In this document: positions 1 through 64,000 of the stretch, piece by piece
Layout of the letters: every line of letters begins with the position of its first letter
Numbering within the stretch: the first letter of the stretch is position 1
Assembly: GCA_041650935.1 (NCBI GenBank)
Contig: JBAZKH010000002.1
Span: 128,372-192,371, forward strand
From: Candidatus Omnitrophota bacterium
Lineage (GTDB): Bacteria > Omnitrophota > Gorgyraeia > 2-01-FULL-45-10
Direction: 5' to 3'
Length of the DNA: 64,000 nt
Made by a program: the position numbers and the translations under genes
Notes under the pieces: model-generated
Database searches by the model: none
Told to the model about the DNA's origin: nothing
The model's input: only the letters and a program-made list of their open reading frames with translations

Positions 1-744
1 TGCGAGCAGGCGATGTGCCCGAATATCGGGGAATGCTTCGGCCGGAGGGAAGCGACTTTTTTGATACTCGGCCGGCAGTGCACGCGTATGTGCAGTTTTT
101 GTAATGTAAAAAAGGGAAAGCCGTTGCCGCCGGATAGCGGTGAACCGGCCAGGGTGGCCGAAGCGGCAGCGAAATTTTCCTTAAAACACGTCGTCATTAC
201 GAGCGTTACCAGGGATGATCTTGCCGACGGCGGGGCGGGAATTTTCGCGGAGACGGTCCTGCGTATCCGAAAAAGATCTCCGGCCGTAAAGATAGAGATC
301 CTTATACCGGACTTCCGACTTTCCCGCGATGCGATTATGCTCGTGGTGAAGTCGTGCCCGGATATCATCGCGCATAATATAGAGACGGTACCCTCGCTTT
401 ATGACGTTACGCGCAAGGGGGCAGATTACGGCCGCTCGCTCAGGGTCCTGCGCCTCATAAGAGATATATCGCCGCATATGAAGACGAAGTCGGGCATAAT
501 GCTCGGCATGGGGGAGAGTGCGGCGGAAGTTTATTCAGTGATGAAAGACCTGCGTTCGGCAGGCTGTGATTTTTTAAGCATCGGCCAATATCTCGCCCCG
601 AGCCGAGGCCATTATCCGGTGAAAGAATATATTGCGCCGGATAAATTTATGCGATATAAAGAAGAGGGCGCGAAGATGGGTTTTGCGCATATCGAAAGCG
701 GCCCGTATGTGCGCAGTTCTTACATGGCCGGGAATTACCTATGA
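1..744 (+). CDS. lipA: lipoyl synthase, 5' partial (reading frame continues upstream of window)
   Basis: The frame is open from base 1 (CEQAMCPNIGEC is the first Cys cluster). The radical-SAM CxxxCxxC motif is present (CTRMCSFC) and similarity runs over the whole length. The first Met is at 13. Confidence 0.85.
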   Translation, partial: CEQAMCPNIGECFGRREATFLILGRQCTRMCSFCNVKKGKPLPPDSGEPARVAEAAAKFSLKHVVITSVTRDDLADGGAGIFAETVLRIRKRSPAVKIEILIPDFRLSRDAIMLVVKSCPDIIAHNIETVPSLYDVTRKGADYGRSLRVLRLIRDISPHMKTKSGIMLGMGESAAEVYSVMKDLRSAGCDFLSIGQYLAPSRGHYPVKEYIAPDKFMRYKEEGAKMGFAHIESGPYVRSSYMAGNYL

Positions 745-1196
745 CTTCGAATATAGACCGGATATACATGTCCGAGGCGTTGAAAGAGGCCCAAAAGGCA
801 TTCGATACCGACGAGGTACCGGTAGGCGCGATAATAGTCCATAATGGCAGAGTCGTTGCGAAGGCGCACAACCAGATAAAATTGCTCAAAGACCCGACGG
901 CCCATGCCGAGATGATAGCGATCACACAGGCCGCCGCTTCTTGCGAGAACGAAAGATTGCCGGAAGCCGTGTTGTATGTTACAATTGAACCCTGCCCGAT
1001 GTGTGCCGGCGCGCTTGTCCTGGCGAGGATAAAAAGAGTCTGTTTCGGCGCGCCCGACCCGAAGACCGGCGCTTTCGGTTCGCAGATGGATATAAACAAG
1101 TTGAAGCTAAACCACAAGATTGCGGTAACCAAAGGCGAATTGGAAGACGAATGCGTCTTCCTCATGAAGGAATTTTTTAAGAAGAAACGAAAATAA
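741..1196 (+). CDS. tadA: tRNA-specific adenosine(34) deaminase
   Basis: CDA-fold zinc motifs HAE (HAEMIAI) and PCPMC are present, the size is 151 aa, and an ATGA overlap couples it to lipA. Confidence 0.85.
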   Translation: MTSNIDRIYMSEALKEAQKAFDTDEVPVGAIIVHNGRVVAKAHNQIKLLKDPTAHAEMIAITQAAASCENERLPEAVLYVTIEPCPMCAGALVLARIKRVCFGAPDPKTGAFGSQMDINKLKLNHKIAVTKGELEDECVFLMKEFFKKKRK

Positions 1197-1243
1197 ATCA
1201 GGTCCTTTTAGCGCTTCAGGGTCGAAGTTGTTTTGCAAATTCG

Positions 1244-1336
1244 GAGAGGTCGCCTAGTGGTCGAGGGCGGCGGTTTGCTAAACCGCTATACGCTTGAAAA
1301 GGTGTATCGAGAGTTCAAATCTCTCCCTCTCCGCCA
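1244..1336 (+). tRNA. tRNA-Ser (anticodon GCU), long variable arm, encoded CCA
   Basis: The cloverleaf reads by eye as acceptor ggagagg/cctctcc, anticodon loop ttGCTaa, a long extra arm, T-arm ttcaaat, and a 3' gcca end. Confidence 0.8.
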
Positions 1337-1477
1337 GATTTAGTCAATCTTAGCCAACTTCATCAGGCTGAGTCAGGAGATTTGAAGCGAGCGAGCGCCG
1401 ACCTTTAGGGAGGAAAAGCGCTATGCGCGACAGCGAGCGAGGGGAGGTTACGCAGCTGCCTCCGGCGGCGTAGTAAC

Positions 1478-1498
1478 CAAATCTCTCCCTCTCCGCCA
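1478..1498 (+). repeat. 21-bp direct duplicate of the tRNA-Ser 3' end (caaatctctccctctccgcca)
   Basis: It is an exact copy of tRNA positions 1316-1336, lying 142 bp downstream, and looks like an att-site scar. Confidence 0.6.
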
Positions 1499-1909
1499 TG
1501 AACCATTCGACAAAACCTTCGGTTTTGTCTCAGGTTCATGGCACAGTCATGTTGATTTTTGGGGACTGGTACAGGGCAAACGCTCGGGCTTCGCCCAGCA
1601 CCCGAGCGAAGCGAGTGGTGCTGGGTACATGGCACAGCCCTGTACCGGAGGCCATTGTTTAACAGTAGGCCGACTGGCACAGGGCATAACTTTTTACGGT
1701 ACTTCTGTCTACCGGCGGAAGTACCTTATTTTTGTGAATCCCTCGTCTTTTCCCTACGGCAGACATACCCTGTCCTTAAGCAGCTATCAACAGTTGTAGT
1801 CAGTGGCCAAAATCCCGGAAGTGCCATTTTCAGTGGAAATTTAATTAATAAAATAACCCTAACCTCCTTTACACAGCCGCTACTTCGCGCTATAATATAA
1901 TTTGCGTAT

Positions 1910-2839
1910 ATGAAGAGAATATTAAAAAGTATAGTGATAATTTTAGTAGCGGCGTGCGTATATTCGCTTATACCAGTGGCCGGATTGTACCTTTCCGGGA
2001 ACCAACCGCCGTATACAAATTCTCAGGTTGCCGAAAAACTCAAAAGTCATAAGGGTAGTTATTTCGAATTCATCGTTTTTAGCGATAACCACGCCGGCCT
2101 CATATTCGATGACAGCGCTACCTTGAAGCTTGTACGCAGCATCAACCACGAAAGGCGATTCAAAAAGGTTCCCATAGATTTTGCGGCGATAGCGGGTGAT
2201 ATCACTTTCAGGGGCTCGGCCTGGGATTACTGTGTATTCAGCAGGATCCGTTCTCAGGTAAAAGTCCCGGTCATAAGCGCCATGGGAAATCACGACGAGG
2301 ATAAGGACGACGGCAGTCTCTTTAAGAAATATACCGGCGAGAAGGACTTCTCTTTTTCCGACAGGAACTCGTATTTTATAGTCATCGACAATATCTCCGG
2401 CAATGTGAGCGACGGGCAGTTTTACAACCTCGAAGAGGACCTGAAAAAATCGGCCGCGTACACGCATCGTTTCATAATTATGCACAAACCCCCGTTTGCC
2501 CCGTATTTCCAATCGTGGTACAGGCCGGAAGGGAACGCATGGTCGTACCGGTTCATGAAACTATGCGAGCAGTATAAAGTCGACATCGTCTTCTCCGGCC
2601 ATGAGCATATATTCAAGGCCAAGGAATTCGGAGGAGTGAAGTATATAACTACCGGCGGCGGCGGGATGCCGACGCAGATCCCGGGCGCCGGCGGCGCATT
2701 CCTCCATTACACTGTGGTCAAAGTATACGGTGATTATGTCGATTACGAAGTAAGAAAAGTCTTCCCGCCTCTATGGGAATTTTTCAGCTATTATATGTGG
2801 AGCGACATCTTCTACTTTCTGAAAGACGCCCTTTCGTAA
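1910..2839 (+). CDS. calcineurin-like metallophosphoesterase, signal-anchored
   Basis: It has an N-terminal hydrophobic segment and the phosphoesterase motifs GDITFRG, GNHD and GHEH. Confidence 0.65.
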   Translation: MKRILKSIVIILVAACVYSLIPVAGLYLSGNQPPYTNSQVAEKLKSHKGSYFEFIVFSDNHAGLIFDDSATLKLVRSINHERRFKKVPIDFAAIAGDITFRGSAWDYCVFSRIRSQVKVPVISAMGNHDEDKDDGSLFKKYTGEKDFSFSDRNSYFIVIDNISGNVSDGQFYNLEEDLKKSAAYTHRFIIMHKPPFAPYFQSWYRPEGNAWSYRFMKLCEQYKVDIVFSGHEHIFKAKEFGGVKYITTGGGGMPTQIPGAGGAFLHYTVVKVYGDYVDYEVRKVFPPLWEFFSYYMWSDIFYFLKDALS

Positions 2840-2845
2840 AACTTT

Positions 2846-3940
2846 ATGAAGATACTGCGAGATTACATCCTGAAAGAATTCTTCCACTCGTTCCTGCTCT
2901 CTATAGTCGTATTTACATTCGTCCTTCTCGTCGGGAACATAATACAGCTGGCGGACCTCGTCATAAATAAAGGCGTCGAAATATTCGCGGTATTAAAACT
3001 ATTCCTCTTCCTGATCCCGTGGCTCCTTTCGTTCACGCTCCCGATAGCGGCGCTTACGGCCGTCGTGCTCGTCTTCGGCAGGTTCTCCGGCGACGGAGAG
3101 CTCACCGCCATAAAGGCGAGCGGTATCGGGCTCTTCAGGATCTCCCTGCCGTTGCTGATACTGGGGGTGCTCTTCAGCTTTATCGCGTTTTACTTAAACG
3201 ACCAGATATCACCTAATGCCTCTTTTGCCTCGCGCAGTGTAGTCAAGGAGATCGGGATGAAGAATCCCGCCGCGATGCTGGAAGAAGGCACGTTCATACG
3301 GGGATTCGGGAACTATGTAATTTTTATATATGAGATAAAGGGGAACAAATTCAGGAATATAAGGATATACCAGCCGCAGGAAGGCAAAACGACCCGCACG
3401 ATAGTGGCGGAGTTCGGAGAGATCCATACCCAGCCCGGTTCGAGCGTAATAGAGCTCAAACTCTTTAACGGGACGAGCGAGGAGCCTTCTCCTACGGAGC
3501 CGGACAATTTTTATAAACTCAATTTCAAGACGTACAATATGACGATCGACGTATCGAAATTTATGAAGAAAGAGAAGATAAATAAGAAGATAAGGGAGAT
3601 GACAGTGCAGGAACTCCTGGCGGAGATAGAGAGCGTGAAAGCGCAGAAGATGGATACCACGCCCCTATACGTAGAGATATACAAGAAGATAAACATGTCC
3701 ATAGCGTCCTTTATACTTATATTGATGGGTATACCGCTGGGCATAAAGGCGCAGAGGAGCGAGAAGTCGATAGGGTTCGGGATAAGCCTGCTTCTCTTCG
3801 CGGTATACTGGGGGACATTTTTAGGCGGGATAGCGATGTCGCTTAGAGGGACGGTGCCGGCGTTACTTGGGGTGTCGCTGCCGAACGCGGTATTTTTTCT
3901 ATTCGGGTTGATACTGTTTATGCATACGGCAAGAAAGTGA
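2846..3940 (+). CDS. LptF/LptG (YjgP/YjgQ) family permease
   Basis: The N-terminus MKILRDYILKEFF is typical of the family, the protein has six TM segments with a large periplasmic loop, and it is 364 aa long. Confidence 0.6.
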   Translation: MKILRDYILKEFFHSFLLSIVVFTFVLLVGNIIQLADLVINKGVEIFAVLKLFLFLIPWLLSFTLPIAALTAVVLVFGRFSGDGELTAIKASGIGLFRISLPLLILGVLFSFIAFYLNDQISPNASFASRSVVKEIGMKNPAAMLEEGTFIRGFGNYVIFIYEIKGNKFRNIRIYQPQEGKTTRTIVAEFGEIHTQPGSSVIELKLFNGTSEEPSPTEPDNFYKLNFKTYNMTIDVSKFMKKEKINKKIREMTVQELLAEIESVKAQKMDTTPLYVEIYKKINMSIASFILILMGIPLGIKAQRSEKSIGFGISLLLFAVYWGTFLGGIAMSLRGTVPALLGVSLPNAVFFLFGLILFMHTARK

Positions 3941-4112
3941 AACAAAACGAAGCAGAAAATGAAACGGAGGAGGTATGGGATTAAGGACTCAGCGGCAGAT
4001 AAAGTTAAAACAGGCTATTAAACGTAAGGCCAAACGGAAACACCTTACGGCAAAAGGCGAGGACCTGAAGCAGTATTATTACGGCAAATACTATCTGAAG
4101 ATAGGCGCGTAA

Positions 4113-5063
4113 ATGAAGCATGGTCCGTATGAAATAGTGATAATAGGCGGCGGGCCCGCCGGCATGACGGCCGGGCTCTATGCCTGCAGGGCGAGGATGC
4201 GGACGCTTCTAGTCGAAAAGGCGCTCTGCGGCGGCCAGGTCCTAGTAGCCGACACCATCGAAAATTTTCCCGGATTTCCCGAAGGGATAAAGGGTCCGGA
4301 CCTTGCCGAGTGGATGTTCAAACAGGCATCCCGTTTTGGTCTTGAAGTGAAGACGTCGGAAGTTACAGGCATAGAGCCTAAGAAGACGGCCGCGGCGAAC
4401 TTCAAGGTGTGCCTCCAGGGCGGCGAGATTGTAGAAGCGCTCTCTTTGATAGTGGCGGCCGGCGCTAACTGGAACCATCTGAATATCCCCGGCGAGCAGA
4501 AACTTACCGGGCGGGGCGTATCCTATTGCGCGACATGCGACGGCCCGCTCTTTAAGGGTAAGGATGTAGCGGTGATAGGCGGCGGCGATACGGCGCTCGA
4601 GGATGCCATATTTCTTACGAAATTTGCCCGGAAAGTAACGGTCATACACAGACGCGACAAACTGCGGGCTACCAAAATATTGCAGGAGAGGGCGATTTCC
4701 AACAAAAAGATAGAATTTTGCCTGAATGCCGTTGCTGTAGAGATAAAAGGCTCTGCCAGGGTTGAGGCGGTAGCGGTAAAAGATGTCAGCACCGGTAAGC
4801 CGGCGGAAGTCAGGGCGGATGCGGTCTTCGTGCTCATCGGCACAGTGCCGAATTCGGAGATGGTGAAGGGCATGGTGAAGATGGACGATAAGAATTATAT
4901 ATTGACCGATGACCATATGCGTACTTCCGTAGACGGTATATTTGCCTGCGGCGATGTCAGGGGAAAGCTGTTGCGGCAGGTTTCGACGGCCGTGGGTGAC
5001 GGCGCAACCGCGGCTTTCAGCGCCGAACGTTACGTAGAGTCGATTAATGCCGGCGGAAAATGA
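4113..5063 (+). CDS. trxB: thioredoxin-disulfide reductase
   Basis: It has the FAD-binding GGGPAG, the redox-active CATCDG, the NADPH-binding GGGDTALE and the C-terminal GDV motif. Confidence 0.85.
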   Translation: MKHGPYEIVIIGGGPAGMTAGLYACRARMRTLLVEKALCGGQVLVADTIENFPGFPEGIKGPDLAEWMFKQASRFGLEVKTSEVTGIEPKKTAAANFKVCLQGGEIVEALSLIVAAGANWNHLNIPGEQKLTGRGVSYCATCDGPLFKGKDVAVIGGGDTALEDAIFLTKFARKVTVIHRRDKLRATKILQERAISNKKIEFCLNAVAVEIKGSARVEAVAVKDVSTGKPAEVRADAVFVLIGTVPNSEMVKGMVKMDDKNYILTDDHMRTSVDGIFACGDVRGKLLRQVSTAVGDGATAAFSAERYVESINAGGK

Positions 5064-5189
5064 TATTGACTTTAATCCGTCTTTCGTGATAATTTATTGC
5101 CTAAAGATTTGCCGATCCGTCTTCGCTTTTAAGACGCTTAGACTGTAGTAGAGCTTTGGTGAGATTCGGCGCCGGAGTGAAATTATAGT

Positions 5190-5264
5190 GCCGAGGTAGC
5201 TCAGTGGTAGAGCGCTGCGCTGAAAACGCAGGCGTGGGCAGTCCGATTCTGCCCCTCGGCACCA
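5190..5264 (+). tRNA. tRNA-Phe (anticodon GAA), encoded CCA
   Basis: The acceptor is gccgagg/cctcggc, the anticodon loop ctGAAaa, the T-arm ggcag-tccgatt-ctgcc. Confidence 0.85.
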
Positions 5265-5267
5265 TTT

Positions 5268-5302
5268 TGCTGCGCTCAAAGCTTTTCAGCTTTGAGCGCA
5301 GC
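5268..5302 (+). terminator. perfect 15-bp stem hairpin immediately after tRNA-Phe
   Basis: The sequence tgctgcgctcaaagc-ttttcag-gctttgagcgcagca forms the hairpin, and no strong U-tract follows it. Confidence 0.4.
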
Positions 5303-5406
5303 AGGAATATCCCCTACGAAGCCTTATCGGAAATTTCCGGATTAAAAGGCGAAGTAGGTATTTTTATGTCTACTTGTTAAGCATTAAAAAAGTAAGACGT
5401 TGATCC

Positions 5407-5445
5407 TTGACATCACGATACTATATGATATAGTTATATCATATA
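5407..5445 (+). promoter_or_regulatory. sigma70-like promoter (ttgaca-16-tatagt) overlapped by an 11-bp-arm inverted repeat
   Basis: The -35 ttgaca lies at 5407-5412 and the -10 tatagt at 5429-5434. The arms tatatgatata (5422-5432) and tatatcatata (5435-5445) are perfect reverse complements with a 2-bp spacer and form an operator-like site. Confidence 0.45.
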
Positions 5446-5476
5446 TTTGGTTAAGACAATACAAGTCTAGATAACT

Positions 5477-8400
5477 TTGTTTGGAGGCAAATTGGAAGCT
5501 TGCGGATCTAGGACCTCGTGTCTGAAGAATAGGCTATTCAAGGTAATAGTGTGCATTATTACCCTGGTAGCCTTTTTGTTTACTATAGTCCCGCCTGACA
5601 TGGCATGGGCATTAACAATGCCGCAAACCAAAGCTGTAAATTTTGCTCCAAAGGCCGCGCCGGCTATAACCGAAATTACCATTCCCGAATATCTCGGTGT
5701 GATTAAAGAGTCGTGGTCTCCTCAAAACACGCAAACACGCAAGTCCGACAACCCGCAAACTATAATACATATCCAGGATGCCCACTGTAACTATTATGCC
5801 CAATTACAGATAGCACGGATCGTTGGCTATCTGCAGGAGCGGTACGGCATAAGCCAGGTAAACCTGGAAGGCGGTAAGCGGGATTACGATCTCTCGGCCC
5901 TTACCGGGATCAAAGATGTGGGGCTGCGGGCTAAGGCGTTAGAACATTTTATGAAAGAAGGCGTAATTAACGGCGCCGAATATTTTGCCGCCAATAATCC
6001 GAAAAAGGCATCGCTCTGGGGGATCGAAGACACAGGGCTTTATATCGAAAATCTTAAAGTTTACCTGGATTCCCTGGCCGATAAAACGGCCATAGATAGG
6101 TACCTCAAAAATTTAACATCAGCTCTCTCGAACCTAAAGACGCGTATATATTCCAGGGACCTGATCACGCTTGACCGTCATCGGACGGCTTTCAAGAATA
6201 AAAAACTGGGGCTTAAAGAATACTTTAATTATTTGACCGGATTGTCATCGTCTCAAAATGTAGATACTTCAGACCTGACTAATATACAGATATTACTTAA
6301 GACGTTGACATTAGAAAAGGATATGGATTTCAAAGAGTCGAACGCCGAGAGAGAAGGGCTTATAGATAAGCTCGGGAAGGTGCTTTCCCGGGATGAAGTA
6401 AGGGAGCTGGTTGGAAAAGCCGTCGAATTTAGGACCGGGCGGATATCCGCCATAAAATTTCATTCATACCTGCTGGACAAAGCAAAAGAGCTGAAAATAC
6501 CCTCGGGAGAATACAAGAACCTCATCCTTTATACCGTATACCTGGGCGTCTATTCAAATCTCGATAACGATAAACTATTCGAAGAGGCCGGCGTTCTGGC
6601 AAGACGGGTCAGCGAAAAACTTTTCCAGGATACCGCCCAAAATGAGCTTTATAAACTTTCGGAAGATCTCGACATAATTAAGGATGTGCTGGAGATCGCG
6701 CTCACATCAGACGAGCACAAATATTTTAGAGATCATCGCGGCGAATTCGATATGAAGAATTATCTGGCATTTGTGAATGATAAAGCGCAGTTTTACGGGC
6801 TCAAACTCCGCCTCGGGGACGACATCCTGAAATTAAACGACCATCTGGAGCGGATGGAGAAATTTTATCTGATAGGCCTTGAGCGCGACGAGGCATTTAT
6901 TAAAAATCTCAAGTTCAATAGCAGGGGACGTTTAAACGTCCCCTACGCTGTGGATAACTCTAAGGCCGCTATCCTTATTACAGGCGGATTCCACGCAAAG
7001 AACCTCGCTGGACTATTTAAGAAAAAGAAGATATCCTACATATCGATCATGCCGAATTTTAAAGAGGAAGAAGGTTACGAGTGCCCGTACTTAAGTCTGC
7101 TATCGGGCAGGAAGAGGATCGTCCTGGCCAAGGAGGTAAAGAAGATCGCGGGCCAGTCACTTGCATACTGCAGTCAGCAAACATCGCTGGCGGATGATGT
7201 GAAGGGTTTAATGCCTGCCGCAAATATTGGGGTATCGTCCGCTACCTCTCCAATGCCGGATACCGTGGCATCCCCAAGCGTACCGTCCCCGACGATCATG
7301 TCCCGCATAAACGAGTTACTTAAAAATATCGTGAAGACATTATTCGGCGTCAGATTTAGCGCGGATCAGGAGAAGATAATACAAGCGGAGGCAAAAGAGG
7401 TTGTAGACATATTGCTGCCCGGTAAGGATACGGCTGAAAAAGGTAAGCGCGCGCAGGAATTGGCGGCAGCCGCTTCGCTAAACTCTATACCCGTAATGTT
7501 TATCAATACCTTAACCCGTCCTATTTCAGGCAGAGGGTTGCTGTGTATCATAGCCGCTGCCGGTATTATTACCGGTGGTTTTGCTGTGAATAGCTACAGT
7601 ATGCCCGCATTTCCAGAACTTCTTATTTGCTTTACGGCAGGTACCGCAGCCGTATGGGCCTTGATCTTTACGGGTACTTTTATAGAAGCGTGGAAGCCGC
7701 ATATAACGGTAGAGCGGGCATATATACCCGTGTTAGTGAGCCGTTCATTTTTCATAAATTCAACCGCGCATGAATTGACCCACCTTTTGAAACGCATGGA
7801 CTGTATACAGACAGACTTGCCGGCAGCTTCCGCGATAGGGACATTACGTGCGTTCGAAAGAGAGATGCTCGAAGGCAGCGATAAAGCGGGATTCGATTAT
7901 GGCCTGAGTGTCGAACGTGATAAAAAAATAAGCCCGGAAGAAAAACATGCCCAGCTTATAAGCTGGGCAAAACGAAGAGGCTGTTCCGGCAGCGAGGTCG
8001 AGCCGCCTTTTACCTATCCTTTGGGAGCCGCATTGGCCGGTTATGGCTATGCGCTCAGTCTCGAGACGGGTAATCCCGGCGATCCGAGGAAATTTATCTA
8101 TCTGATCTCAAAAGGTATATCTCCGCTGGAAGCGGAGCGCGCTATCAGATCAACCGCTTTCCAGTCCGGGCCCGAGGAAACGCCGCAAGCCGAATCTGCC
8201 AGGATCGACCTGCCTTTATTGGTAGAAGATTCGGAGCTCATGAAACGTCTTACCGCGATTAATGGCGGCAAGCGGCCGCATGTTATTAATATTTACGGGG
8301 GCCATGAAGATACTTTACCGGTACTTAAGGATGCTTTAAACGCCATCCCTCAGGACGAATCCGATGATTATATAGCGGTTACGCTGAAAAATACCGATAG

Positions 8401-9541
8401 CAGTACCGGCGTGACGACCTATTCCCTTATAGCCGACAGGGCAAGTTATATTATAAACGGCAAAACGGCAAACAATGAAAAATTACTTCACGCTATCTGG
8501 GCAGGACGTGCTGAGGTAGGGGCTTTTGAATTCGTCTTCCGGTTTTCGGTAGTTCCGGCCGATAATACCATAGCTATCGAATCGGTTTCGATCGGCAGGG
8601 TGTATACCGCGGACTTGCGGAGCAGACACCTTGTCTCCCGTTTCTTTAAGAATTTCGCGAAGACGCTGGAACAGAATTATCGCGGGATGGATATAACCGC
8701 GACATCCCTTGAAGATTTTCATGGCGCCGGAGTCCAGGTGATACCTTACTTGATGCGTAAATATTTCAGCGCACAGAAGCTGAAAAAAGAGAGCCCGGTC
8801 TATTCCGGGCGCGTGGGGAAGCGGCGATCGGTCTTTTCCCGCGCTAAAGATCCCAATGTTACCTGCGGGTCTTTCCACCCCGGGGTGGAAAATGCTATTT
8901 ATGAAGATGAGCAGGACGGGTTATTGCGCGCCGCGGGTGATGTGCTCGACAAAGTCCGGCCGATAAATCCGGAGGAAGAGTCACGCGTATTATTTATACC
9001 GATCGATATGAGCAAGCTGAGAGACTATTCGGCCCTGCGCGCCGACATAAAACACGCTTTCGGTATGGATTTTAGCAATATGAATACAATATTTTACGAC
9101 GGCACGGAAAGAGGCCTTATGGAAGCGGCTGCCGATCCGAAGTATGGCCTGAACAGGCCCGGCACTTTGGCGCTTGCGTATATAGATGAGAAAGCGATGA
9201 GCGGGGAGGCGGCGGAGTCCCATAATAAGAACAATGCCGCATTTAAGATAATACGCGAAGAGGCACCCCGGGGTGTCGCTAAAGACGAATTATTCATGCA
9301 TGTCGCGTTCGGTCTGCCGGTGCTCGACTACGTGAAAGGCAATTCAAACGAAACCCACATGATGGAGCTATGGAGCATCATAGAGCGGATGGTGAAAAAC
9401 CCGCGTGAATTGAAAAATAGCATAGAGACTCTCTTTAAAAAAGGTTTTATTCTGGCGCTTAAGAAGATAACGAAAATAAATATCAATAAGGAGATAGAAG
9501 ACGGAAAATATAACTTAAGGGAAGTGCTTACGAAAGCATAA
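5477..9541 (+). CDS. large orphan membrane protein (TraB/GumN/TIKI-like N-domain, Ser/Pro linker, two TM helices, C-domain with HExxH motif)
   Basis: It is a 4 kb open frame whose start is uncertain (TTG 5477, TTG 5492 after GGAGG, or GTG 5549). It has an N-terminal TM, the motifs IIHIQDAH and ILITGGFHAKNLAGLF that resemble TraB/GumN signatures, HELTH at nt 7768-7782, and no other recognisable domain. Confidence 0.6.
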   Translation: MFGGKLEACGSRTSCLKNRLFKVIVCIITLVAFLFTIVPPDMAWALTMPQTKAVNFAPKAAPAITEITIPEYLGVIKESWSPQNTQTRKSDNPQTIIHIQDAHCNYYAQLQIARIVGYLQERYGISQVNLEGGKRDYDLSALTGIKDVGLRAKALEHFMKEGVINGAEYFAANNPKKASLWGIEDTGLYIENLKVYLDSLADKTAIDRYLKNLTSALSNLKTRIYSRDLITLDRHRTAFKNKKLGLKEYFNYLTGLSSSQNVDTSDLTNIQILLKTLTLEKDMDFKESNAEREGLIDKLGKVLSRDEVRELVGKAVEFRTGRISAIKFHSYLLDKAKELKIPSGEYKNLILYTVYLGVYSNLDNDKLFEEAGVLARRVSEKLFQDTAQNELYKLSEDLDIIKDVLEIALTSDEHKYFRDHRGEFDMKNYLAFVNDKAQFYGLKLRLGDDILKLNDHLERMEKFYLIGLERDEAFIKNLKFNSRGRLNVPYAVDNSKAAILITGGFHAKNLAGLFKKKKISYISIMPNFKEEEGYECPYLSLLSGRKRIVLAKEVKKIAGQSLAYCSQQTSLADDVKGLMPAANIGVSSATSPMPDTVASPSVPSPTIMSRINELLKNIVKTLFGVRFSADQEKIIQAEAKEVVDILLPGKDTAEKGKRAQELAAAASLNSIPVMFINTLTRPISGRGLLCIIAAAGIITGGFAVNSYSMPAFPELLICFTAGTAAVWALIFTGTFIEAWKPHITVERAYIPVLVSRSFFINSTAHELTHLLKRMDCIQTDLPAASAIGTLRAFEREMLEGSDKAGFDYGLSVERDKKISPEEKHAQLISWAKRRGCSGSEVEPPFTYPLGAALAGYGYALSLETGNPGDPRKFIYLISKGISPLEAERAIRSTAFQSGPEETPQAESARIDLPLLVEDSELMKRLTAINGGKRPHVINIYGGHEDTLPVLKDALNAIPQDESDDYIAVTLKNTDSSTGVTTYSLIADRASYIINGKTANNEKLLHAIWAGRAEVGAFEFVFRFSVVPADNTIAIESVSIGRVYTADLRSRHLVSRFFKNFAKTLEQNYRGMDITATSLEDFHGAGVQVIPYLMRKYFSAQKLKKESPVYSGRVGKRRSVFSRAKDPNVTCGSFHPGVENAIYEDEQDGLLRAAGDVLDKVRPINPEEESRVLFIPIDMSKLRDYSALRADIKHAFGMDFSNMNTIFYDGTERGLMEAAADPKYGLNRPGTLALAYIDEKAMSGEAAESHNKNNAAFKIIREEAPRGVAKDELFMHVAFGLPVLDYVKGNSNETHMMELWSIIERMVKNPRELKNSIETLFKKGFILALKKITKININKEIEDGKYNLREVLTKA

Positions 9542-9631
9542 AGATTTTTTGCCCGGCCGGCACAAGGCGCGTTTTACGCTTCGCCGCAAGCGGCGTAATT
9601 CCGTGTCCTTACCGGCCGGGACTATGTTATA

Positions 9632-10147
9632 ATGGCTCCTATGAAAAACAGGACAGTCTTTAAGGGCAGGCTGCTTAATCTTTGTGTGAAGCGGATACGG
9701 CTGCCGAACGGTTATCTTGCCACATTCGAAACGGTAAAACACCCCGGCGCGGCATTAATAGTGCCGTTCCTTTCTAAAGACAAAATTATTTTATTAAGGC
9801 AATATAGGGCGGTTATCGGTTCCTACATCTACGAATTGCCCGCAGGCACTCTCGATAAGAACGAGTCGCCGCTTTCATGCGCTCGCCGCGAGATAGTCGA
9901 AGAAACCGGCCATTCAGCCAAAAAGTTAACATACCTCGGGAAGATATTCCCCGTTCCGGGTTATTCTACCGAATGCATACGGATCTACAAAGCGGAAGGG
10001 CTGCGTAAGGTGGAGCATATTGCCGAGAAAGACGAAGTCATCGACGCGCGCATAGTTACAAAACCCGCTATAAGGAAACTCTTCAAATCCGGCAGGATCA
10101 CCGACGCCAAGACGATAGCGGCGCTTGCCATGTGCGGTTGGTTATGA
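9632..10147 (+). CDS. NUDIX hydrolase (ADP-ribose pyrophosphatase-like)
   Basis: The Nudix box is GTLDKNESPLSCARREIVEETGH, and the protein is 171 aa. Confidence 0.75.
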   Translation: MAPMKNRTVFKGRLLNLCVKRIRLPNGYLATFETVKHPGAALIVPFLSKDKIILLRQYRAVIGSYIYELPAGTLDKNESPLSCARREIVEETGHSAKKLTYLGKIFPVPGYSTECIRIYKAEGLRKVEHIAEKDEVIDARIVTKPAIRKLFKSGRITDAKTIAALAMCGWL

Positions 10148-11385
10148 GCGAAAAGAAGAATATACGTCTCAGGTCCGGGAAGAAAGGCGTGCGCAAAGCA
10201 GGCCACCCGTGGATATTCAAAGGGCAGTTGACCAAGCTCGACCCCGCTATAAGGCCCGGCGATATAATTTCTATAACCGATGATAAGAATAAATTTATCG
10301 GCCGCGGTTACTACAATCCAAAATCCGAAATAGCAGTAAGATTGCTCACCTTTACCGACGAACCCATAAATAGAGACTTCTTTTACAAGAAGATCGCGGC
10401 GGCATTGAAGAGGCGCGAGCCTCTCTTGAATATCGGGGCAGGTTTAAACCTGCCCCACCGCAAAGGTATAACCAACGCTTACCGGGTAGTTTTCAGTGAA
10501 GCGGATGGCCTTCCGGGATTGATAGCGGATCTTTATAACGACACCGCCGTATTCCAGATACTTACCCTGGGCATGGAAAAGTTTAAGACCGAAATAGCGG
10601 ACGTCATAGACGATCTATTAAAACCAAAATATCTCTACGAAAAGAGCGCATCGCCATTCCGGAAGATCGAAGGGTTGAAGGATGTGACCGGCTGGTGGGG
10701 GGGCGAAGGCAAGGGTTTAGTCGAAATATCCGAAGGGAAAGTAAGATTCCTGGTCGATATAATAAACGGCCATAAGACGGGTTTCTATCTCGACCAGCGT
10801 AAGTCGCGCATCGCGTTAGAAGGCATATCCAGGGGTAAGGACGTACTCGACCTTTTCTGTTACACGGGCGGGTTTTCCGTAAGCGCGGCGATATCCGGCG
10901 CCCGTCGTGTCATCGGGGTGGATATCAAGGAAGACTGGTTAAATCTTGCCCGGGAGAATGCGCGCCTTAACGGCGTCCATGAAAAGACGGAGTTTGTGAA
11001 GGGCGACTCTTTTGCGGTACTGAAGGATATGAGTGGTTCGGGCAAGAAGTTCGACATCATAGCGCTCGACCCGCCGTCGTTTTTGAAAGGCAGGGAATCG
11101 CGCGTCACCGCGGCCAGAGGTTACCGGGAGCTGAACTCTCTTGCCATGAAGTCGCTCTCCGGCGGTGGGATCCTTGCGACGTTCTCATGCTCCCATAATA
11201 TGCCTAACGAACTCTTCTCAAAGGTCATAAAGGAATCCGCTGATGCGGCCGGCAGGAAATTTACGATACTCAAGCGCTGCCGTCAGGCAGAAGATCATCC
11301 GATCGTTAAAGGGATCCCGGAGACTGAGTACCTAAAAGGATACTTTCTTAAAATGGAAAGTAATATAATAAAGGAAAAAGGGTAG
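10132..11385 (+). CDS. rlmI: class I SAM-dependent rRNA (cytosine-C5) methyltransferase, RlmI-like (PUA + MTase)
   Basis: It has the N-terminal PUA-like region, GFS/FSY-type SAM-binding segments, the DPPSF motif, and is 417 aa. Confidence 0.7.
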   Translation: MRLVMSEKKNIRLRSGKKGVRKAGHPWIFKGQLTKLDPAIRPGDIISITDDKNKFIGRGYYNPKSEIAVRLLTFTDEPINRDFFYKKIAAALKRREPLLNIGAGLNLPHRKGITNAYRVVFSEADGLPGLIADLYNDTAVFQILTLGMEKFKTEIADVIDDLLKPKYLYEKSASPFRKIEGLKDVTGWWGGEGKGLVEISEGKVRFLVDIINGHKTGFYLDQRKSRIALEGISRGKDVLDLFCYTGGFSVSAAISGARRVIGVDIKEDWLNLARENARLNGVHEKTEFVKGDSFAVLKDMSGSGKKFDIIALDPPSFLKGRESRVTAARGYRELNSLAMKSLSGGGILATFSCSHNMPNELFSKVIKESADAAGRKFTILKRCRQAEDHPIVKGIPETEYLKGYFLKMESNIIKEKG

Positions 11386-11391
11386 GAGAAT

Positions 11392-11745
11392 ATGCCGCTC
11401 TACATTATTTTAGGGCTTATAGCGGGAACGCTCTCCGGTATCTTCGGGATAGGGGGCGGGACTATCCTGATCCCCGGCCTTGTATTTTTGGCGGGCCTGA
11501 CGCAGCATGAGGCGCAGGGCACGACCCTGGCCATAATGCTTTTGCCGATAGGACTCCTGGCGGTAATCCGGTATTGGCAGGCAGGCCATGTCCGCTTTGA
11601 CATCGCCATATTTATTTGCATAGGATTTCTTATCGGCGGGTTGCTTGGCGCCAACATAGCCGTAGGGCTTCCAAACCTTATCTTAAGGAAATTATTCGGG
11701 GTTTTTTTAATGATAGTGGCGATCTACACGATATTCGCGAAATGA
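11392..11745 (+). CDS. small TauE/SafE (DUF81)-like membrane protein
   Basis: It is 117 aa with four TM segments and the motif GIFGIGGG. Confidence 0.5.
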   Translation: MPLYIILGLIAGTLSGIFGIGGGTILIPGLVFLAGLTQHEAQGTTLAIMLLPIGLLAVIRYWQAGHVRFDIAIFICIGFLIGGLLGANIAVGLPNLILRKLFGVFLMIVAIYTIFAK

Positions 11746-11761
11746 CAAACGGAGGAATAGA

Positions 11762-13261
11762 ATGAGCGGTCTTTTTGGCGTAGTAGCTAAAGAAAATTGT
11801 GCACAGACACTTCTATACGGTACGGACTACCACTCGCATCTTGGCACCGAATACGGCGGGATGGCGACTTTAGGGGACCGCTTTTACCGTCATATCCATA
11901 ATATCAGCCAGAGCCAGTTTAAATCCAAATTTTATGAAGATTACCATAAGATGTCCGGCAATAAAGGGATAGGCGCGATAAGCGATGCCGATGAACAGCC
12001 TATATTCCTGCATTCTAAATTCGGAGCTTTTTGTATCGTTACCGCGGGACTGATCGAAAATAAAGACGCGCTTGTGAAGAATCTCCTGAAAAAAGGGGTC
12101 TCTTTCAGCGAAGTGAGTAAATACCGGGTCAATACTACCGAGCTTATGGCTAAACTTATCGTGGAAGGCGATGACCTGATAGACGGGATCGAAAAAATGT
12201 TCGACGTCATCGAGGGATCATGCTCATTACTTATATTAAGCGAAGATGGGGTATACGCCGCCCGCGACAGGATGGGGTATACGCCGCTTACCATCGGAAA
12301 ACGCGACGATGACTGGGCCGTTACGAGCGAGACGAGCGCTTTTGCCAACCTCGGCTTCGATATCGTAAAACCGCTTAAGCCCGGCGAAATAGTGCTTATA
12401 AACGAAACAGGCCTTGTCTCGCAAAGGGCCGGCTACGATCTTAGTCAGGTCTGCACATTCCTGTGGATATATACGGGGTTCCCCGCCTCGAGCTACGAAG
12501 GGATAAACGTCGAGACCGTGAGAGAAGAGAGCGGCAGGGCGCTCGCCAAGAAAGATAAAGATATAGAAATAGACGTAGTCGCCGGTGTCCCGGACTCCGG
12601 GACCGCGCATGCCATAGGTTACGCGATGCAGTCAGGCAAGCCTTACCGCCGCCCCCTTATCAAATATACCCCTGGCTACGGTAGAAGTTATACGCCGCCG
12701 TCACAGGATACGCGCGACCTTATAGCGAAGATGAAGCTAGTACCGATACGCGAAATAATATCCGGCCACAAAATAGTTCTCTGCGAAGACTCGATCGTCA
12801 GGGGAACCCAGCTGAAGAGTTTCACGGTCAATAAGCTCTGGAGCTGCGGCGCCACCGAGGTCCATATCCGCCCGGCGTGCCCGCCGCTTATGTTTCCCTG
12901 CAAGTTCTGCCTGTCGACGCGCTCCATACACGAGCTTGCCGCGCGGAAAGCGATCAGGGCGCTGGAAGGGCATGACCTGGAAGATGTCTCCGGGTATGTG
13001 GATGAGCGCAGCGAAAAATACGCCAGGATGGTCAAGTGGATAGAGCGCGACCTGGAAGTCACCACCTTGCGCTACCAGAATATAGATGATATGATAAAGG
13101 CGATAGGTATGCCGCGCGAGAAGTTATGCCTTTATTGCTGGACGGGCGAATGTCCCGCGAAAGCTTCCGGAACATGCGCGGGTAAGACAAAGGCGCCGCG
13201 CGCCGAGCATGCGCCGTCTCAAAAGACGCGTGCACAGGCGCTCTCGGGTTCCGGCGCTTAA
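11762..13261 (+). CDS. amidophosphoribosyltransferase-like protein (class II glutamine amidotransferase + PRTase) with Ser in place of the N-terminal Cys nucleophile
   Basis: The PRTase motif DVVAGVPDSGTAHAIGYA and a Cys-rich C-terminus are present. The N-terminus is MSGLFGV rather than MCGI. GGAGGA lies 6 nt upstream, and there is no alternative in-frame start back to the TAG at 11714. Confidence 0.7.
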   Translation: MSGLFGVVAKENCAQTLLYGTDYHSHLGTEYGGMATLGDRFYRHIHNISQSQFKSKFYEDYHKMSGNKGIGAISDADEQPIFLHSKFGAFCIVTAGLIENKDALVKNLLKKGVSFSEVSKYRVNTTELMAKLIVEGDDLIDGIEKMFDVIEGSCSLLILSEDGVYAARDRMGYTPLTIGKRDDDWAVTSETSAFANLGFDIVKPLKPGEIVLINETGLVSQRAGYDLSQVCTFLWIYTGFPASSYEGINVETVREESGRALAKKDKDIEIDVVAGVPDSGTAHAIGYAMQSGKPYRRPLIKYTPGYGRSYTPPSQDTRDLIAKMKLVPIREIISGHKIVLCEDSIVRGTQLKSFTVNKLWSCGATEVHIRPACPPLMFPCKFCLSTRSIHELAARKAIRALEGHDLEDVSGYVDERSEKYARMVKWIERDLEVTTLRYQNIDDMIKAIGMPREKLCLYCWTGECPAKASGTCAGKTKAPRAEHAPSQKTRAQALSGSGA

Positions 13262-13275
13262 AGGAGGAGTGTGCT

Positions 13276-13929
13276 ATGAAGACGGGAAAATTTTTTCTTG
13301 TCGTTATTGCCGTAATGAGCGCATTTATATTTTCCTTGGTCTGTGACGCAGGCGAACTTAAACCTATAAAACTTCCTCCCCCGCAAACCGAAGGCGGAAA
13401 ACCCCTTATGCAGGCGCTCAAGGAACGTAAGAGTATGCGCGAATTCAGTCCGAAGGAGCTGCCGCCGCAGGTGCTTTCGGATCTTTTATGGGCGGCATGC
13501 GGTATAAATCGCCCGGATTCCGGCGGCAGGACCGCTCCCACGGCCAGGAATATGCAGGAGATAGATATTTATGTTTCAAAAGCAGAAGGGCTTTATCTGT
13601 ATGACGCAAAAGCAAATAGCCTCCTGCCGGTAATGACAGGCGACATAAGGGCCTCTACCGGGAGCCAGCCGTTTGTAAAGGACGCGCCCGTAAATCTCAT
13701 ATTTGTGGCCGATATGGCGAAGATGCCCGGCATGCCGCAGGATGCCATGGATTTTTATGTGGCTACCGATACGGGATATATAAGCGAAAACGTATATCTT
13801 TATTGCGCGTCCGCCGGGCTGGCAACCGTCGTACGCGGCTTGGTCGACAAGCCTGTCCTTTCTAATGTGATGAAACTACGGCCGGGCCAGAAGATAATTC
13901 TCGCGCAGACGGCCGGATATTCTAAGTAA
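13276..13929 (+). CDS. nitroreductase-family (SagB-like) protein with N-terminal signal/TM
   Basis: It has the RKSMREFSPKELP nitroreductase N-motif and a hydrophobic leader, and is 217 aa. Confidence 0.6.
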   Translation: MKTGKFFLVVIAVMSAFIFSLVCDAGELKPIKLPPPQTEGGKPLMQALKERKSMREFSPKELPPQVLSDLLWAACGINRPDSGGRTAPTARNMQEIDIYVSKAEGLYLYDAKANSLLPVMTGDIRASTGSQPFVKDAPVNLIFVADMAKMPGMPQDAMDFYVATDTGYISENVYLYCASAGLATVVRGLVDKPVLSNVMKLRPGQKIILAQTAGYSK

Positions 13930-13965
13930 TAAAATGTAACGTTTAAGAAAGGGGGTATTTGAAAG

Positions 13966-14349
13966 ATGAAATTTACGAAGTTGTCGATGGCAGCGGTAAT
14001 GGGCATCTTTATTTTGTCGGCAGCAGGCCTTGCGTTTGCTACAGATGATCCCGGAACGGTAAAGGCGGAAATCGCCTCCGATAAGGAAAATATCCAGGCA
14101 GAACGCGCCGAGATGAAGGAAAACGCTACCGAAGCGAAGACAGAGGAAAAAGCGATACAGGAACAGATTAAAACAGCCCGGGAATCAGGCGATGCGGAAA
14201 AAGCCGGTGAACTGAAAGAACAGCTCATAGAGACCCATAAGTCTAATGTCGCCGAGAAAAGAGAAGATAAGCAGGCTCTCCATGCGGCGAAGAAAGAACT
14301 GCGGCAGGATAAGAAGGCGGCAAAGAAAGCATACTGCGGATCCAGGTAG
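13966..14349 (+). CDS. secreted Lys/Glu-rich coiled-coil protein
   Basis: It has a signal peptide, and a terminator hairpin follows at about 14381-14415. Confidence 0.5.
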   Translation: MKFTKLSMAAVMGIFILSAAGLAFATDDPGTVKAEIASDKENIQAERAEMKENATEAKTEEKAIQEQIKTARESGDAEKAGELKEQLIETHKSNVAEKREDKQALHAAKKELRQDKKAAKKAYCGSR

Positions 14350-14524
14350 TAAAACAAGTCTATCATGTTTCAGTCTTCGAACGGCCCTAGGTCGAACTCC
14401 AGGGCCGTTGTTTTAGCGGGTACGCGGACGCTGTAGGCGGTTACAAATGGCACAAGACGCCTTCGGGTATGGACAGGCCCGCGGCACCGCTGGACGGCGG
14501 GATAAAATGAATTTACGGTAAATT

Positions 14525-15712
14525 ATGGAGAATAGGAACCCCGGATTTTTTTACACGCTCGCCGCATTCCTGGCCTGTACGCTATTCCTCGCGGGCTGTT
14601 CGGTCATTCCCATAAGGACATCGCCAAAATATGCCCTCGAAGATCTGTATAAACGCATAAATTACAGGACGGACGGCCGCTACAGGGTGGTGAGCCTCTT
14701 TTACGCGACGACTAGGACCATCGACTACGCTCAAGGTCCGTCGCCGGAATTTAAGCCGGAGCTTGCCGGAGAGACGACTTATGGCTCGCTCGATGTCAGG
14801 ATGGACCCTCGTCTTAAGATCGGCACGATGCTGCCGGATAAGCTGAAGAAGAACGGCCTGATAGAACTGGATAAGAACGAAAAGCTCGACGGAGACGTCT
14901 TCATAGAACGGCTTTCGGCGGCTATAAAGGCGTCTCCCCACAAATCGATCCTCATCGTAGTCTTTGGCTACAAGGACGGCTTCGAGTCGACCGCGATGAA
15001 GGCCGCCTATTTCGAATACATGCTCGATTTCAATACGCCGGTGCTTCTCTTCGATTGGCCGGGCGACCAGCCGCTCAATATAGGGGGTTACCTGAAAGCA
15101 CGGTCACTTGCCGCCGCCTCGGGGCCGCGTCTTGCGGATGTAATAGCCAGGGTGGTCCGCGAGATCGCGCCGGAAAAGGTCTGGATCACGGCATCATCCC
15201 TCGGTTGCCAGGTGGTTAGCGATGCCTTCGACACACTTTATACATATCCCGACTTTGCCGATCCCGGCCGGGAGATAGACCACGTGCTCCTGGCGGCCCC
15301 GGATGTGAGCCGGGATGAGTTCGACGACAAATTCAAAAAAGAGTTCGACGCGCTCTCGAAGAATCTGACGGCGTATGTAGCCTCCGACGACAACGCGCTG
15401 CTTATGAGCGGTCTCATAAATCAGGAAGAGAAGCTCGGCCGCCCGCGGGTGCGGATAAAAGACCCGGAACAGCTCGAAGAGACGCGGGGACTGTTATACC
15501 TGAAGTCACTCGATCCGGAAAGGTTCACCGTCATAGACGTTACGCCGGTCAATAAGTCGAGTTTTAAGCACGGCTACTGCCTTGAGTGCCCGGAATTCTA
15601 CGACGATTTTTATATGCGCATACTCGGTGCCAAACCCAACGTAAACAGGTCCCTCTATCTGCTAAAGTTTAAGAACGACGCGGATTATTGGGTCATGCAG
15701 AGCGCTGACTAG
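14525..15712 (+). CDS. lipoprotein, alpha/beta hydrolase (DUF900-like esterase)
   Basis: It has the lipobox LAGCS, the candidate nucleophile ASSLGCQ, and is 395 aa. Confidence 0.55.
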   Translation: MENRNPGFFYTLAAFLACTLFLAGCSVIPIRTSPKYALEDLYKRINYRTDGRYRVVSLFYATTRTIDYAQGPSPEFKPELAGETTYGSLDVRMDPRLKIGTMLPDKLKKNGLIELDKNEKLDGDVFIERLSAAIKASPHKSILIVVFGYKDGFESTAMKAAYFEYMLDFNTPVLLFDWPGDQPLNIGGYLKARSLAAASGPRLADVIARVVREIAPEKVWITASSLGCQVVSDAFDTLYTYPDFADPGREIDHVLLAAPDVSRDEFDDKFKKEFDALSKNLTAYVASDDNALLMSGLINQEEKLGRPRVRIKDPEQLEETRGLLYLKSLDPERFTVIDVTPVNKSSFKHGYCLECPEFYDDFYMRILGAKPNVNRSLYLLKFKNDADYWVMQSAD

Positions 15713-16654
15713 ATGGCTAAAGAGAAGAACGCCCTCGATGAAGGATTGGATCCGCAGGTTGCGGGCCATCTTAAGGTCGTCCGGTCGCGGCATCCGGCGC
15801 ATCTTCTTTCGATAGAAGAGTTGCGCAGGGACATAGACAGAATAGGGGTTTATTACCCGCCGGAACCGGTCAAAGATACAAGAGATGTAGATATCCCCGG
15901 CCCCGCCGGCAAGATACGCGTCCGCGTATATACGCCCGAAGGAAAAGGGCCGTTTCCCCCGATCATATTTTACCACGGCGGCGGTTGGTGTATAGGCAGT
16001 TTGGGCGGTTACAATAGTATATGCTCCGCGCTTGCGAACAGGATCCCCGCGGTGGTCTTCTCGGTAGATTACAGGCTGGCGCCCGAAAACCCGTTTCCCG
16101 CCGCAATCGATGACAGCTACGCCGCCCTGCAATATTTCAGCAGGAATGCCGCAAATTTTAACGCCGATCCCGTCCGCCTTGCCGTCGCAGGCGATAGCGC
16201 CGGCGCAAACATTGCCGCGGTAATCAGCCTTAAGGCGAAAGAAGAGCGCGGCCCGCGGATTGCTTTCCAGGCGCTCATATATCCCGCCGCAAATATAGCC
16301 CACCCTGTGACCGAATCGTACGAGCTCTTTGGAAAGGGCTATGACCTCGACAGGGAGATGATAGAGGTGTTCAGGGCGCACTATATGCCGGATAAGAAAG
16401 ACTGGGTAAATCCGTACGCGTCGCCCGCGCTGGCAAAAGATCTTAGAGGGCTTCCACCTACATTGCTCATAACCGCCGAATTCGATCCGCTGAGGGATGA
16501 TGGTATAAAGTTCGCGGAACAGCTTAAGCGCGCGGGCGTGCCGGTGAAACACACCCTCTATAAAGGTGTTATCCACGGCTTCCTGAGCTTCACGACGTTT
16601 CCCGCCGCGCAAAGAGCTTTCGATGAGATCGCGGCGGCGTTCAGGGCTTCCTGA
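15713..16654 (+). CDS. alpha/beta hydrolase fold-3 carboxylesterase (HSL family)
   Basis: It has the oxyanion-hole HGGGW and the nucleophile elbow GDSAGAN. Confidence 0.75.
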   Translation: MAKEKNALDEGLDPQVAGHLKVVRSRHPAHLLSIEELRRDIDRIGVYYPPEPVKDTRDVDIPGPAGKIRVRVYTPEGKGPFPPIIFYHGGGWCIGSLGGYNSICSALANRIPAVVFSVDYRLAPENPFPAAIDDSYAALQYFSRNAANFNADPVRLAVAGDSAGANIAAVISLKAKEERGPRIAFQALIYPAANIAHPVTESYELFGKGYDLDREMIEVFRAHYMPDKKDWVNPYASPALAKDLRGLPPTLLITAEFDPLRDDGIKFAEQLKRAGVPVKHTLYKGVIHGFLSFTTFPAAQRAFDEIAAAFRAS

Positions 16655-16756
16655 TGTTTCAACTGGATAGCAGGGATATCAAGAAATAATTGCTACTTAT
16701 AGGTAGTCGACTCATGGGTAGCATAGCCATATACTATATCGTAGAAAGGACACAAT

Positions 16757-16966
16757 ATGGCAGAGATAAATAAACGGGTTGGGCATAATATAAGGAAATA
16801 TAGACAGAAGGCCGGGCTTAGTCAGGAAAAACTTGCATTTGAATCAGGTCTCCATCGTGCCTATGTTGGGCAGATAGAGCGGGGAGAAAAGAACATAGGA
16901 CTGATTAATCTTGAAAAGATAGCAAAAGCGCTCAAGATATCTACAGATCGCCTGGTCAAAAGCTAA
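16757..16966 (+). CDS. XRE-family helix-turn-helix transcriptional regulator
   Basis: It is 69 aa with a Cro/C1-type HTH (LSQEKLAFESGLHRAYVGQIERGE). Confidence 0.75.
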   Translation: MAEINKRVGHNIRKYRQKAGLSQEKLAFESGLHRAYVGQIERGEKNIGLINLEKIAKALKISTDRLVKS

Positions 16967-17154
16967 ATGAAAATATATGACAACCCGGAAACAAAACAGG
17001 TAATGCTATGCCGAATATATTCGCTAAATGCTCTTGCGATTGCGGGATGATATGCATAGCTCAAAATAAATGGGATAGCCTAATTCCTTTAAATAAGCTA
17101 TGGAACATCAAATAGCCCGTCCCTGAAAAACGGCACTGAAAACAGGAAAAGACT

Positions 17155-17535
17155 ATGTTGACACCGGGCGGTAAGCAGATGAAATATTGCCCCAAATGCA
17201 GGACCGAATATGAAAATTGGGTCAAAGTTTGCGCTGATTGCAATACAGAGCTGGTTTATGAGCTCCCTCAAGATCCCGCCGGGCCTTCCCAGGAATACAT
17301 AAAATATAAAGAATTATTGAGTACCTTTAATGCCGGGGACGTCATATTCATACGATCGTTGCTGGATAGCAGCGGTATAATCTATTATTTCAATGGAGAA
17401 AACTTCCTGTTCTTCAGGCCGGCTGTTGAACCTGCGCGTCTTATGGTCGATGAGAGACATTATGACGAAGCTAAGGAGATACTGAAAGAATTTAAAAGCA
17501 GTTTCACTTCTTTTCATACAGATCAGGAGAAGTGA
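17155..17535 (+). CDS. Zn-ribbon protein with DUF2007-like C-terminal domain
   Basis: CPKC...CADC forms the ribbon, and the C-terminal region resembles a PII-like putative signal-transducing domain. Confidence 0.45.
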   Translation: MLTPGGKQMKYCPKCRTEYENWVKVCADCNTELVYELPQDPAGPSQEYIKYKELLSTFNAGDVIFIRSLLDSSGIIYYFNGENFLFFRPAVEPARLMVDERHYDEAKEILKEFKSSFTSFHTDQEK

Positions 17536-17541
17536 AAGACG

Positions 17542-17679
17542 ATGAGCGATGTTATTAAAACGGTCCGGTTGCTTGAGATCCAAATCCGAAAAAACAAAAC
17601 GCCTATGCCGAGAACGGCCCTGAGGTATGCGATCGAGAAGATGCCAAAGGAATTGAAACAAAAAGCAATGGCGCGGTAA
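17542..17679 (+). CDS. 46-aa basic peptide (hypothetical)
   Basis: It is an ORF below the track threshold (MSDVIKTVRLLEIQIRKNKTPMPRTALRYAIEKMPKELKQKAMAR). It abuts the stop of the upstream gene and shares strand and spacing with the operon. Confidence 0.3.
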   Translation: MSDVIKTVRLLEIQIRKNKTPMPRTALRYAIEKMPKELKQKAMAR

Positions 17680-17711
17680 AGCACAGAAATAAATAGTGGA
17701 GATTTTACAAT

Positions 17712-18020
17712 ATGGATATCTACACAAAATCATATAGCACAAAAAATGGTTTGGTCGAAGGGGCGCAGGTTAAATGGCCCGGGTTCAGTATCCTGCTGGT
17801 TTCCGGGAAGAAGGCATTTCTGACATGCGGGGTCTTTGATCTGGACGCTATCGATTCTTTTGGCGGAGCGGCAGCTATCGTCGAGAGCACTCCGGATAAC
17901 CCTATCGGCAGTCTGGACCGATTCCCGGATAGAAAAGTCACTAAAGTGAATTCACGGGCAAAGGCTTTAGGCATCAAAGCAGGGATGAATGTTAAAGACG
18001 CCTTTGAGTTGATAGCGTAA
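17712..18020 (+). CDS. DUF1805 (YunC-like) small protein
   Basis: It is 102 aa, and FLTCGVFDLDAIDSFGGAAAIV...ALGIKAGMNVKDAFELI resembles YunC-family proteins from memory. Confidence 0.45.
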   Translation: MDIYTKSYSTKNGLVEGAQVKWPGFSILLVSGKKAFLTCGVFDLDAIDSFGGAAAIVESTPDNPIGSLDRFPDRKVTKVNSRAKALGIKAGMNVKDAFELIA

Positions 18021-18041
18021 GCCAAAAAATAGGGTATTTAT

Positions 18042-18296
18042 ATGGCGAAGATCAAGCTGGACCTGCATGATATATTCAATAAGGGGAGGGCGATTGAGGA
18101 CGAGCTCAATAGGGTCATCAGGGATGCCGTTGAGAAAAAAATAGCCCTGGTAGAGATCATTCCGGGGAAAGGCAGCGGCCAGCTAAAAAAACATGTTTTG
18201 CGGTTTTTAGACTCCCCTGAAATAAAAAAGCTGTATCATCGGGTAGAGAAGGATGATAAAAATTTCGGAAGGGTATTTGTCCATTTCAGGTTTTAA
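18042..18296 (+). CDS. standalone Smr-domain protein (small MutS-related nuclease domain)
   Basis: It matches the Smr pattern with LDLHD, IIPGKGSG and a C-terminal GRVFVHF. Confidence 0.65.
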   Translation: MAKIKLDLHDIFNKGRAIEDELNRVIRDAVEKKIALVEIIPGKGSGQLKKHVLRFLDSPEIKKLYHRVEKDDKNFGRVFVHFRF

Positions 18297-18302
18297 GAAT
18301 GG

Positions 18303-18545
18303 GTGCGTATCTTGTCTCTAAAAAAAAGAGATCTCGGCGGGCAGCCGATAGCCAGGATCATGGCCCTGCATGGGCTGAAAAGCCACGATCTTGTGGCCGC
18401 CTCGACGGAGCAGATAACGCATAAGATGATCAGCCGTGCCATAAAGGGCAGGCGCCTGACGCCGAACGTGCAGAATAAAGTATTGAACGCGCTGAATAAA
18501 ACCGCAAAAAAGAAGTACGCGTTAAAAGATATCTTTAATTATTGA
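18303..18545 (+). CDS. small basic protein, possible HTH DNA-binding
   Basis: It is 80 aa, lies 7 bp after the Smr gene, and has an HTH-like segment SHDLVAASTEQITHKMISRAIKG. Confidence 0.35.
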   Translation: MRILSLKKRDLGGQPIARIMALHGLKSHDLVAASTEQITHKMISRAIKGRRLTPNVQNKVLNALNKTAKKKYALKDIFNY

Positions 18546-18571
18546 TGCAAAAATAAAAAAAGGACATAACC

Positions 18572-19282
18572 ATGCATAATTTTATCGGAGAATTATTCGG
18601 GACGATGATACTTGTGCTGCTTGGCGACGGCGTAGTCGCGAATGTTTTACTGAAGAAGAGTAAGGGTGAGGGATCCGGATGGATGGTTATTACGAGCGGA
18701 TGGGGTTTCGGCGTGGCCATTGCGGTTTATGTTGCCGGCTGGGTGAGCGGCGCGCATATAAATCCTGCGGTAACGCTGGGGTTCCTGATTATCGGTAAGA
18801 TTGGCTTAAAGGATGTGCCGTATTATCTAGCGGGTCAACTCCTCGGCGCGTTCCTGGGCGCCCTGATCGTGTGGCTTGCGTACCTGCCCCACTGGAAAGT
18901 AACCGAGGACCCCGACAAGAAGCTGTCGGTCTTCTGCACCATGCCCGCCGTCCGCAATTACGGCGCCAACCTGCTTTGTGAGATCATCGGTACGGCTATG
19001 CTCCTAATGGGAATACTCGGGATATTCAACATACACAACTCCATTGGTACCGGCATAGGGCCGTATCTGGTGGGGATACTGGTTTTCAGTATAGGGCTCT
19101 CTATAGGCGGGCCGACAGGCTATGCGATCAATCCGGCGCGCGATTTAATGCCGAGAATCGCGCACGCCATTCTCCCTATACCCGGGAAACGCGACCCCGA
19201 CTGGGCTTATTCATGGGTACCGGTCGTCGGGCCATTGATCGGCAGCATAATCGGCGCGGGCCTGTACCACATCATATTTTAG
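18572..19282 (+). CDS. aquaporin / MIP-family channel
   Basis: It has two NPA boxes (HINPAVT, AINPARD) and six TM segments. Confidence 0.85.
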   Translation: MHNFIGELFGTMILVLLGDGVVANVLLKKSKGEGSGWMVITSGWGFGVAIAVYVAGWVSGAHINPAVTLGFLIIGKIGLKDVPYYLAGQLLGAFLGALIVWLAYLPHWKVTEDPDKKLSVFCTMPAVRNYGANLLCEIIGTAMLLMGILGIFNIHNSIGTGIGPYLVGILVFSIGLSIGGPTGYAINPARDLMPRIAHAILPIPGKRDPDWAYSWVPVVGPLIGSIIGAGLYHIIF

Positions 19283-19407
19283 ATGTTATCAATAAATAAA
19301 CCTGGTGGTTATCTTAAGCGATGTCTCAAACGGTATGCCGCTTTGTATAATGGACGGGACATCATCGTTACCACGATACCGTCGAGAAATCCTATCATAA
19401 AGAAAGA

Positions 19408-20946
19408 ATGGGTAAAGACGGGGCAGTACATAAATTTAATGAGCTGTTGACGGGATCCATGAACAGGAAAATCTTATCGTTATCTATCGCTTTAATAATA
19501 GTCCTGGGGATTGCCGCATATGCCGGTTCCTTAGGCGGTAAGTTTCTGCTGGATGACGAACTCCTGATAAAAAATAACATATTCATCATACATCGGGCCG
19601 GACCCGGGATTTTTTTTACGACGGATATAATGGCGGGAGTGGGCATGGTCTCCGCTTTCTACCGCCCACTCCAGATGATCACCTATGCATCGGATCATGC
19701 CGTATGGAATTTAAACGCAACCGGATATCATATCACGAGTATGCTCCTCCATATACTCGTTGCGTTATGCATATACCGGATGCTTAGTATCCTACTTAGC
19801 GATAACAAGCTCTCTTTCCTGGCCTCCGCCTTATTTGTTGTCCACCCGATACATACCGAAGCAGTCAGCTATATTTCGGGGAGGGCGGACCCTCTTTCCT
19901 GTTTATTCATGCTTCTATGTTTTATAATTTATATAAAAGAGATAAACCGGGACAAGATAAGCCTGCCGGGTTATATACTTATCCCGTTAACTTACGCCTT
20001 AGCGCTTCTCTCGAAAGAGACGAGCGTAATACTACCTCTCCTGCTGCTCTTTTATCATTTTGTCTTCAAACGAAAGATCAAGGTACTGCCGTTTGTCTTA
20101 CTATTGGGCGTTTTTACCGTCTACCTGTTCATCAGGCTTATATATCTAAGGCTCGTATTAGTACCTATGCAAGCCGGTTTTGACACGATGCCTGGCAGGA
20201 TCCCGGGATTTTTTGCCGCTATGCTGACCTATATAAAACTCCTCTTCCTGCCGTTCCCGCTTCACATGGAATACAGGGCCGGGCTATTCGCCTTTACAAA
20301 TCCGAGGGTGATCGCCGGCATTATACTTACTTTTATTATCATCGCCTTTGCCTGGATAAAGAGGAAGAACAAGATAATCCTATTCTCGATAGGCTGGTTC
20401 TTCCTGGGGATCCTTCCCGTATCGAACCTGTACAAGATAAGCGCGTACATGGCGGAGCATTTCCTGTACCTGCCGTCGATAGGATTCTTCATGTTGATTG
20501 CCTATGCATTGACAGGCATCTCTAATAATAAAAAGTATAGTGCCGCCGGGACAGTTCTTATAATAGCGCTTCTTTCATTCTATTTAACCGCGGCGATAAA
20601 GCAAAATGATTACTGGAAAACCCCTTTTGCCTTTTATGACAGGACGTTGAAGCTTGTCCCGGAGAGCGAGAGCGCCTATTACGGCCGCGGGATACTTTAT
20701 GATAAAATCGGAAAATACGACCAGGCCATAGCGGATTATGATATGGCCATCCTCATAAAACCGGATTACACCGATGCGTATAATAATAGGGGAATAGTCT
20801 ACGATAAGAAAGGTGAATACGATAAGGCAATGGCGGATTACAAAAAGGCCATCCGGATAAATCCGGATTATGCGCCTGCCCGCAACAACCTTAAGAATAC
20901 ATACGAAAAGATCGATCGCAATAAGAGTGTTGCCCCACACCCATAA
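19408..20946 (+). CDS. TPR-repeat polytopic membrane protein (TMTC/PMT-like)
   Basis: It has multiple TM helices and C-terminal TPR repeats (AYYGRGILYDKIGKYDQAIADYD, repeated three times). Confidence 0.6.
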   Translation: MGKDGAVHKFNELLTGSMNRKILSLSIALIIVLGIAAYAGSLGGKFLLDDELLIKNNIFIIHRAGPGIFFTTDIMAGVGMVSAFYRPLQMITYASDHAVWNLNATGYHITSMLLHILVALCIYRMLSILLSDNKLSFLASALFVVHPIHTEAVSYISGRADPLSCLFMLLCFIIYIKEINRDKISLPGYILIPLTYALALLSKETSVILPLLLLFYHFVFKRKIKVLPFVLLLGVFTVYLFIRLIYLRLVLVPMQAGFDTMPGRIPGFFAAMLTYIKLLFLPFPLHMEYRAGLFAFTNPRVIAGIILTFIIIAFAWIKRKNKIILFSIGWFFLGILPVSNLYKISAYMAEHFLYLPSIGFFMLIAYALTGISNNKKYSAAGTVLIIALLSFYLTAAIKQNDYWKTPFAFYDRTLKLVPESESAYYGRGILYDKIGKYDQAIADYDMAILIKPDYTDAYNNRGIVYDKKGEYDKAMADYKKAIRINPDYAPARNNLKNTYEKIDRNKSVAPHP

Positions 20947-21119
20947 GGGGAGACCATCTATTTTCCTCAACATTGTGTATAACCTTCGTGCAGTCGGATT
21001 CTGTCATAGTCTGTCATACCCCTATAATTTTTGTGCTCCATTTTAAGCGATTACAAAGTTAGCACTACTGGCACGATTTGTGCTCTATCTATTTGTAAGA
21101 TAGAAAGAGGAGAATCGTA

Positions 21120-21782
21120 ATGAGGTGTATTTTTAGGAACGTACTTCTTGTTGTTTTGCTGTGCGCTGCCGCTATGTTGATGAACTGCGCGGTAACTGAA
21201 GCATCTATTGTTACCGGGGATGTGACCGGAGGATGGGCGTATAACCATGGCGGGGTCTTTGTCCAGTTAACGCCGCCTATCGGCGATGTCGGCAATAATA
21301 ACTTCCAGTCGCCCAATCTCTATGGGTTCAATGAGTCGCAGAATATTGTACTGACGAGAAATGTTACGGCAAATATCGGGACTACTTTAGTAATGGCCGG
21401 GACTGAAGTCTCCAGCCACTATATTTTCTTTGATTCGACCCCATCTAAAAGGCTTTATGGATACGTCGAGTTTGACGAGGATATAATAGCTATAATGACG
21501 AAAGTAGACACCTTGTCAGACAGTGATTTTATTTCAGGAGGTTTCGCGAACTATCTTAACCCTAAAAGACGCGGCCTTGAGGATGCAGATACGGTCACCA
21601 TTGATCCATCAAATCCAAGGAGAATTTATATTAACTTCAAGTCCGGGAACCCCGGAGACTATATACGCGTTTTAACCGGGTCTCCATCGACCTCTACCAC
21701 CCCCGAGCCCGCCACGATGGTTCTTTTCGGCATTGGCAGCGCGGCAATGGCGTTTGCGAGAAGGAAGAAACAGCAGGCATAA
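21120..21782 (+). CDS. PEP-CTERM exosortase-sorted secreted protein
   Basis: It has a signal peptide and a C-terminal PEP motif, TM and basic tail (TPEPATMVLFGIGSAAMAFARRKKQQA). A terminator lies at 21813-21845. Confidence 0.65.
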   Translation: MRCIFRNVLLVVLLCAAAMLMNCAVTEASIVTGDVTGGWAYNHGGVFVQLTPPIGDVGNNNFQSPNLYGFNESQNIVLTRNVTANIGTTLVMAGTEVSSHYIFFDSTPSKRLYGYVEFDEDIIAIMTKVDTLSDSDFISGGFANYLNPKRRGLEDADTVTIDPSNPRRIYINFKSGNPGDYIRVLTGSPSTSTTPEPATMVLFGIGSAAMAFARRKKQQA

Positions 21783-22015
21783 CACAGCGTTTTCATATTA
21801 GTTATTGCAGGGCTTGAGCTTAACGCTCGAGCCCTTTTTATTGATGATCAAAAATCGTGCCAGACAGGCAGGGGACACCCTGGCCGTTCCCTTTAAGCTA
21901 TGATCCCCGAAAGTCCTACGACCTCATCGGGATACTTCTTTACGCTAATAAAAAACAAAGTCTTGACAAGCTATAAATCATATGATATACTTTTGTTACA
22001 CAAAGGAGGAGAGCC

Positions 22016-22291
22016 ATGAAGAGATCATTGTTTATGGTTTTGGCGGTTTTAGGCGTAACCGGGTATTTTACTGCATGCGCGATGGCTGCAGATAGCGAAG
22101 GATCAGGTTGTTCTACGACTTCTTCCGATCCGGTTAAAGAGGTTGTAATGGCTGCACCAAATGCGGTGGCAGCCGGTACCGAGGCGGCCGCTCCGGCGGT
22201 CTCGGATACGGTAAAGGCGGTTGCAACGCCCGTAGCGGATGCTGCCTCCGCGGCAACTGCTCCTTTAACGGGAAGTGAGGAGGCGAAGTAA
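22016..22291 (+). CDS. small Ala-rich secreted/lipoprotein
   Basis: It has a signal peptide with FTAC, its own promoter region, and a strong terminator downstream. Confidence 0.45.
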   Translation: MKRSLFMVLAVLGVTGYFTACAMAADSEGSGCSTTSSDPVKEVVMAAPNAVAAGTEAAAPAVSDTVKAVATPVADAASAATAPLTGSEEAK

Positions 22292-22334
22292 TCTGGACGA
22301 GGCCTTGGCCTCTTATCCGATCCCTACCCAAATA

Positions 22335-22372
22335 AAAGAGCCTCCGGCACAGAAGACCGGAGGCTCTTTTAT
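22335..22372 (+). terminator. rho-independent terminator
   Basis: The sequence agagcctccgg-cacagaaga-ccggaggctct forms the hairpin and is followed by tttt. Confidence 0.6.
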
Positions 22373-22548
22373 CCTCCTTCGCAGAAAACCCCGAGCTTTC
22401 AAGCTCAAAGATGAATGCGTGAGGTTGCGGCGGTGACGAACGTCGAATTGCAGAAATTAGGGACAGACACCATTTTCCACCGAAAATTTCTTCACGCCTC
22501 TAATTTTATGTATTTTAGCTTTTTTTTGTTGTATTTACATAAAACATA

Positions 22549-23757
22549 GTGTATACTTATTTTGCCATGAAACGATATATCCATAGAGCGATAGAAAAAG
22601 AGTTGTTGGCGGCGGCAAAGGAATTCCCTGTGCTTGTTCTTACAGGGCCGCGGCAGACCGGTAAGTCAACCATTCTTCAGCAGATATTCCCGAAACATTA
22701 CTATGCGACCTTTGATGACCCGCTTACAAGTAAGCTTGCCAATGACGACCCCAAGCTTTTTCTTTCCCGCGCTGAAAAGATGATTGTAGATGAAATACAG
22801 TATGCACCGGGCTTACTGCCGTTTATAAAAATGGTTGTCGACCGCGACCGAAGAAACGCGGGGCATTTTATTTTAACTGGCTCTCAGTACTTTCCTCTGA
22901 TGGGTGGCATAAGTGAGTCTCTGGCGGGCAGGGCGGCCCTGTATGAACTGTTGCCTTTTTCTTCAGAAGAGATGCCTCGAAGAGAAGGGGACGACGGGAT
23001 GAGGCAAACGTTTTCAGCCATGTTCCGGGGTTTTTTCCCGGAGGTTGTCGTTCATGGCGCAAATCGGGACCGGTTTTATGCCTCATATCTTCGGACATAT
23101 CTCGAACGCGATATTCGTCAGATAACATCCGTTCACGACTTGAAAGTGTTTCAGAATTTTCTGGAGCTCCTGGCGGCCAGGGCGGGGAATATTCTCAATG
23201 TTCACGAGCTGTCGAAAGAAGCGGCTGTCAGCTTTACATCGGCGAGACGGTGGATCTCTATTCTCGAGTCCACGCGGCTTATTTATCTTCTTCGTCCCTA
23301 TGCAAAAAATATATCGAAGAGGATTATTAAAAGCCCTAAACTTTATTTTACCGACACAGGTCTTTTAGCATATCTTTTGAGATATCCTGATGCTATTACA
23401 ATGAGTACCGGTCCTCAGGCAGGGGCATTTTTTGAAAATCTTGTGCTTGCGGAAATCCTAAAATTGAAATATAATCATAATCTCAATTTTGAACCATACT
23501 TCTACAGAGATTCAAATCATAACGAGATCGACTTTGTGCTGGACTATGGTGTTGCGGTTAAGATGTTTGAGGTAAAGTGCACTTCTACCCCGAATGAGAA
23601 GCACTTCGCGTCATTAGCGAAGCTTGCTAAGGGATTTCGAAATGCCGCCGGATATCTTGTGAGCTTTGTCAAGGAGAGGACAACTATATCAAAGAATATC
23701 GAATCGATAGCATGGATTTCTGTTAAAGATGTAGCGGTGAAATATCGGAAAAAGTAG
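22549..23757 (+). CDS. AAA+ ATPase with DUF4143 C-terminal domain
   Basis: It has Walker A GPRQTGKS and Walker B IVDEIQ, is 402 aa, and shows the conserved family architecture. Confidence 0.7.
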   Translation: MYTYFAMKRYIHRAIEKELLAAAKEFPVLVLTGPRQTGKSTILQQIFPKHYYATFDDPLTSKLANDDPKLFLSRAEKMIVDEIQYAPGLLPFIKMVVDRDRRNAGHFILTGSQYFPLMGGISESLAGRAALYELLPFSSEEMPRREGDDGMRQTFSAMFRGFFPEVVVHGANRDRFYASYLRTYLERDIRQITSVHDLKVFQNFLELLAARAGNILNVHELSKEAAVSFTSARRWISILESTRLIYLLRPYAKNISKRIIKSPKLYFTDTGLLAYLLRYPDAITMSTGPQAGAFFENLVLAEILKLKYNHNLNFEPYFYRDSNHNEIDFVLDYGVAVKMFEVKCTSTPNEKHFASLAKLAKGFRNAAGYLVSFVKERTTISKNIESIAWISVKDVAVKYRKK

Positions 23758-23911
23758 GCACAATTTGGTCACAAGCACAGAAAAGCGAAGAAGATATTAA
23801 GACGGCGTACGAAAGTAAGTTATTAAAGAATAAAGAGTTGTTTGAGTAAAATTTAAGTGTCCCTCGGCCGGAGGCCTCGGGACTTAGCTAACACTATGGC
23901 TTAATAAACTT

Positions 23912-23930
23912 GCTGGCGTAGCTCAGTTGG
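23912..23930 (+). repeat. 19-nt copy of the tRNA-Thr 5' end (gctggcgtagctcagttgg)
   Basis: It is an exact match to 24017-24035 and lies 105 bp upstream of the intact gene. Confidence 0.5.
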
Positions 23931-24016
23931 TTCTGCTTCGCCCTTAAGCACTTAGATAATGGTAGGGCTTCGCAGGAACTTACAGACTTGCCGAGTTGTT
24001 TGACTTAGATTCACAT

Positions 24017-24092
24017 GCTGGCGTAGCTCAGTTGGTAGAGCAGCGGTTTCGTAAACCGCAGGTCAGTGGTTCGAATCCACCCGCCAGCTCCA
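24017..24092 (+). tRNA. tRNA-Thr (anticodon CGU), encoded CCA
   Basis: The acceptor is gctggcg/cgccagc, the anticodon loop ttCGTaa, the T-arm ggttcgaatcc. Confidence 0.85.
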
Positions 24093-24285
24093 TAATATCA
24101 AGTCAGACGGACTTTAATTATAATATCCGTCTGTGTGGGTGAGAACCAGAAAAAGGATTTTAAGGAAAAAACTATAGTTTTTTCCTTATCGGCGCACTAG
24201 AACATCTTTGCGGAAGAAAGAAAAATATTAAAAGGAAAACATCAGGTTTTCCTTTTAAGGAGCGAAGGCGTTAGCTGAAGCGACG

Positions 24286-24308
24286 TTCGAATCCACCCGC
24301 CAGCTCCA
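24286..24308 (+). repeat. 23-nt copy of the tRNA-Thr 3' end (ttcgaatccacccgccagctcca)
   Basis: It is an exact match to 24070-24092. Confidence 0.55.
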
Positions 24309-24435
24309 CTATTATTTAAGTTCAGGTGCAGTCCCGAGTAACCACGGTATGAGTGAAGTTGCGAGGGGCTCCACTATTATTTAAGTTCAGGTGCAGTCCC
24401 GAGTAAACACGGTATGAGTTAAGTTGCGAGGGGCT
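24304..24435 (+). repeat. 2 x 66-bp tandem direct repeat, each unit starting with the tRNA terminal ctcca
   Basis: The units at 24304-24369 and 24370-24435 differ at 2 positions, and a third ctcca plus a related segment follows. Confidence 0.6.
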
Positions 24436-24517
24436 CCATCCTACTTCGCTATTAAGGAGCTTAGATAAGAGTAGAGCTTCGTAGGAATGGTGAGAATCCG
24501 AAGGTCCTACTAATCAT

Positions 24518-24925
24518 ATGATCATACGGGTGATATTGATCGCGATCATCCTTAGCGCCCCCGGCGCATATGCCGAAGAAATAAGGGACACCGCCGTAGC
24601 GGTTGCGCCGGCACCGGACGAAAACCTGTATAAGAAAGATACTGTCCCGCTCGACAGTCCTTATCCGCCGGGTGACGAATATTTTTCCAATTACGAGATG
24701 CCTGTACTTATCGACAAGGCGACAAATAAAGTAACATACTATCAGCCCGCTTCGCATGGCGGGTGGATCGCGGCAGGGGATCAGCAGGCCGCCCTCCAGG
24801 CTTTGTACGACAAGAGAGCGGAGATCAGAAAAGAACAGCAGTTAAGGGATATGCAGGATGAAATGGACAGGATGCGCCGGGATTCGTTCGGGCAAAAGAT
24901 GGAAGAGATGACCTCTCACAGATAA
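24518..24925 (+). CDS. secreted hypothetical protein
   Basis: It has a signal peptide and is 135 aa. Confidence 0.45.
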   Translation: MIIRVILIAIILSAPGAYAEEIRDTAVAVAPAPDENLYKKDTVPLDSPYPPGDEYFSNYEMPVLIDKATNKVTYYQPASHGGWIAAGDQQAALQALYDKRAEIRKEQQLRDMQDEMDRMRRDSFGQKMEEMTSHR

Positions 24926-24947
24926 AACTCCGAAAAGGGGAAAACCA

Positions 24948-25523
24948 GTGGCCGGCAAAAAGATAATCGTATTATCGGCAAGTCCCAGGAAGAACGGCAA
25001 TACCGCTTTACTTGTGAAATGGTTCAGCGAGGGCGCACGGTCAAAAGGCGCCGATGTCGAAATCGTCGAAACGGCTTTCCTGAAATATAAATCGACCGGC
25101 TGTATCTCCTGCAGGGCCTGCCAGAAGCTCAAAAAATACGAATGCGTTATAAACGATGAGGCTAAGCCCGTCCTTAAGCGGATGGCGCATGCGGATGTTA
25201 TTGTCATGGCCACGCCGCTGTATTTCTTCGGGCCGAGCGCCCAGCTTAAACTGGTCTTCGACAGGATGTTTTCTCTGTACAAATGGGACAACGCTGCCGA
25301 TACGATGACAACGCCGCTTAAAGGCAAGATGCTCGTCCTGCTCGCGAGCGCATATGAAGACGTGGGGCTCGATGCCCTCGAAAAACCCTTCTCGATAACC
25401 GCAGATTACACCGGCATGAAATTTAAATCTCTCCTCATTCCCAACGCAGGCGAGTCGGGCGATATTAAGGATAGCGCACCCATCTACAAAAAAGCGATTG
25501 CCTTAGGCAGGGAAGTCGGATAA
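24948..25523 (+). CDS. iron-sulfur flavoprotein / NADPH-dependent FMN reductase family
   Basis: It has a flavodoxin-like fold N-terminus and the compact Cys motif CISCRACQKLKKYEC. Confidence 0.65.
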   Translation: MAGKKIIVLSASPRKNGNTALLVKWFSEGARSKGADVEIVETAFLKYKSTGCISCRACQKLKKYECVINDEAKPVLKRMAHADVIVMATPLYFFGPSAQLKLVFDRMFSLYKWDNAADTMTTPLKGKMLVLLASAYEDVGLDALEKPFSITADYTGMKFKSLLIPNAGESGDIKDSAPIYKKAIALGREVG

Positions 25524-25535
25524 AATAATTTAAGC

Positions 25536-26795
25536 ATGACACGATTCAGAGACGTTCTTAAGAACAAAAATTTCTTATTTCTATGGCTGGGACAGCTGAT
25601 CTCGAATTTCGGCGACAGGCTGAACCAGATGGCGCTCGTCGCGCTCGTCTATCAGCGTAACCCCGGCTCCGAAATTGCGCTCGCCAAGCTCATATCATTC
25701 ACCATAATACCCGTCTTTCTCATCGGCCCCATCGCCGGGGCATGGGTTGACCGGCTCAACAGGAGAAAGATAATGGTGATCTGTGATATATTAAGGGGCG
25801 TTCTTGTCCTTACGATACCTTTTTTCATCAAAGCCGACCAGATACTCTTAGTCTACCTTGCCATATTCCTGGTATTCTCTATCTCGCGTTTCTTCATACC
25901 GTCGAAAATGGCGCTTATACCCGAACTTGTCGCCAAAGACAAGCTCCTTGTGGCGAACGCGCTGAGCGATACGACTCACATGATAGGCAATGTCGTGGGC
26001 CTGGTCGTCGCCGGCGTCATAGTCAACATTGCTTTGGTCGGCGCGATAGGCGGGTTCTATATCGACAGCGTAACGTTCTTCATATCGGCAGGCCTCATAG
26101 CGATGATCGTACAGCGCGGCTTTGCCGGCCATGTCAAAGAGGATCTCGTCGTTACCGGACGAGCGCTCGAAAACTCGTTCCGGCGGACGATCTTCAGTGA
26201 AATAAAAGAAGGGCTTAAGTATCTTGCAAAGTACCGCGACATGCGTTTCGTCGTCTATGTATTCTTCCTGCTCATGGCCGGGGTGGGGGCCATATCCTGC
26301 GTTATAATAGTCTTTATCCAGAGCGCGTTCGGTACATCGACCAGGGACCTGGGAATCCTGGGTATGTTCCTGGTCGGCGGTCTCTTTTTAGGTTCGATCC
26401 TCTATGGCAGATTCTGCCAGAATATGGAGAAGAGGCGCGCTATACACTTAAGTTTTACCGCAAGCGGGATAGCAATAATATTATTTGCGCTTGCCGTGAA
26501 ACATTATCCTAACCTTTTATTAGGCGGCGCGCTTGTAGGGCTGCTCGGGATCTCTATAAGCCCGATAATGGTGAGTACAAATACGCTTACGCATGAAACG
26601 GTGCCCGAAGAGGCAAGGGGCAGGATATTCAGTTCGCTCGATGCGGTGATACATCTGGCATTTCTTGTATTTATGTTCATTGCGGCTTATGCGGCTAAAT
26701 ATATAGACGGGGTATGGATAATAGCAGCGGTAGGGCTGGTGTACTTTATTTGCGGTGCGGTGAGGCTTGTCATGCCTCGGCGTTGCCCGGCATGA
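25536..26795 (+). CDS. MFS transporter
   Basis: It has 12 predicted TM segments, a GPxxGxxxDR-like motif (GPIAGAWVDRLNRRK), and is 419 aa. Confidence 0.75.
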   Translation: MTRFRDVLKNKNFLFLWLGQLISNFGDRLNQMALVALVYQRNPGSEIALAKLISFTIIPVFLIGPIAGAWVDRLNRRKIMVICDILRGVLVLTIPFFIKADQILLVYLAIFLVFSISRFFIPSKMALIPELVAKDKLLVANALSDTTHMIGNVVGLVVAGVIVNIALVGAIGGFYIDSVTFFISAGLIAMIVQRGFAGHVKEDLVVTGRALENSFRRTIFSEIKEGLKYLAKYRDMRFVVYVFFLLMAGVGAISCVIIVFIQSAFGTSTRDLGILGMFLVGGLFLGSILYGRFCQNMEKRRAIHLSFTASGIAIILFALAVKHYPNLLLGGALVGLLGISISPIMVSTNTLTHETVPEEARGRIFSSLDAVIHLAFLVFMFIAAYAAKYIDGVWIIAAVGLVYFICGAVRLVMPRRCPA

Positions 26796-26817
26796 CCCTT
26801 AAGCGAAGCCGAAGGGG

Positions 26818-26988
26818 TCACTTCTTCAAGGAATTTTTCTCTTTTTTGACCTTCTCGGTGCAAATCTTGAAGTAGTTGCAGACAGGACAGCAGATATTTT
26901 CCTCGCCCTTTTCGCCCCGGTACCACTTGGTTTCGCAGGTCCAGTATACCTGGCATGTTTCACAACAATTAATTTTGCTATTAGACAT
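26818..26988 (-). CDS. 56-aa Cys-rich peptide with duplicated CCxxCx5C motif
   Basis: An internal Met start is used. On the minus strand a sigma70-like ttgaca-17-tattct and GAGGAG lie upstream. The two motif copies are CCETCQVYWTC and CCPVCNYFKIC. Confidence 0.4.
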   Translation of the reverse strand: MSNSKINCCETCQVYWTCETKWYRGEKGEENICCPVCNYFKICTEKVKKEKNSLKK

Positions 26989-27032
26989 GATTTGAATCTC
27001 CTCAATGCTTAGAATACAGTATGATCGGATAA

Positions 27033-27545
27033 TTGTCAATGAAGAAATCTTATAAATATGCGTTGATGGCTATCGCGGTCCCGTTTTTTATCGCAGCGTC
27101 GGGGTTTGCGGCGGCACAGGACGGTGCCGCGCGCGAACTCTTTCCGGAGGCGGGCGCGTTCACGGCGAAAAAATGCGGCGATATCTATTATCTCGAGGCG
27201 TCCAGGGACAATAAGGCGGCCGGGTATTGCATAAATGTCACTGCCAAAGGATACGGCGGGCCGATATATATGGTCGTGGGCGTGGAACCGGCCGGCACAA
27301 TAAGGGGGATACGGATCCTTTCGCACTCCGAGACGCCCGGAATAGGCGCGGCGATAAACGAGGTGTCCTCCGTCGGGCGGACGCCGTGGTTTTTGGCGCA
27401 GTTCACGGGAAAACGCGCGGGGGCGATCAGGCTTAAAAAGGATGTGGACGCGGTAAGCGGCGCAACCGTATCGAGCGCGGCAGTAACGAATGCCGTGAAT
27501 GAGTGCGTGGCGGAATTTTTATCGCGGCTTAAAGCGGCAGGATAA
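27033..27545 (+). CDS. secreted FMN-binding-domain protein (RnfG/NqrC-like FMN_bind)
   Basis: It has a signal peptide and the flavinylation-type motif SGATVSS. Confidence 0.6.
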   Translation: MSMKKSYKYALMAIAVPFFIAASGFAAAQDGAARELFPEAGAFTAKKCGDIYYLEASRDNKAAGYCINVTAKGYGGPIYMVVGVEPAGTIRGIRILSHSETPGIGAAINEVSSVGRTPWFLAQFTGKRAGAIRLKKDVDAVSGATVSSAAVTNAVNECVAEFLSRLKAAG

Positions 27546-27624
27546 GATTTAAGGACTTGAAAGATGGCGCGATAAGATTTATAATAAAAACCCTGATGGC
27601 GTAAATTAAAGGAAGGAGATGTAG

Positions 27625-27939
27625 ATGTTGGAAGTAACGAAAGAAAACTTTGAGAAAGAAGTTTTGCGGTCGGATAAGCCGGTGCTTATAGATTTCTGGG
27701 CGCCGTGGTGCATGCCGTGCAAGATCATCGCTCCGGCGGTGGAGCGGCTATCCGAAGAGATGAAGGCTGAGGCTAAAATAATGAAGGCGAACGTCGACGA
27801 GGTGCCGGAGATAGCGACGGAGCTCTCGATACTCAATATACCGACACTCGTCCTGTTCAGGGGCGGCAAAGAACTTGCGCGCATGATCGGTGTCCATTCG
27901 AAAGAGGCGATCGAGAATAAGATAAGGTCCGTGATATGA
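27625..27939 (+). CDS. trxA: thioredoxin
   Basis: It has the active site WAPWCMPCK and is 104 aa. Confidence 0.85.
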   Translation: MLEVTKENFEKEVLRSDKPVLIDFWAPWCMPCKIIAPAVERLSEEMKAEAKIMKANVDEVPEIATELSILNIPTLVLFRGGKELARMIGVHSKEAIENKIRSVI

Positions 27940-28538
27940 ATATAGCGGTGCTCTGTTCCGGCAACGGGTCGAACCTCCAGGCGATCATAGGCAGGGTTGC
28001 AGATGGTTATATACCGGCCAGGATAGTGCTGGTGGTAAGCGACAATAAGGACGCTTATGCGCTTAAGCGCGCCCGCCGGGCCGGTATAGAAACGCTGGTG
28101 CTCGATCCGGGTAATTTCGGCACCCGCGAAAAGTTCGACCGCGAGATCATAAAGAATTTACGAACGAAGAAAGTCGGCCTTGTCGTGCTGGCAGGTTACA
28201 TGAGGCTCCTCGGCAGCCATTTCATAAAAGAGTATAAAGGGCGGATCGTTAATATCCACCCGTCGCTTCTTCCGTCGTTTAAAGGGACCCATGGCATAAA
28301 GGATGCGCTGGAATACGGCGTTAAAGTTACCGGCCCGACGGTCCATTTTGTAGACGAGCAGCTCGACCATGGTCCGATAATCTTACAGAAGGCGCTCGAG
28401 GTAAGGGCTAGCGATACGGAAGAGACCTTGTTTGCGCGCGTGCATAAAGAGGAACATAAAATTTATCCCGAGGCGATAAAATTATTCGTCGAGGGAAGAT
28501 TCAGGATAGACGGACGTAAAGTAAAAATAATGAAGTGA
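27936..28538 (+). CDS. purN: phosphoribosylglycinamide formyltransferase
   Basis: It has a formyltransferase N-domain and the motifs NIHPSLLP and HFVDEQLDHGPII. Confidence 0.85.
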   Translation: MNIAVLCSGNGSNLQAIIGRVADGYIPARIVLVVSDNKDAYALKRARRAGIETLVLDPGNFGTREKFDREIIKNLRTKKVGLVVLAGYMRLLGSHFIKEYKGRIVNIHPSLLPSFKGTHGIKDALEYGVKVTGPTVHFVDEQLDHGPIILQKALEVRASDTEETLFARVHKEEHKIYPEAIKLFVEGRFRIDGRKVKIMK

Positions 28539-28583
28539 AGGTACTCCAGCGCCTGCAATGCTTCCGTTCGCCGCATTGCTTAA

Positions 28584-29918
<1,335 letters not shown>

Positions 29919-29934
29919 CCCGCCTTAACGTGCG

Positions 29935-30279
29935 TTGTCAATTATAGGCGATGGCCTTCGGCGGGTGTATCCGCCGAAGGCCATCGGTTTGGTTATGGAT
30001 GGACGTCGAAGGCGGATAGGTTCTGCCAGGGTCTGGCTCGTAATAGCGGTGCTGGTCGTGATATTCCTGCCGCCGTTCGCGAAGTATCAGGAGCTGAAAT
30101 ACAAGAATAGGAAACTCGAAGAGCGGATAGTGGGCCTCAAGGTCGAGAACGAGCAGCTTGCGGAAGAGAAGAGAAAGCTCGAAACGGATATAGGTTATGT
30201 CGAAAAGAAGGCCCGCGAAAAGATCGGCGTTGTCCGCAAAGGCGAGATAGTGCTAAAAGAAGTGAATGTGAAGAAATAA
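29935..30279 (+). CDS. septum formation initiator (FtsB/DivIC-like)
   Basis: It is 114 aa with a TM followed by a coiled-coil (ELKYKNRKLEERIVGLKVENEQL). Confidence 0.55.
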   Translation: MSIIGDGLRRVYPPKAIGLVMDGRRRRIGSARVWLVIAVLVVIFLPPFAKYQELKYKNRKLEERIVGLKVENEQLAEEKRKLETDIGYVEKKAREKIGVVRKGEIVLKEVNVKK

Positions 30280-30323
30280 TAACGGTTGCAAACCAATTAT
30301 CTTTTGGTATAATAGATTTACAT

Positions 30324-30717
30324 TGCGGGGTGGAGCAGTCTGGTAGCTCGTTGGGCTCAAGTATGGATACAAAGCTCAAAGCTGATATTGCAGAGTCTGC
30401 CGTTGTAATAGCGCTTCTTATAAAAGCGGCAGCGCAATATACAAAGAGCGTTGGGATTTGTTGTCCGCCAGGGGCTGTCTAACTGGAAACGGTTAGATGA
30501 AAACCTGTCAAATTCGGTGAAGCCTGGAATGGTAATACCGAGCCAAACCTATCGGGATATAGATAGGAAGGTGTAGAGACTAGACGGCAGGCATCCTAAA
30601 GAAACGCGGGATGAAGGTATAGTCCAGACTACGAACTTCGAAATTTCGAAGGCGGCGAAAGCCGTAGTAGCAAGCATAACCCAAAGGTCGTCCGTTCGAA
30701 TCGGACCCCCGCTACCA
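30324..30717 (+). tRNA. initiator tRNA-fMet (CAU) interrupted in the anticodon loop by a group I intron
   Basis: The exons reconstitute a near-E. coli tRNA-fMet with three G-C pairs in the anticodon stem and an unpaired 1:72. The tRNA has its own promoter, ttgcaa-16-tataat, at 30286-30313. Confidence 0.7.
30358..30674 (+). ncRNA. group I self-splicing intron (~317 nt) within tRNA-fMet
   Basis: It has R-like (agactagacgg) and S-like (aaggtatagtcc) core elements. The 5' exon ends in U (30357) and the intron ends in G (30674). The exact junction is approximate. Confidence 0.6.
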
Positions 30718-30721
30718 AATT

Positions 30722-30765
30722 AAAAACCCTCTATAGTAAACCTGTAGAGGGTTTTTAATTTTTCG
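30722..30765 (+). terminator. rho-independent terminator after tRNA-fMet
   Basis: The sequence aaaaccctctatag-taaacc-tgtagagggttttt forms the hairpin and is followed by a T-run. Confidence 0.6.
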
Positions 30766-30800
30766 TATCCTTTTAAAAAGGCATTGCTTCGGCGGATCTG

Positions 30801-31988
30801 CTACTGTTTATTTATGTGGACGACTTTCGCCGGAGGGAAACCGTTGAAGTAGGTCGAAGAAGCTATCGAATAAGCCCCGATATTCTCCGCGTATACCAGA
30901 TCGCCTATTTCGAGATCCGGAAGCTCCTCCGCGACGGAAATAGTATCGAACGCGTCACAGGTGGGTCCGAAAACCGCGCATACCTTTAGGTCACCGTCCT
31001 TAAACGCCTTCAATGGATATGTACAGTGGTCGAATACTATCCCTGAGAATGTGTGGTATACGCCGTCGTCAAGGTAATAGCAGGTCTTGCCGTCGCGGAC
31101 GGCTTTTCCGATAACCTTTGTTACAAGCGTGGCGGCATTGGCGACCATGAACCGCCCGGGTTCTGCGAGGATCTCTATATCTTTCGGGAAGAGCCTGTTG
31201 AATTCCACGTTAAGTTTTCTCGCGAGCGTCTTGAAGCTCTTCACTTTATTGTTATATTTTACCGGGAATCCGCCGCCTATATCGAGTATCTTTATCTTGT
31301 GCCCGCGCGATTCCGCCTCTTTCATGATGGAAGCGGAAAGCTGTAGAGCCTGCATATAATTCTCAAAATTATTGCACTGGCTGCCGACATGGAAACTTAT
31401 ACCTTCGACGACCAGGCCAACCTTAAACGCCTCGATTATCAGATCGACCGCCTCGCCCGGGTGGGCGCCGAACTTCGACGAGAGCTCGACCATCGATCCG
31501 GTGTTAGGCACCCTGATCCGAAGCACGAGTCCCGCATGAGGGGCGTGGAGCTTTATCTTCTTCAATTCGTCGATATTGTCGTAAGTGACGAGCGGCTTAT
31601 ACTGGTCAAGCTCGTGCAGGGTCTCTATCTGCTTTATCGTATTGGCGTAAATGATCTTGTCCCATATGAAGTCCTGCCGTTCTTCGGGCGGCAGGTTCTT
31701 TATGTTTTCGTATACGATCATAAACTCCGGCATGGAAGCGACGTCGAAACTCGCGCCTACCTTATACAGGGTCCGCACTATTTCGGGATTGGAATTCGAC
31801 TTGACCGCAAAATATGCCTGGACGCGCGGCAGGGCCTCTTTGAATTCTTTGTAATTTTGGCGTATCCTTTCATGGTCCAATACAAAGACCGGCGTGCCGT
31901 TTTTTCCGGCTATCTTCTTCAGGTTATCGAGCATCCGTGCCTCTGCCAACTCCGACTTTTTCTCCGCGCTGTTCAACAATGTCTTCAT
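30801..31988 (-). CDS. PLP-dependent ornithine/lysine decarboxylase (eukaryote-type, alanine-racemase fold)
   Basis: It has the PLP-Lys region YFAVKSN, a Gly-rich loop DIGGGFP, and the GPTCD signature. Confidence 0.75.
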   Translation of the reverse strand: MKTLLNSAEKKSELAEARMLDNLKKIAGKNGTPVFVLDHERIRQNYKEFKEALPRVQAYFAVKSNSNPEIVRTLYKVGASFDVASMPEFMIVYENIKNLPPEERQDFIWDKIIYANTIKQIETLHELDQYKPLVTYDNIDELKKIKLHAPHAGLVLRIRVPNTGSMVELSSKFGAHPGEAVDLIIEAFKVGLVVEGISFHVGSQCNNFENYMQALQLSASIMKEAESRGHKIKILDIGGGFPVKYNNKVKSFKTLARKLNVEFNRLFPKDIEILAEPGRFMVANAATLVTKVIGKAVRDGKTCYYLDDGVYHTFSGIVFDHCTYPLKAFKDGDLKVCAVFGPTCDAFDTISVAEELPDLEIGDLVYAENIGAYSIASSTYFNGFPPAKVVHINKQ

Positions 31989-32014
31989 CTTGCTCCTCTT
32001 CTGCTTCGCAGGGC

Positions 32015-33466
32015 CTAGTCCCTGAACAGGAAATTTTTAAAACACCAGATATTCTTTTCGTCCAGGACAGAGTTAGGGTTTTCCTTGAAGAATACCTGGT
32101 AATTTTTGGACGGCGTCCAATCGGAAGCCCGCGACACTAATTTCCCGAGATACGGTTTGGCGATACCCAGAATATAATCGTGAGGCAGGTCGTCCGGCAC
32201 GCAGACGCCTTTGTGCGGGTTCTCTATCATCCACATAATGGCGGAGACGATGCCTATGGCAACCTGCATCGTCGTCGCATTCTGGTGAGGGACAAGCCTT
32301 CTGGATTCCTCGATACTCAATATACTGCCCGTCCACCATGAATTATATTTGTGCCCCATTATGAGCGCGCCCAGGATATCGTTGCCCGACGTAATCTCGT
32401 CGGACATTATCCGCAAGTTTGGCTGGAGATCGTAACTGCGCGCGCGCAGTTCATAGAGCGAAGAGATCGTCTCGTGGCACGGCATATAGGCGTAATATAC
32501 GGTGGGCCTGTATATGGGCTTGCCGCTCTTCCATACGGTAAGTTTTTCGGAGATCGAGAACGATTCGCCGTGCCTTATCACCATGCCGATAATTTCATAA
32601 TCCGGGACCCACGAACGGACCCATGTATTCATCCCCATCTGCGACAAAAATATCTGGTTCCCGGGACCGTAAGTCGCGACGTTTGCGAAAGGAGGGAGTA
32701 TCCTCTCGTGCGTGCCCCATCCCATCTCCGCCGGAGAGATGCCCTCTTCTCTCAAACCTTCGATCGACCACGTCCCGACGAATTCATCCACCTCTTTCGG
32801 GCGGTTGGTAATTTGCGTATCGCGCTCGGAACAGTGTATGGTCTTAACGCCGAGCTTCATCGCGAGATGGGCGAAATCTCTCTCGCGCATAAAGTTCTCG
32901 ACTTCCCTGGCATCCTTCTTTGCCACGGACTTGTCCCGTACGAATTTTGCGGCGATATCCTCCAGCCCTTTCTTGGTGAAATGCGAAATGAGGCCCGGGT
33001 TGGCGCCATGATCCACGATCGCGGTCGTAGCGGAATTTTCCCAGCCGCTGGTAGCCTGTCTTAACTCCATGTGCCGGTAATAGAGGGATTTTTCAAGAGG
33101 CGATTTACTGTGAATATTGGCGTACGGATCCCATTCCTCGACGGAAGTATTTACATATAATACGTGGTTCTCATGGCACCATGTCAGGATGTCTATACAC
33201 GATATGTTCCAGGCCAGGTCTATGATCATTCCGCCGGAAGAGACGTATTTGCCGAGCACACGCGCCAGGTTTGTCGGAGTAATCTTCTCCTGGTAATATT
33301 TGACGCCTTTCCGCGTCCACTCGCGCAGCTCTTTGCGCTTATCGGCGAAGTCTATTACCGTGACGTTTTTATGCGGGATCTTGATATGTTTGAAAAGTAC
33401 CGGAAGGGCACATTTGCATACGGAGCCGTAACCTATTACAAGAATTTTGTTTTTAAATTCCATCAT
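32015..33466 (-). CDS. homospermidine synthase-like (saccharopine-dehydrogenase/CANSDH superfamily)
   Basis: It is 483 aa, the N-terminal NAD-binding IGYGSVCKCALPVLFKHI...VTVIDF resembles bacterial HSS, and it is co-oriented with the decarboxylase. Confidence 0.6.
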   Translation of the reverse strand: MMEFKNKILVIGYGSVCKCALPVLFKHIKIPHKNVTVIDFADKRKELREWTRKGVKYYQEKITPTNLARVLGKYVSSGGMIIDLAWNISCIDILTWCHENHVLYVNTSVEEWDPYANIHSKSPLEKSLYYRHMELRQATSGWENSATTAIVDHGANPGLISHFTKKGLEDIAAKFVRDKSVAKKDAREVENFMRERDFAHLAMKLGVKTIHCSERDTQITNRPKEVDEFVGTWSIEGLREEGISPAEMGWGTHERILPPFANVATYGPGNQIFLSQMGMNTWVRSWVPDYEIIGMVIRHGESFSISEKLTVWKSGKPIYRPTVYYAYMPCHETISSLYELRARSYDLQPNLRIMSDEITSGNDILGALIMGHKYNSWWTGSILSIEESRRLVPHQNATTMQVAIGIVSAIMWMIENPHKGVCVPDDLPHDYILGIAKPYLGKLVSRASDWTPSKNYQVFFKENPNSVLDEKNIWCFKNFLFRD

Positions 33467-33568
33467 TACCTCTCTTTTGTTTTTACATTTTAATGGATAG
33501 AATTATTTATGTCAACCCTCTTGACAATCTTTTATTATAATATTATGATATAACGCAGCGGGGGAAAG

Positions 33569-35050
33569 ATGAAAGCGCGGAAAATCAATATCGATGACGG
33601 GTTGAGAGAAATGATACCCGTCATAATTTTTTGCCTTGCGCTTGCGGTAATATTTTGTATTCCGCTTCGCGTGATGGCTTATGGCTACCTGCCGCCCGAC
33701 GATGCCATGCGCCACGCGGGGAAGGTCATTGCCGAAAAGAGCTGGGACAAGATACTTGTTTTGCGGCCTGAATTCAAAATGGACAGCCATCCCGGCTGGC
33801 ATGCCATTCTCGGGCTTGTCCGTGCCGTATCCGGATGTAACCAGGATGCGCTCGTCTTTTTTTCCGTCATAGGGCTCTTCACGCTCTTCTGCCTTATTCC
33901 GATATTTTTCCTGGAATTTCCTGAAGCATGGCTCGCGTCCCTTCTCGCCGTTATAGTCCTTGCGCCGCATCTTATCATCAGGCTATTTTTGGGCAGGCCG
34001 TTTATATTTACCATGTCCGTCATACTCATCCTGTGTTTTTTGTGGCCGCGTCTTAAAGAGAAAAAACCGCCTTATGCCATAATGGGCATACTGGCCGGGC
34101 TGATCGCATGTTCGACGTGGATACACGCGAGCTGGTACCTTTTTGTACTGCCGATAGCGTCTTTTTTCATAGCCCGGGAATGGCGCGCCGGGATCCGGCT
34201 GATGTTATGCGCCGCGGCCGGGATTATTATCGGCGCATCCTTTACGGGCCATCCGTACCTCTTCCTTAAACAGACATTCACTCACATGATGCTTGCCTTC
34301 GGGAACGTATCGGCCCAGCGCCTGCTCGTAGGAGAGTTCCAGTCTTTTGGAGGAGAGGCATTCATAGTGCTATTTATCCTCGGAATACTCGTATGGCGAA
34401 AATCGCGCGGCAAGTGGGATGCCGGAATAGTTTATAATCCGGTTTTTGTATTGGCCGTCTGCGGCTGGGTCTTCGGTTTTGTCGCCACGCGTTTCTGGAC
34501 GGATTGGGGAATGCCGGCGGCCATATTCTGGATAATGTCGGAACTGAACAATCTCTTTGCGGAAAAAGCGCAGACAGCGTCGTCTAAGAGGTTAATTATC
34601 GCATTTGCCATAACGGGCGCGCTATTTTTAGCCATTACCCCGGATACGAACAGCCGGTGGACGTACAACCTTACGACGGAGTATCTCACGCAGGATAACA
34701 AAAAACAGGCCGAGTGGTTACCTGAGCCTGGCGGTATCATATATAGCGACGACATGAGGCTATTTTACCAGACATTTTTTAAGAATCCTAAGGCGCCCTG
34801 GCGGTATATACTGGGTTTTGAGCCGGCGATGATGCCTCCGGAAGATCTTGCGGTACTTAGAAAGATACACTGGAATTTCGCGGCGGGAGAAGCGTTCAAA
34901 CCGTGGGTCGAGAAGATGCGTCCAGAGGACAGGCTCGTTATCCGCGGAGCCTATAACGCAAAACCTCCGGTTGCAGGATTAGAGTGGCACTATGCTGCGA
35001 CAGGCACATGGATCGGGCGATTGCCGAGAAATAATAGCGGGAAATATTAG
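33569..35050 (+). CDS. polytopic integral membrane protein (possible GT-C-like glycosyltransferase), function unknown
   Basis: It is 493 aa with at least 10 TM segments and no diagnostic motif. Confidence 0.5.
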   Translation: MKARKINIDDGLREMIPVIIFCLALAVIFCIPLRVMAYGYLPPDDAMRHAGKVIAEKSWDKILVLRPEFKMDSHPGWHAILGLVRAVSGCNQDALVFFSVIGLFTLFCLIPIFFLEFPEAWLASLLAVIVLAPHLIIRLFLGRPFIFTMSVILILCFLWPRLKEKKPPYAIMGILAGLIACSTWIHASWYLFVLPIASFFIAREWRAGIRLMLCAAAGIIIGASFTGHPYLFLKQTFTHMMLAFGNVSAQRLLVGEFQSFGGEAFIVLFILGILVWRKSRGKWDAGIVYNPVFVLAVCGWVFGFVATRFWTDWGMPAAIFWIMSELNNLFAEKAQTASSKRLIIAFAITGALFLAITPDTNSRWTYNLTTEYLTQDNKKQAEWLPEPGGIIYSDDMRLFYQTFFKNPKAPWRYILGFEPAMMPPEDLAVLRKIHWNFAAGEAFKPWVEKMRPEDRLVIRGAYNAKPPVAGLEWHYAATGTWIGRLPRNNSGKY

Positions 35051-35204
35051 TATTTTTACTTCTAACATGATAGTTTCTTTGAGCAGTTAATCCTTAAAAA
35101 AGCTAGTTATTATATTTGCAAATACCCATTTCCTATGGTAAACTTTATTTATAACAAAAATAAGTCAATCTAAAATTAGTTCAACAATAATTTGGGGGGA
35201 GATA

Positions 35205-35861
35205 ATGAAAAAAATAACAATGTTGTTAGTGGCGGGTTTAATAGTTTCCGTTTCGCTTCTTTCGGGAGAGGCTTACGCGGCGATAAAGAACATGCCTTTT
35301 AACGATGATCACCTTTCATTTGTCACAAAAAGGAAAATTACTTTTCCGGACAGTGCGCCTATTTCAGTGACAAAATACGCTAACGGCAGCATCAGGGAAA
35401 AAGTCTTTTATTACGGTTCTATTATAAGCCTTCCAAATTCTTATCAAAAGACTATCACATATATTTTTGCCCCAGGAAAGCGTGATAGGCAAGGGCAGGT
35501 AATGACGGTAGTGATACAAGGACTAACAGATTGGTCCAAGTATAATATTTCATACACTGTCAAAAAAGTTAAGGCCGTTACAATGACGGATAGCTGTGGA
35601 AAATCGAAGATATACGAATACAATACAAACGGCACTCTCAATAGCATAATTACGCGTATGGAATATAATGGGATCGAGAATATCCTGGAGGAGACAATAT
35701 CTTACTCGTATATCTACTATGCCGCAAATAGGGTTAAGACCGCAACGAAGACCGTCGTTACATATTATACCGATCCGGATGATCCGACGACTTTTGGCGA
35801 AACCATGAATACGGAGATATTAACGGAAAATTATGATAGGCGAGGGAATCTGATCATTTAG
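35205..35861 (+). CDS. secreted hypothetical protein in AT-rich region
   Basis: It has a signal peptide and is 218 aa, and local GC is clearly below the window average. Confidence 0.45.
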   Translation: MKKITMLLVAGLIVSVSLLSGEAYAAIKNMPFNDDHLSFVTKRKITFPDSAPISVTKYANGSIREKVFYYGSIISLPNSYQKTITYIFAPGKRDRQGQVMTVVIQGLTDWSKYNISYTVKKVKAVTMTDSCGKSKIYEYNTNGTLNSIITRMEYNGIENILEETISYSYIYYAANRVKTATKTVVTYYTDPDDPTTFGETMNTEILTENYDRRGNLII

Positions 35862-35967
35862 CAAGCCATCAGTCCCGAATAAAATAGTGTAGCCAAGGCG
35901 TAGAGGAGCTTCAAGGGTTCTTCTGCGCCTTTTTATTGTTAAACATAAAAAAGCAAGATGTTTAACA

Positions 35968-35996
35968 TTGACAAAGTTACTTTTGTCGTGTATACT
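35968..35996 (+). promoter_or_regulatory. near-consensus sigma70 promoter (ttgaca-17-tatact)
   Basis: The -35 lies at 35968-35973 and the -10 at 35991-35996. It drives the roughly 300-nt leader of the S8 protease gene. Confidence 0.55.
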
Positions 35997-36074
35997 CTTA
36001 TTAAGAGAAAAGAAATGTGAATATCCGAAAAGGTGCAGAGTAATCTAACTCTGCATCAAGTACCGGATGAAGTT

Positions 36075-36180
36075 CCGGTACTTGGCAAACCAACGGAAAC
36101 GTTGGGACGCAAAGCCATAGGGTCTAAGTCCGCCGAAAAACGGCGAGATAAGACAGCCTGGCGCACCGATAACGCGGAAT
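36075..36180 (+). ncRNA. c-di-GMP-I (GEMM) riboswitch aptamer
   Basis: GGCAAACC, a GAAA-capped P1 and GGGACGCAAAGCC are present, followed by GGGTCTAAG...GACAGCCTGG, matching the GEMM-I consensus. Confidence 0.65.
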
Positions 36181-36204
36181 AGATTATTTGAGTGCGCGCG
36201 GCAT

Positions 36205-36246
36205 AGACAGCCTGGCTACCGAAGATGGTAGTCGGGCTATTTTTTT
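36205..36246 (+). terminator. putative expression-platform terminator of the riboswitch
   Basis: A hairpin agcctggctacc-gaag-atggtagtcgggct is followed by atttttttgg. It re-uses the gacagcctgg segment of the aptamer. Confidence 0.45.
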
Positions 36247-36299
36247 GGGTACTTAGCTTAAAGATTTTAAAACTATTTTCAAAAATGGAGGGTGCATAC

Positions 36300-39200
36300 A
36301 TGAAGACTAAAATGATAATTACTTTCTTGCCCCTCCTGATTTTTATTTTTCTAGTTTCGATATCGAGCGCCGCGGATGACATCAGAAGCTCTAACAAAAA
36401 TCCCGGCCTTGTCCAAAAGATACGTATACCCGGTCCCGCCGCAGACGGCGCAATCAAGGGATTCCAGACACAGGTAAATATGGCACGCTCGCTCTCCTGT
36501 GCCTCCGCCGATAACGGAGGCTTCTCCGAGTTAATGGACGAATCCGCCGCGGATACCAATAAAGAGGCTTCCGCTACCCCCGCATATAAACCCGGCGAGA
36601 TTATAGTAAAGGTAAAAGAGGGTTATAGCGTCTCCGATTTAGACAGCTTAAACACCCAATATAATGCCGCCTCTCCTCAGAAAGCGTTCCCGATGTATGT
36701 GGAACCGCAGGAAAAGCTGGATACGCTTAAGAAAGAGCTTGCCGATCTTTCGGAAGGCCATAACTCCTGGTACTGGCAGCTCGATAAGAATTCCGATGAA
36801 TATAAGAAATATGAAGAGAGATTAGCGGCCGAAAAGAAAGCCCTGGCCGATCAGATAAAGAGAGAGGCCGAAACAGTCGCAAGGTTCGAGGCTTATAATG
36901 CAGAATGCGTCGATGGCGGTTCCACAACGCCCGGCCTGGAAAGGATATATCTATTAAAGCTCGATTCATCAGTAGATCCTAAACAGCTTGCGGCCATATA
37001 TGGAGCAGACCCGGCGGTAGAATATGCCCACCCTAACTATATAGCAAGAATCAATATGATACCCAACGATACTTATTATGCCTCATCGGGCGCCTGGAAA
37101 CAGCCCTTCAGAGACCTGTGGGGTGTAGTAAAGACGCAGGCCGATAAGGCGTGGGACACGACTCAGGGAGAAGGGGTTGTCGTCGCCGTATCCGATACAG
37201 GAGTAGACTATAACCATCCCGACCTTAAGGCCAATATGTGGAAAGATAAGAACGGCAGCTGTGGCTATAACTTCGTAGCTGATAACACAGATCCTATGGA
37301 CGACTTTGGCCACGGTACACACTGCGCAGGCACCATTGCCGCTGTCGGCAATAATAATATAGGTATTATCGGTATTGCCCCCAAGGCAAAGATAATGGCT
37401 GTAAAAGGGCTTGATAATACTGGCAGCGGCTATATGAGCGATCTGGCTCAAACCATCCAATACGCAGCCGACAACGGAGCTGATGTCATAAGCTGCAGCT
37501 GGGGCGGCCCGGAGGATTCTGAAGATTCCGACTGCATGCTTCTTTGCGATACCGTCCGCTATGCGACCAATATAAGAAATAGTGTTGTTGTTGCGGCCGC
37601 GGGTAATGATGATATGAACGTCGGGTCTTATAACATTTACCCGGCCAATATAAAAGAAGTCATAACAGTCGCCGCATCCACTTCGGAGGATAAAAAGGCA
37701 GAATTCTCCAATTATGGCGCAAAGATAGATGTGTCGGCACCCGGCGGCGGGGATATAGGAGGCAAACATCCCGAACGCTCCATACTCTCTCTCAAGGCGT
37801 CTTTAGCCGTACCCGATATACTGGGCGGTAAAAGCGCCCCTCTCGTTATAGGGGGTAATTACCTGCGCCAGGCCGGCACCTCCATGGCATGTCCGCACGT
37901 TTCCGGTGTCGCGGCCCTCGTCAAGAGCCTGCATCGCGACTTTACGCCTGAGCAAGTCCGCCAGGCTATCCGCGCCGGGAGCGATGATATACTTTACGCC
38001 GGTTTCGATACTTACTCAGGTTACGGAAGAGTTAACGCGTTAGGGGCAATCTCCATTTTACCCATTGCGCCGGTGATAATAGAGCCGTCTGTAAGACAGT
38101 GGGACAACGCGGATACTATCCCTATCAAATTCACGGTTAAAGGAAGCAATGTCGCAAGCTGGAAGATAGAATATAGTGATGTTAAGAGCACCTGGAGGAT
38201 CCTTACCCAAGGAACGGGCCCCGTCAATACCCCGGCGGTTTTCGATTGGGATATCCGGGCCATTCCCGACGGTCCCAGGACCATACGTCTGGTAGCTGTA
38301 AATAGCCAGGGGAAAATATTCGAAAGTAAAACGGATATCTATAATAACCATGTAACCGTTACGAAACCGCAAAACCATTTTTCCGATAATTATTACGGCC
38401 CCGGGAAAAATGTCGTAATCGAAGGGACCGTTAATCCTTATGGACTCACCTCATATACGCTGAGTATTTATAAACTCGAAGAAGACGCAAGCTTCGTACC
38501 TGGTAAATTTATTGGCTATACCTCGGGAAAATCTATTCCGGTAGAAAATACCGTGGTTAACTTAGCCAATGGCGGCAAGGCCCCGGTCATAAACGGCCGC
38601 ATTGCGGAATGGGATATAAGGAATATCCCGGCGGGATATTACAGAATCCAACTTAATGTTTTTACGCAGACATCCGGCACTAGTCCTACCACAAGGAAGG
38701 TCATGGTCGAGGTGGATCCTTCTCTTCATCCCGGCTGGCCTCTGCATATCCCGATTATGACCGATGGCGGCTGGACAAGCCCTCCCGTCAACATATTTAC
38801 TGCCGCCGATATCAATGGCGACGGCCGTGACGAGATACTGTTTAACTATAGCGGCCAGATAAACGTCATGGACTCTAACGGCGCCTCATTGCCAGGCTGG
38901 CCCAGGACATTTGCTTCCGCAGGCGATACCAGCCAGAACGGAGTAACTATAGGCGACGTGATGGGTACCGGCAAGCCGCAGATCATAGTCGGGACTTGCG
39001 GCGGGCAGATACACCTTTTTGACCGGGCGGGGAACCTTGTCAAAAAATTTCCTGAAGGCTCACGCTCCAGTTATGGCGTAAATCCGGCCGTGGCAGTATC
39101 AGATATAGACATGGACGGAAAGAATGAAATGGTAATAACCGCAGGCATGAACCTATACGTCGTAGGCCGGGACGGCGAAAAATGGTCGGAAGAACTGTCC

Positions 39201-40967
39201 GCGACTCACGAGCCCGGAGAGAACTGTCTATTCCAACCGACAGTCGCCGACCTGGACGGTAACGGAGAAAAAGAGATCATTGTGCAGTCGATGTTCTACG
39301 GTAACGAGATACATGTATTCGACTGCAAAGGAAATATAATGCATGGCTGGCCGAAAAAGCTTTGTCCGCCATCCTGGTACTGGGATGGATACAGTTCTGC
39401 CCCAATCGCCGCGGATGTAGACAAAGACGGCATACTGGAGATACTCACGGCCGCAAACAATAATAAAATCTATATCTTTAAGCCGGACGGCACTATCCTG
39501 GCCGGATGGCCCCTGCAATTCGATATAAATGACATCTTGACGTTAGGCCAAATTGTCGTAGGAGACCTGGATAAAGACGGTAATATTGAGATTGTGGTAG
39601 GGGGACCCCGTATCGTACAAGGTTGGAATAGCAAAGTAGGAAACGTTTTATACGTTTTCCGTGCCAACGGCACTGTATATAACAGCGCCTGGCCCGTTTG
39701 CCGCATGCCAAACGGCTTCGGCGTAACCTGGGTTTATGGTCTTACACCCACCTTAGCCGATATAAATAATGACGGCCTGCCGGAGATCATTATTAACGGC
39801 GTTGCCGACTTTTTCAGAGGGGAGTCCTTTAACGTTTATGATATTAACGGTCGTGAAATTAAGGAGCTTCGCAAGCCTATTTTAGGGTTTACAGCCTGGC
39901 CTGCGAATTGTCCGGTTGTAGGTGATTTTTCAGGCAGCGGTAAAAATCAGATCCTGTGGCTTGCTCGCGGCTATGTTTGTGAAGAAAGCTCCAGGAACAC
40001 AGTTTTTTATAGCTCCAGTTATTATGATATGTACCTGTGGAACACCGATACGCCTTCGACTAATCCCAGGCCCTGGCCCATGTTCCACTGCGACTCCCGG
40101 CATGCGGGGGCTATACCTGCAAATGTCGCCAGCCCGTTTAAAGCGCCTTCGGATTTGCGCGTAATAAATAACACAAGCACGATGGTGGAGTTGTCGTGGA
40201 AGAATAATTCCGCGTTGATAACGGACTTTGAGATCGAAAGGAAAGCGGCCGTTGGCGGCGCATATGCCAAGATAGACGAAGTGAAGGCTAAAAATACCTC
40301 TTACAAGGACAAGAAAGTCCCGTCAGGAGTGACATGCTTTTACAGGGTCCGCGCGGCCAAGGGCAGCGCTTACCGGTCGAAATATTCGAACGAAGTAAAT
40401 GTGGATACCGTCCTGCCCGGGCCATCCGGTCTTACCGCGACCGCCGTATCATCCATGCAGATAAATCTTGCCTGGTTAGATAACTCTAAGGATGAAAGAA
40501 AATTCTGTGTAGAGCGGAAGACCGGCGCCGGCGGTACGTATGTCGAAATACACAGGACAGCTTCCAACCACGCTAACTATAAAGACAATAGGGCCATTCC
40601 CGGCACGACATACTACTACAGGGTCCGCGCGATAAATAAAAAAGGCGCTTATTCCGAGTATTCGGATGTGGCGAGCGCTATAACTTTGCTGCCTGCGCCG
40701 TCCGGACTTACCGCGACCGCCATATCGAAGAAAGCGATAAAGCTTTACTGGACGGATAATTCCAAAGACGAGAAAAATTTCCTTATCGAAAGAAAGCTGG
40801 GCGCTAACGGCACTTATGCCCAGATCCATAAAACGGGTCCCAAAGATAACGATTATAAGGATACTCAGCTAAGCGCGGGAACGACTTACTATTACAGGGT
40901 CCGCGTAGTCAATAAAAGCGCTTATTCAGAATATTCGAACGAAGCGCACGCTGCCACAAATAGATAG
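36300..40967 (+). CDS. secreted subtilisin-like serine protease (S8) fused to FG-GAP/VCBS beta-propeller repeats and three C-terminal fibronectin type III domains
   Basis: A start at 36300 (MKTKMIITFLPLL... signal peptide, GGAGGG 6 nt upstream) is preferred over the track start 36225. The catalytic triad motifs are DTGVDYNHPDL, HGTHCAGTIAA and GTSMACPHVSG. It has multiple DxDGDG/FG-GAP repeats and three roughly 86-aa FN3 units. Confidence 0.8.
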   Translation: MKTKMIITFLPLLIFIFLVSISSAADDIRSSNKNPGLVQKIRIPGPAADGAIKGFQTQVNMARSLSCASADNGGFSELMDESAADTNKEASATPAYKPGEIIVKVKEGYSVSDLDSLNTQYNAASPQKAFPMYVEPQEKLDTLKKELADLSEGHNSWYWQLDKNSDEYKKYEERLAAEKKALADQIKREAETVARFEAYNAECVDGGSTTPGLERIYLLKLDSSVDPKQLAAIYGADPAVEYAHPNYIARINMIPNDTYYASSGAWKQPFRDLWGVVKTQADKAWDTTQGEGVVVAVSDTGVDYNHPDLKANMWKDKNGSCGYNFVADNTDPMDDFGHGTHCAGTIAAVGNNNIGIIGIAPKAKIMAVKGLDNTGSGYMSDLAQTIQYAADNGADVISCSWGGPEDSEDSDCMLLCDTVRYATNIRNSVVVAAAGNDDMNVGSYNIYPANIKEVITVAASTSEDKKAEFSNYGAKIDVSAPGGGDIGGKHPERSILSLKASLAVPDILGGKSAPLVIGGNYLRQAGTSMACPHVSGVAALVKSLHRDFTPEQVRQAIRAGSDDILYAGFDTYSGYGRVNALGAISILPIAPVIIEPSVRQWDNADTIPIKFTVKGSNVASWKIEYSDVKSTWRILTQGTGPVNTPAVFDWDIRAIPDGPRTIRLVAVNSQGKIFESKTDIYNNHVTVTKPQNHFSDNYYGPGKNVVIEGTVNPYGLTSYTLSIYKLEEDASFVPGKFIGYTSGKSIPVENTVVNLANGGKAPVINGRIAEWDIRNIPAGYYRIQLNVFTQTSGTSPTTRKVMVEVDPSLHPGWPLHIPIMTDGGWTSPPVNIFTAADINGDGRDEILFNYSGQINVMDSNGASLPGWPRTFASAGDTSQNGVTIGDVMGTGKPQIIVGTCGGQIHLFDRAGNLVKKFPEGSRSSYGVNPAVAVSDIDMDGKNEMVITAGMNLYVVGRDGEKWSEELSATHEPGENCLFQPTVADLDGNGEKEIIVQSMFYGNEIHVFDCKGNIMHGWPKKLCPPSWYWDGYSSAPIAADVDKDGILEILTAANNNKIYIFKPDGTILAGWPLQFDINDILTLGQIVVGDLDKDGNIEIVVGGPRIVQGWNSKVGNVLYVFRANGTVYNSAWPVCRMPNGFGVTWVYGLTPTLADINNDGLPEIIINGVADFFRGESFNVYDINGREIKELRKPILGFTAWPANCPVVGDFSGSGKNQILWLARGYVCEESSRNTVFYSSSYYDMYLWNTDTPSTNPRPWPMFHCDSRHAGAIPANVASPFKAPSDLRVINNTSTMVELSWKNNSALITDFEIERKAAVGGAYAKIDEVKAKNTSYKDKKVPSGVTCFYRVRAAKGSAYRSKYSNEVNVDTVLPGPSGLTATAVSSMQINLAWLDNSKDERKFCVERKTGAGGTYVEIHRTASNHANYKDNRAIPGTTYYYRVRAINKKGAYSEYSDVASAITLLPAPSGLTATAISKKAIKLYWTDNSKDEKNFLIERKLGANGTYAQIHKTGPKDNDYKDTQLSAGTTYYYRVRVVNKSAYSEYSNEAHAATNR

Positions 40968-41075
40968 CCCCTTTAAAATAAGGGACGGGCTGTTTTTCAA
41001 TCGGCTTGACACGCCTCTTAATATAATATAAAATATTACCCGCTAAATGTAACAATATAATATAACCCGGAATAT

Positions 41076-42368
41076 ATGATAGATAGATATTCGCTTCCCA
41101 GGATCTCCGCGATATGGAGTGACGAGAATCGCTTTAAAAAGATGCTCGATGTCGAGCTATACGCGTGCGAAGCTCTGGCCAAACTTGGCAGGATACCCAA
41201 GCATTCGCTATTTCAGATACAGAAGCATGCCCGGTTCGATGTTGCCAGGATACGCGAGATCGAGCGCGAGACAAACCACGATGTAATAGCTTTCCTGAAG
41301 AACCTTTCGGAGAATATAGGCGAGGACGCCAAGTATGTCCATATGGGGCTTACTTCCAGCGATGTATTGGATACGGCGCTTTCTGTCCAGATGCGCGAGG
41401 CCTGCGGTATTTTAATCGACGACGTCCAGAAACTCCTTAAGATGCTTTCGCGCAAAGCGAGATGCCATAAAAAGACGCTGATGGCCGGCAGGACGCATTC
41501 GGTCCATGCGGAGCCTACGACGTTTGGCTTGAAAATGGCGCTCTACTACGATGAGATGATGCGGGATCTCGAGCTTTTAAAGCATGCCCGCGAAATCATC
41601 TCCGTAGGAAAAATATCGGGCGCGGTCGGCACGTACGCCAATATAGACCCGTTTGTCGAAACATATGTATGCAGGCGGCTCGGTCTCAAACCCGCCAGGA
41701 TCTCTAACCAGATACTACAGCGTGACCGGCACGCCCAATTCCTGAGCGCCATAGCGATAACCGGGACATCGCTTGAAAAATTTGCCACCGAATTCAGGAA
41801 CCTGCAGCACACAGAGATAGGCGAGGTGGAGGAATATTTTGCGAAGGGCCAGAAGGGCTCGAGCGCCATGCCCCACAAGAAGAATCCTATAGCCTGCGAA
41901 CGTGTTGCGGGGCTTGCGCGCATTCTCAGGGCAAATGCGATAGTATCCATGGAGAATATGGTCTTGTGGCACGAACGTGACATATCGCACTCTTCGGCAG
42001 AACGCGTGATACTGCCGGATTCAACGATAGCGCTTGATTATATGCTGAATAAGTTTGCAGATATCGTGTGGCACCTGATCGTCCACGAAGATAGAATGCT
42101 TGCCAACCTCAATATGTCCAGAGGCGCGGTATTTTCTGGAAGGTTATTGGTCAAACTCATAGATAAGGGGCTCACCCGTAACGAGGCCTACGATAAGATA
42201 CAAAAGTGTGCATTCACCGCTAAGAAAGAGAGCCTGGATTTTAAAGACGCGGTCCTGTCCGACGACGGCATCCGTTCGTTGCTTGGGGCAAGCGAGATCG
42301 AAGAAGTCTTCGATCTAAAATATTACCTGAAGAATGTGGACAGGATATTCAGGCACGTGGGAATATGA
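41076..42368 (+). CDS. purB: adenylosuccinate lyase
   Basis: It has the fumarate-lyase signature GSSAMPHKKNP. Confidence 0.9.
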   Translation: MIDRYSLPRISAIWSDENRFKKMLDVELYACEALAKLGRIPKHSLFQIQKHARFDVARIREIERETNHDVIAFLKNLSENIGEDAKYVHMGLTSSDVLDTALSVQMREACGILIDDVQKLLKMLSRKARCHKKTLMAGRTHSVHAEPTTFGLKMALYYDEMMRDLELLKHAREIISVGKISGAVGTYANIDPFVETYVCRRLGLKPARISNQILQRDRHAQFLSAIAITGTSLEKFATEFRNLQHTEIGEVEEYFAKGQKGSSAMPHKKNPIACERVAGLARILRANAIVSMENMVLWHERDISHSSAERVILPDSTIALDYMLNKFADIVWHLIVHEDRMLANLNMSRGAVFSGRLLVKLIDKGLTRNEAYDKIQKCAFTAKKESLDFKDAVLSDDGIRSLLGASEIEEVFDLKYYLKNVDRIFRHVGI

Positions 42369-43087
42369 GACGAGGAGAAAAGATGGAGAAATTAAAACAA
42401 ATCTACGAAGGTAAGGCCAAGATATTGTATGAAACCGACGACCCGGATCTGCTTATACAGGAGTTCAAGGACGACGCGACAGCTTTTGACGCTACGAAAC
42501 GCGGCACCATTGTCAATAAAGGCGTGATCAATAATAAACTATCCGAAAAGTTATTCATCCTGCTTACCGATAAAGGTATACCCACGCATTTTGTAAAGCG
42601 CCTTAACGATAGAGAAATGCTTATTAAAAGGGTCCAGATAGTTCCCATCGAAGTGACGGTGCGCAATATCGTCGCCGGCGGGATGGCGAAATTATTGGGC
42701 CTGGAGGAGGGGATAATCCTTAAAGAGCCGGTCCTCGAGTATCATTACAAAGAGGACAAGCTTCATGATCCCCTGATAAACGAATATCATATAAAAGCGC
42801 TTAAAATAGCCACTGATAAAGAGCTCGACACGATAAAAAAATATTCCTTCATGGTGAATGAGGCGCTCAAAGCCTTCTTCAATTCTAAGGGGCTCATCCT
42901 CGTGGATTTCAAGCTCGAATTCGGAAGGAATAAGAATAAAGTGATCCTTGCCGACGAGATATCGCCGGATACATGCAGGCTGTGGGACAAGGATACGAAA
43001 GAAAAGCTCGACAAGGACCGTTTTCGCAGGGATCTCGGAGGCGTCGAAGAGGCGTACCAGGAAGTATTGCGCCGCGTTCTGGAATAA
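42365..43087 (+). CDS. purC: SAICAR synthase
   Basis: The N-terminus LYEGKAKILY and the family length are typical. Confidence 0.9.
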   Translation: MRRGEKMEKLKQIYEGKAKILYETDDPDLLIQEFKDDATAFDATKRGTIVNKGVINNKLSEKLFILLTDKGIPTHFVKRLNDREMLIKRVQIVPIEVTVRNIVAGGMAKLLGLEEGIILKEPVLEYHYKEDKLHDPLINEYHIKALKIATDKELDTIKKYSFMVNEALKAFFNSKGLILVDFKLEFGRNKNKVILADEISPDTCRLWDKDTKEKLDKDRFRRDLGGVEEAYQEVLRRVLE

Positions 43088-43123
43088 ATTTTTCGACACA
43101 GCATATTTCCACCCCGGGGCGGA

Positions 43124-44143
43124 ATGAGACATGGAGCAGTAATAATGAAACGCATAACATATAAATCCGCCGGGGTCGACATCGACAAAGCGAACCGGCT
43201 CGTGGCCGACTATAAACGGTTTGCGCGCTCGACCAGGATAGGCGGGGTCTTAAGCGACGTCGGCGGTTTCGGCGCGCTATTCCGTCCCAATCTTAAGTCA
43301 TTACGCGACCCAATACTCGTATCTTCGACCGACGGCGTCGGGACGAAGCTGAAGATCGCGTTTCTTGCCGATAAACACGATACGGTAGGTATCGATCTCG
43401 TCGCGATGAGCGCTAACGACATACTCTGCTCGGGCGCCAGCGGCATGTTTTTCCTAGATTACATCTCTACTGGAAAGATCAAATCATCTGTTCTGAGGGA
43501 TATCGTTAAAGGTATTGCCGCAGGCTGCCGCGAGGCGGGCTATGCCCTTGTAGGCGGCGAGACGGCGGAGATGCCCGGCCTTTATGCCCCCGGCGAATAC
43601 GACCTGGCGGGATTCGGCGTCGGGATCGTCGACCGGAAAGACGTGATAGACGGACGTTCGACGAAAGTCGGCGATATCGTGCTGGGTCTTGAGTCGACGG
43701 GCCCGCATTCCAACGGCTATTCGCTTATCAGGAAAGTCTTCGGCCGGCGGGAACAAAAGGCGCTTTCGAAAGAATTACTTGCGCCCACACGCCTGTACGC
43801 AAAGCCGGTCCTGGCACTTAAAGAGCGTATCAAGATAAAAGGCATTGCCAACATAACAGGCGGCGCGTTTTACGATAAGATCCCCAGGATAATACCGGAA
43901 GGTATGGCCATCGAAATATACAAAACCTCATGGCGGGTGCCGGATATATTTTTGCGTATAAAAAGGACCGGCAATCTCGATGATAAGGAGATCTACAGGA
44001 CGCTCAATATGGGGATAGGGATGGTGTTGGTGCTGGCAAAACGCGACGCCGATAGAGCGATCGATATATTGCGAAGAAAAGGTGCCGAGTCGCATGTCAT
44101 AGGCCGGGTCGTAAAAGGCGATAGGGAAGTGACAATAATATGA
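43124..44143 (+). CDS. purM: phosphoribosylformylglycinamidine cyclo-ligase (AIR synthetase)
   Basis: It has YKSAGVD and the PurM N/C domains. The true start may be the in-frame ATG at 43145. Confidence 0.9.
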   Translation: MRHGAVIMKRITYKSAGVDIDKANRLVADYKRFARSTRIGGVLSDVGGFGALFRPNLKSLRDPILVSSTDGVGTKLKIAFLADKHDTVGIDLVAMSANDILCSGASGMFFLDYISTGKIKSSVLRDIVKGIAAGCREAGYALVGGETAEMPGLYAPGEYDLAGFGVGIVDRKDVIDGRSTKVGDIVLGLESTGPHSNGYSLIRKVFGRREQKALSKELLAPTRLYAKPVLALKERIKIKGIANITGGAFYDKIPRIIPEGMAIEIYKTSWRVPDIFLRIKRTGNLDDKEIYRTLNMGIGMVLVLAKRDADRAIDILRRKGAESHVIGRVVKGDREVTII

Positions 44144-45456
44144 GGATACTCGTAATCGGTTCGGGCGGACGGGAACATGCGCTATGCTGGCGGATAGCGC
44201 AAAGCATAAAGTGCTCGAAGTTGTATTGCGCGCCCGGTAACGGCGGGACAAGACAAGTAGCCGAAAATGTCGCTATAAACGCCGATGATATCGACGGCCT
44301 CCTGGGATTCGCCAAAACAAACAGGATAGACCTTACCGTCGTTGGGCCGGAAGCGCCGCTCGTAAAAGGCATCGTCGACACCTTCAGGGCGGCGGGTCTT
44401 AAAATATTCGGTCCGGATAAGAATGTAGCGGCCATAGAGGGCAGTAAGATATTTGCGAAGAATCTTATGAATAGGGCCGGCGTTCCTACAGCCGCTTTTG
44501 AGGTTTTTGAAAATATAGACGATGCCCTGCGGTATGCAGGGACCAGGACGCTGCCGCTTGTGGTCAAGGCGGACGGTCTTTGCGCGGGTAAAGGAGTCGT
44601 TATCTGCAAAACGCAGGAGGAGGTCAGGGACGCTCTTGAAAATATGATGGTCGCAAAGCTCTTCGGCCCGGCCGGCGAAAAAGTGATAATAGAAGAGTGT
44701 CTCGCCGGCGAAGAGGCGTCGATAATAGTAATATCGGACGGTAAGGACATAGCGCCGTTTGTCTCGAGCCAGGATCATAAAAGGGTATTTGACGGTGATA
44801 TCGGTCCGAATACCGGAGGCATGGGGGCGTACTCTCCGGCGCCGGTCATAACGGGAGACCTTTTCAAGAAGATCATAGATACGATAATTCACCCGGTTAT
44901 CAATACGCTCGCGCAAGACGGGACTCCTTACGTGGGAGCGCTCTATGCCGGCATCATGATCACAAAGGCCGGCCCATTTGTCCTTGAGTTTAACGCGCGT
45001 TTTGGCGATCCGGAGACGCAGGCAGTATTACCGAGACTGAAGAGCGACCTGGTGGAGATTATGGAGAGGGCCATTGACGGTGAACTGGCGAATTTTTCGC
45101 TTGCCTGGGATTCGCGACCCTGCGTGTCGGTGGTGATGGCCGCCGGCGGGTATCCGGGGAATTACGAAAAGGGGATGGAGATAAAGGGGTTGGCCGAAGC
45201 CGCCGCGCTGAAGGATGTCGTCATCTTTCATGCCGGTACGCGCAAAGGCAGGCGCGCCACAGACAGCGATGAATCGTTCATAACGACCGGCGGCAGGATT
45301 TTGAATGTGACGGCCGTCGGCGACGATATGCAGAAAGCCGTAGATAATTGTTATAACGCCGTCAGGCTGATACATTTCGATAAGATGCATTACAGAAGGG
45401 ACATAGGCGTCAAGGCGCTGAAGCCTGCCGCGCTTTCCCGTACTAAACCGCGGTAA
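44140..45456 (+). CDS. purD: phosphoribosylamine--glycine ligase
   Basis: The N-terminus MRILVIGSGGREHAL and an ATP-grasp domain are present. Confidence 0.9.
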   Translation: MRILVIGSGGREHALCWRIAQSIKCSKLYCAPGNGGTRQVAENVAINADDIDGLLGFAKTNRIDLTVVGPEAPLVKGIVDTFRAAGLKIFGPDKNVAAIEGSKIFAKNLMNRAGVPTAAFEVFENIDDALRYAGTRTLPLVVKADGLCAGKGVVICKTQEEVRDALENMMVAKLFGPAGEKVIIEECLAGEEASIIVISDGKDIAPFVSSQDHKRVFDGDIGPNTGGMGAYSPAPVITGDLFKKIIDTIIHPVINTLAQDGTPYVGALYAGIMITKAGPFVLEFNARFGDPETQAVLPRLKSDLVEIMERAIDGELANFSLAWDSRPCVSVVMAAGGYPGNYEKGMEIKGLAEAAALKDVVIFHAGTRKGRRATDSDESFITTGGRILNVTAVGDDMQKAVDNCYNAVRLIHFDKMHYRRDIGVKALKPAALSRTKPR

Positions 45457-45498
45457 AGCTTTGTAAGGCCTATTACCGCGGAGCAGAAGGAGATTTCG

Positions 45499-45990
45499 AT
45501 GGCAAAACGACCGGTAGTTGCCGTTATCATGGGGAGTGATTCCGACCTGGCCGTTATGGGCGAGGCGGCGAAAATTTTAGACTCAAACGGCGTGGCATAT
45601 CGGCTTAAGATACTCTCCGCGCATCGTTCACCCGACGACACAGCGTCTTTTACAAAGGCCGCGCGCGCCAAGGGCTTCAAAGTTATAATAGCCGGCGCCG
45701 GCGGCGCGGCGCATCTCGCAGGCGTCATAGCCAGCCATACCACGCTACCCGTCATAGGCGTGCCGATGGAGACGAGGGAATTAAAAGGGATAGATTCTCT
45801 ATTTTCGACGGTGCAGATGCCTTCCGGGGTCCCGGTAGCTACTATGAGTATAGGCAAATCCGGCGCCCGCAACGCCGCCATTCTTGCCATGCAGATATTG
45901 AGCCTGTCCGATAAACGGATCGAAAAACAGATATCGAAATTCAAAAAAGGGCTTGTGGCGGCCGTAAGGGCCAAGAACAGAAAACTTTAA
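45499..45990 (+). CDS. purE: N5-carboxyaminoimidazole ribonucleotide mutase
   Basis: It has the motifs VIMGSDSD and AGGAAHLAGV. Confidence 0.9.
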   Translation: MAKRPVVAVIMGSDSDLAVMGEAAKILDSNGVAYRLKILSAHRSPDDTASFTKAARAKGFKVIIAGAGGAAHLAGVIASHTTLPVIGVPMETRELKGIDSLFSTVQMPSGVPVATMSIGKSGARNAAILAMQILSLSDKRIEKQISKFKKGLVAAVRAKNRKL

Positions 45991-46631
45991 TGCGATCTTT
46001 GAAGAGAACGGTTGTCTTGCAGGTTAACCCGGAAAGACCGGATAAGAGATCTATAAGTCTCGGCGCAGGGATGTTGCGCTCGGGCGGGCTGGTTGCGTTT
46101 CCGACGGAGACCGTCTATGGTCTCGGCGCGAATCTCCTGGACGAAAAAGCAATAGCGCGGTTATGCAGGGTAAAGCATCGCCCGAAGGGAAAACAGTTCA
46201 CCGTCCATATCGAAAACATCTCCGCGATAAAGAAATTAAAGTGCGAAATTCCGCCTGCCGCCGGGAAACTTATCGATAAATATTGGCCCGGGCCCTTGAC
46301 CATAATACTGAAGTCCAAAGACGGCGCCAGGACGGGTTTCAGGATGCCTGCCAACGCTGTGGCTTTGGCGCTCATAAGGCAGGCAAAGGTTCCGGTAGTT
46401 GCGCCGAGCGCGAACATAAGCGGCCGGCGGCCGCCAACGGGACCTGAGGGCGTATTGAAGCAGCTGGCGGGCAGGATAGACCTTCTGCTGGACGCCGGGC
46501 CATCGGAAGTCGGCGTAGAATCGACCGTTGTGGATATGACAGTCAGTCCTCCGCAAATTTTGCGCGCGGGAGCAATAAAAAGGGTTGAAATATTCAAGGC
46601 GTTAAATCCGAAATCCGAATATCGAATTTAA
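45990..46631 (+). CDS. tsaC: L-threonylcarbamoyladenylate synthase (YrdC/Sua5 family)
   Basis: It has the YrdC fold motifs FPTETVYGLGAN and SANISG. Confidence 0.8.
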   Translation: MRSLKRTVVLQVNPERPDKRSISLGAGMLRSGGLVAFPTETVYGLGANLLDEKAIARLCRVKHRPKGKQFTVHIENISAIKKLKCEIPPAAGKLIDKYWPGPLTIILKSKDGARTGFRMPANAVALALIRQAKVPVVAPSANISGRRPPTGPEGVLKQLAGRIDLLLDAGPSEVGVESTVVDMTVSPPQILRAGAIKRVEIFKALNPKSEYRI

Positions 46632-46641
46632 AGAGTAGCTT

Positions 46642-47115
46642 ATGGGCAGTATTAAATCAGTCTTATTCATTTGCACCGGCAACTCCTGCAGGTCTGTCAT
46701 GGCAGAGGGGCTTTTGAAGAAGCGCCTCAACGAGCTGGGCAAAACCGGTATAATTGTCCGATCCGCCGGGTTGAGGGCGCTTGATGGTTATTCGCCTATG
46801 GATGAGACGATTGAAGTAATGGCGGCGGCGGGCGTCGATGTAAACACATTCAAATCGACCGCGATCACAAAAGATATGGTAAAAGCGGCGGACCTTATCC
46901 TTGTAATGGCCGCCTCTCACAAATATGAAATTACAAGGCGCGTGCCGGCGGCGGCTGCCAAGACATTCCTGCTGCGGGAATACGGTATCACAGCAGGTGA
47001 AAAGACGCCGGCGGATACGGATATACCGGATCCCATAGGCCTGAGCATTCCGGAGTATCAGGCCTGTCTTGACGCCATAAAGAAAGAGGTAGAAAGGGTG
47101 GCGGATATATTATGA
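46642..47115 (+). CDS. low-molecular-weight protein phosphatase (YwlE-like protein-arginine/tyrosine phosphatase)
   Basis: It has the P-loop CTGNSCRS and a later DP motif, and is 157 aa. Confidence 0.75.
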   Translation: MGSIKSVLFICTGNSCRSVMAEGLLKKRLNELGKTGIIVRSAGLRALDGYSPMDETIEVMAAAGVDVNTFKSTAITKDMVKAADLILVMAASHKYEITRRVPAAAAKTFLLREYGITAGEKTPADTDIPDPIGLSIPEYQACLDAIKKEVERVADIL

Positions 47116-47561
47116 TAAAGATCGCAATCGGCAGCGACCATGGTGGTTATGAATTAAAGAAGAACATTATCGAGTTCCTGCGGCAGGAAAAATACGCGGT
47201 TGAGGATATGGGCACGCATTCGAAGGATTCCTGCGATTATCCCATGATAGGCTTTGAGGTGGCAAAGGCCGTGTCCGGCGGGAAAGCCGATAAGGGCATC
47301 CTCATATGCAAGACCGGTGTCGGTATGGTAATAATTGCAAACAAGCTCCACGGGGTGCGCGCGGCAGTATGTTACGATAAAGAGATAGCGCGGTCATCGA
47401 GGGAGCATAATGACTGTAATATCGCCGTCCTGGCTGCCAACTATACCGATTTTAACAAATCTAAAGAGATCCTTAAAATCTGGATCAAGACGGCCCATGA
47501 GGGAGAGCGTCACGCGAGACGCGTGAAACAGATCAAGGACATAGAATCGAAGTTGAAATAA
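47112..47561 (+). CDS. rpiB: ribose-5-phosphate isomerase B
   Basis: The RpiB/LacAB-family N-terminus MIKIAIGSDHGGYELK is present, and the protein is 149 aa. Confidence 0.85.
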   Translation: MIKIAIGSDHGGYELKKNIIEFLRQEKYAVEDMGTHSKDSCDYPMIGFEVAKAVSGGKADKGILICKTGVGMVIIANKLHGVRAAVCYDKEIARSSREHNDCNIAVLAANYTDFNKSKEILKIWIKTAHEGERHARRVKQIKDIESKLK

Positions 47562-47573
47562 AGGAGATATGGC

Positions 47574-48836
47574 GTGGGTAATTTAAGAAAGAAGGATCCG
47601 GAAATTTTTAGAGCCATCCTCGATGAAGCGCGCAGAGAAGCCGATAATCTGGAACTTATTGCCAGTGAAAATTTCGTATCGGAAGAAGTGCTGGAGGCTC
47701 AAGGGTCGTGCCTTACGAACAAATATGCCGAAGGCTATCCGAATGCGCGCTGGTATAACGGCTGTCGTAATGCCGATATAGTCGAATCGATAGCCATAGA
47801 AAGGGCCAAGAAACTGTTTGGCGCCGAGCATGTCAATGTCCAGCCGCACGCGGGCACGCCTGCCAACATGGTCGTCTACTTCGCCATGCTTAATGTAGGC
47901 GATACGGTGCTGGCTATGGACCTTGCCTGCGGCGGCCACCTGTCGCACGGCAACCCTCACAATTTTTCCGGGAAATTTTATAAGATCGTTCCATACGGCG
48001 TGGACCGCAAGACAGAGATGCTCGATTACGGCCGCATAGCGGAACTTGCGCAGGCGCACAAACCGAAGATGATAATTGCCGGCGCATCCGCATATTCGAG
48101 AGAGATAGATTTCAAAAAGTTCAGGGCCATAGCCGATTCCGTCGGCGCACTGCTCTTCGTAGATATAGCGCATATAGCCGGACTGGTCGCGGCAGGAGTA
48201 CATCAAAGCCCCGTCCCGTTCGCGGATTTTGTCACGACCACGACGCATAAGACACTGCGCGGCCCCAGGGGCGCTATCATAATGTGCAAAAGAGAGTTCG
48301 CCCGGCGGATAGATACTGAGGTTTTCCCCGGCGCCCAGGGCGGACCGCTTATGCAGGTTATCGCTGCCAAGGCCGTATGCTTTAAAGAGGCGCTGCAGCC
48401 GGCATTCAAGACCTATCAGAAACAGATAGTGAAGAATACCAGGGCCTTTTCCGCCGAGATGGCAAAGATGGGATATCGGATAGTCGCCGGCGGGACGGAT
48501 ACGCACTTATTCTTAGTCGACCTTACCGATAAAAATATTACCGGTAAAGACGCCGCGACCGTTCTGGAGAGGGCCGGTATCACGCTGAATAAGAATCTTA
48601 TACCGTACGATCCCAGGCCGCCGCAGGTAGCTAGCGGTGTGCGCATAGGTACGCCGGCTATTACGACGCGCGGCATGAAGGAGCCCGAGATGCGTCGTAT
48701 CGCCCGTCTTATCGACGAGGTTCTGCGCGACATGTCGAACGCGAATACTATTAAAGGAGTGAGTGCCGAAGTTGCAAAGCTTGCCAAAAAGTTTCCCCTG
48801 TATAAAGATTTGATCCGGAGGCTGGAAAGAGAGTGA
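47574..48836 (+). CDS. glyA: serine hydroxymethyltransferase
   Basis: It has the PLP-Lys motif [13 protein letters not shown]. Confidence 0.9.
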
Positions 48837-49324
48837 GAAAAAGAAGAGTCGTCAGGTCACCGGGTCACCGGGTCACCGGGAGCCGGAGGCCGAGCTGGGA
48901 TGAGTATTTCCTGGGCATTGCAGAGCTGGTCTCGAAGCGCTCGACCTGCCTTAGGAGGTCGGTCGGCGCGGTCCTTGTAAAAGATAAACGGATACTCGCT
49001 ACGGGCTATAACGGCGCACCGAGCGGGATAAGACACTGTGCCGAAACCGGCTGCATACGCGAGCGGATGAAGATCCCTTCCGGCGAGCGCCATGAATTGT
49101 GCCGCGGTCTCCATGGGGAACAGAACGCTTTCCTGCAAGCGGCCCTGCACGGCACGAGCCTGAATGGCGCGAGTCTATATTCGACGACACAACCGTGCAT
49201 AATCTGCGCGAAGATGATAATAAACGCCGGCATAAAAGAGATAGTTATAAGCGGGGATTACCCCGATAAGATGTCGAAAGATTTATTACACGAAGCCAGG
49301 GTCAGGGTGAGAACGTTAAGATGA
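48833..49324 (+). CDS. dCMP deaminase / cytidine-deoxycytidylate deaminase family
   Basis: It has the motifs HAEQNAF-like (HGEQNAF) and PCIICAKMI, and the N-terminus contains 3 x GGTCACCG. Confidence 0.75.
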
Positions 49325-49491
49325 AATATATCGCCATAGCCGCTTTTAGGGCGGCCGGCATACTGTTAATCTGCGCGTGCCTTGCCGGCTGTTCGAGCCT
49401 CCCCTTAAAAGAAGGGGGCCTTGAGATAAGTAAAGATACGACAGTCGGGATCGATGATATAGGCGTCGGTACCGTGACAAGGCAGTTCTAG
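49321..49491 (+). CDS. 56-aa putative lipoprotein
   Basis: An ATGA overlap joins it to the deaminase stop. It has the lipobox LAGCS and falls below the ORF-track size cutoff. An internal strong hairpin could alternatively be a terminator. Confidence 0.3.
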
Positions 49492-49515
49492 ATCGTATAT
49501 CGTTGAAATAGTAAT

Positions 49516-50082
49516 ATGGGTATAGAAAGGAGGGGATCTATGAAGGTATTTTTAATAATAATATCGGCACTATTATTAACGGCAGTTTTCCCGGGAGGAG
49601 GATTTTGCGTGGATAAAGATATAGTTGTTTTAGAAACAACTCAGGGCAATATAGAAATAAAACTTATGCCGGATGTGGCGCCGAAGGCATGCGAAAATTT
49701 TAAAGGCCTTGTCGAAAAAGGATATTATAACGGCCTAATATTCCATAGGGTGATAAAGGACTTCATGATACAGGGCGGTGACCCTACCGGAACAGGCAGC
49801 GGCGGGAGCTCGATTTGGGGAAAACCGTTTGGAGACGAGTTCAAGAAAGACGTTACCTTTAACCGCAAAGGCCTTGTGGCGATGGCCAATTCCGGTCCCG
49901 GCACGAACGGCAGCCAGTTCTTCATCACCGTAGCGTCAGCGGACTGGCTCACTATGCACCATACGATATTCGGCGAGGTCGTATCGGGTTATGATGTTGT
50001 GCAGAAGATCGAGAACACCCAGACGGATTACAACGACCGCCCGATCACCGAGCAGAAGATCATCAAGGCGTATTTAAAGTAA
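49516..50082 (+). CDS. ppiB: peptidyl-prolyl cis-trans isomerase, cyclophilin type, secreted
   Basis: It has a signal peptide and the motifs FHRVIKDFMIQGGDP and GSQFFIT. Confidence 0.85.
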   Translation: MGIERRGSMKVFLIIISALLLTAVFPGGGFCVDKDIVVLETTQGNIEIKLMPDVAPKACENFKGLVEKGYYNGLIFHRVIKDFMIQGGDPTGTGSGGSSIWGKPFGDEFKKDVTFNRKGLVAMANSGPGTNGSQFFITVASADWLTMHHTIFGEVVSGYDVVQKIENTQTDYNDRPITEQKIIKAYLK

Positions 50083-50221
50083 AATTTTTTGCAAATTTTA
50101 CAAAGGTTGACGAGGAATTTTTTTGTTCAGGCAGATGAGTTGCCTTTTGGATGCTCGAGGAAGCACGGCTTCCTCGCAAACAAAATAGACCCTAGTTCAA
50201 AAAAATTTCCGAGGAAATGTT

Positions 50222-50671
50222 ATGCGATGCCCGTTTTGCAGCAGCAGAAAAGACAGCGTAATCGATTCGCGGCACTCGCGGAACGGCTCGAGCGTGCGCC
50301 GCCGCAGGGCGTGCCTGAAGTGTAAGAAGCGCTTCACGACCTACGAATACGTAGAGCGTGTGCCGCTGATGGTCATAAAGAAGGACGCGCGCCGGGAACC
50401 CTTTGGCCGCGAAAAACTCATGAACGGCATAATGGTGGCGTGCGAGAAGCGTCCCGTCAGCGTGAAGCGTATAGAAAAACTCGTTGACGATATCGAAAGA
50501 AGGCTCGAGAAGAAGTACGATACCGAAGTCTCGTCGAAAGATATAGGCGAGCTCGTTATGCGGGGCTTACACGAGATCGACGAGATAGCTTACGTGCGGT
50601 TCGCTTCCGTCTACCGGCAGTTCCGCGACGTCGGCCAGTTCATGCGGGAGCTGAAGACATTCCTTAAATAG
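50222..50671 (+). CDS. nrdR: transcriptional repressor NrdR
   Basis: It has the Zn-ribbon MRCPFCSS...CLKC and an ATP-cone. Confidence 0.85.
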   Translation: MRCPFCSSRKDSVIDSRHSRNGSSVRRRRACLKCKKRFTTYEYVERVPLMVIKKDARREPFGREKLMNGIMVACEKRPVSVKRIEKLVDDIERRLEKKYDTEVSSKDIGELVMRGLHEIDEIAYVRFASVYRQFRDVGQFMRELKTFLK

Positions 50672-50698
50672 CAGTGAATAGTGGATAGTGAATAGAAG

Positions 50699-51550
50699 AT
50701 GCGAGAGGCTTTATACTACGAGAAACTGGATATAAAGAAAGTACGCTGCCACCTTTGCCCTTATAACTGCGTGATCTCGGACAGCGGGAGGGGCGCATGC
50801 GGGGTAAGAGTAAATAAAGACGGGACTTTATACACCGAAGTTTACGATAAGACCACAGGTATTGCCCTCGACCCCATAGAGAAGAAACCCCTATACCGTT
50901 ACCATCCCGGAGAATACATCCTTTCCCTCGGCACGAGAGGGTGTAATCTGCACTGCGAATTCTGCCAGAACTGGCACATATCCCAGGAGATCGATACCCC
51001 GACGCAAAGCATAACATCGTCACAGGTCATAGATAAGGCGAAATCGCTGGGCTCGTTTGGTATAGCATATACTTATAATGAGCCGTTCATATGGTATGAG
51101 TTTGTCCTGGAAACGGCGCGGCTTGCCGCGAAGAACGGTCTTAAAAATGTGCTGGTTACCAATGGCTATGTCAACATGGGACCCCTGGAAGGGATGCTTC
51201 CTTATATAGACGCAATGAATATAGATCTTAAATCTTTCGACGATAAATTTTATACGAAAGTTTGCAAGGGTAGTTTAAAACCTGTCCTCGAGGTGATAAA
51301 ACGTTCGCATCGCTCATGCCATATAGAGCTTACAAATCTGATAATACCGAGCCTGAACGATTCGGAGGATACGATAAGGAAGATGGTCGATTGGATATAC
51401 GGAAACCTGGGGCCGGAAGCGCCGCTCCACCTCTCCCGGTACTTTCCCTGCTACAAAATGTCCCTGCCGTCGACGCCAATAGGGACGCTAAAGAAAGCAG
51501 CGGAAATTGCAAAGGCTAAATTGAAATATGTTTACATCGGGAATGTATAA
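50699..51550 (+). CDS. radical SAM enzyme (AmmeMemoRadiSam / PFL-activase-like)
   Basis: It has CNLHCEFCQNW and is 283 aa. Confidence 0.65.
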   Translation: MREALYYEKLDIKKVRCHLCPYNCVISDSGRGACGVRVNKDGTLYTEVYDKTTGIALDPIEKKPLYRYHPGEYILSLGTRGCNLHCEFCQNWHISQEIDTPTQSITSSQVIDKAKSLGSFGIAYTYNEPFIWYEFVLETARLAAKNGLKNVLVTNGYVNMGPLEGMLPYIDAMNIDLKSFDDKFYTKVCKGSLKPVLEVIKRSHRSCHIELTNLIIPSLNDSEDTIRKMVDWIYGNLGPEAPLHLSRYFPCYKMSLPSTPIGTLKKAAEIAKAKLKYVYIGNV

Positions 51551-52756
51551 TTATCTATAATACTTTTCGTAATCGTTCAGGTCTATATTTAATTTCGCGC
51601 CTTTTTCCTGTTCCCGCAGCCAATCTTCGATGTAGGCATTTTTCTTCTCGGCAAGGACTTTCTTCGTGAAATCCTCTTTCTCCTTCTTGAACGTCTCCTG
51701 GTCGAATGGCAGTGTCTCGGCCACCCTGAATATAAGAATGCCTTTTCTCACGTTCGCAGGTTTCGATATTTCACCTTTCTTCATCTTGACCGCTTCTGCC
51801 GTGATCCAGCCCGCCTCCCCGATCCCTTCCAGATAATCCGACTTTATGAACGGGACCGACTCCTGCGTCTTTATCTTTAGTTTTGCGGCCGCGGCCTCGA
51901 AAGAGAGCTTATCCTTGTCCATGAGCCTGCGCAGGTCCTCATATGTCTTATTGGCGGCTTCGAGCGCAATAGGCCTTGCCCTATTTTCGGCCAGCATGGA
52001 CTTTATGACATCTTTTACTTCGTCGAAAGTGGCAATCTTCTTGGCAGGTTCTTTGCTTTCGGCTTCCTGGGTCTGGATAACGAAGCTGGCCTTATTATTA
52101 TCATAGAACTTTTTTATCTCGTCATCAGGTACCTTCACTTTGTTCGTAAATGAATCGAGTCCCAGCAGGATATACGATATCTTAAACTTCGAATTATTTT
52201 TTTCATAATTCCGGATAACTTCATCATCCGAGATCTTGACGTCTTTCGTTATGCTGTCAGTCAACTTCTGGATCATGACATTTTCCCGGATCATCTCCTC
52301 GAAGTTCCTCGGGTACAGTCCAAGGGAATTCCTCAGGAAATAACTGTAGAGGCGGTCGTCGAATTTTCCGTTGCGCATGAAGAGGGGCTGGGAGGTAATG
52401 AACTTTATTACCTCGCTATCGGGCACCTTTATCCTGGCCATCCCGGCCTTCTTTGATAATATCAGCCTGCTCCAGGCGAGCTTTCCTATGAAATTTTTAT
52501 TCTTCAGAAAAGATTCGAGCGCCTTGGCATTACTGTAATAGTTAAGTATGACCTGGCACCGTACGCTGGAGATACTGCCGGCAAAATCGTCAAATGAGAT
52601 ATTTTTGTTCTCAATAGTTCCCACATACTTAGGGCCTTTCTTGCCGGAACGATCCGCACTCATATAACCGACTACGACAAAGGCGGGCAGTATCAATATA
52701 AGGATGGCCCACAGGACTACTTTAGTCACGTTCTTGTTTCTGAATGTTTTCAGCAT
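51551..52756 (-). CDS. membrane-anchored PpiD/SurA-like parvulin-type peptidyl-prolyl isomerase chaperone
   Basis: It has an N-terminal TM, a SurA-N-like region and a PPIC-type segment, and is 401 aa. Confidence 0.6.
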   Translation of the reverse strand: MLKTFRNKNVTKVVLWAILILILPAFVVVGYMSADRSGKKGPKYVGTIENKNISFDDFAGSISSVRCQVILNYYSNAKALESFLKNKNFIGKLAWSRLILSKKAGMARIKVPDSEVIKFITSQPLFMRNGKFDDRLYSYFLRNSLGLYPRNFEEMIRENVMIQKLTDSITKDVKISDDEVIRNYEKNNSKFKISYILLGLDSFTNKVKVPDDEIKKFYDNNKASFVIQTQEAESKEPAKKIATFDEVKDVIKSMLAENRARPIALEAANKTYEDLRRLMDKDKLSFEAAAAKLKIKTQESVPFIKSDYLEGIGEAGWITAEAVKMKKGEISKPANVRKGILIFRVAETLPFDQETFKKEKEDFTKKVLAEKKNAYIEDWLREQEKGAKLNIDLNDYEKYYR

Positions 52757-52910
52757 TGCTTTCCCCTTATTTTAATGTTAGTAGATTATATTTTATTCGC
52801 CGGGCTAATTCAAGGATAAAAGCTATCGCCAATAAAAGCTACCGGGTGCTTGCTTTTACGAGGATTGGGAAGTATAATCTTATTATGCCGATCGAGGAGT
52901 ATCTGTAATC

Positions 52911-54629
52911 ATGAAAGAATCGAACCTTATTGGGCAGGTGCTGATCCAAAAGGGGCTCATTACGGTCGAGGCCCTGGAGAGGGCGCTTAGCGAACAGCAG
53001 CATCTGCAGGAGCGCATCGGCGATGTATTGATAAAACTTGGCCTGATAAATGAGGATGATTTCTATAGGATCCTTTCGGAGCAATCAGGGGTGGAGTATG
53101 TAAGGCTTAAAGATGTTAAAATAGATCCCGCTGTTATAGAGCAGATTCCCGCGAAGTTCGCCTGCCATTACGAATTGATACCCATAGAGATATCTGATAA
53201 TACGATAACCATGGCCATGGCTAACCCTCTCGATATCCATACCGTAGATGATATAAAGCTTCTCCTGAAGAAAGATATAAAGCCCGTCCTGGCATCGCAC
53301 CGGGAGATACTCGAAGCGATAAAGAAATATTACGGTGTCGGCGCCGAGACGATAGAGAAGATGGCGCCGGACGCGGCGGGCCCGGAACGGATCGCAAGCG
53401 TGCAGGCACAGGAGACGCAGGACCTGATAGAATCCGTCGATGATGCTTCGATTATAAATGTCGTAAACCAGATACTGCTCGAGGCCTATCGCGACAGGGC
53501 GACCGATATACATATAGAACCATACGAAGACGAACTCTCTGTCAGGTACAGGATAGACGGTGTCCTCCACGAGACGAAGGTCCCGTCGTCGATAAAGAAT
53601 TTCCAATCGGCCATAATCTCGCGCATAAAGATCATGGCGAATCTCGACATATCCGAGCGCCGCCTGCCGCAGGACGGCAGGATGAAGATCCGCATAGGCA
53701 CCGAAGAGGTCGACCTCAGGGTATCGATATTGCCCACGCCGTTCGGAGAGTCGGTCGTTATAAGGCTGCTTTCGACGAATGTGCGTTTCGGCCTGGAGAA
53801 CCTGGGGCTCCTGAAGCAGGATCTCGATATACTCGAACGGATGATAAAATTACCGCACGGCATAGTATTCGTCACCGGCCCGACGGGAAGCGGAAAGACG
53901 ACAACGCTATACGCTTCTTTGAGCAAGATAAACACCAAAGATAAGAAGATAATAACGATAGAGGACCCGATCGAATACCAGCTGAAAGGCATAACCCAGA
54001 TACAGGTCCAGCCCAAGATAGACCTTACCTTTGCCAACGCTCTCCGTTCCATGCTCCGGCACGACCCGGACGTAATGATGGTCGGAGAAGTGAGGGATTA
54101 CGAAACCGCGGAGATCACGATAAGGGTCGCGCTTACGGGCCACCTGGTCTTTTCCACCATACATACCAACGACGCCGCCGGCGGTGTTACGCGTCTCATA
54201 GACATGGGCGTCGAGCCGTTTCTTGTGGCCTCCGCCGTCGAATGCTTTATAGCCCAAAGGCTGGTCCGCGTGATATGCGAAAAGTGTAAACACGAGGTGA
54301 AACCGGAAAAAGAGCTCTTGAAGGAACTCGGCGTTTCGGGACTGAATCTCTCGAAGGTCAAGATATGTGAAGGTAAAGGCTGTGATGCCTGCAGGTTCAC
54401 CGGATATAAAGGCAGGACGGCGATATACGAATTTCTCGAGATGAAAGAAGCGATCAAGGAGCTGGTCCTTAAGAGGTCGTCGTCGGACCAGATAAAGAAA
54501 CGGGCCACCGAGCTGGGGATGAGAACGCTCAGGCAGGACGGATGGGAGAAGATAAGGAAGGGCATCACTACGCCGAGCGAGGTTATAAGGGTTACCCAGC
54601 AGGAAGAGCTTGAAGAGATCGAAGAGTAG
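52911..54629 (+). CDS. gspE: type II secretion / type IV pilus assembly ATPase GspE/PilB
   Basis: It has an N-terminal T2SSE_N domain, Walker A GPTGSGKTT, the Asp and His boxes, and the tetracysteine CEKC...CDAC. Confidence 0.85.
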   Translation: MKESNLIGQVLIQKGLITVEALERALSEQQHLQERIGDVLIKLGLINEDDFYRILSEQSGVEYVRLKDVKIDPAVIEQIPAKFACHYELIPIEISDNTITMAMANPLDIHTVDDIKLLLKKDIKPVLASHREILEAIKKYYGVGAETIEKMAPDAAGPERIASVQAQETQDLIESVDDASIINVVNQILLEAYRDRATDIHIEPYEDELSVRYRIDGVLHETKVPSSIKNFQSAIISRIKIMANLDISERRLPQDGRMKIRIGTEEVDLRVSILPTPFGESVVIRLLSTNVRFGLENLGLLKQDLDILERMIKLPHGIVFVTGPTGSGKTTTLYASLSKINTKDKKIITIEDPIEYQLKGITQIQVQPKIDLTFANALRSMLRHDPDVMMVGEVRDYETAEITIRVALTGHLVFSTIHTNDAAGGVTRLIDMGVEPFLVASAVECFIAQRLVRVICEKCKHEVKPEKELLKELGVSGLNLSKVKICEGKGCDACRFTGYKGRTAIYEFLEMKEAIKELVLKRSSSDQIKKRATELGMRTLRQDGWEKIRKGITTPSEVIRVTQQEELEEIEE

Positions 54630-54632
54630 ATA

Positions 54633-55850
54633 ATGGCGAGATTCGTATATGAGGCGAAGAAAGGGCCTAAAGATGTTGTCAGAGGCGCGCTTTCCGCGGA
54701 CAACAAGGCCTCTGCCATCCAGAAGATAGCCCAGATGGGCTATTTTATCATGTCTCTCGAAGAGGCGGAAGAAGTCTCATCCTCCGGCGACAAAGCCGCG
54801 GGGGCCGTATTTGCAAGGATCTCTTTAAAAGACCTCGCGGACTTCACAAGGCAGCTTTCGGATCTTCTCGAAGCGGGCCTGACGATAGTGAAGGCGCTCG
54901 ATCTCCTGCACAACCAGACCACCAATAAAAAATTCAAGCGTGTCATTACGGATATACGCGAATTCTGCGTCGGAGGCAGCCCGCTTTCTGAGGCTCTCCG
55001 GCGTCATCCCAAGGTATTCTCCGACCTATATGTCAGCATGATACGCTCCGGCGAGACCGGCGGCGCTCTAGAAAAGATCCTGAAGAGGCTGTCCGATTTC
55101 AGCGAGAAACAGCTGGATATCCAGACGAAGATACGGACAGCGCTTGCTTACCCGATACTCATGTCGGTCGTCGGCCTGGCAACGATAGTTGTGCTGATGA
55201 CCTTTGTTATCCCGAAGATGATGGTGATGTTTGCCGACCTGGGACAGGCGCTGCCTCTGCCTACCCAGATACTCCTTGCCATAAGCAACGCCGTTAAGAA
55301 TTATTGGTGGGCGATTGCCCTGGCCGTCTTCGCCGCGGGCGCCTTCCTGGCCAAAATTTATGCCACACCGGACGGGCGCCTGGCTATCGACGATGTTAAA
55401 CTGAAGGCTCCGGTATTTGGCCAGCTCAGCATGAAGGTTGAGATAGCAAGATTTGCCAGGACGCTCGCTACGCTATTGGAGAACGGCGTTCCGATACTCG
55501 AATCGCTCAAGGTTACCGCGGAGACCATAAATAACACCGTTATCAAAGCAGAGATCGACAAGGCCTTCGAAGCGGTGAGGGAAGGGTCTTCCCTTGCCAA
55601 CGGTTTTAGCGGCAGTACCGTGATACCTCCGGCGGTGGTAAATATGATAGCGATAGGGGAAGAGGCGGGGCATCTGGAAAGATCTCTTTCTAAAGTGGCG
55701 CAGACCTATGACAGGGAATCGGACGAGGCGGTAAAGATAATGATGTCGCTCCTGGAGCCGGTGCTTATACTGACGCTCGGCATCGTCGTCGGTTTCATAG
55801 TAATATCGATGCTGTTACCGATATTCGAGATAAATTTCATGATGAGGTAA
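54633..55850 (+). CDS. gspF: type II secretion platform protein GspF/PilC
   Basis: It has two GspF repeats and three TM segments, and is 405 aa. Confidence 0.85.
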   Translation: MARFVYEAKKGPKDVVRGALSADNKASAIQKIAQMGYFIMSLEEAEEVSSSGDKAAGAVFARISLKDLADFTRQLSDLLEAGLTIVKALDLLHNQTTNKKFKRVITDIREFCVGGSPLSEALRRHPKVFSDLYVSMIRSGETGGALEKILKRLSDFSEKQLDIQTKIRTALAYPILMSVVGLATIVVLMTFVIPKMMVMFADLGQALPLPTQILLAISNAVKNYWWAIALAVFAAGAFLAKIYATPDGRLAIDDVKLKAPVFGQLSMKVEIARFARTLATLLENGVPILESLKVTAETINNTVIKAEIDKAFEAVREGSSLANGFSGSTVIPPAVVNMIAIGEEAGHLERSLSKVAQTYDRESDEAVKIMMSLLEPVLILTLGIVVGFIVISMLLPIFEINFMMR

Positions 55851-55954
55851 GCTGGTTTAATTATAATTACAAATGACCAATATTTAAATATTGGGATTTA
55901 ACGATTGATTTGGATTTTGTAATTGGGATTTTGAAATTTAAAAGGGGGTTAGAA

Positions 55955-56374
55955 ATGCGTGATAAGCGTGGATTTACGCTGGTCGAGCTGATGCTCGTAG
56001 TAATTATCATAGGTACTCTTGTAGCGATGGTTATGCCGCGGCTTGCCGGCAGGACCGAGCAGGCAAAACGCGCGGCTGCCAAAGCCGATATAGAAGCCAA
56101 TATTTCTTCGGCGCTCGATCTTTACGAGATAGATAACGGCAATTATCCGGAGAGTCTCGACATCCTGCTGGAAAAGAAAGACAACAAAGGCCCCTATTTG
56201 AAGAAGAGGGCGAACGATCCATGGGGCCATCCTTATAAATATACCTATCCCGGCACGCACAGTGATTATGACCTCTATTCTTTTGGGAAGGACGGCGTCG
56301 ATAATAGCGGAGAAGGCGACGACGTGACGAATTGGGAGAGCGCCGCCGCGACGGAAGAAAGTCAGGAACCATGA
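55955..56374 (+). CDS. gspG: major pseudopilin GspG
   Basis: It has the prepilin leader and N-methylation site MRDKRGFTLVELMLVV and GspG-like NYPESL. A start at 55955 after AAGGGGG is preferred over the track start 55910. Confidence 0.8.
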   Translation: MRDKRGFTLVELMLVVIIIGTLVAMVMPRLAGRTEQAKRAAAKADIEANISSALDLYEIDNGNYPESLDILLEKKDNKGPYLKKRANDPWGHPYKYTYPGTHSDYDLYSFGKDGVDNSGEGDDVTNWESAAATEESQEP

Positions 56375-56883
56375 GGCATAAAGGGTTTACTCTGATCGAG
56401 CTTACCCTTGTAGTAACCATCATAGTGGCGCTTATCGGTTTATCCATCCCGTTATTCAGGCAAACCTTCAACAACCTTACCGCGAAAGATGCCGTATTTA
56501 ACATATCCAAGCTTGTAAGTTATGCCCGGGAAAGAGCCGTCATAGATAAGAAAAATTACAAAGCGGTATTCGATTTTAACCACCGGACGTATCAACTTAT
56601 GGAATTCAGCGGTTATTCCGGAGATAAAGCTTCTTACAAGAAAGCGCGCGGCCAGTTCGGCAGGATGTTTGCCTTACCCAAGAGTTTATTTTTTTACGAT
56701 CCCAAAACAGGCATATCCGAAAAAAAGGAAGAAGTATTTAAAAAAGAGATCATATTCTATCCGGACGGCCGTTGTAATGAGCTATTGATCGATATCGTGG
56801 ATTCGCGCGGCAGCGGCTATAGTATTACCCTGAAAGGGTTCGGAGGGTTCCCCCAGATAAAAGAGGTGACCGGTGAGGTGTAA
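56371..56883 (+). CDS. minor pseudopilin (GspH-like)
   Basis: It has the prepilin N-terminus MRHKGFTLIELTLVV, and an ATGA overlap joins it to gspG. Confidence 0.6.
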   Translation: MRHKGFTLIELTLVVTIIVALIGLSIPLFRQTFNNLTAKDAVFNISKLVSYARERAVIDKKNYKAVFDFNHRTYQLMEFSGYSGDKASYKKARGQFGRMFALPKSLFFYDPKTGISEKKEEVFKKEIIFYPDGRCNELLIDIVDSRGSGYSITLKGFGGFPQIKEVTGEV

Positions 56884-57262
56884 AAAAGGGATCCTGCTCC
56901 TGGAAGTGATGGTCTCTATCGTGGTAATTACCGCCGGGCTCTTATTTGTCATGCGCGTCTACTCCACGGCGAAAGAGGCGCTCCAGAGATCCAGGGACTT
57001 TTTCAAATATTCGCTTTTACTCGAAGATCGGATGTATGATTTCGAAGAAAAGGGCGTTATAGAAGAAGGCAGGGATAAAGGCCGTTTCCCTTCCTTGCGC
57101 GAATATTACTGGGAAGTTTCGGCCGATTCATTGGCGTTTGAAGAACAGGAGCTGAGCGATCTATGTTCCGTGCGGATGGACGTCTTTTACAGGGCTAGCT
57201 CCGCCCAGGCCGAGAAGAGCGATAAGTATTCGCTGTTTACCTATCTATTTAAAAAGAGATGA
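56873..57262 (+). CDS. minor pseudopilin (GspI-like)
   Basis: It has GILLLEVMVSIVVI and is 129 aa. Confidence 0.55.
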   Translation: MRCKKGILLLEVMVSIVVITAGLLFVMRVYSTAKEALQRSRDFFKYSLLLEDRMYDFEEKGVIEEGRDKGRFPSLREYYWEVSADSLAFEEQELSDLCSVRMDVFYRASSAQAEKSDKYSLFTYLFKKR

Positions 57263-57927
57263 CGAGAAGACCATACAAACGCGGGCCGGGATTTACATTT
57301 ATCGAGCTGATCATCGCCGTGACCATATTCGCGATTATAGCCGTCAGTATATATGCCACATTTAACGCCGGCATAAGGGTCTGGCTCAAAACCTCTCCGA
57401 TGATAGAAGAGAACCAGGCGCTCAGGGTCTTCTACTATACGATAAGCACGGACTTAAAGAATGCTATATGCTATTACGATGCGTCTCAAACACTTACGAA
57501 ATCGGGTTTCGGGGCCGAATACGAAGGCAAAATAAATTTTGAAGGGGCACAGACAAGGATATCTTTTATGGCGATCATCGGTATATCGGATGCGGCCGGC
57601 GCCATCCGCGAAGAACCGGCCAGGATAACCTATCTTTACGATAAGAGCACAAAGACGGTCAAGAGGCTGGTCGCTGCAAGGGCCGAAGGGCTCGATGAAC
57701 AGAATGCAAACGTATCCGATATGCTGGAAAATATCGCCGAGAAAGATTTTGGGTTCGAATATTGCTATAAAAAACCGATATCGAACACAGAGTATGAGTA
57801 TGAGTGGAAAGATGCGTGGGTGGATAAGAATGTCCTTAATATCCCGCGCGGGGTCAGGATAAAAGCCGGGAATTTCACAAAGACCGTCTTTATCCCATCG
57901 GGCGTATTGGGCGAGGATACATGGTAG
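57259..57927 (+). CDS. minor pseudopilin (GspJ-like)
   Basis: It has GFTFIELIIAVTIFAI and is 222 aa. Confidence 0.55.
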   Translation: MTRRPYKRGPGFTFIELIIAVTIFAIIAVSIYATFNAGIRVWLKTSPMIEENQALRVFYYTISTDLKNAICYYDASQTLTKSGFGAEYEGKINFEGAQTRISFMAIIGISDAAGAIREEPARITYLYDKSTKTVKRLVAARAEGLDEQNANVSDMLENIAEKDFGFEYCYKKPISNTEYEYEWKDAWVDKNVLNIPRGVRIKAGNFTKTVFIPSGVLGEDTW

Positions 57928-58937
57928 ATAAAAAGCGCGGCACCATCCTTATAACGTCGCTATGGATACTGGCGATACTCTCGATCCTTGCCATCGGCAT
58001 CGGCTTGCGGGTCTCGGTCGAGGCGCGTCTCGCCAAATACAATATGGACAGAGCGCGGGCGCTCTATCTGGCCAAAGCCGGTGCCGTCAAAGCGCTGTAC
58101 CGGCTTTCCAGGGGCTCCAATTCTTATGATAACGTTTATGAGTGCGGCGTAACTTTCTCACCCCAGGAAAAATCCGGTGAAGAAAAGTTCAAGGCTGTTT
58201 TTGCGGGCAAACTGGGCGATGGGACTTACAGCGTAATCTATAAAGAAGGTGCCAGGATATATGCCGGCGCCGCGGATGAGGAGCGAAGAATCAATATAAA
58301 TACGGCCCCCGAGAGCGTATTAAAGAGCCTTCTCATTTATATAGATGAAGATGCCACAATAGCCTCCAATATCGTACAATGGCGCAGTCCCGGCCCGGGT
58401 CTCGACGATGGTTACTATCAGGCTCTGCCCGTTCCATATGAGTGCAAACATGAAAGGTTCGCCGCCGTCGAAGAACTTCTGCTTGTCAAAGGCGTGGAGA
58501 AGAAGATATATGATAAGATGAAAAATTACATAACGGCTTTCGGGGATGCCGGGAAATTTACCGTTAATATAAATACCGCGCCGAAAGAGGTCTTGAGTAC
58601 GATTTTAATGTCCGGCACGTCGGTAAGCGCGCCTATCGATAAGACGGCCGCGGATATCCTTTCCGACAGGATCGTCATATTCCGCAGCGGACCTGACCGG
58701 GTGACGGGCACTAAAGACGACGTCAGTTTTACGCAGGATCTCTCTATAGAAGCGATACTGCCGGAACTATCGACGCAGGCCGCCGAACTTAAAAAATACT
58801 TTACAACAAAATCGAGTTACTTTAGAATTGAGTCTGAAGGCGTTCTTACGAGGTCTAAGGTCGCGAGAAAAGCAGTATACGTTGTCCAGAAAAGCCAGGG
58901 AAAGATACCAACATTAAAATCATACCGCGAATATTAG
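57921..58937 (+). CDS. minor pseudopilin GspK-like
   Basis: It has an N-terminal TM and two helix-hairpin-helix INxNTAP segments (ININTAPESVL, VNINTAPKEVL). Confidence 0.65.
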   Translation: MVDKKRGTILITSLWILAILSILAIGIGLRVSVEARLAKYNMDRARALYLAKAGAVKALYRLSRGSNSYDNVYECGVTFSPQEKSGEEKFKAVFAGKLGDGTYSVIYKEGARIYAGAADEERRININTAPESVLKSLLIYIDEDATIASNIVQWRSPGPGLDDGYYQALPVPYECKHERFAAVEELLLVKGVEKKIYDKMKNYITAFGDAGKFTVNINTAPKEVLSTILMSGTSVSAPIDKTAADILSDRIVIFRSGPDRVTGTKDDVSFTQDLSIEAILPELSTQAAELKKYFTTKSSYFRIESEGVLTRSKVARKAVYVVQKSQGKIPTLKSYREY

Positions 58938-58987
58938 AATATTTTGAAGGGCTATTCGGCCGGAAACGGAACTTTGTATCGGTCGAA

Positions 58988-60355
58988 ATGGGCGAGGGTT
59001 TCATAAAGATCGCCGAAATAGCCGTTTTACGGGACCGGAAAGAAGTGGTGCGGCTCGTGAAGAGGCCGGTTGCCCAGGATAAAGCGGCCGCGGATATAAA
59101 GAGCATATTCGATTCCCTGAACATTTCCCACCGTCAAGTATACCTGAACATTCCCCGCCATCTTGTAACGGTAAGATTCCTTAAGCTGCCTTCTACGGAC
59201 GCGGAGGAGATACGCAAGATGGCCCGGATAGAATCCTTGAAACACGTCCCGTATGGCGACGAAGATATCGTATCCGGCTGCCGCATTATCGAAAGACTGC
59301 CCGACGGATATTCAAAGGTTCTTATCGCGGTGACGCAGGCCGAAACGGTGCGTAAAGAGCTGGAGATCCTGAAGGCCGCCGGCATTACTGTAGACGCGGC
59401 CGCGCTTGGTTCGGAGACGCTTCTTCTGTGGTATCTCGCCTGCGGCGCGGCCGGGGCAGATTCCACCGATCTGATAGTTAATGTGGGCGCCGGCCACATC
59501 GATATAGATATAATCGAGGGCGAAAAACTGGTCTTTACAAGAGGTGTCCAGTACCCTGCCGCCAGGCCTATATCGACGGAAAAGATAATCGACCAGATAA
59601 ATTTATCTATGGCGGCCTACAGGAAAGAGTCGGCCAATCCTATCGTGAAGATAATCCTGACCGGCGTAACATCCGGCACGAGCGAACTAAAGACGATACT
59701 CGGTGCAAGGATAAAGATACCCGTTGAGATAATCGACCAGATGAAGAATGTCACGCAGCAGGAAGGGGCTGCCCTGGAACTAGCCGAAGCATCTTTTGCG
59801 GAACTGCTTGGCCTGGAGTTAAAGTATGACGCGGCAGGCATCAACCTTCTGCCGGCCCCGGTCCAGGAAGAGCAGAGGCTTGACCTTGTAAAAAGGAATA
59901 TGACGGCAGCGCTCGTCGTGTCGGCGCTTATAATCGCGATAATCTTCGGCACTATTTTGAAAAAGCTCTACGACAAAGTAATATATATATCGTATGTCGA
60001 TTCGGAGCTTGCGAAGATTTCTCCGCAGGTAAAGCAGGCGAAGAAGATGGTAAAGGAGATGGATATCATCACCGCGAAAATCGCGGAACGGCCGCTTGCT
60101 ATAGATATTGTAACCGAAGTATTCAAAATAACGCCGCCGGGCGTAACATTGACGATGATGGAGTACGAGAGCAATAAGGCAGTCTCGCTCAGAGGGACTG
60201 CGCCGAGTTTAAGCGACATTTTTCAATTCGTGACCACACTTGAAAGATCCGCTTATTTCGATAATGTCAAAGTGAAGTATGCCAACAAGAGAGCCGGGCA
60301 GGGAGTAAATATCGCAGATTTCGAGATAACCTGCCCCGTAGCGAAAGTTAAATAA
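58988..60355 (+). CDS. PilM/PilN-like fusion (GspL equivalent) inner-membrane assembly protein
   Basis: It has an actin-like N-domain, a central TM (AALVVSALIIAIIFGTIL) and a periplasmic C-domain. Confidence 0.5.
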   Translation: MGEGFIKIAEIAVLRDRKEVVRLVKRPVAQDKAAADIKSIFDSLNISHRQVYLNIPRHLVTVRFLKLPSTDAEEIRKMARIESLKHVPYGDEDIVSGCRIIERLPDGYSKVLIAVTQAETVRKELEILKAAGITVDAAALGSETLLLWYLACGAAGADSTDLIVNVGAGHIDIDIIEGEKLVFTRGVQYPAARPISTEKIIDQINLSMAAYRKESANPIVKIILTGVTSGTSELKTILGARIKIPVEIIDQMKNVTQQEGAALELAEASFAELLGLELKYDAAGINLLPAPVQEEQRLDLVKRNMTAALVVSALIIAIIFGTILKKLYDKVIYISYVDSELAKISPQVKQAKKMVKEMDIITAKIAERPLAIDIVTEVFKITPPGVTLTMMEYESNKAVSLRGTAPSLSDIFQFVTTLERSAYFDNVKVKYANKRAGQGVNIADFEITCPVAKVK

Positions 60356-60358
60356 GCC

Positions 60359-60895
60359 ATGTTTATAAAGAATATGAGCAAGCGTGAGAGATTTATCGCC
60401 CTGGCGGCCGTGTCGTTCATAGCGCTTGCCATCCTCTATAATTTTATAATCGAGCCGGTTACCCGCCAATGGCAGTCTCTTAACAGCCAGATGGAATCGA
60501 AAGCCTCTGCGTTGAAGACGGGCATCGCTATTGTCTCAGCGCGCAAAACTATCGAAGAAAATTACTCGAAGTTTTCAAAATATGTCAGGAGCGAAAAGAA
60601 CGAGGAAGAGTCCGTTGCCGAGGTTCTGGCGTATTTAGAGACCCTTTCCAGGAGCGATTCATGCCTTATATTGAACATAAAACCTGTAGGTACTAAAGAT
60701 TTTGATACATATAAGGAACTGCTCGTAGACCTCTCCTGTGAAGGAGACTCGAGCCAGCTCACAAAATTTTTGTACGATATAGAAAACACCAAAAATATGA
60801 TCCTGAAAATCCGTCATTTTTCATTGACGGCCAAGGCAGGGCAGGACGGCGCTCTGCGTGGTACCTTCCTTATCAGTAAGATAATCCTCGAATAA
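60359..60895 (+). CDS. PilO/GspM-like bitopic protein
   Basis: It is 178 aa with an N-terminal TM, and the stop-start spacing from the upstream gene is 4 bp. Confidence 0.45.
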   Translation: MFIKNMSKRERFIALAAVSFIALAILYNFIIEPVTRQWQSLNSQMESKASALKTGIAIVSARKTIEENYSKFSKYVRSEKNEEESVAEVLAYLETLSRSDSCLILNIKPVGTKDFDTYKELLVDLSCEGDSSQLTKFLYDIENTKNMILKIRHFSLTAKAGQDGALRGTFLISKIILE

Positions 60896-60910
60896 ATAAT
60901 GAATTTTTTC

Positions 60911-60977
60911 TTGACAGAAATTACGGTTATGATATACTCTCTACTTAGAGAGTAAGTGGTTACTCTCTAAGTAGAGA
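60911..60977 (+). promoter_or_regulatory. sigma70-like promoter (ttgaca-16-tatact) overlapped by a perfect 18-bp-arm inverted repeat (operator)
   Basis: The arm tctctacttagagagtaa lies at 60938-60955, the spacer gtgg follows, and the arm ttactctctaagtagaga lies at 60960-60977. Confidence 0.55.
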
Positions 60978-60983
60978 GTGGAT

Positions 60984-61226
60984 ATGGAAGATAAAAATAT
61001 ATACCTGATAAAAGACTTATCCCGCCTTTCAGGATTATCTGTCTACACAATCAAATATTATCTAAATCTTGGGCTTATAAAAGAGATCTCCAGGAGCCAG
61101 GAGACCAACTTCAGGTATTTCGATGATTCCACTCTCGAAAAATTGAATAAAATAATAAATCTGCGCCGCAACAAAACACCCTTAAAGAAGATATACCATT
61201 TACTGACCGGGTCAGTAAATGGTTAG
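60984..61226 (+). CDS. MerR-family-like HTH regulator
   Basis: An ATG start at 60984 is preferred over GTG 60978. The HTH is IKDLSRLSGLSVYTIKYYLNLGLI. Confidence 0.5.
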   Translation: MEDKNIYLIKDLSRLSGLSVYTIKYYLNLGLIKEISRSQETNFRYFDDSTLEKLNKIINLRRNKTPLKKIYHLLTGSVNG

Positions 61227-61240
61227 CTATAGAGGATATA

Positions 61241-62056
61241 ATGAGCTATTATGAAATCCTGGGGCTGAATAAAGAACCGTTCTCGACGAGCCCGGATCCC
61301 GCGTTCTTCTACCGTTCTTCCGCGCATTCCACCGCTATACAGCGCCTGGAGATAGCGATAAGGTTGAAGCGCGGCTTAAGCGTGATCCTGGGCGATGTCG
61401 GCATCGGTAAGACTACGATGTCGCGCGCCCTCCTGCAGAATTTTGCCAATGACGACGATTACATCTTCCATATCATACTTGATCCCACTTACAAATCCGA
61501 GTTCCAGTTCCTGACGAGCCTTTCTAAGATGTTCGGCATAAAACCCGACACGCGCTCCACCCTCGATTATAAGGAAGAGCTGGAGAAGTACCTTTTCAGG
61601 AAAGGTGTCGATGAGAATAGGACGGTCGTATTGTTGATAGATGAGGGCCAGAAGCTGTCGACGCCCTTTCTCGAGATATTGAGGACGCTCCTTAATTACG
61701 AGACGAACGAGTATAAGCTTTTACAGCTGGTGCTCGTTTCTCAGATGGAACTTCTGCCGCGGATAAAGAAGATAAAAAATTTCTATGACAGGATCGCATT
61801 GAAATATATTATAAATCCTCTCGACCTGGATGAGACGAAAGAGATGGTAGAATTCAGGCTTATCGAAGCAGGGTGCGACCCGACGAGAAAAGTATTTACG
61901 GATGAGGCTATTGAAAGCGTGTTCGAATATGCCCAGGGTTATCCGCGCAAGACATCGATAATCTGTCATAATGCGCTTGAGGCGCTTGTGATGCATCAGA
62001 AGTCCGTTGTGGACAGCGCGCTCATCTCCAAAATAATAGACAGAGAGAGTATATAA
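61241..62056 (+). CDS. ExeA/GspA-like AAA+ ATPase (short form, no peptidoglycan-binding domain)
   Basis: It has Walker A GDVGIGKTT and Walker B LLIDEGQ, and is 271 aa. Confidence 0.7.
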   Translation: MSYYEILGLNKEPFSTSPDPAFFYRSSAHSTAIQRLEIAIRLKRGLSVILGDVGIGKTTMSRALLQNFANDDDYIFHIILDPTYKSEFQFLTSLSKMFGIKPDTRSTLDYKEELEKYLFRKGVDENRTVVLLIDEGQKLSTPFLEILRTLLNYETNEYKLLQLVLVSQMELLPRIKKIKNFYDRIALKYIINPLDLDETKEMVEFRLIEAGCDPTRKVFTDEAIESVFEYAQGYPRKTSIICHNALEALVMHQKSVVDSALISKIIDRESI

Positions 62057-62719
62057 ATGGTTAAAGAGACGTCCCCGGAAGAGAGACTGCTGAGCCTTAT
62101 AAAAAAGAAGGCCAGGAAAGAAGAGTCCGGTCCGGAACCAAAAATACCTCAAGCACCTGAAACAGAGGTCGCAAAAATTATCAAAACCAACGAACGCATT
62201 TCTAAGGTGCTCAAGAGCGAACTTTTTAAAAACAAGCTCTTTGAACCGGCGAGCCTGAAGAACCTTAACAGGTACCTTATATTGGTCTTCGCCTTCCTTA
62301 TATTATACTTTGTTATCGATCTGGCATTTGTGCGGCCGTATAAAAATGTCCAATTACTTGTGTCGAAAGCTTCCGGCGGAGGGGAGAGGAAGATTTTGCC
62401 GTCCGGAACAAAGGAGATCGCTGTCGTTAAGGATTACTCCTCATACGCGTCCGCCGCGCCTTCAAGGGTGGTCTTCGGCCAATATCAGGCCGCGCCTTCC
62501 GGCGAGGCGGCGATATCGTCCGGGGCAATGTCGGATCAGATAGGACTTGTCGGTATAATCGCGGGAGATAACCCGCAGGCGATAATAGAAGATAAGAAGG
62601 CACAGAAGACTTATTACCTGAACAAAGGGCAGTCTTTTGACGGATATGTCGTCGAAGAGATATCCGAAAATAAGGTTACCCTTGATTGCGAAGGCAAGAA
62701 GATAGCGTTGTTTTTGTAG
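62057..62719 (+). CDS. GspC/PilP-like protein (TM + C-terminal secretin-interacting HR-like domain)
   Basis: It has a central TM, and the C-terminus IGLVGIIAGDNPQAIIEDKKAQKTYYLNKGQSFDGYVVEEI resembles the PilP/GspC fold. Confidence 0.45.
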   Translation: MVKETSPEERLLSLIKKKARKEESGPEPKIPQAPETEVAKIIKTNERISKVLKSELFKNKLFEPASLKNLNRYLILVFAFLILYFVIDLAFVRPYKNVQLLVSKASGGGERKILPSGTKEIAVVKDYSSYASAAPSRVVFGQYQAAPSGEAAISSGAMSDQIGLVGIIAGDNPQAIIEDKKAQKTYYLNKGQSFDGYVVEEISENKVTLDCEGKKIALFL

Positions 62720-62777
62720 TTAGATAACGGTTTTATTGTTCGTTGTTCGTTGAGCGTTGAGCGTAAGAGGAGGCAAT

Positions 62778-64000
62778 ATGAAGAAGATTATATCCGGAAT
62801 AGCAGTTATAGCGTTTACCTTTATTTCACTATGCGGCCCGGCCGTTTCTGTAGAAGCCCAGGTGGACTCTACCGCTTCGCTTGCCTCCAATGCCAAAGGC
62901 GCCATGGCGCCGGTAACGACATCCGACAGGATATCGCTCGACCTTAAAGGCATGGATGTCGTCGAGGTGATAAAGATGCTTGCCACAAAAGGCGGCCTTA
63001 ATATCATCCTCTCTGCCGACGTGAAAGGGCGTGTTACCATATTCTTAAAGAACGTCGGTATCATTGATGCCCTAGAGATAATACTTACGGCCAACGGCCT
63101 TGCATACGACAGGCGCGGTGAGATCATATATGTAATGTCGCAGAGGGAGTACGAGGCCATCTACGGCGAAAAATATGCCGAGAGGAAAGAGGCAAAGATA
63201 TTCCATCTAAAATATGCTAAGGCCAGCGACGCCAGTAAGGCGCTGAACCAGATGAAGACGAAGATAGGCAAGATCGTGGTGGATGACGGGTCGAATACGA
63301 TAGTGGTGATGGATTCTCCGGCGACGATATACGAGATCGGCAAGGCCATCAAAGCCATAGATATGCCGACGGTAACCAAAGTGTTCGAACTGAAATACGC
63401 CAGGGCCTCGGATATAAAACAGAAAGTGACCGATGTATTGACAAAAGGGGTCGGCTCCGTGCAGATCGACGAGCGGACAAATAAGGTTGCCGTTACAGAC
63501 CTTGAGAGGCGGATGGTTGATATAGAGCGGATGGTGACAGCTTTCGATGACAAGCTCCAGCAGGTCTTGATCGAGGCGAAGATCATCCAGATCACTCTCG
63601 ACGACAATTTCAAGCTGGGCGTCGACTGGCAATCAGTGATCAAGAAGGCGGGCCAGATAAGCAAAGACATAAATATCGTGAGCGCCTTCCAGCTCGCGGC
63701 GTCGAATGCGTTCGGTCCTCCCGGCGCGCAGTTAATAATAGGTTCCCTCGGAGAAACGGATTGGGGTACTATGATCCAGATATTGAAGACTGTCGGCGAT
63801 ACGGACCTTCTCTCGAGCCCGCGCATAACGGCGCTGAATAACCAGGAGGCGAAGATAATGATCGGTACCTCCCAGCCTTATGCCACCAATACCGTCACTC
63901 AAACTACGGGCCTTGCCACGACGGCGACCAACCTTACGTTTATAGATATAGGAGTGAAATTGTATGTTACTCCCACTATAAATAAAGACGGTTTCGTTAC
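62778..64000 (+). CDS. gspD: secretin GspD/PilQ, 3' partial (continues past window end)
   Basis: GAGGAGG RBS precedes it. It has a signal peptide, N-terminal STN-like domains and the secretin signature DLLSSPRITALNNQEAKIMIGT. The minus-strand ORFs 62720-63826 are rejected. Confidence 0.8.
   Translation, partial: MKKIISGIAVIAFTFISLCGPAVSVEAQVDSTASLASNAKGAMAPVTTSDRISLDLKGMDVVEVIKMLATKGGLNIILSADVKGRVTIFLKNVGIIDALEIILTANGLAYDRRGEIIYVMSQREYEAIYGEKYAERKEAKIFHLKYAKASDASKALNQMKTKIGKIVVDDGSNTIVVMDSPATIYEIGKAIKAIDMPTVTKVFELKYARASDIKQKVTDVLTKGVGSVQIDERTNKVAVTDLERRMVDIERMVTAFDDKLQQVLIEAKIIQITLDDNFKLGVDWQSVIKKAGQISKDINIVSAFQLAASNAFGPPGAQLIIGSLGETDWGTMIQILKTVGDTDLLSSPRITALNNQEAKIMIGTSQPYATNTVTQTTGLATTATNLTFIDIGVKLYVTPTINKDGFV

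Follow-up and report, generated by a model that had tools for sequence, protein, structure and literature searches.

The 64-kb stretch of DNA analysed here (the window) very probably carries an initiator tRNA gene that is split between tRNA positions 33 and 34 by an IC3-type group I intron, the P1 loop of which holds a wrecked I-Ssp6803I-type endonuclease gene; from the sequence, we infer that the intron splices and that the gene is a working one. Every test run agrees with the central reading of the first-pass annotation, which had proposed an initiator tRNA-fMet gene interrupted by a group I intron. The coordinates of the features are collected in Table 1, and L-numbers in the text denote individual homologous loci in other genomes.

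Table 1. Coordinates in the window of the split tRNA-fMet gene, its intron and the flanking signals. Pairing and covariation values refer to the alignment of 113 homologous cores.
Feature	Position	Strand	Description
Sigma-70-type promoter (predicted)	30286-30313	+	-35 TTGCAA 30286-30291; 16-nt spacer with TG extension; -10 TATAAT 30308-30313; 10/12 matches
tRNA-fMet 5' exon	30324-30357	+	34 nt; positions 1-33: acceptor 5' strand, D arm, anticodon-stem 5' strand, C32, U33
P1 5' strand	30354-30358	+	Exon G30, G31, C32, U33 and intron C1; 5' splice site after U33 (30357)
Group I intron, IC3-type	30358-30674	+	317 nt, between tRNA positions 33 and 34; terminal guanosine G30674
N-terminal endonuclease relic	30363-30419	+	ATG + 18 codons, MDTKLKADIAESAVVIALL
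Middle piece (putative) and C-terminal endonuclease relic	30416-30471	+	YKSG codons (~16 nt), then SAIYKERWDLLSARG...; frame differs from that of the N-terminal relic
Internal guide sequence GGGCU (P1 3' strand)	30472-30476	+	Directly 5' of GAAA-capped P2
P2 hairpin	30477-30498	+	9 bp, GAAA tetraloop; 9/9 pairs with both-side changes; 96% paired
P3	30504-30509 / 30586-30591	+	99.9% paired; 5/6 pairs covary; encloses P4, P5, P6, P6a and P7 5' strand
P4	30514-30519 / 30536-30541	+	P4/P5 99.6% paired
P5	30522-30524 / 30531-30533	+	P4/P5 99.6% paired
P6	30542-30543 / 30571-30572	+	Within P3
P6a	30548-30553 / 30562-30567	+	6/6 pairs covary
P7 5' strand	30576-30582	+	Bulged A30577
P8 hairpin	30592-30597 / 30608-30613	+	6/6 pairs covary
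P7 3' strand	30620-30625	+	After J8/7; pseudoknot with P3
P9 (three-way junction)	30629-30632 / 30667-30670	+	97.6% paired; 3/4 pairs covary
P9a	30636-30641 / 30646-30651	+	82% paired; 6/6 pairs covary
P9b	30653-30656 / 30661-30664	+	GAAA tetraloop; 99.3% paired; 4/4 pairs covary
tRNA-fMet 3' exon	30675-30717	+	43 nt; from anticodon CAU to encoded CCA
Bidirectional intrinsic terminator hairpin (predicted)	30717-30761	.	A-run, 20-bp stem, U-run; dG -25.3 kcal/mol, z = -9.1

The joined exons have the determinants of an initiator tRNA

Splicing the two exons in silico gave a 77-nt RNA, which was folded by ARAGORN into a tRNA-Met(cat) cloverleaf and is identical to E. coli tRNA-fMet at 68 of the 77 positions (88%). 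The sequence and the ARAGORN drawing display the marks of an initiator, namely the three G:C pairs G29-31:C39-41, the A11:U24 pair, a U1/U72 mismatch and the encoded CCA. The exon coordinates given by the first-pass annotation, together with its description of a canonical initiator tRNA with a CAU anticodon, three G-C pairs and an unpaired 1:72, are borne out by this cloverleaf. By all sequence determinants the joined exons are a bacterial initiator tRNA, for which formylation and use in initiation are predicted. The 5' exon recurs in more than 100 homologous loci, and the 3' exon is identical in the window, L115 and L120. A second initiator tRNA was not found within the 64-kb window, and we infer that the locus is the working initiator tRNA gene of the cell. 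The competing reading of the region as a tmRNA, raised in the first-pass annotation, was rejected: the ARAGORN tmRNA search returned none, and no Rfam tmRNA match appeared even at E <= 1.

The gene was unreported by default ARAGORN, and in its intron mode (-i) the program called a tRNA-Leu(CAA) with a 317-nt intron placed at 37/38. Such a miscall is possible because a CA dinucleotide occurs at both junctions, so that the boundary can be slid on paper. Taken at its word, this exact program output would describe a tRNA-Leu(CAA) gene with a protein-spliced intron of the archaeal/eukaryotic type, the probability of which we put at practically nil. An A before the intron and a U at its end would break the group I rule, whereas 33/34 is the only one of the candidate boundaries that has a U preceding the intron and a G as its end. 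The exons are also 88% identical to tRNA-fMet and carry the three G:C pairs, A11:U24 and the 1:72 mismatch, and the insert is a group I ribozyme by both a covariance model and covariation. In a recent survey, the boundary of such miscalls is likewise corrected (PMC13011429). The Leu(CAA) call at 37/38 was therefore rejected on the splice-boundary rule, the initiator features and the group I core, and the 33/34 boundary was adopted; it agrees with the 317-nt insertion after a U and ending in G that had been proposed from the first pass, with U33 at 30357 and the terminal G at 30674.

The insert matches the group I model and its core covaries

The first-pass annotation had proposed a search with the group I covariance model, and the Rfam model RF00028 (Intron_gpI) matched 30456-30650 over model positions 1-253 with 60.2 bits (E = 8.9e-13 for the whole 64-kb window), compared with a gathering score of 50. 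Homologues were collected by scanning one genome per species for the pattern AGTCC, 35-65 nt, then GCATAACCCNNAGGTCG, which gave at least 120 loci; uninterrupted tRNA-fMet genes have a T before CAT and are therefore unable to match this pattern. Nearly all of the at least 120 loci listed are tRNA-fMet genes split at 33/34. One of them, L011, was a false positive, an intact tRNA-fMet gene with a duplicated 3' fragment 330 nt further on, and for five loci no 5' exon could be located, owing to contig ends or a divergent D arm. An alignment of 113 distinct ribozyme cores was built from the loci listed, with L040 and L105 left out as the anchor motif failed in them.

An IC3-type structure from P2 to P9b with a P3/P7 pseudoknot was read from the window's own sequence and then tested on this alignment. 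All 58 core base pairs are standard in the window intron, and over the 113 homologues 95.7% of cells were paired, versus 34-45% when the 3' partners were slid by 1-3 columns. Changes on both sides were found in 44 of the 58 pairs, and none of 500 shuffles matched any observed measure. P7 was 100% paired, with five invariant pairs and one that covaries (UA:83, AU:15, GC:13, CG:2; A-U in the window), a near-invariance as expected for the guanosine-binding helix. G30576, the A30577 bulge, the guanosine-binding pair G30578-C30624 and the terminal G30674 all stand in invariant columns. The R-like element agactagacgg and the S-like element aaggtatagtcc, both pointed out in the first pass, proved to be the two P7 strands with J8/7, and their columns are invariant over the 113 homologues. 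Every invariant column of the alignment is kept in the window copy, which differs from the 85% consensus at only four positions: two form a compensatory U-A for G-C pair in P4 and one is a J8/7 base, all three being clade-wide, and the fourth is A30547, which replaces a 97%-conserved G. In addition, A163 of the window intron is without its usual partner adjoining P9. Collectively, the model match and the covariation indicate that the insert is a group I intron, and self-splicing would be expected of it.

A short guide sequence is predicted to define the 5' splice site

In the predicted P1, GGCUC faces the guide GGGCU, and U33 stands opposite G30473 as a wobble pair. The GGGC of the guide is invariant in the 113 homologues. 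The minimal homologues L065, L120 and L094 run directly from GGGCT|ca... into GGGCT, L065 being GGGCT|caattGGGCT. The minimum free energy (MFE) fold of 30350-30500 consisted of P1 and P2 together with a single long, irregular hairpin that occupies the P1 loop (dG -51.6 kcal/mol, z = -3.4). P1 itself gives no covariation signal, because the exon is invariant, and its extent during splicing is uncertain, as G30 and G31 are also needed in the anticodon stem. UUGGG (30451-30455), which could pair with CU|CAA, was rejected as an alternative guide on the basis of the same minimal introns and the MFE fold; these five bases are Trp-Asp codons of the endonuclease relic described below. P10 amounts in the window to 1 bp, C34 with G30472, formed as an alternative to P1, within a family range of 1-5 and a most frequent value of 3. 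The 1-bp P10 or the unpartnered A163 might make the choice of the 3' splice site less efficient.

The P1 loop holds an endonuclease relic

Among the loci listed, intron lengths fell into two classes, with about 80 introns of 201-406 nt and 32 of 624-695 nt, and all 32 long introns contain in the P1 loop an ORF of ~147-150 aa that begins a few bases into the intron. The L115 ORF matched PDB 2OST, the I-Ssp6803I structure, over residues 2-146 (E = 1.2e-47), and it matched the Pfam family PF11645 (PDDEXK_5) with 146.7 bits against a cut-off of 26.1. By these matches the long-intron ORFs are members of the I-Ssp6803I family of PD-(D/E)XK homing endonucleases. I-Ssp6803I itself is encoded in Synechocystis PCC 6803, by a tRNA-fMet intron of 655 nt (PMC1995217; also PMC3384342). 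The nearest relatives of the window intron are of the long type (L115, 625 nt; L084, 647 nt), and seven complete subclade members from metagenomes measure 628-654 nt, each of the seven with an intact ORF of 141-147 aa.

The P1 loop of the window intron is 113 nt long, and pieces of this gene were found at both of its ends. The intron opening caagtATGGATACAAAGCTCAAAGCTGATATTGCAGAG reads MDTKLKADIAE, the N-terminus of the intact relatives. Window positions 30359-30415 align to nt 1-57 of the L084 intron with 48 of 57 identical, the N-terminal relic is identical to the start of the intact L129 ORF at 56 of 62 positions, and a tblastn search of the window with the L115 protein gave E = 7e-5 over residues 1-30. 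A middle piece is identical to L084 nt 323-338 at 13 of 16 positions, 16 nt being too short for certainty, and 30432-30466 is identical to L084 nt 381-415 (SAIYKERWDLLS...) at 29 of 35 positions in a shifted reading frame, with one extra base at 30467. The gaps relative to L084 are 265 nt and then 42 nt, a loss of ~307 nt. With the intact protein as query, tblastn matched residues 123-139 to the C-terminal relic, and beyond the two end pieces it found no endonuclease match in the 64-kb window. The alignable residues are ~1-19 and ~107-110 plus 125-141, in two frames. An intact ORF of ~150 aa with a PD-(D/E)XK core was not found in the window intron, where the longest ORF from the old ATG has 39 codons. 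On these alignments, the P1 loop holds a pseudogene relic of an I-Ssp6803I-type gene and not a member of the family, and the window intron is a deletion derivative of an endonuclease-encoding intron. The first-pass annotation had called the intron too short to encode a homing endonuclease; this is right, given an ORF of 39 codons at most, and incomplete, in that both gene ends, ~19 and ~17-20 codons, remain in the P1 loop.

An assembler might in principle have collapsed an endonuclease-bearing intron of ~630 nt into the short form, and such an artefact would fit the intact ORF in all other complete subclade members recovered as well as the position of the left deletion junction between the similar short L084 sequences TTAAAAAGAGG and TATAAAAGCGG. 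However, no long repeat is present that could have led to such a collapse, the surviving pieces show the divergence expected of an old deletion (the extra base at 30467, a reshaped hairpin), and ORF-less forms of the intron occur in the relatives L120 and L094. We therefore regard an artefact as highly unlikely and prefer a genuine deletion.

Flanking signals and gene order are conserved at an orthologous locus

The tRNA starts 11 nt past the -10 hexamer of the predicted promoter. A single promoter match of such strength is at chance level in shuffles; however, TTGCAA and TATAAT (or TACAAT/TATAGT) stand at the equal distance upstream in 10 relatives, including L084, L115, L120, L121, L122 and L125-L128, among which the spacers and flanks vary. 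On the other side, the predicted terminator hairpin, which was missed by a simple terminator scan, is placed to serve both the tRNA gene and the decarboxylase gene, which converges on it and ends at 30801. The first-pass claim that the tRNA gene has its own promoter and terminator is supported by the hexamers kept in the 10 relatives and by the z-score of the hairpin. Weak Rfam matches at about 30671-30800 (His leader, PyrR, miRNAs), all far below gathering, were set aside as products of the terminator hairpin.

The genes of this region are ordered thioredoxin, purN, enolase, ftsB-like and the tRNA, followed by the convergent Orn/DAP-type decarboxylase and a saccharopine-dehydrogenase-like gene. 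The order purN-enolase-ftsB-tRNA-decarboxylase-saccharopine dehydrogenase is shared with L084 and L120, which come from MAGs labelled Candidatus Omnitrophota, and L115, labelled Planctomycetia, matches the window for the two downstream genes. Protein identity to the syntenic relatives is 84-86% for enolase and decarboxylase. The shared gene order and the protein identity thus place the intron at an orthologous locus and make an Omnitrophota bacterium the most likely source of the window, an assignment based on the labels of the syntenic MAGs; an exact-sequence look-up of the neighbouring enolase had no match. At this locus, L084 and L115 have an intact endonuclease gene within the intron, and L120 has an intron without ORF and the same endonuclease gene free-standing just downstream, with its own promoter and ribosome-binding site. 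L089 is among the other loci with a free-standing endonuclease gene.

These comparisons also bear on whether the locus might be a dead copy, with an intron that splices poorly or not at all, an intron-less initiator tRNA gene elsewhere in the genome, and a locus that decays along with its endonuclease gene. The endonuclease gene is clearly decayed, P10 is minimal, one 97%-conserved purine is changed, and the view is limited to 64 kb of the genome. In contrast, both exons are intact, with a 3' exon that is also that of L115 and L120, the core retains its 58 pairs in full as well as every invariant position, the promoter and terminator are conserved, and every close relative has the same intron at the orthologous locus. 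Moreover, according to the survey, intron-containing and intron-less tRNA genes of one anticodon rarely share a genome (PMC13011429). A dead copy is on balance quite unlikely, and a working, split initiator tRNA gene is the preferred reading.

The ends of the ORF may extend P1

In the intact relatives, the ORF runs with its final codons into the guide sequence and the 5' half of P2, and the stop codons lie inside P2. The first ~50 intron nt of these relatives pair with the ~60 nt before the guide, with a mean duplex energy of -30.5 kcal/mol versus -21.6 kcal/mol for shuffled partners, and in the subclade the helix is built of the start-codon region and the DLLS codons. In the MFE fold, the base of the long hairpin in the window is the same pairing of the start with the end of the ORF. 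The minimal introns do without this ORF-end helix. The duplex energies would fit a retention of the ORF termini as an extension of P1.

A further reading is put forward tentatively, as possible although doubtful: the surviving ends would be working ribozyme structure, with the first codons (AUGGAYACAAAG) pairing with the last (UUUGUUGUCC) as an exapted P1 arm, and the free-standing gene of the L120 type would complete a three-state series at the locus. Since on this same reading the last codons are also the guide and the P2 5' strand, and the ends pair as the P1 arm, the gene would decay only from inside. If this is true, the orthologous Omnitrophota locus would be a natural series for endonuclease genes entering, leaving and cooperating with group I introns in bacterial chromosomes.

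Proposed splicing pathway and history

The features of the locus suggest the following course of events. Transcription from the gene's own sigma-70-type promoter would give a precursor of ~400 nt ending at the intrinsic terminator, in which the intron would fold to a P1-P9 ribozyme, with the guide pairing with G30-U33 and intron C1, and the U33-G wobble in P1 would mark the 5' splice site. Splicing would begin with an attack after U33 by a free guanosine bound to the G-C pair of P7, G30674 would then take the same P7 site, and the 3'-OH of U33 would attack after G30674, so that joining of the exons would restore the anticodon loop CUCAUAA. RNase P would trim the short 5' leader, the CCA being already encoded. 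As to its history, the ancestral endonuclease, through its cleavage of tRNA-fMet genes without an intron, may have conferred mobility on the intron; ~307 nt would later have been lost internally with a frameshift, and the remaining first and last codons may pair and extend P1.

Discussion

The first-pass annotation had held intron-containing tRNA-fMet genes to be known mainly from cyanobacteria, and this one to be phylogenetically interesting on that account, which the distribution contradicts. The record titles of the at least 120 loci carry at least about 19 phylum-level labels, among the matches listed Nitrospirota, Bacteroidota, Rhodothermales, Chloroflexota, Omnitrophota, Acidobacteriota, Cyanobacteriota, Melainabacteria, Planctomycetota, Methylomirabilota, Desulfobacterota, Elusimicrobiota, Patescibacteria, Chlamydiae, Armatimonadota, Eremiobacterota, Bdellovibrionota, Auribacterota and Pseudomonadota. 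Omnitrophota are also already included in a 2026 survey of 4,934 complete genomes, according to which tRNA-fMet 33/34 is a common intron site and Table S5 of which lists fMet 33/34 IC3 introns in Bacteroidota, Desulfobacterota, Nitrospirota and Omnitrophota (PMC13011429). The window intron has the gene, the 33/34 site and the IC3 class in common with these entries, and one member of our alignment, L068, equals in length (283 nt) and opening sequence a Nitrospirota entry that is classed there as IC3. The Omnitrophota intron of that table (GCF_004102945.1) is 252 nt long; its P1 loop is minimal and its anticodon stem diverges (CAAGGCT...AACCTTG), whereas the window intron belongs to another subclade, in the other members of which the endonuclease gene is present. 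The accessible part of the survey contains no description of endonuclease relics (PMC13011429). The window intron is a real, ordinary addition to a family already catalogued in many bacterial phyla.

The closest known system is the group I intron in the tRNA-fMet gene of Synechocystis sp. PCC 6803 (GenBank U10482), which Bonocora and Shub (2001) reportedly described as encoding I-Ssp6803I. The host gene is the same, as is the 33/34 site by the published tRNA-fMet site assignment, and the long members of the window family (624-695 nt) are in the size range of the 655-nt Synechocystis intron and its 150-aa protein. In host gene, site, ribozyme class and type of endonuclease, the window intron conforms to the Synechocystis intron, which was described in 1994-2001. 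Unlike that intron, the window copy is ~307 nt short in the endonuclease gene, cannot produce the enzyme and is found in a host that is not a cyanobacterium. The core was compared with cyanobacterial introns through other family members in the alignment, e.g. L017 from Trichodesmium and L043 from Aphanothece.

The IC3 introns of Azoarcus tRNA-Ile and Anabaena tRNA-Leu are the classical self-splicing bacterial tRNA introns, and their architecture comprises a short P1 with anticodon-loop bases, a GAAA-capped P2 and P9 hairpin, a P3/P7 pseudoknot and the GUAGAGACUAGACGG / AAGGUAUAGUCC core. The window intron resembles them, a likeness by description and by the shared Rfam model. In contrast to the window intron, they interrupt other tRNAs at the sites 36/37 and 34/35 and have no endonuclease gene or relic.

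The relic fits the cycle of gain, decay and loss of homing endonucleases that Goddard and Burt (1999) are said to have set out. The orthologous locus shows the gene intact (L084, L115, L121-L129), gutted (the window) and absent from the intron (L120, L094). Unlike the full cycle, this series covers intron-containing alleles, as the search pattern required an intron, and in L120 the gene stands free downstream and was not lost.

The locus leaves the knowledge of group I introns or initiator tRNAs unchanged and extends an already wide distribution by one lineage. Its practical value is that of an annotation pitfall: since the default finder misses the gene and the intron mode calls Leu(CAA), an automatically annotated genome would seem to be without an initiator tRNA. 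The locus also offers a clear snapshot of a homing-endonuclease gene mid-decay in a ribozyme that is intact in other respects, and relatives have intact and ORF-less counterparts at this chromosomal position. Its interest rests mainly on this pitfall and on the three-state series, in which the endonuclease gene is intact in the intron, reduced to a relic, or absent from an ORF-less intron with a free-standing copy downstream.

Free-standing endonuclease genes beside ORF-less introns

At least 11 loci, in all of which the tRNA-fMet intron is short and ORF-less, carry a full-length gene of the I-Ssp6803I type (a PD-(D/E)XK homing endonuclease) that stands free ~70-270 nt 3′ of the tRNA and in the same orientation. 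In the Omnitrophota locus L120, the tRNA terminator is followed by such a gene with its own promoter-like site (TTGACT...TATAAAT) and ribosome-binding site (AGGAGG), and at the 3′-end of this gene GGGCTGTTTAA, which resembles the intron guide sequence and the 5′ strand of P2, is still present. Partnerships of an ORF-less intron with a free-standing endonuclease occur in phages, and loci of the L120 type resemble them in this pairing.

Candidate endonuclease relics and Nitrospirales initiator tRNAs

The intron of L108, from a Chloroflexia MAG, is 499 nt long, which falls between the short (201-406 nt) and the endonuclease-encoding (624-695 nt) classes, and contains short, broken ORFs only; it possibly holds another partly deleted endonuclease gene, like that of the window. 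P1 loops of ~60-100 nt were found in the 275-291-nt introns of L008, L013, L024, L029, L068, L072, L100 and other Nitrospirales loci, and these loops might be sites of endonuclease relics. The initiator tRNAs of these loci (TGCGGGG...CCCCGCAACCA) carry U1 and A72, which, judged from the sequence, would form a Watson-Crick 1:72 pair; such a pair is unusual in bacterial initiator tRNA.

Among the matches listed from the pattern scan, one was clearly false, namely L011, from a Clostridia MAG, in which the tRNA-fMet is intact and uninterrupted. A duplicated CATAACCCGAAGGTCG fragment lies 330 nt after this tRNA, a direct repeat of the kind left behind when an element integrates into a tRNA gene.

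Other features of the window

The c-di-GMP-I riboswitch aptamer of the window has a 66-nt insertion within one hairpin. The decarboxylase and saccharopine-dehydrogenase-like gene pair adjoins the tRNA also in the related loci L084, L115 and L120, and the pairing of these two gene types, as predicted from their sequences, suggests a polyamine pathway, putatively of the carboxynorspermidine or homospermidine type.

Coordinates of the features described
Feature	Location	Strand	Remark
Locus with free-standing I-Ssp6803I-type gene	L120:2867-3870	minus	
Locus with free-standing I-Ssp6803I-type gene	L089:5131-5961		
Further loci with free-standing I-Ssp6803I-type gene	L063, L081, L020, L085, L079, L027, L082, L112, L077		
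499-nt intron	L108:5536-5779 and upstream		
Rejected scan match	L011:852-1198		
c-di-GMP-I riboswitch aptamer	window 36074-36223	+	RF01051, 63.2 bits vs gathering score 35
Orn/DAP-type decarboxylase and saccharopine-dehydrogenase-like protein genes	window 30801-33466	-	convergent

Follow-up and report, generated by a model that had tools for sequence, protein, structure and literature searches.

A predicted class I c-di-GMP riboswitch with a duplicated aptamer 3' strand in the leader of a giant secreted protease-like gene of Candidatus Omnitrophota

We analyzed a 64-kb stretch of DNA from a Candidatus Omnitrophota bacterium (here called the window) and found that the leader of a 1555-aa protein gene, about 300 nt long, contains a GEMM-I element in which the 12-nt 3' strand of the aptamer, AGACAGCCUGGC, is present twice, 54 nt apart. 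Both copies can pair with the same aptamer 5' half, and the distal one is also the 5' arm of an intrinsic terminator. From its sequence, we predict that the element is a class I c-di-GMP (GEMM-I) riboswitch; the class is a known one, but the expression platform is unusual. It probably acts through the terminator as an ON switch whose aptamer is closed by either of the two 3' strands, the proximal one serving as a placeholder.

A scan with the Rfam covariance model RF01051 (c-di-GMP-I/GEMM-I), which the preliminary description had named as the check on its assignment, gave a significant match at 36074-36223 that covered the full model (positions 1 to 87) with 63.2 bits (E value, 5.2e-10), against a gathering score of 35 bits. 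The hallmark strings of the family read as had been described: GGCAAACC at 36084-91, a GAAA-capped hairpin at 36090-36105, GGGACGCAAAGCC at 36104-16, and GGGTCTAAG at 36120-28. The hairpin, previously labeled P1, is in fact P2 (P1a), and its GAAA loop lies at 36096-99. The leader as a whole is more structured than its dinucleotide shuffles (z = −8.7). The repeat is no artifact of assembly, because the region 35900-36310 is reproduced with 100% identity in L138, a separate Logan assembly from this organism.

The nucleotides that contact the ligand, which we take to be G20, A47, and C92 in Vc2 numbering (an assignment read together with the Rfam consensus and variant models), correspond in the covariance model alignments to G36084, A36111, and either C36219 (distal) or C36066 (proximal). 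These bases follow the pattern for c-di-GMP and not those of the A20 or GGC/UAU variants. GEMM-Ib riboswitches, which sense 3',3'-cGAMP, carry an A at position 20 instead of a G; we rejected this class because position 36084 is a G both in the window and in the orthologous leader of another Omnitrophota species (locus L002). The c-di-GMP-I-GGC variant (RF03167) needs a G at the A47 position and a score above its gathering score of 59, and we rejected it as well, since A36111 is an A (GACGCAAAGCC) and the compact fold of L002, described below, scores 54 bits with this model. The element is also not a tandem riboswitch: P2 and the P3 5' strand each occur once, and the duplication is limited to the 3' strand. 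Nor is it the remnant of a tandem aptamer, as the stretch separating the copies contains nothing of a second P2 or P3 5' strand and they lie 54 nt apart, not ~170 to 185 nt.

All parts of the leader lie on the plus strand, and their order of promoter, leader, aptamer, terminator, RBS, and ATG agrees with the preliminary description. The upstream 218-aa gene, whose ORF ends at 35861, has its own intrinsic terminator (35895-35941; a 17-bp stem and then a T-run), so the leader forms its own transcription unit. The sigma-70-type promoter (35968-35996) had been correctly recognized, with TTGACA at 35968-35973 and TATACT at 35991-35996 separated by 17 nt (11/12 matches); a promoter scan by itself was not significant (2 sites versus 2.0 expected), and L002 keeps the same hexamers and spacing. 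Transcription would start at about 36003. At the other end, an RBS (GGAGGG, 36287-92) and a 7-nt spacer precede the ATG at 36300 (36287-36302, read from the sequence and conserved in L002), with the aptamer ~60 nt upstream of them. We rejected translational control because the leader, as read, holds no anti-RBS complement (CCUCC). A minus-strand ORF at 36056-36559 (167 aa, TTG start) overlaps both the structured leader and the start of the downstream gene, and we treated it as spurious.

The downstream gene (36300-40967) encodes an S8 subtilase of 1555 aa that combines an FG-GAP beta-propeller region with three fn3 domains at the C terminus, and its earlier annotation was borne out by Pfam hits to Peptidase_S8 (PF00082; 4.5e-63 over residues 290-576), FG-GAP_3, FG-GAP, and fn3. 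The Asp/His/Ser motifs SDTGVD, HGTHCAG, and GTSMACPH are visible in the translation, as is a hydrophobic, signal-like N-terminal segment, and the product is predicted to be a secreted protease/adhesin-like protein. A crude regular-expression search of the 64-kb window, a piece too small to be informative on this point, found nothing convincing for GGDEF, EAL, or PilZ motifs.

The 5' half of the aptamer begins with the P1 5' strand UAUC-CG (36022-27), followed by J1/2 AAAA (to 36031). It pairs with CG (36220-21) and GAUG (36224-27) of the strand CG-AA-GAUG (36220-27), which follows the distal copy, closing the three-way junction. The homologous strand of L002 reads CAUC-CG (one C-G to U-G change), and the CG:CG core of P1 agrees with the P1 drawn in the RF03167 consensus. 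The G20 equivalent, P2 with its GAAA tetraloop (36085-36110), and the A47 equivalent follow at 36084-36112; compared with L002, one pair of P2 has changed in a compensatory way, from A-U to G-C, and another from G-C to G-U. The P3 5' strand AGCC-AU-AGGGUC and the receptor 5' half CUAAG (36124-28) together occupy 36113-36128 and are able to pair with either 3' copy. The distal P3 hairpin, UCCGCCG-AAAAA-CGGCGAG, and the receptor 3' half AUAA (36148-51) occupy 36129-36151; the hairpin is retained in L002 with a wholly different sequence. Among background GEMM-I elements, NUAU or NUAA faces UCUAAG and NCAN faces UCUAAA, and both AUAA in the window and ACAA in L002 fit this receptor pattern.

The two 3' strands follow. 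Copy 1, GACAGCCUGGC with the tail GCACCGAU, lies at 36152-36170. Copy 2, GACAGCCUGGCU, is followed by an A, the C92 equivalent C36219, and the P1 3' strand CG-AA-GAUG (36206-36227 in all). The 64-kb window contains the string AGACAGCCTGGC at exactly two places, 36151-62 and 36205-16; with one mismatch allowed, chance would account for 0.23 occurrences. Both of the resulting folds exceed the Rfam threshold. A compact fold closed by the proximal copy alone (36074-36170) scores 56.8 bits; RF01051 prefers the distal copy and aligns that strand, which makes an extended fold with a 66-nt insertion in P3. The terminator (36209-36246; −21.6 kcal/mol) uses copy 2 as its 5' arm, AGCCUGGCUACC, followed by the 3' arm GGUAGUCGGGCU and U7 (36240-46). 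The earlier account of it as a hairpin with a U-tract therefore holds (36209-36238, 12 to 13 bp, then T7), as does its remark that the 5' arm repeats the aptamer 3' strand. The label of a classic expression platform does not: classic platforms have complementarity to one aptamer strand, and here two interchangeable 3' strands serve one 5' half.

The copies differ in what adjoins them. With the distal copy, the junction reads GGCU-A-CC, with a closing A-U pair and a 1-nt spacer before the CC, a form present in 48 of 69 background elements; the proximal junction, GGCG-CA-CC, places a G opposite the closing A, has a 2-nt spacer, and was seen in none of the 69. P1 has 6 bp with the distal tail and ~2 to 3 bp, the CG:CG core only, with the proximal one. 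The family-typical half of the tetraloop receptor adjoins the proximal copy, not the distal copy. On sequence grounds, the distal copy is the likely canonical binding strand.

The two copies are connected by a hairpin, H3 (36156-36202), whose 5' arm is copy 1 (GCC..GCGCACCGA) and whose 3' arm is UUG-A-GUGCGC-GC-GGC. When it forms, copy 1 is no longer available to the P3 5' strand, and the upper part of the hairpin sequesters the proximal ACCGA. The core, GCGCAC/GUGCGC, is invariant between the window and L002; the lower stem has 3 bp here and 7 bp in L002, and the hairpin is worth −19.2 kcal/mol here and −26.4 kcal/mol there. H3 and the terminator share no nucleotides; as an antiterminator, only the alternative aptamer fold comes into question.

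We then compared folding energies at two stages, using nearest-neighbor values, which ignore tertiary contacts, ligand, and kinetics. Before the 3' arm of the terminator emerges, the extended fold is the minimum free energy structure in the window (−85.9 kcal/mol at 36228) and is within 3.2 kcal/mol of it in L002. Once that arm is out, H3 plus the terminator is favored by 8 kcal/mol in the window (−100.3 versus −92.4) and by 17 kcal/mol in L002 (−74.9 versus −58.1). Because the energies favor H3 plus the terminator, termination would be the default state, which only a ligand-stabilized aptamer could prevent, and it is on this account that an ON switch is predicted. As to direction taken by itself, the anatomy inclines us moderately toward ON.

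The order of events that we infer runs as follows. During transcription, the proximal copy would pair first and give a compact, receptor-docked fold. H3 would form next and draw the proximal copy away, whereupon the distal copy would substitute for it, supplying the canonical junction with the C92 equivalent and a 6-bp P1. In this scheme, a cotranscriptional placeholder is what the proximal copy would be. Since the distal copy doubles as the terminator 5' arm, the terminator would win in the absence of ligand and the gene would be off; bound c-di-GMP would lock the distal-strand aptamer, block nucleation of the terminator, and allow readthrough, as in the pilM and Bc2 riboswitches discussed below. 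The preliminary description gave no direction of regulation.

The opposite direction is the strongest competitor, and we consider it unlikely. The compact fold could be the true sensor, giving an OFF switch, since it passes the Rfam threshold and has the family-typical receptor half, which changes from G-U to A-C between the two species. c-di-GMP would then bind the compact fold and block invasion by H3, leaving the distal copy free to form the terminator; without ligand, H3 would strip away the proximal copy, and the P3 5' strand paired with the distal copy would act as an antiterminator and allow readthrough. Such a scheme has a role for every element (copy 1, H3, copy 2, and the terminator arm). 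The compact fold, at 56.8 bits, is complete ~70 nt before the terminator, a long binding window like that of Cd1 (PMC9262584), and H3 competes with it like the central helix of yxjA (PMC9756952). The biology does not dictate ON either: for the secreted protease PPEP-1, control by a class I OFF switch is known (PMC11477304). Against this stands the antiterminator itself, which is 8 (window) or 17 (L002) kcal/mol weaker than H3 plus the terminator and leaves the terminator toehold CUACC free, so that termination would be expected with or without ligand. The proximal junction form found in 0 of 69 other elements, the P1 of just 2 to 3 bp with the proximal tail, and the sequestration of the proximal ACCGA by upper H3 also speak against a proximal sensor.

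We looked for the arrangement elsewhere. Using the N-terminal 700 aa of the S8 protein as the query, a genome scan returned 15 loci, and the riboswitch was present at only one of them, L002, which scores 62.5 bits in the extended fold; a further locus reached via P0001 (L136) has a leader identical to that of L002. Two paralogues, L001 (which directly follows another fn3 gene) and L003, have no riboswitch, and neither do the more distant homologues L004 and L137. P0002, at 55% identity, has ~250 nt of sequence upstream, and the upstream 218-aa protein has one relative only. L002 shares the promoter, both copies at their 54-nt spacing, the connecting H3, the terminator, and the RBS. Its terminator is kept with changed pairs (U-G to U-A and G-U to G-C) and one bulge. 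Only two independent sequences carry the duplicated-strand architecture, which gives the alternative helices little support from covariation. For comparison, a pattern scan of metagenomes gave a background set of 120 unrelated GEMM-I loci, none close to this leader; the two-copy arrangement was in none of ~70 other GEMM-I elements from metagenomes, only in the orthologue. A search of viral contigs for the pattern of copy 1 plus H3 gave four chance matches in GC-rich coding sequence with no aptamer, and these were discarded.

The comparison with L002 bears on whether the proximal copy does anything. It might be a neutral relic of local duplication, without a role, in an otherwise ordinary ON-type GEMM-I element with a long branched P3 insertion. 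In the Rfam alignment, it is the distal copy that is matched, with the remainder as an insertion, and long P3 insertions do occur in the family: in ~4 background elements with a recognizable 3' strand (L017, L038, L064, and L114), that strand lies 80 to 102 nt downstream. A relic would hardly be expected, however, to keep a 20-nt block around the proximal copy 100% identical between leaders that are ~80% identical overall and in which the neighboring distal P3 hairpin and the H3 loop have diverged. The copies have also stayed 54 nt apart, the receptor half adjoins the proximal copy, and both copies share the same C/U difference between the species. We regard a neutral relic as improbable.

A 52-nt insertion in J1/2 (36033-36084), just 5' of the G20 equivalent and absent from L002, consists of two perfect hairpins, H1 (36033-56, 9 bp) and H2 (36057-84, 11 bp, its closing pair using G36084). 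It has no second copy in the 64-kb window or any fetched locus, and we rejected a mobile palindromic element as its origin on that ground. Pairing of G36084, the G20 equivalent, directly in H2 might impair the binding pocket, and it is very improbable that the insertion, which is missing in the orthologue and whose H2 pairs G36084 and the nucleotides replacing the usual A-rich J1/2, has abolished sensing and left a constitutive attenuator or a leader otherwise read through: the junction strands can still meet, since the hairpins are self-contained, with their ends brought together and GG on both sides; the other core positions, P1, both copies, H3, and the terminator are all intact; and the covariance model score equals that of the orthologue (63.2 versus 62.5 bits).

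Returning to the ON switch, we tentatively propose a "one-and-a-half aptamer," in which one GEMM-I 5' half is served successively by two 3' strands, and we hold this specific form to be possible rather than probable. The proximal copy would make an early docked but junction-defective scaffold that H3 strips by strand exchange, and the distal copy, with its canonical junction, P1, and terminator arm, would succeed it as the ligand-gated strand. If so, the duplication would be a built-in cotranscriptional folding device, either a placeholder or decoy that sets a threshold or a means of lengthening the sensing window of an ON switch otherwise left with ~20 nt in which a slowly binding ligand can bind. 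We found no description of such a duplicated-strand device for the GEMM-I class in the literature searched. Were it functional, it would be a compact natural case of programmed strand hand-over in transcription, useful for riboswitch design and for understanding how an ON switch can buy time for a ligand that binds slowly; were the duplication inert, the element would be one further GEMM-I instance. The element would place riboswitch-based c-di-GMP signaling in an uncultured phylum, for which our literature text searches found no paper describing a riboswitch. Through it, a giant secreted protein of protease/adhesin-like type would be connected with the second messenger; in Clostridioides difficile and Bacillus, surface factors of this kind are under c-di-GMP control. 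The connection offers a concrete handle on lifestyle switching in organisms not yet cultivable.

Among known systems, the RF01051 prototype, Vc2 of Vibrio cholerae, shares with the Omnitrophota element the full-length covariance model match, the GAAA-capped P2, the receptor-like P3 internal loop, the G20/A47/C92 equivalents, and a place in the 5' UTR of an extracellular-protein gene. It lacks the doubled 3' strand, the 66-nt P3 insertion, and the 52-nt J1/2 double hairpin, and its host is not an omnitrophote. A comparable layout is published for two transcriptional ON switches, the pilM cGAMP (GEMM-Ib) riboswitch of Geobacter (PMC9262584) and the Bc2 c-di-GMP-I riboswitch of Bacillus thuringiensis (PMC4933901), in which aptamer and terminator are mutually exclusive. 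In both, as here, the aptamer 3' strand serves as the terminator 5' arm, and Bc2 likewise controls a large surface adhesin. Neither is described as having an upstream second 3' strand or a hairpin that removes one (PMC9262584, PMC4933901), and pilM senses cGAMP through A20, where our element has G20. The class I c-di-GMP OFF switches of C. difficile, Cd1 (flgB) and PPEP-1/zmpI (PMC9262584, PMC11477304), also have a class I aptamer and then a terminator compatible with the compact aptamer fold, and PPEP-1 shows that a c-di-GMP riboswitch can control a secreted protease. Their ligand-free antiterminator, however, competes directly with the terminator, whereas H3 avoids it.

Repetition of aptamer sequence within one leader is known from the tandem GEMM-I riboswitches Bc3-5 (PMC4759541) and the triple arrays at L019, L111, and L045 of our background set. 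There, whole aptamers repeat at ~170 to 185 nt; here, a 12-nt 3' strand plus its ACCGA tail is repeated 54 nt away, and one 5' half is shared. A parallel to the proposed relay is the yxjA purine riboswitch (PMC9756952), in which an intermediate helix, the counterpart of H3, invades an aptamer helix cotranscriptionally and the decision is relayed to the terminator without direct overlap with the first aptamer fold. The yxjA aptamer is of another class, and its central helix itself competes with the terminator; in the Omnitrophota leader, by contrast, the relay would hand the shared 5' strand to a second 3' copy.

The secreted protease gene has a promoter of its own (TTGACA-17-TATACT at 35968-35996, 11/12 consensus matches), and since this lies downstream of the intrinsic terminator of the preceding gene (35895-35931), the leader is a separate transcription unit. 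We scanned the whole window against Rfam at gathering thresholds and found a single riboswitch, a full-model match to the c-di-GMP-I family RF01051 at 36074-36223 (63.2 bits, threshold 35; E 5.2e-10). The GEMM-I aptamer claimed in the preliminary description was to be given up if the covariance model found no significant match; it found one, and the finding therefore stands. The claimed promoter, platform order and downstream gene were supported as well: the aptamer is followed by a 12- to 13-bp G+C-rich hairpin (36209-36238) with seven U, an RBS (GGAGGG, 36287-92) and an ATG at 36300 that opens a 1555-aa ORF running to 40967. Its product matches Peptidase_S8 in Pfam (4.5e-63), together with a fervidolysin-type prodomain, FG-GAP repeats and fn3 domains. 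The predicted fold of the 245-nt leader is much more stable than those of shuffled controls (z = -8.7), and the entire leader recurs without change in a Logan assembly made independently from the same organism. Judged from sequence, the secreted S8 protease/FG-GAP/FN3 gene is very probably preceded by a canonical c-di-GMP-I riboswitch whose expression platform is a transcription terminator.

The window also holds an RF00028 match (30456-30650, 60.2 bits in Rfam). It lies within a putative plus-strand tRNA(CAU) of the initiator/Met type (about 30325-30717), whose anticodon loop appears to be interrupted by an approximately 317-nt group I intron. The putative splice sites follow the 5' exon (...GGTAGCTCGTTGGGCTCA, ending at about 30359) and precede the 3' exon (TAACCCAAAGGTCGTCCGTTCGAATCGGACCCCCGCTACCA, starting at about 30677). 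ARAGORN did not report the split tRNA at this location.

The RF01051 alignment places 66 extra nucleotides in the P3 loop, because the P3 3' strand, AGACAGCCUGGC, occurs as an exact 12-nt direct repeat at 36151-62 (proximal copy) and 36205-16 (distal copy), with an ACCGA tail after each. When the search was limited to 36040-36185, a compact aptamer closed by the proximal copy was recovered at 36074-36170 with 56.8 bits, and it looks ordinary. Both this compact fold and the extended fold closed by the distal copy score above the family threshold, so one 5' half (P2 plus the P3 5' strand, 36113-36124) can be completed by either 3' strand. Between the copies lies a hairpin, H3 (36156-36202, -19.2 kcal/mol), that uses the proximal copy with its tail as 5' arm, and the distal copy serves as 5' arm of the terminator.

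This arrangement is conserved in another Omnitrophota species, at an orthologous locus (L002) with the same two upstream genes, a 67% identical protein and an approximately 80% identical leader that shares the promoter, terminator and RBS; the L002 leader is identical in a second MAG (L136). L002 matches GEMM-I with 62.5 bits and a 75-nt insertion, its copies have the same 54-nt spacing, and H3 is present (-26.4 kcal/mol). Both window copies contain GAC and both L002 copies GAU. A compensatory change turns an A-U pair of P2 into G-C, and in the terminator U-G becomes U-A and G-U becomes G-C without loss of pairing. The sequence of the distal P3 hairpin differs entirely, yet a hairpin persists there, and the H3 core GCGCAC/GUGCGC is invariant above a lower stem of 3 bp in the window versus 7 bp in L002. 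Also invariant are a 20-nt stretch that surrounds the proximal copy and 16 nt (CUACCGAAGAUGGUAG) 3' of the distal copy.

The nearest S8 homologues, 66 to 70% identical, belong to another Omnitrophota MAG. In the related MAG STD1_81 there are at least three S8/FG-GAP/fn3 paralogues, L002, L001 (1650-2110) and L003 (1-420), and the riboswitch precedes just one, L002. At a contig start, the L001 copy begins about 20 nt past the stop of a different gene that also ends in fn3, so the L002 and L001 contigs may adjoin, in which case a two-gene operon would lie under the riboswitch. In both species, the riboswitch and the S8 gene share synteny with the two genes upstream of the leader (33569-35050, 493 aa; 35205-35861, 218 aa). 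Neither encoded protein has a Pfam match. For the 218-aa protein, only one relative was detectable among 5.8 billion sequences, and a Candidatus Omnitrophota MAG encodes a 100% identical protein on a 300-kb contig.

As background, we collected 120 loci with GEMM-I elements sharing the P3 5' strand by a metagenome pattern scan. Where a 3' strand was recognisable, it usually lay 12 to 26 nt after GGGUCUAA; a handful of elements had long P3 insertions. A second 3'-strand copy was absent from all scanned elements except those of the window and L002. Fuzzy matches proved to be complete triple-tandem aptamers (L019, L111) or a complementary terminator arm (L114). Double and triple tandem arrays, spaced by about 170 to 185 nt, were frequent among these loci (L019 at about 1990-2330, L111, L045 at 746/917/1089, L020, L042, L055, L059, L066 and L086).

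By all sequence and structure criteria tested, the aptamer belongs to GEMM-I, with c-di-GMP as the predicted ligand. The cGAMP subtype was rejected on the G, not A, at ligand-contact position 20, and the GGC variant on the A at position 47; RF03167, which has a threshold of 59 bits, gave the compact fold of L002 only 54.

Family-level comparisons of junction and receptor point opposite ways on which copy binds the ligand. In 69 nonredundant background elements, the P3 3' strand normally ends in a pyrimidine that is the partner of the closing A; a single spacer base (G in 49/69, A in 5/69) and CC come next. The distal junction, GGCU-A-CC, fits this norm; the proximal one, GGCG-CA-CC, is kept in both species and occurs in 0/69. 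P1 strand UAUC-CG (36022-27; CAUC-CG in L002) forms 6 bp with CG-AA-GAUG 3' of the distal copy, and the proximal tail offers it only a CG:CG core. The 3' half of the tetraloop receptor, in contrast, adjoins the proximal copy (AUAA opposite UCUAAG in the window, ACAA opposite UCUAAA in L002). These halves match the background pattern, in which A-C often replaces G-U there; the bases preceding the distal copy (CAUA, AUGU) match no background receptor pattern. These comparisons are most simply reconciled by an inferred ligand-competent state with H3 as a side branch, in which the distal P3 hairpin keeps its place along with the receptor half, and in which the base of P3, P1 and the C92 equivalent all come from the distal copy.

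J1/2 of the window leader contains an insertion of 52 nt that L002 lacks; it separates the AAAA linker from the G20 equivalent and folds as two perfect hairpins, H1 (36033-56, 9 bp) and H2 (36057-84, 11 bp). Being self-contained, with GG at both flanks, the insertion still allows the junction to close. However, G36084 is paired within H2, and the insertion replaces the A-rich sequence that usually precedes G20; it could either tune or impair the binding pocket. No second H1/H2 copy was found in the window or any fetched locus. The H2 3' arm plus G20 (GGTACTTGGC, 36077-86) recurs as GGTACTTAGC at 36248-57, just past the terminator U-tract, so both sites are possible partners for the H2 5' arm, AAGUACC. 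In L002, GGATACTT follows the terminator, but H2 is missing.

We folded growing transcripts of both leaders with ViennaRNA. In the predicted order, the compact fold would form first, H3 would displace the proximal copy, the P3 5' strand would pair with the distal copy, and the terminator would form last. Just before the terminator 3' arm (end 36228 in the window, 2930 in L002), minimum free energies were -85.9 (the extended fold) and -59.2 kcal/mol, respectively, with -85.3 and -56.0 when canonical extended pairs were forced and -81.2 and -52.7 for compact pairs. With the terminator complete (36240 and 2942), H3 plus terminator gave -100.3 and -74.9, compact plus terminator -97.6 and -63.8, and extended without terminator -92.4 and -58.1 kcal/mol. 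The modelled default without ligand would be termination, and the helix between P3 and the distal copy is predicted to be weak, exposing the terminator's CUACC toehold unless junction and P1 are locked. An ON switch with mutually exclusive aptamer and terminator would work in this way, as published for pilM and Bc2 (PMC9262584, PMC4933901), and we consider an ON switch the probable direction. An OFF switch, in which ligand would lock the compact fold against H3 invasion, has precedents in Cd1 and in the central-helix relay of yxjA (PMC9262584, PMC9756952), but it requires a ligand-free antiterminator that outlasts the terminator; the energies argue against this, and we regard it as unlikely. 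An inert duplication or decayed switch takes the small remaining share.

To the preliminary description we add the conserved duplication of the 3' strand and the predicted ON switch with a placeholder strand, the latter a prediction from two species and thermodynamic modelling. A limited literature search found no description of two 3'-strand copies sharing one aptamer 5' half, and text searches found no published description of a riboswitch in Omnitrophota. GEMM-I control of secreted and surface proteins is itself established: the class controls PPEP-1 and adhesins in Clostridioides difficile (PMC11477304) and Cap in Bacillus thuringiensis (PMC4933901).
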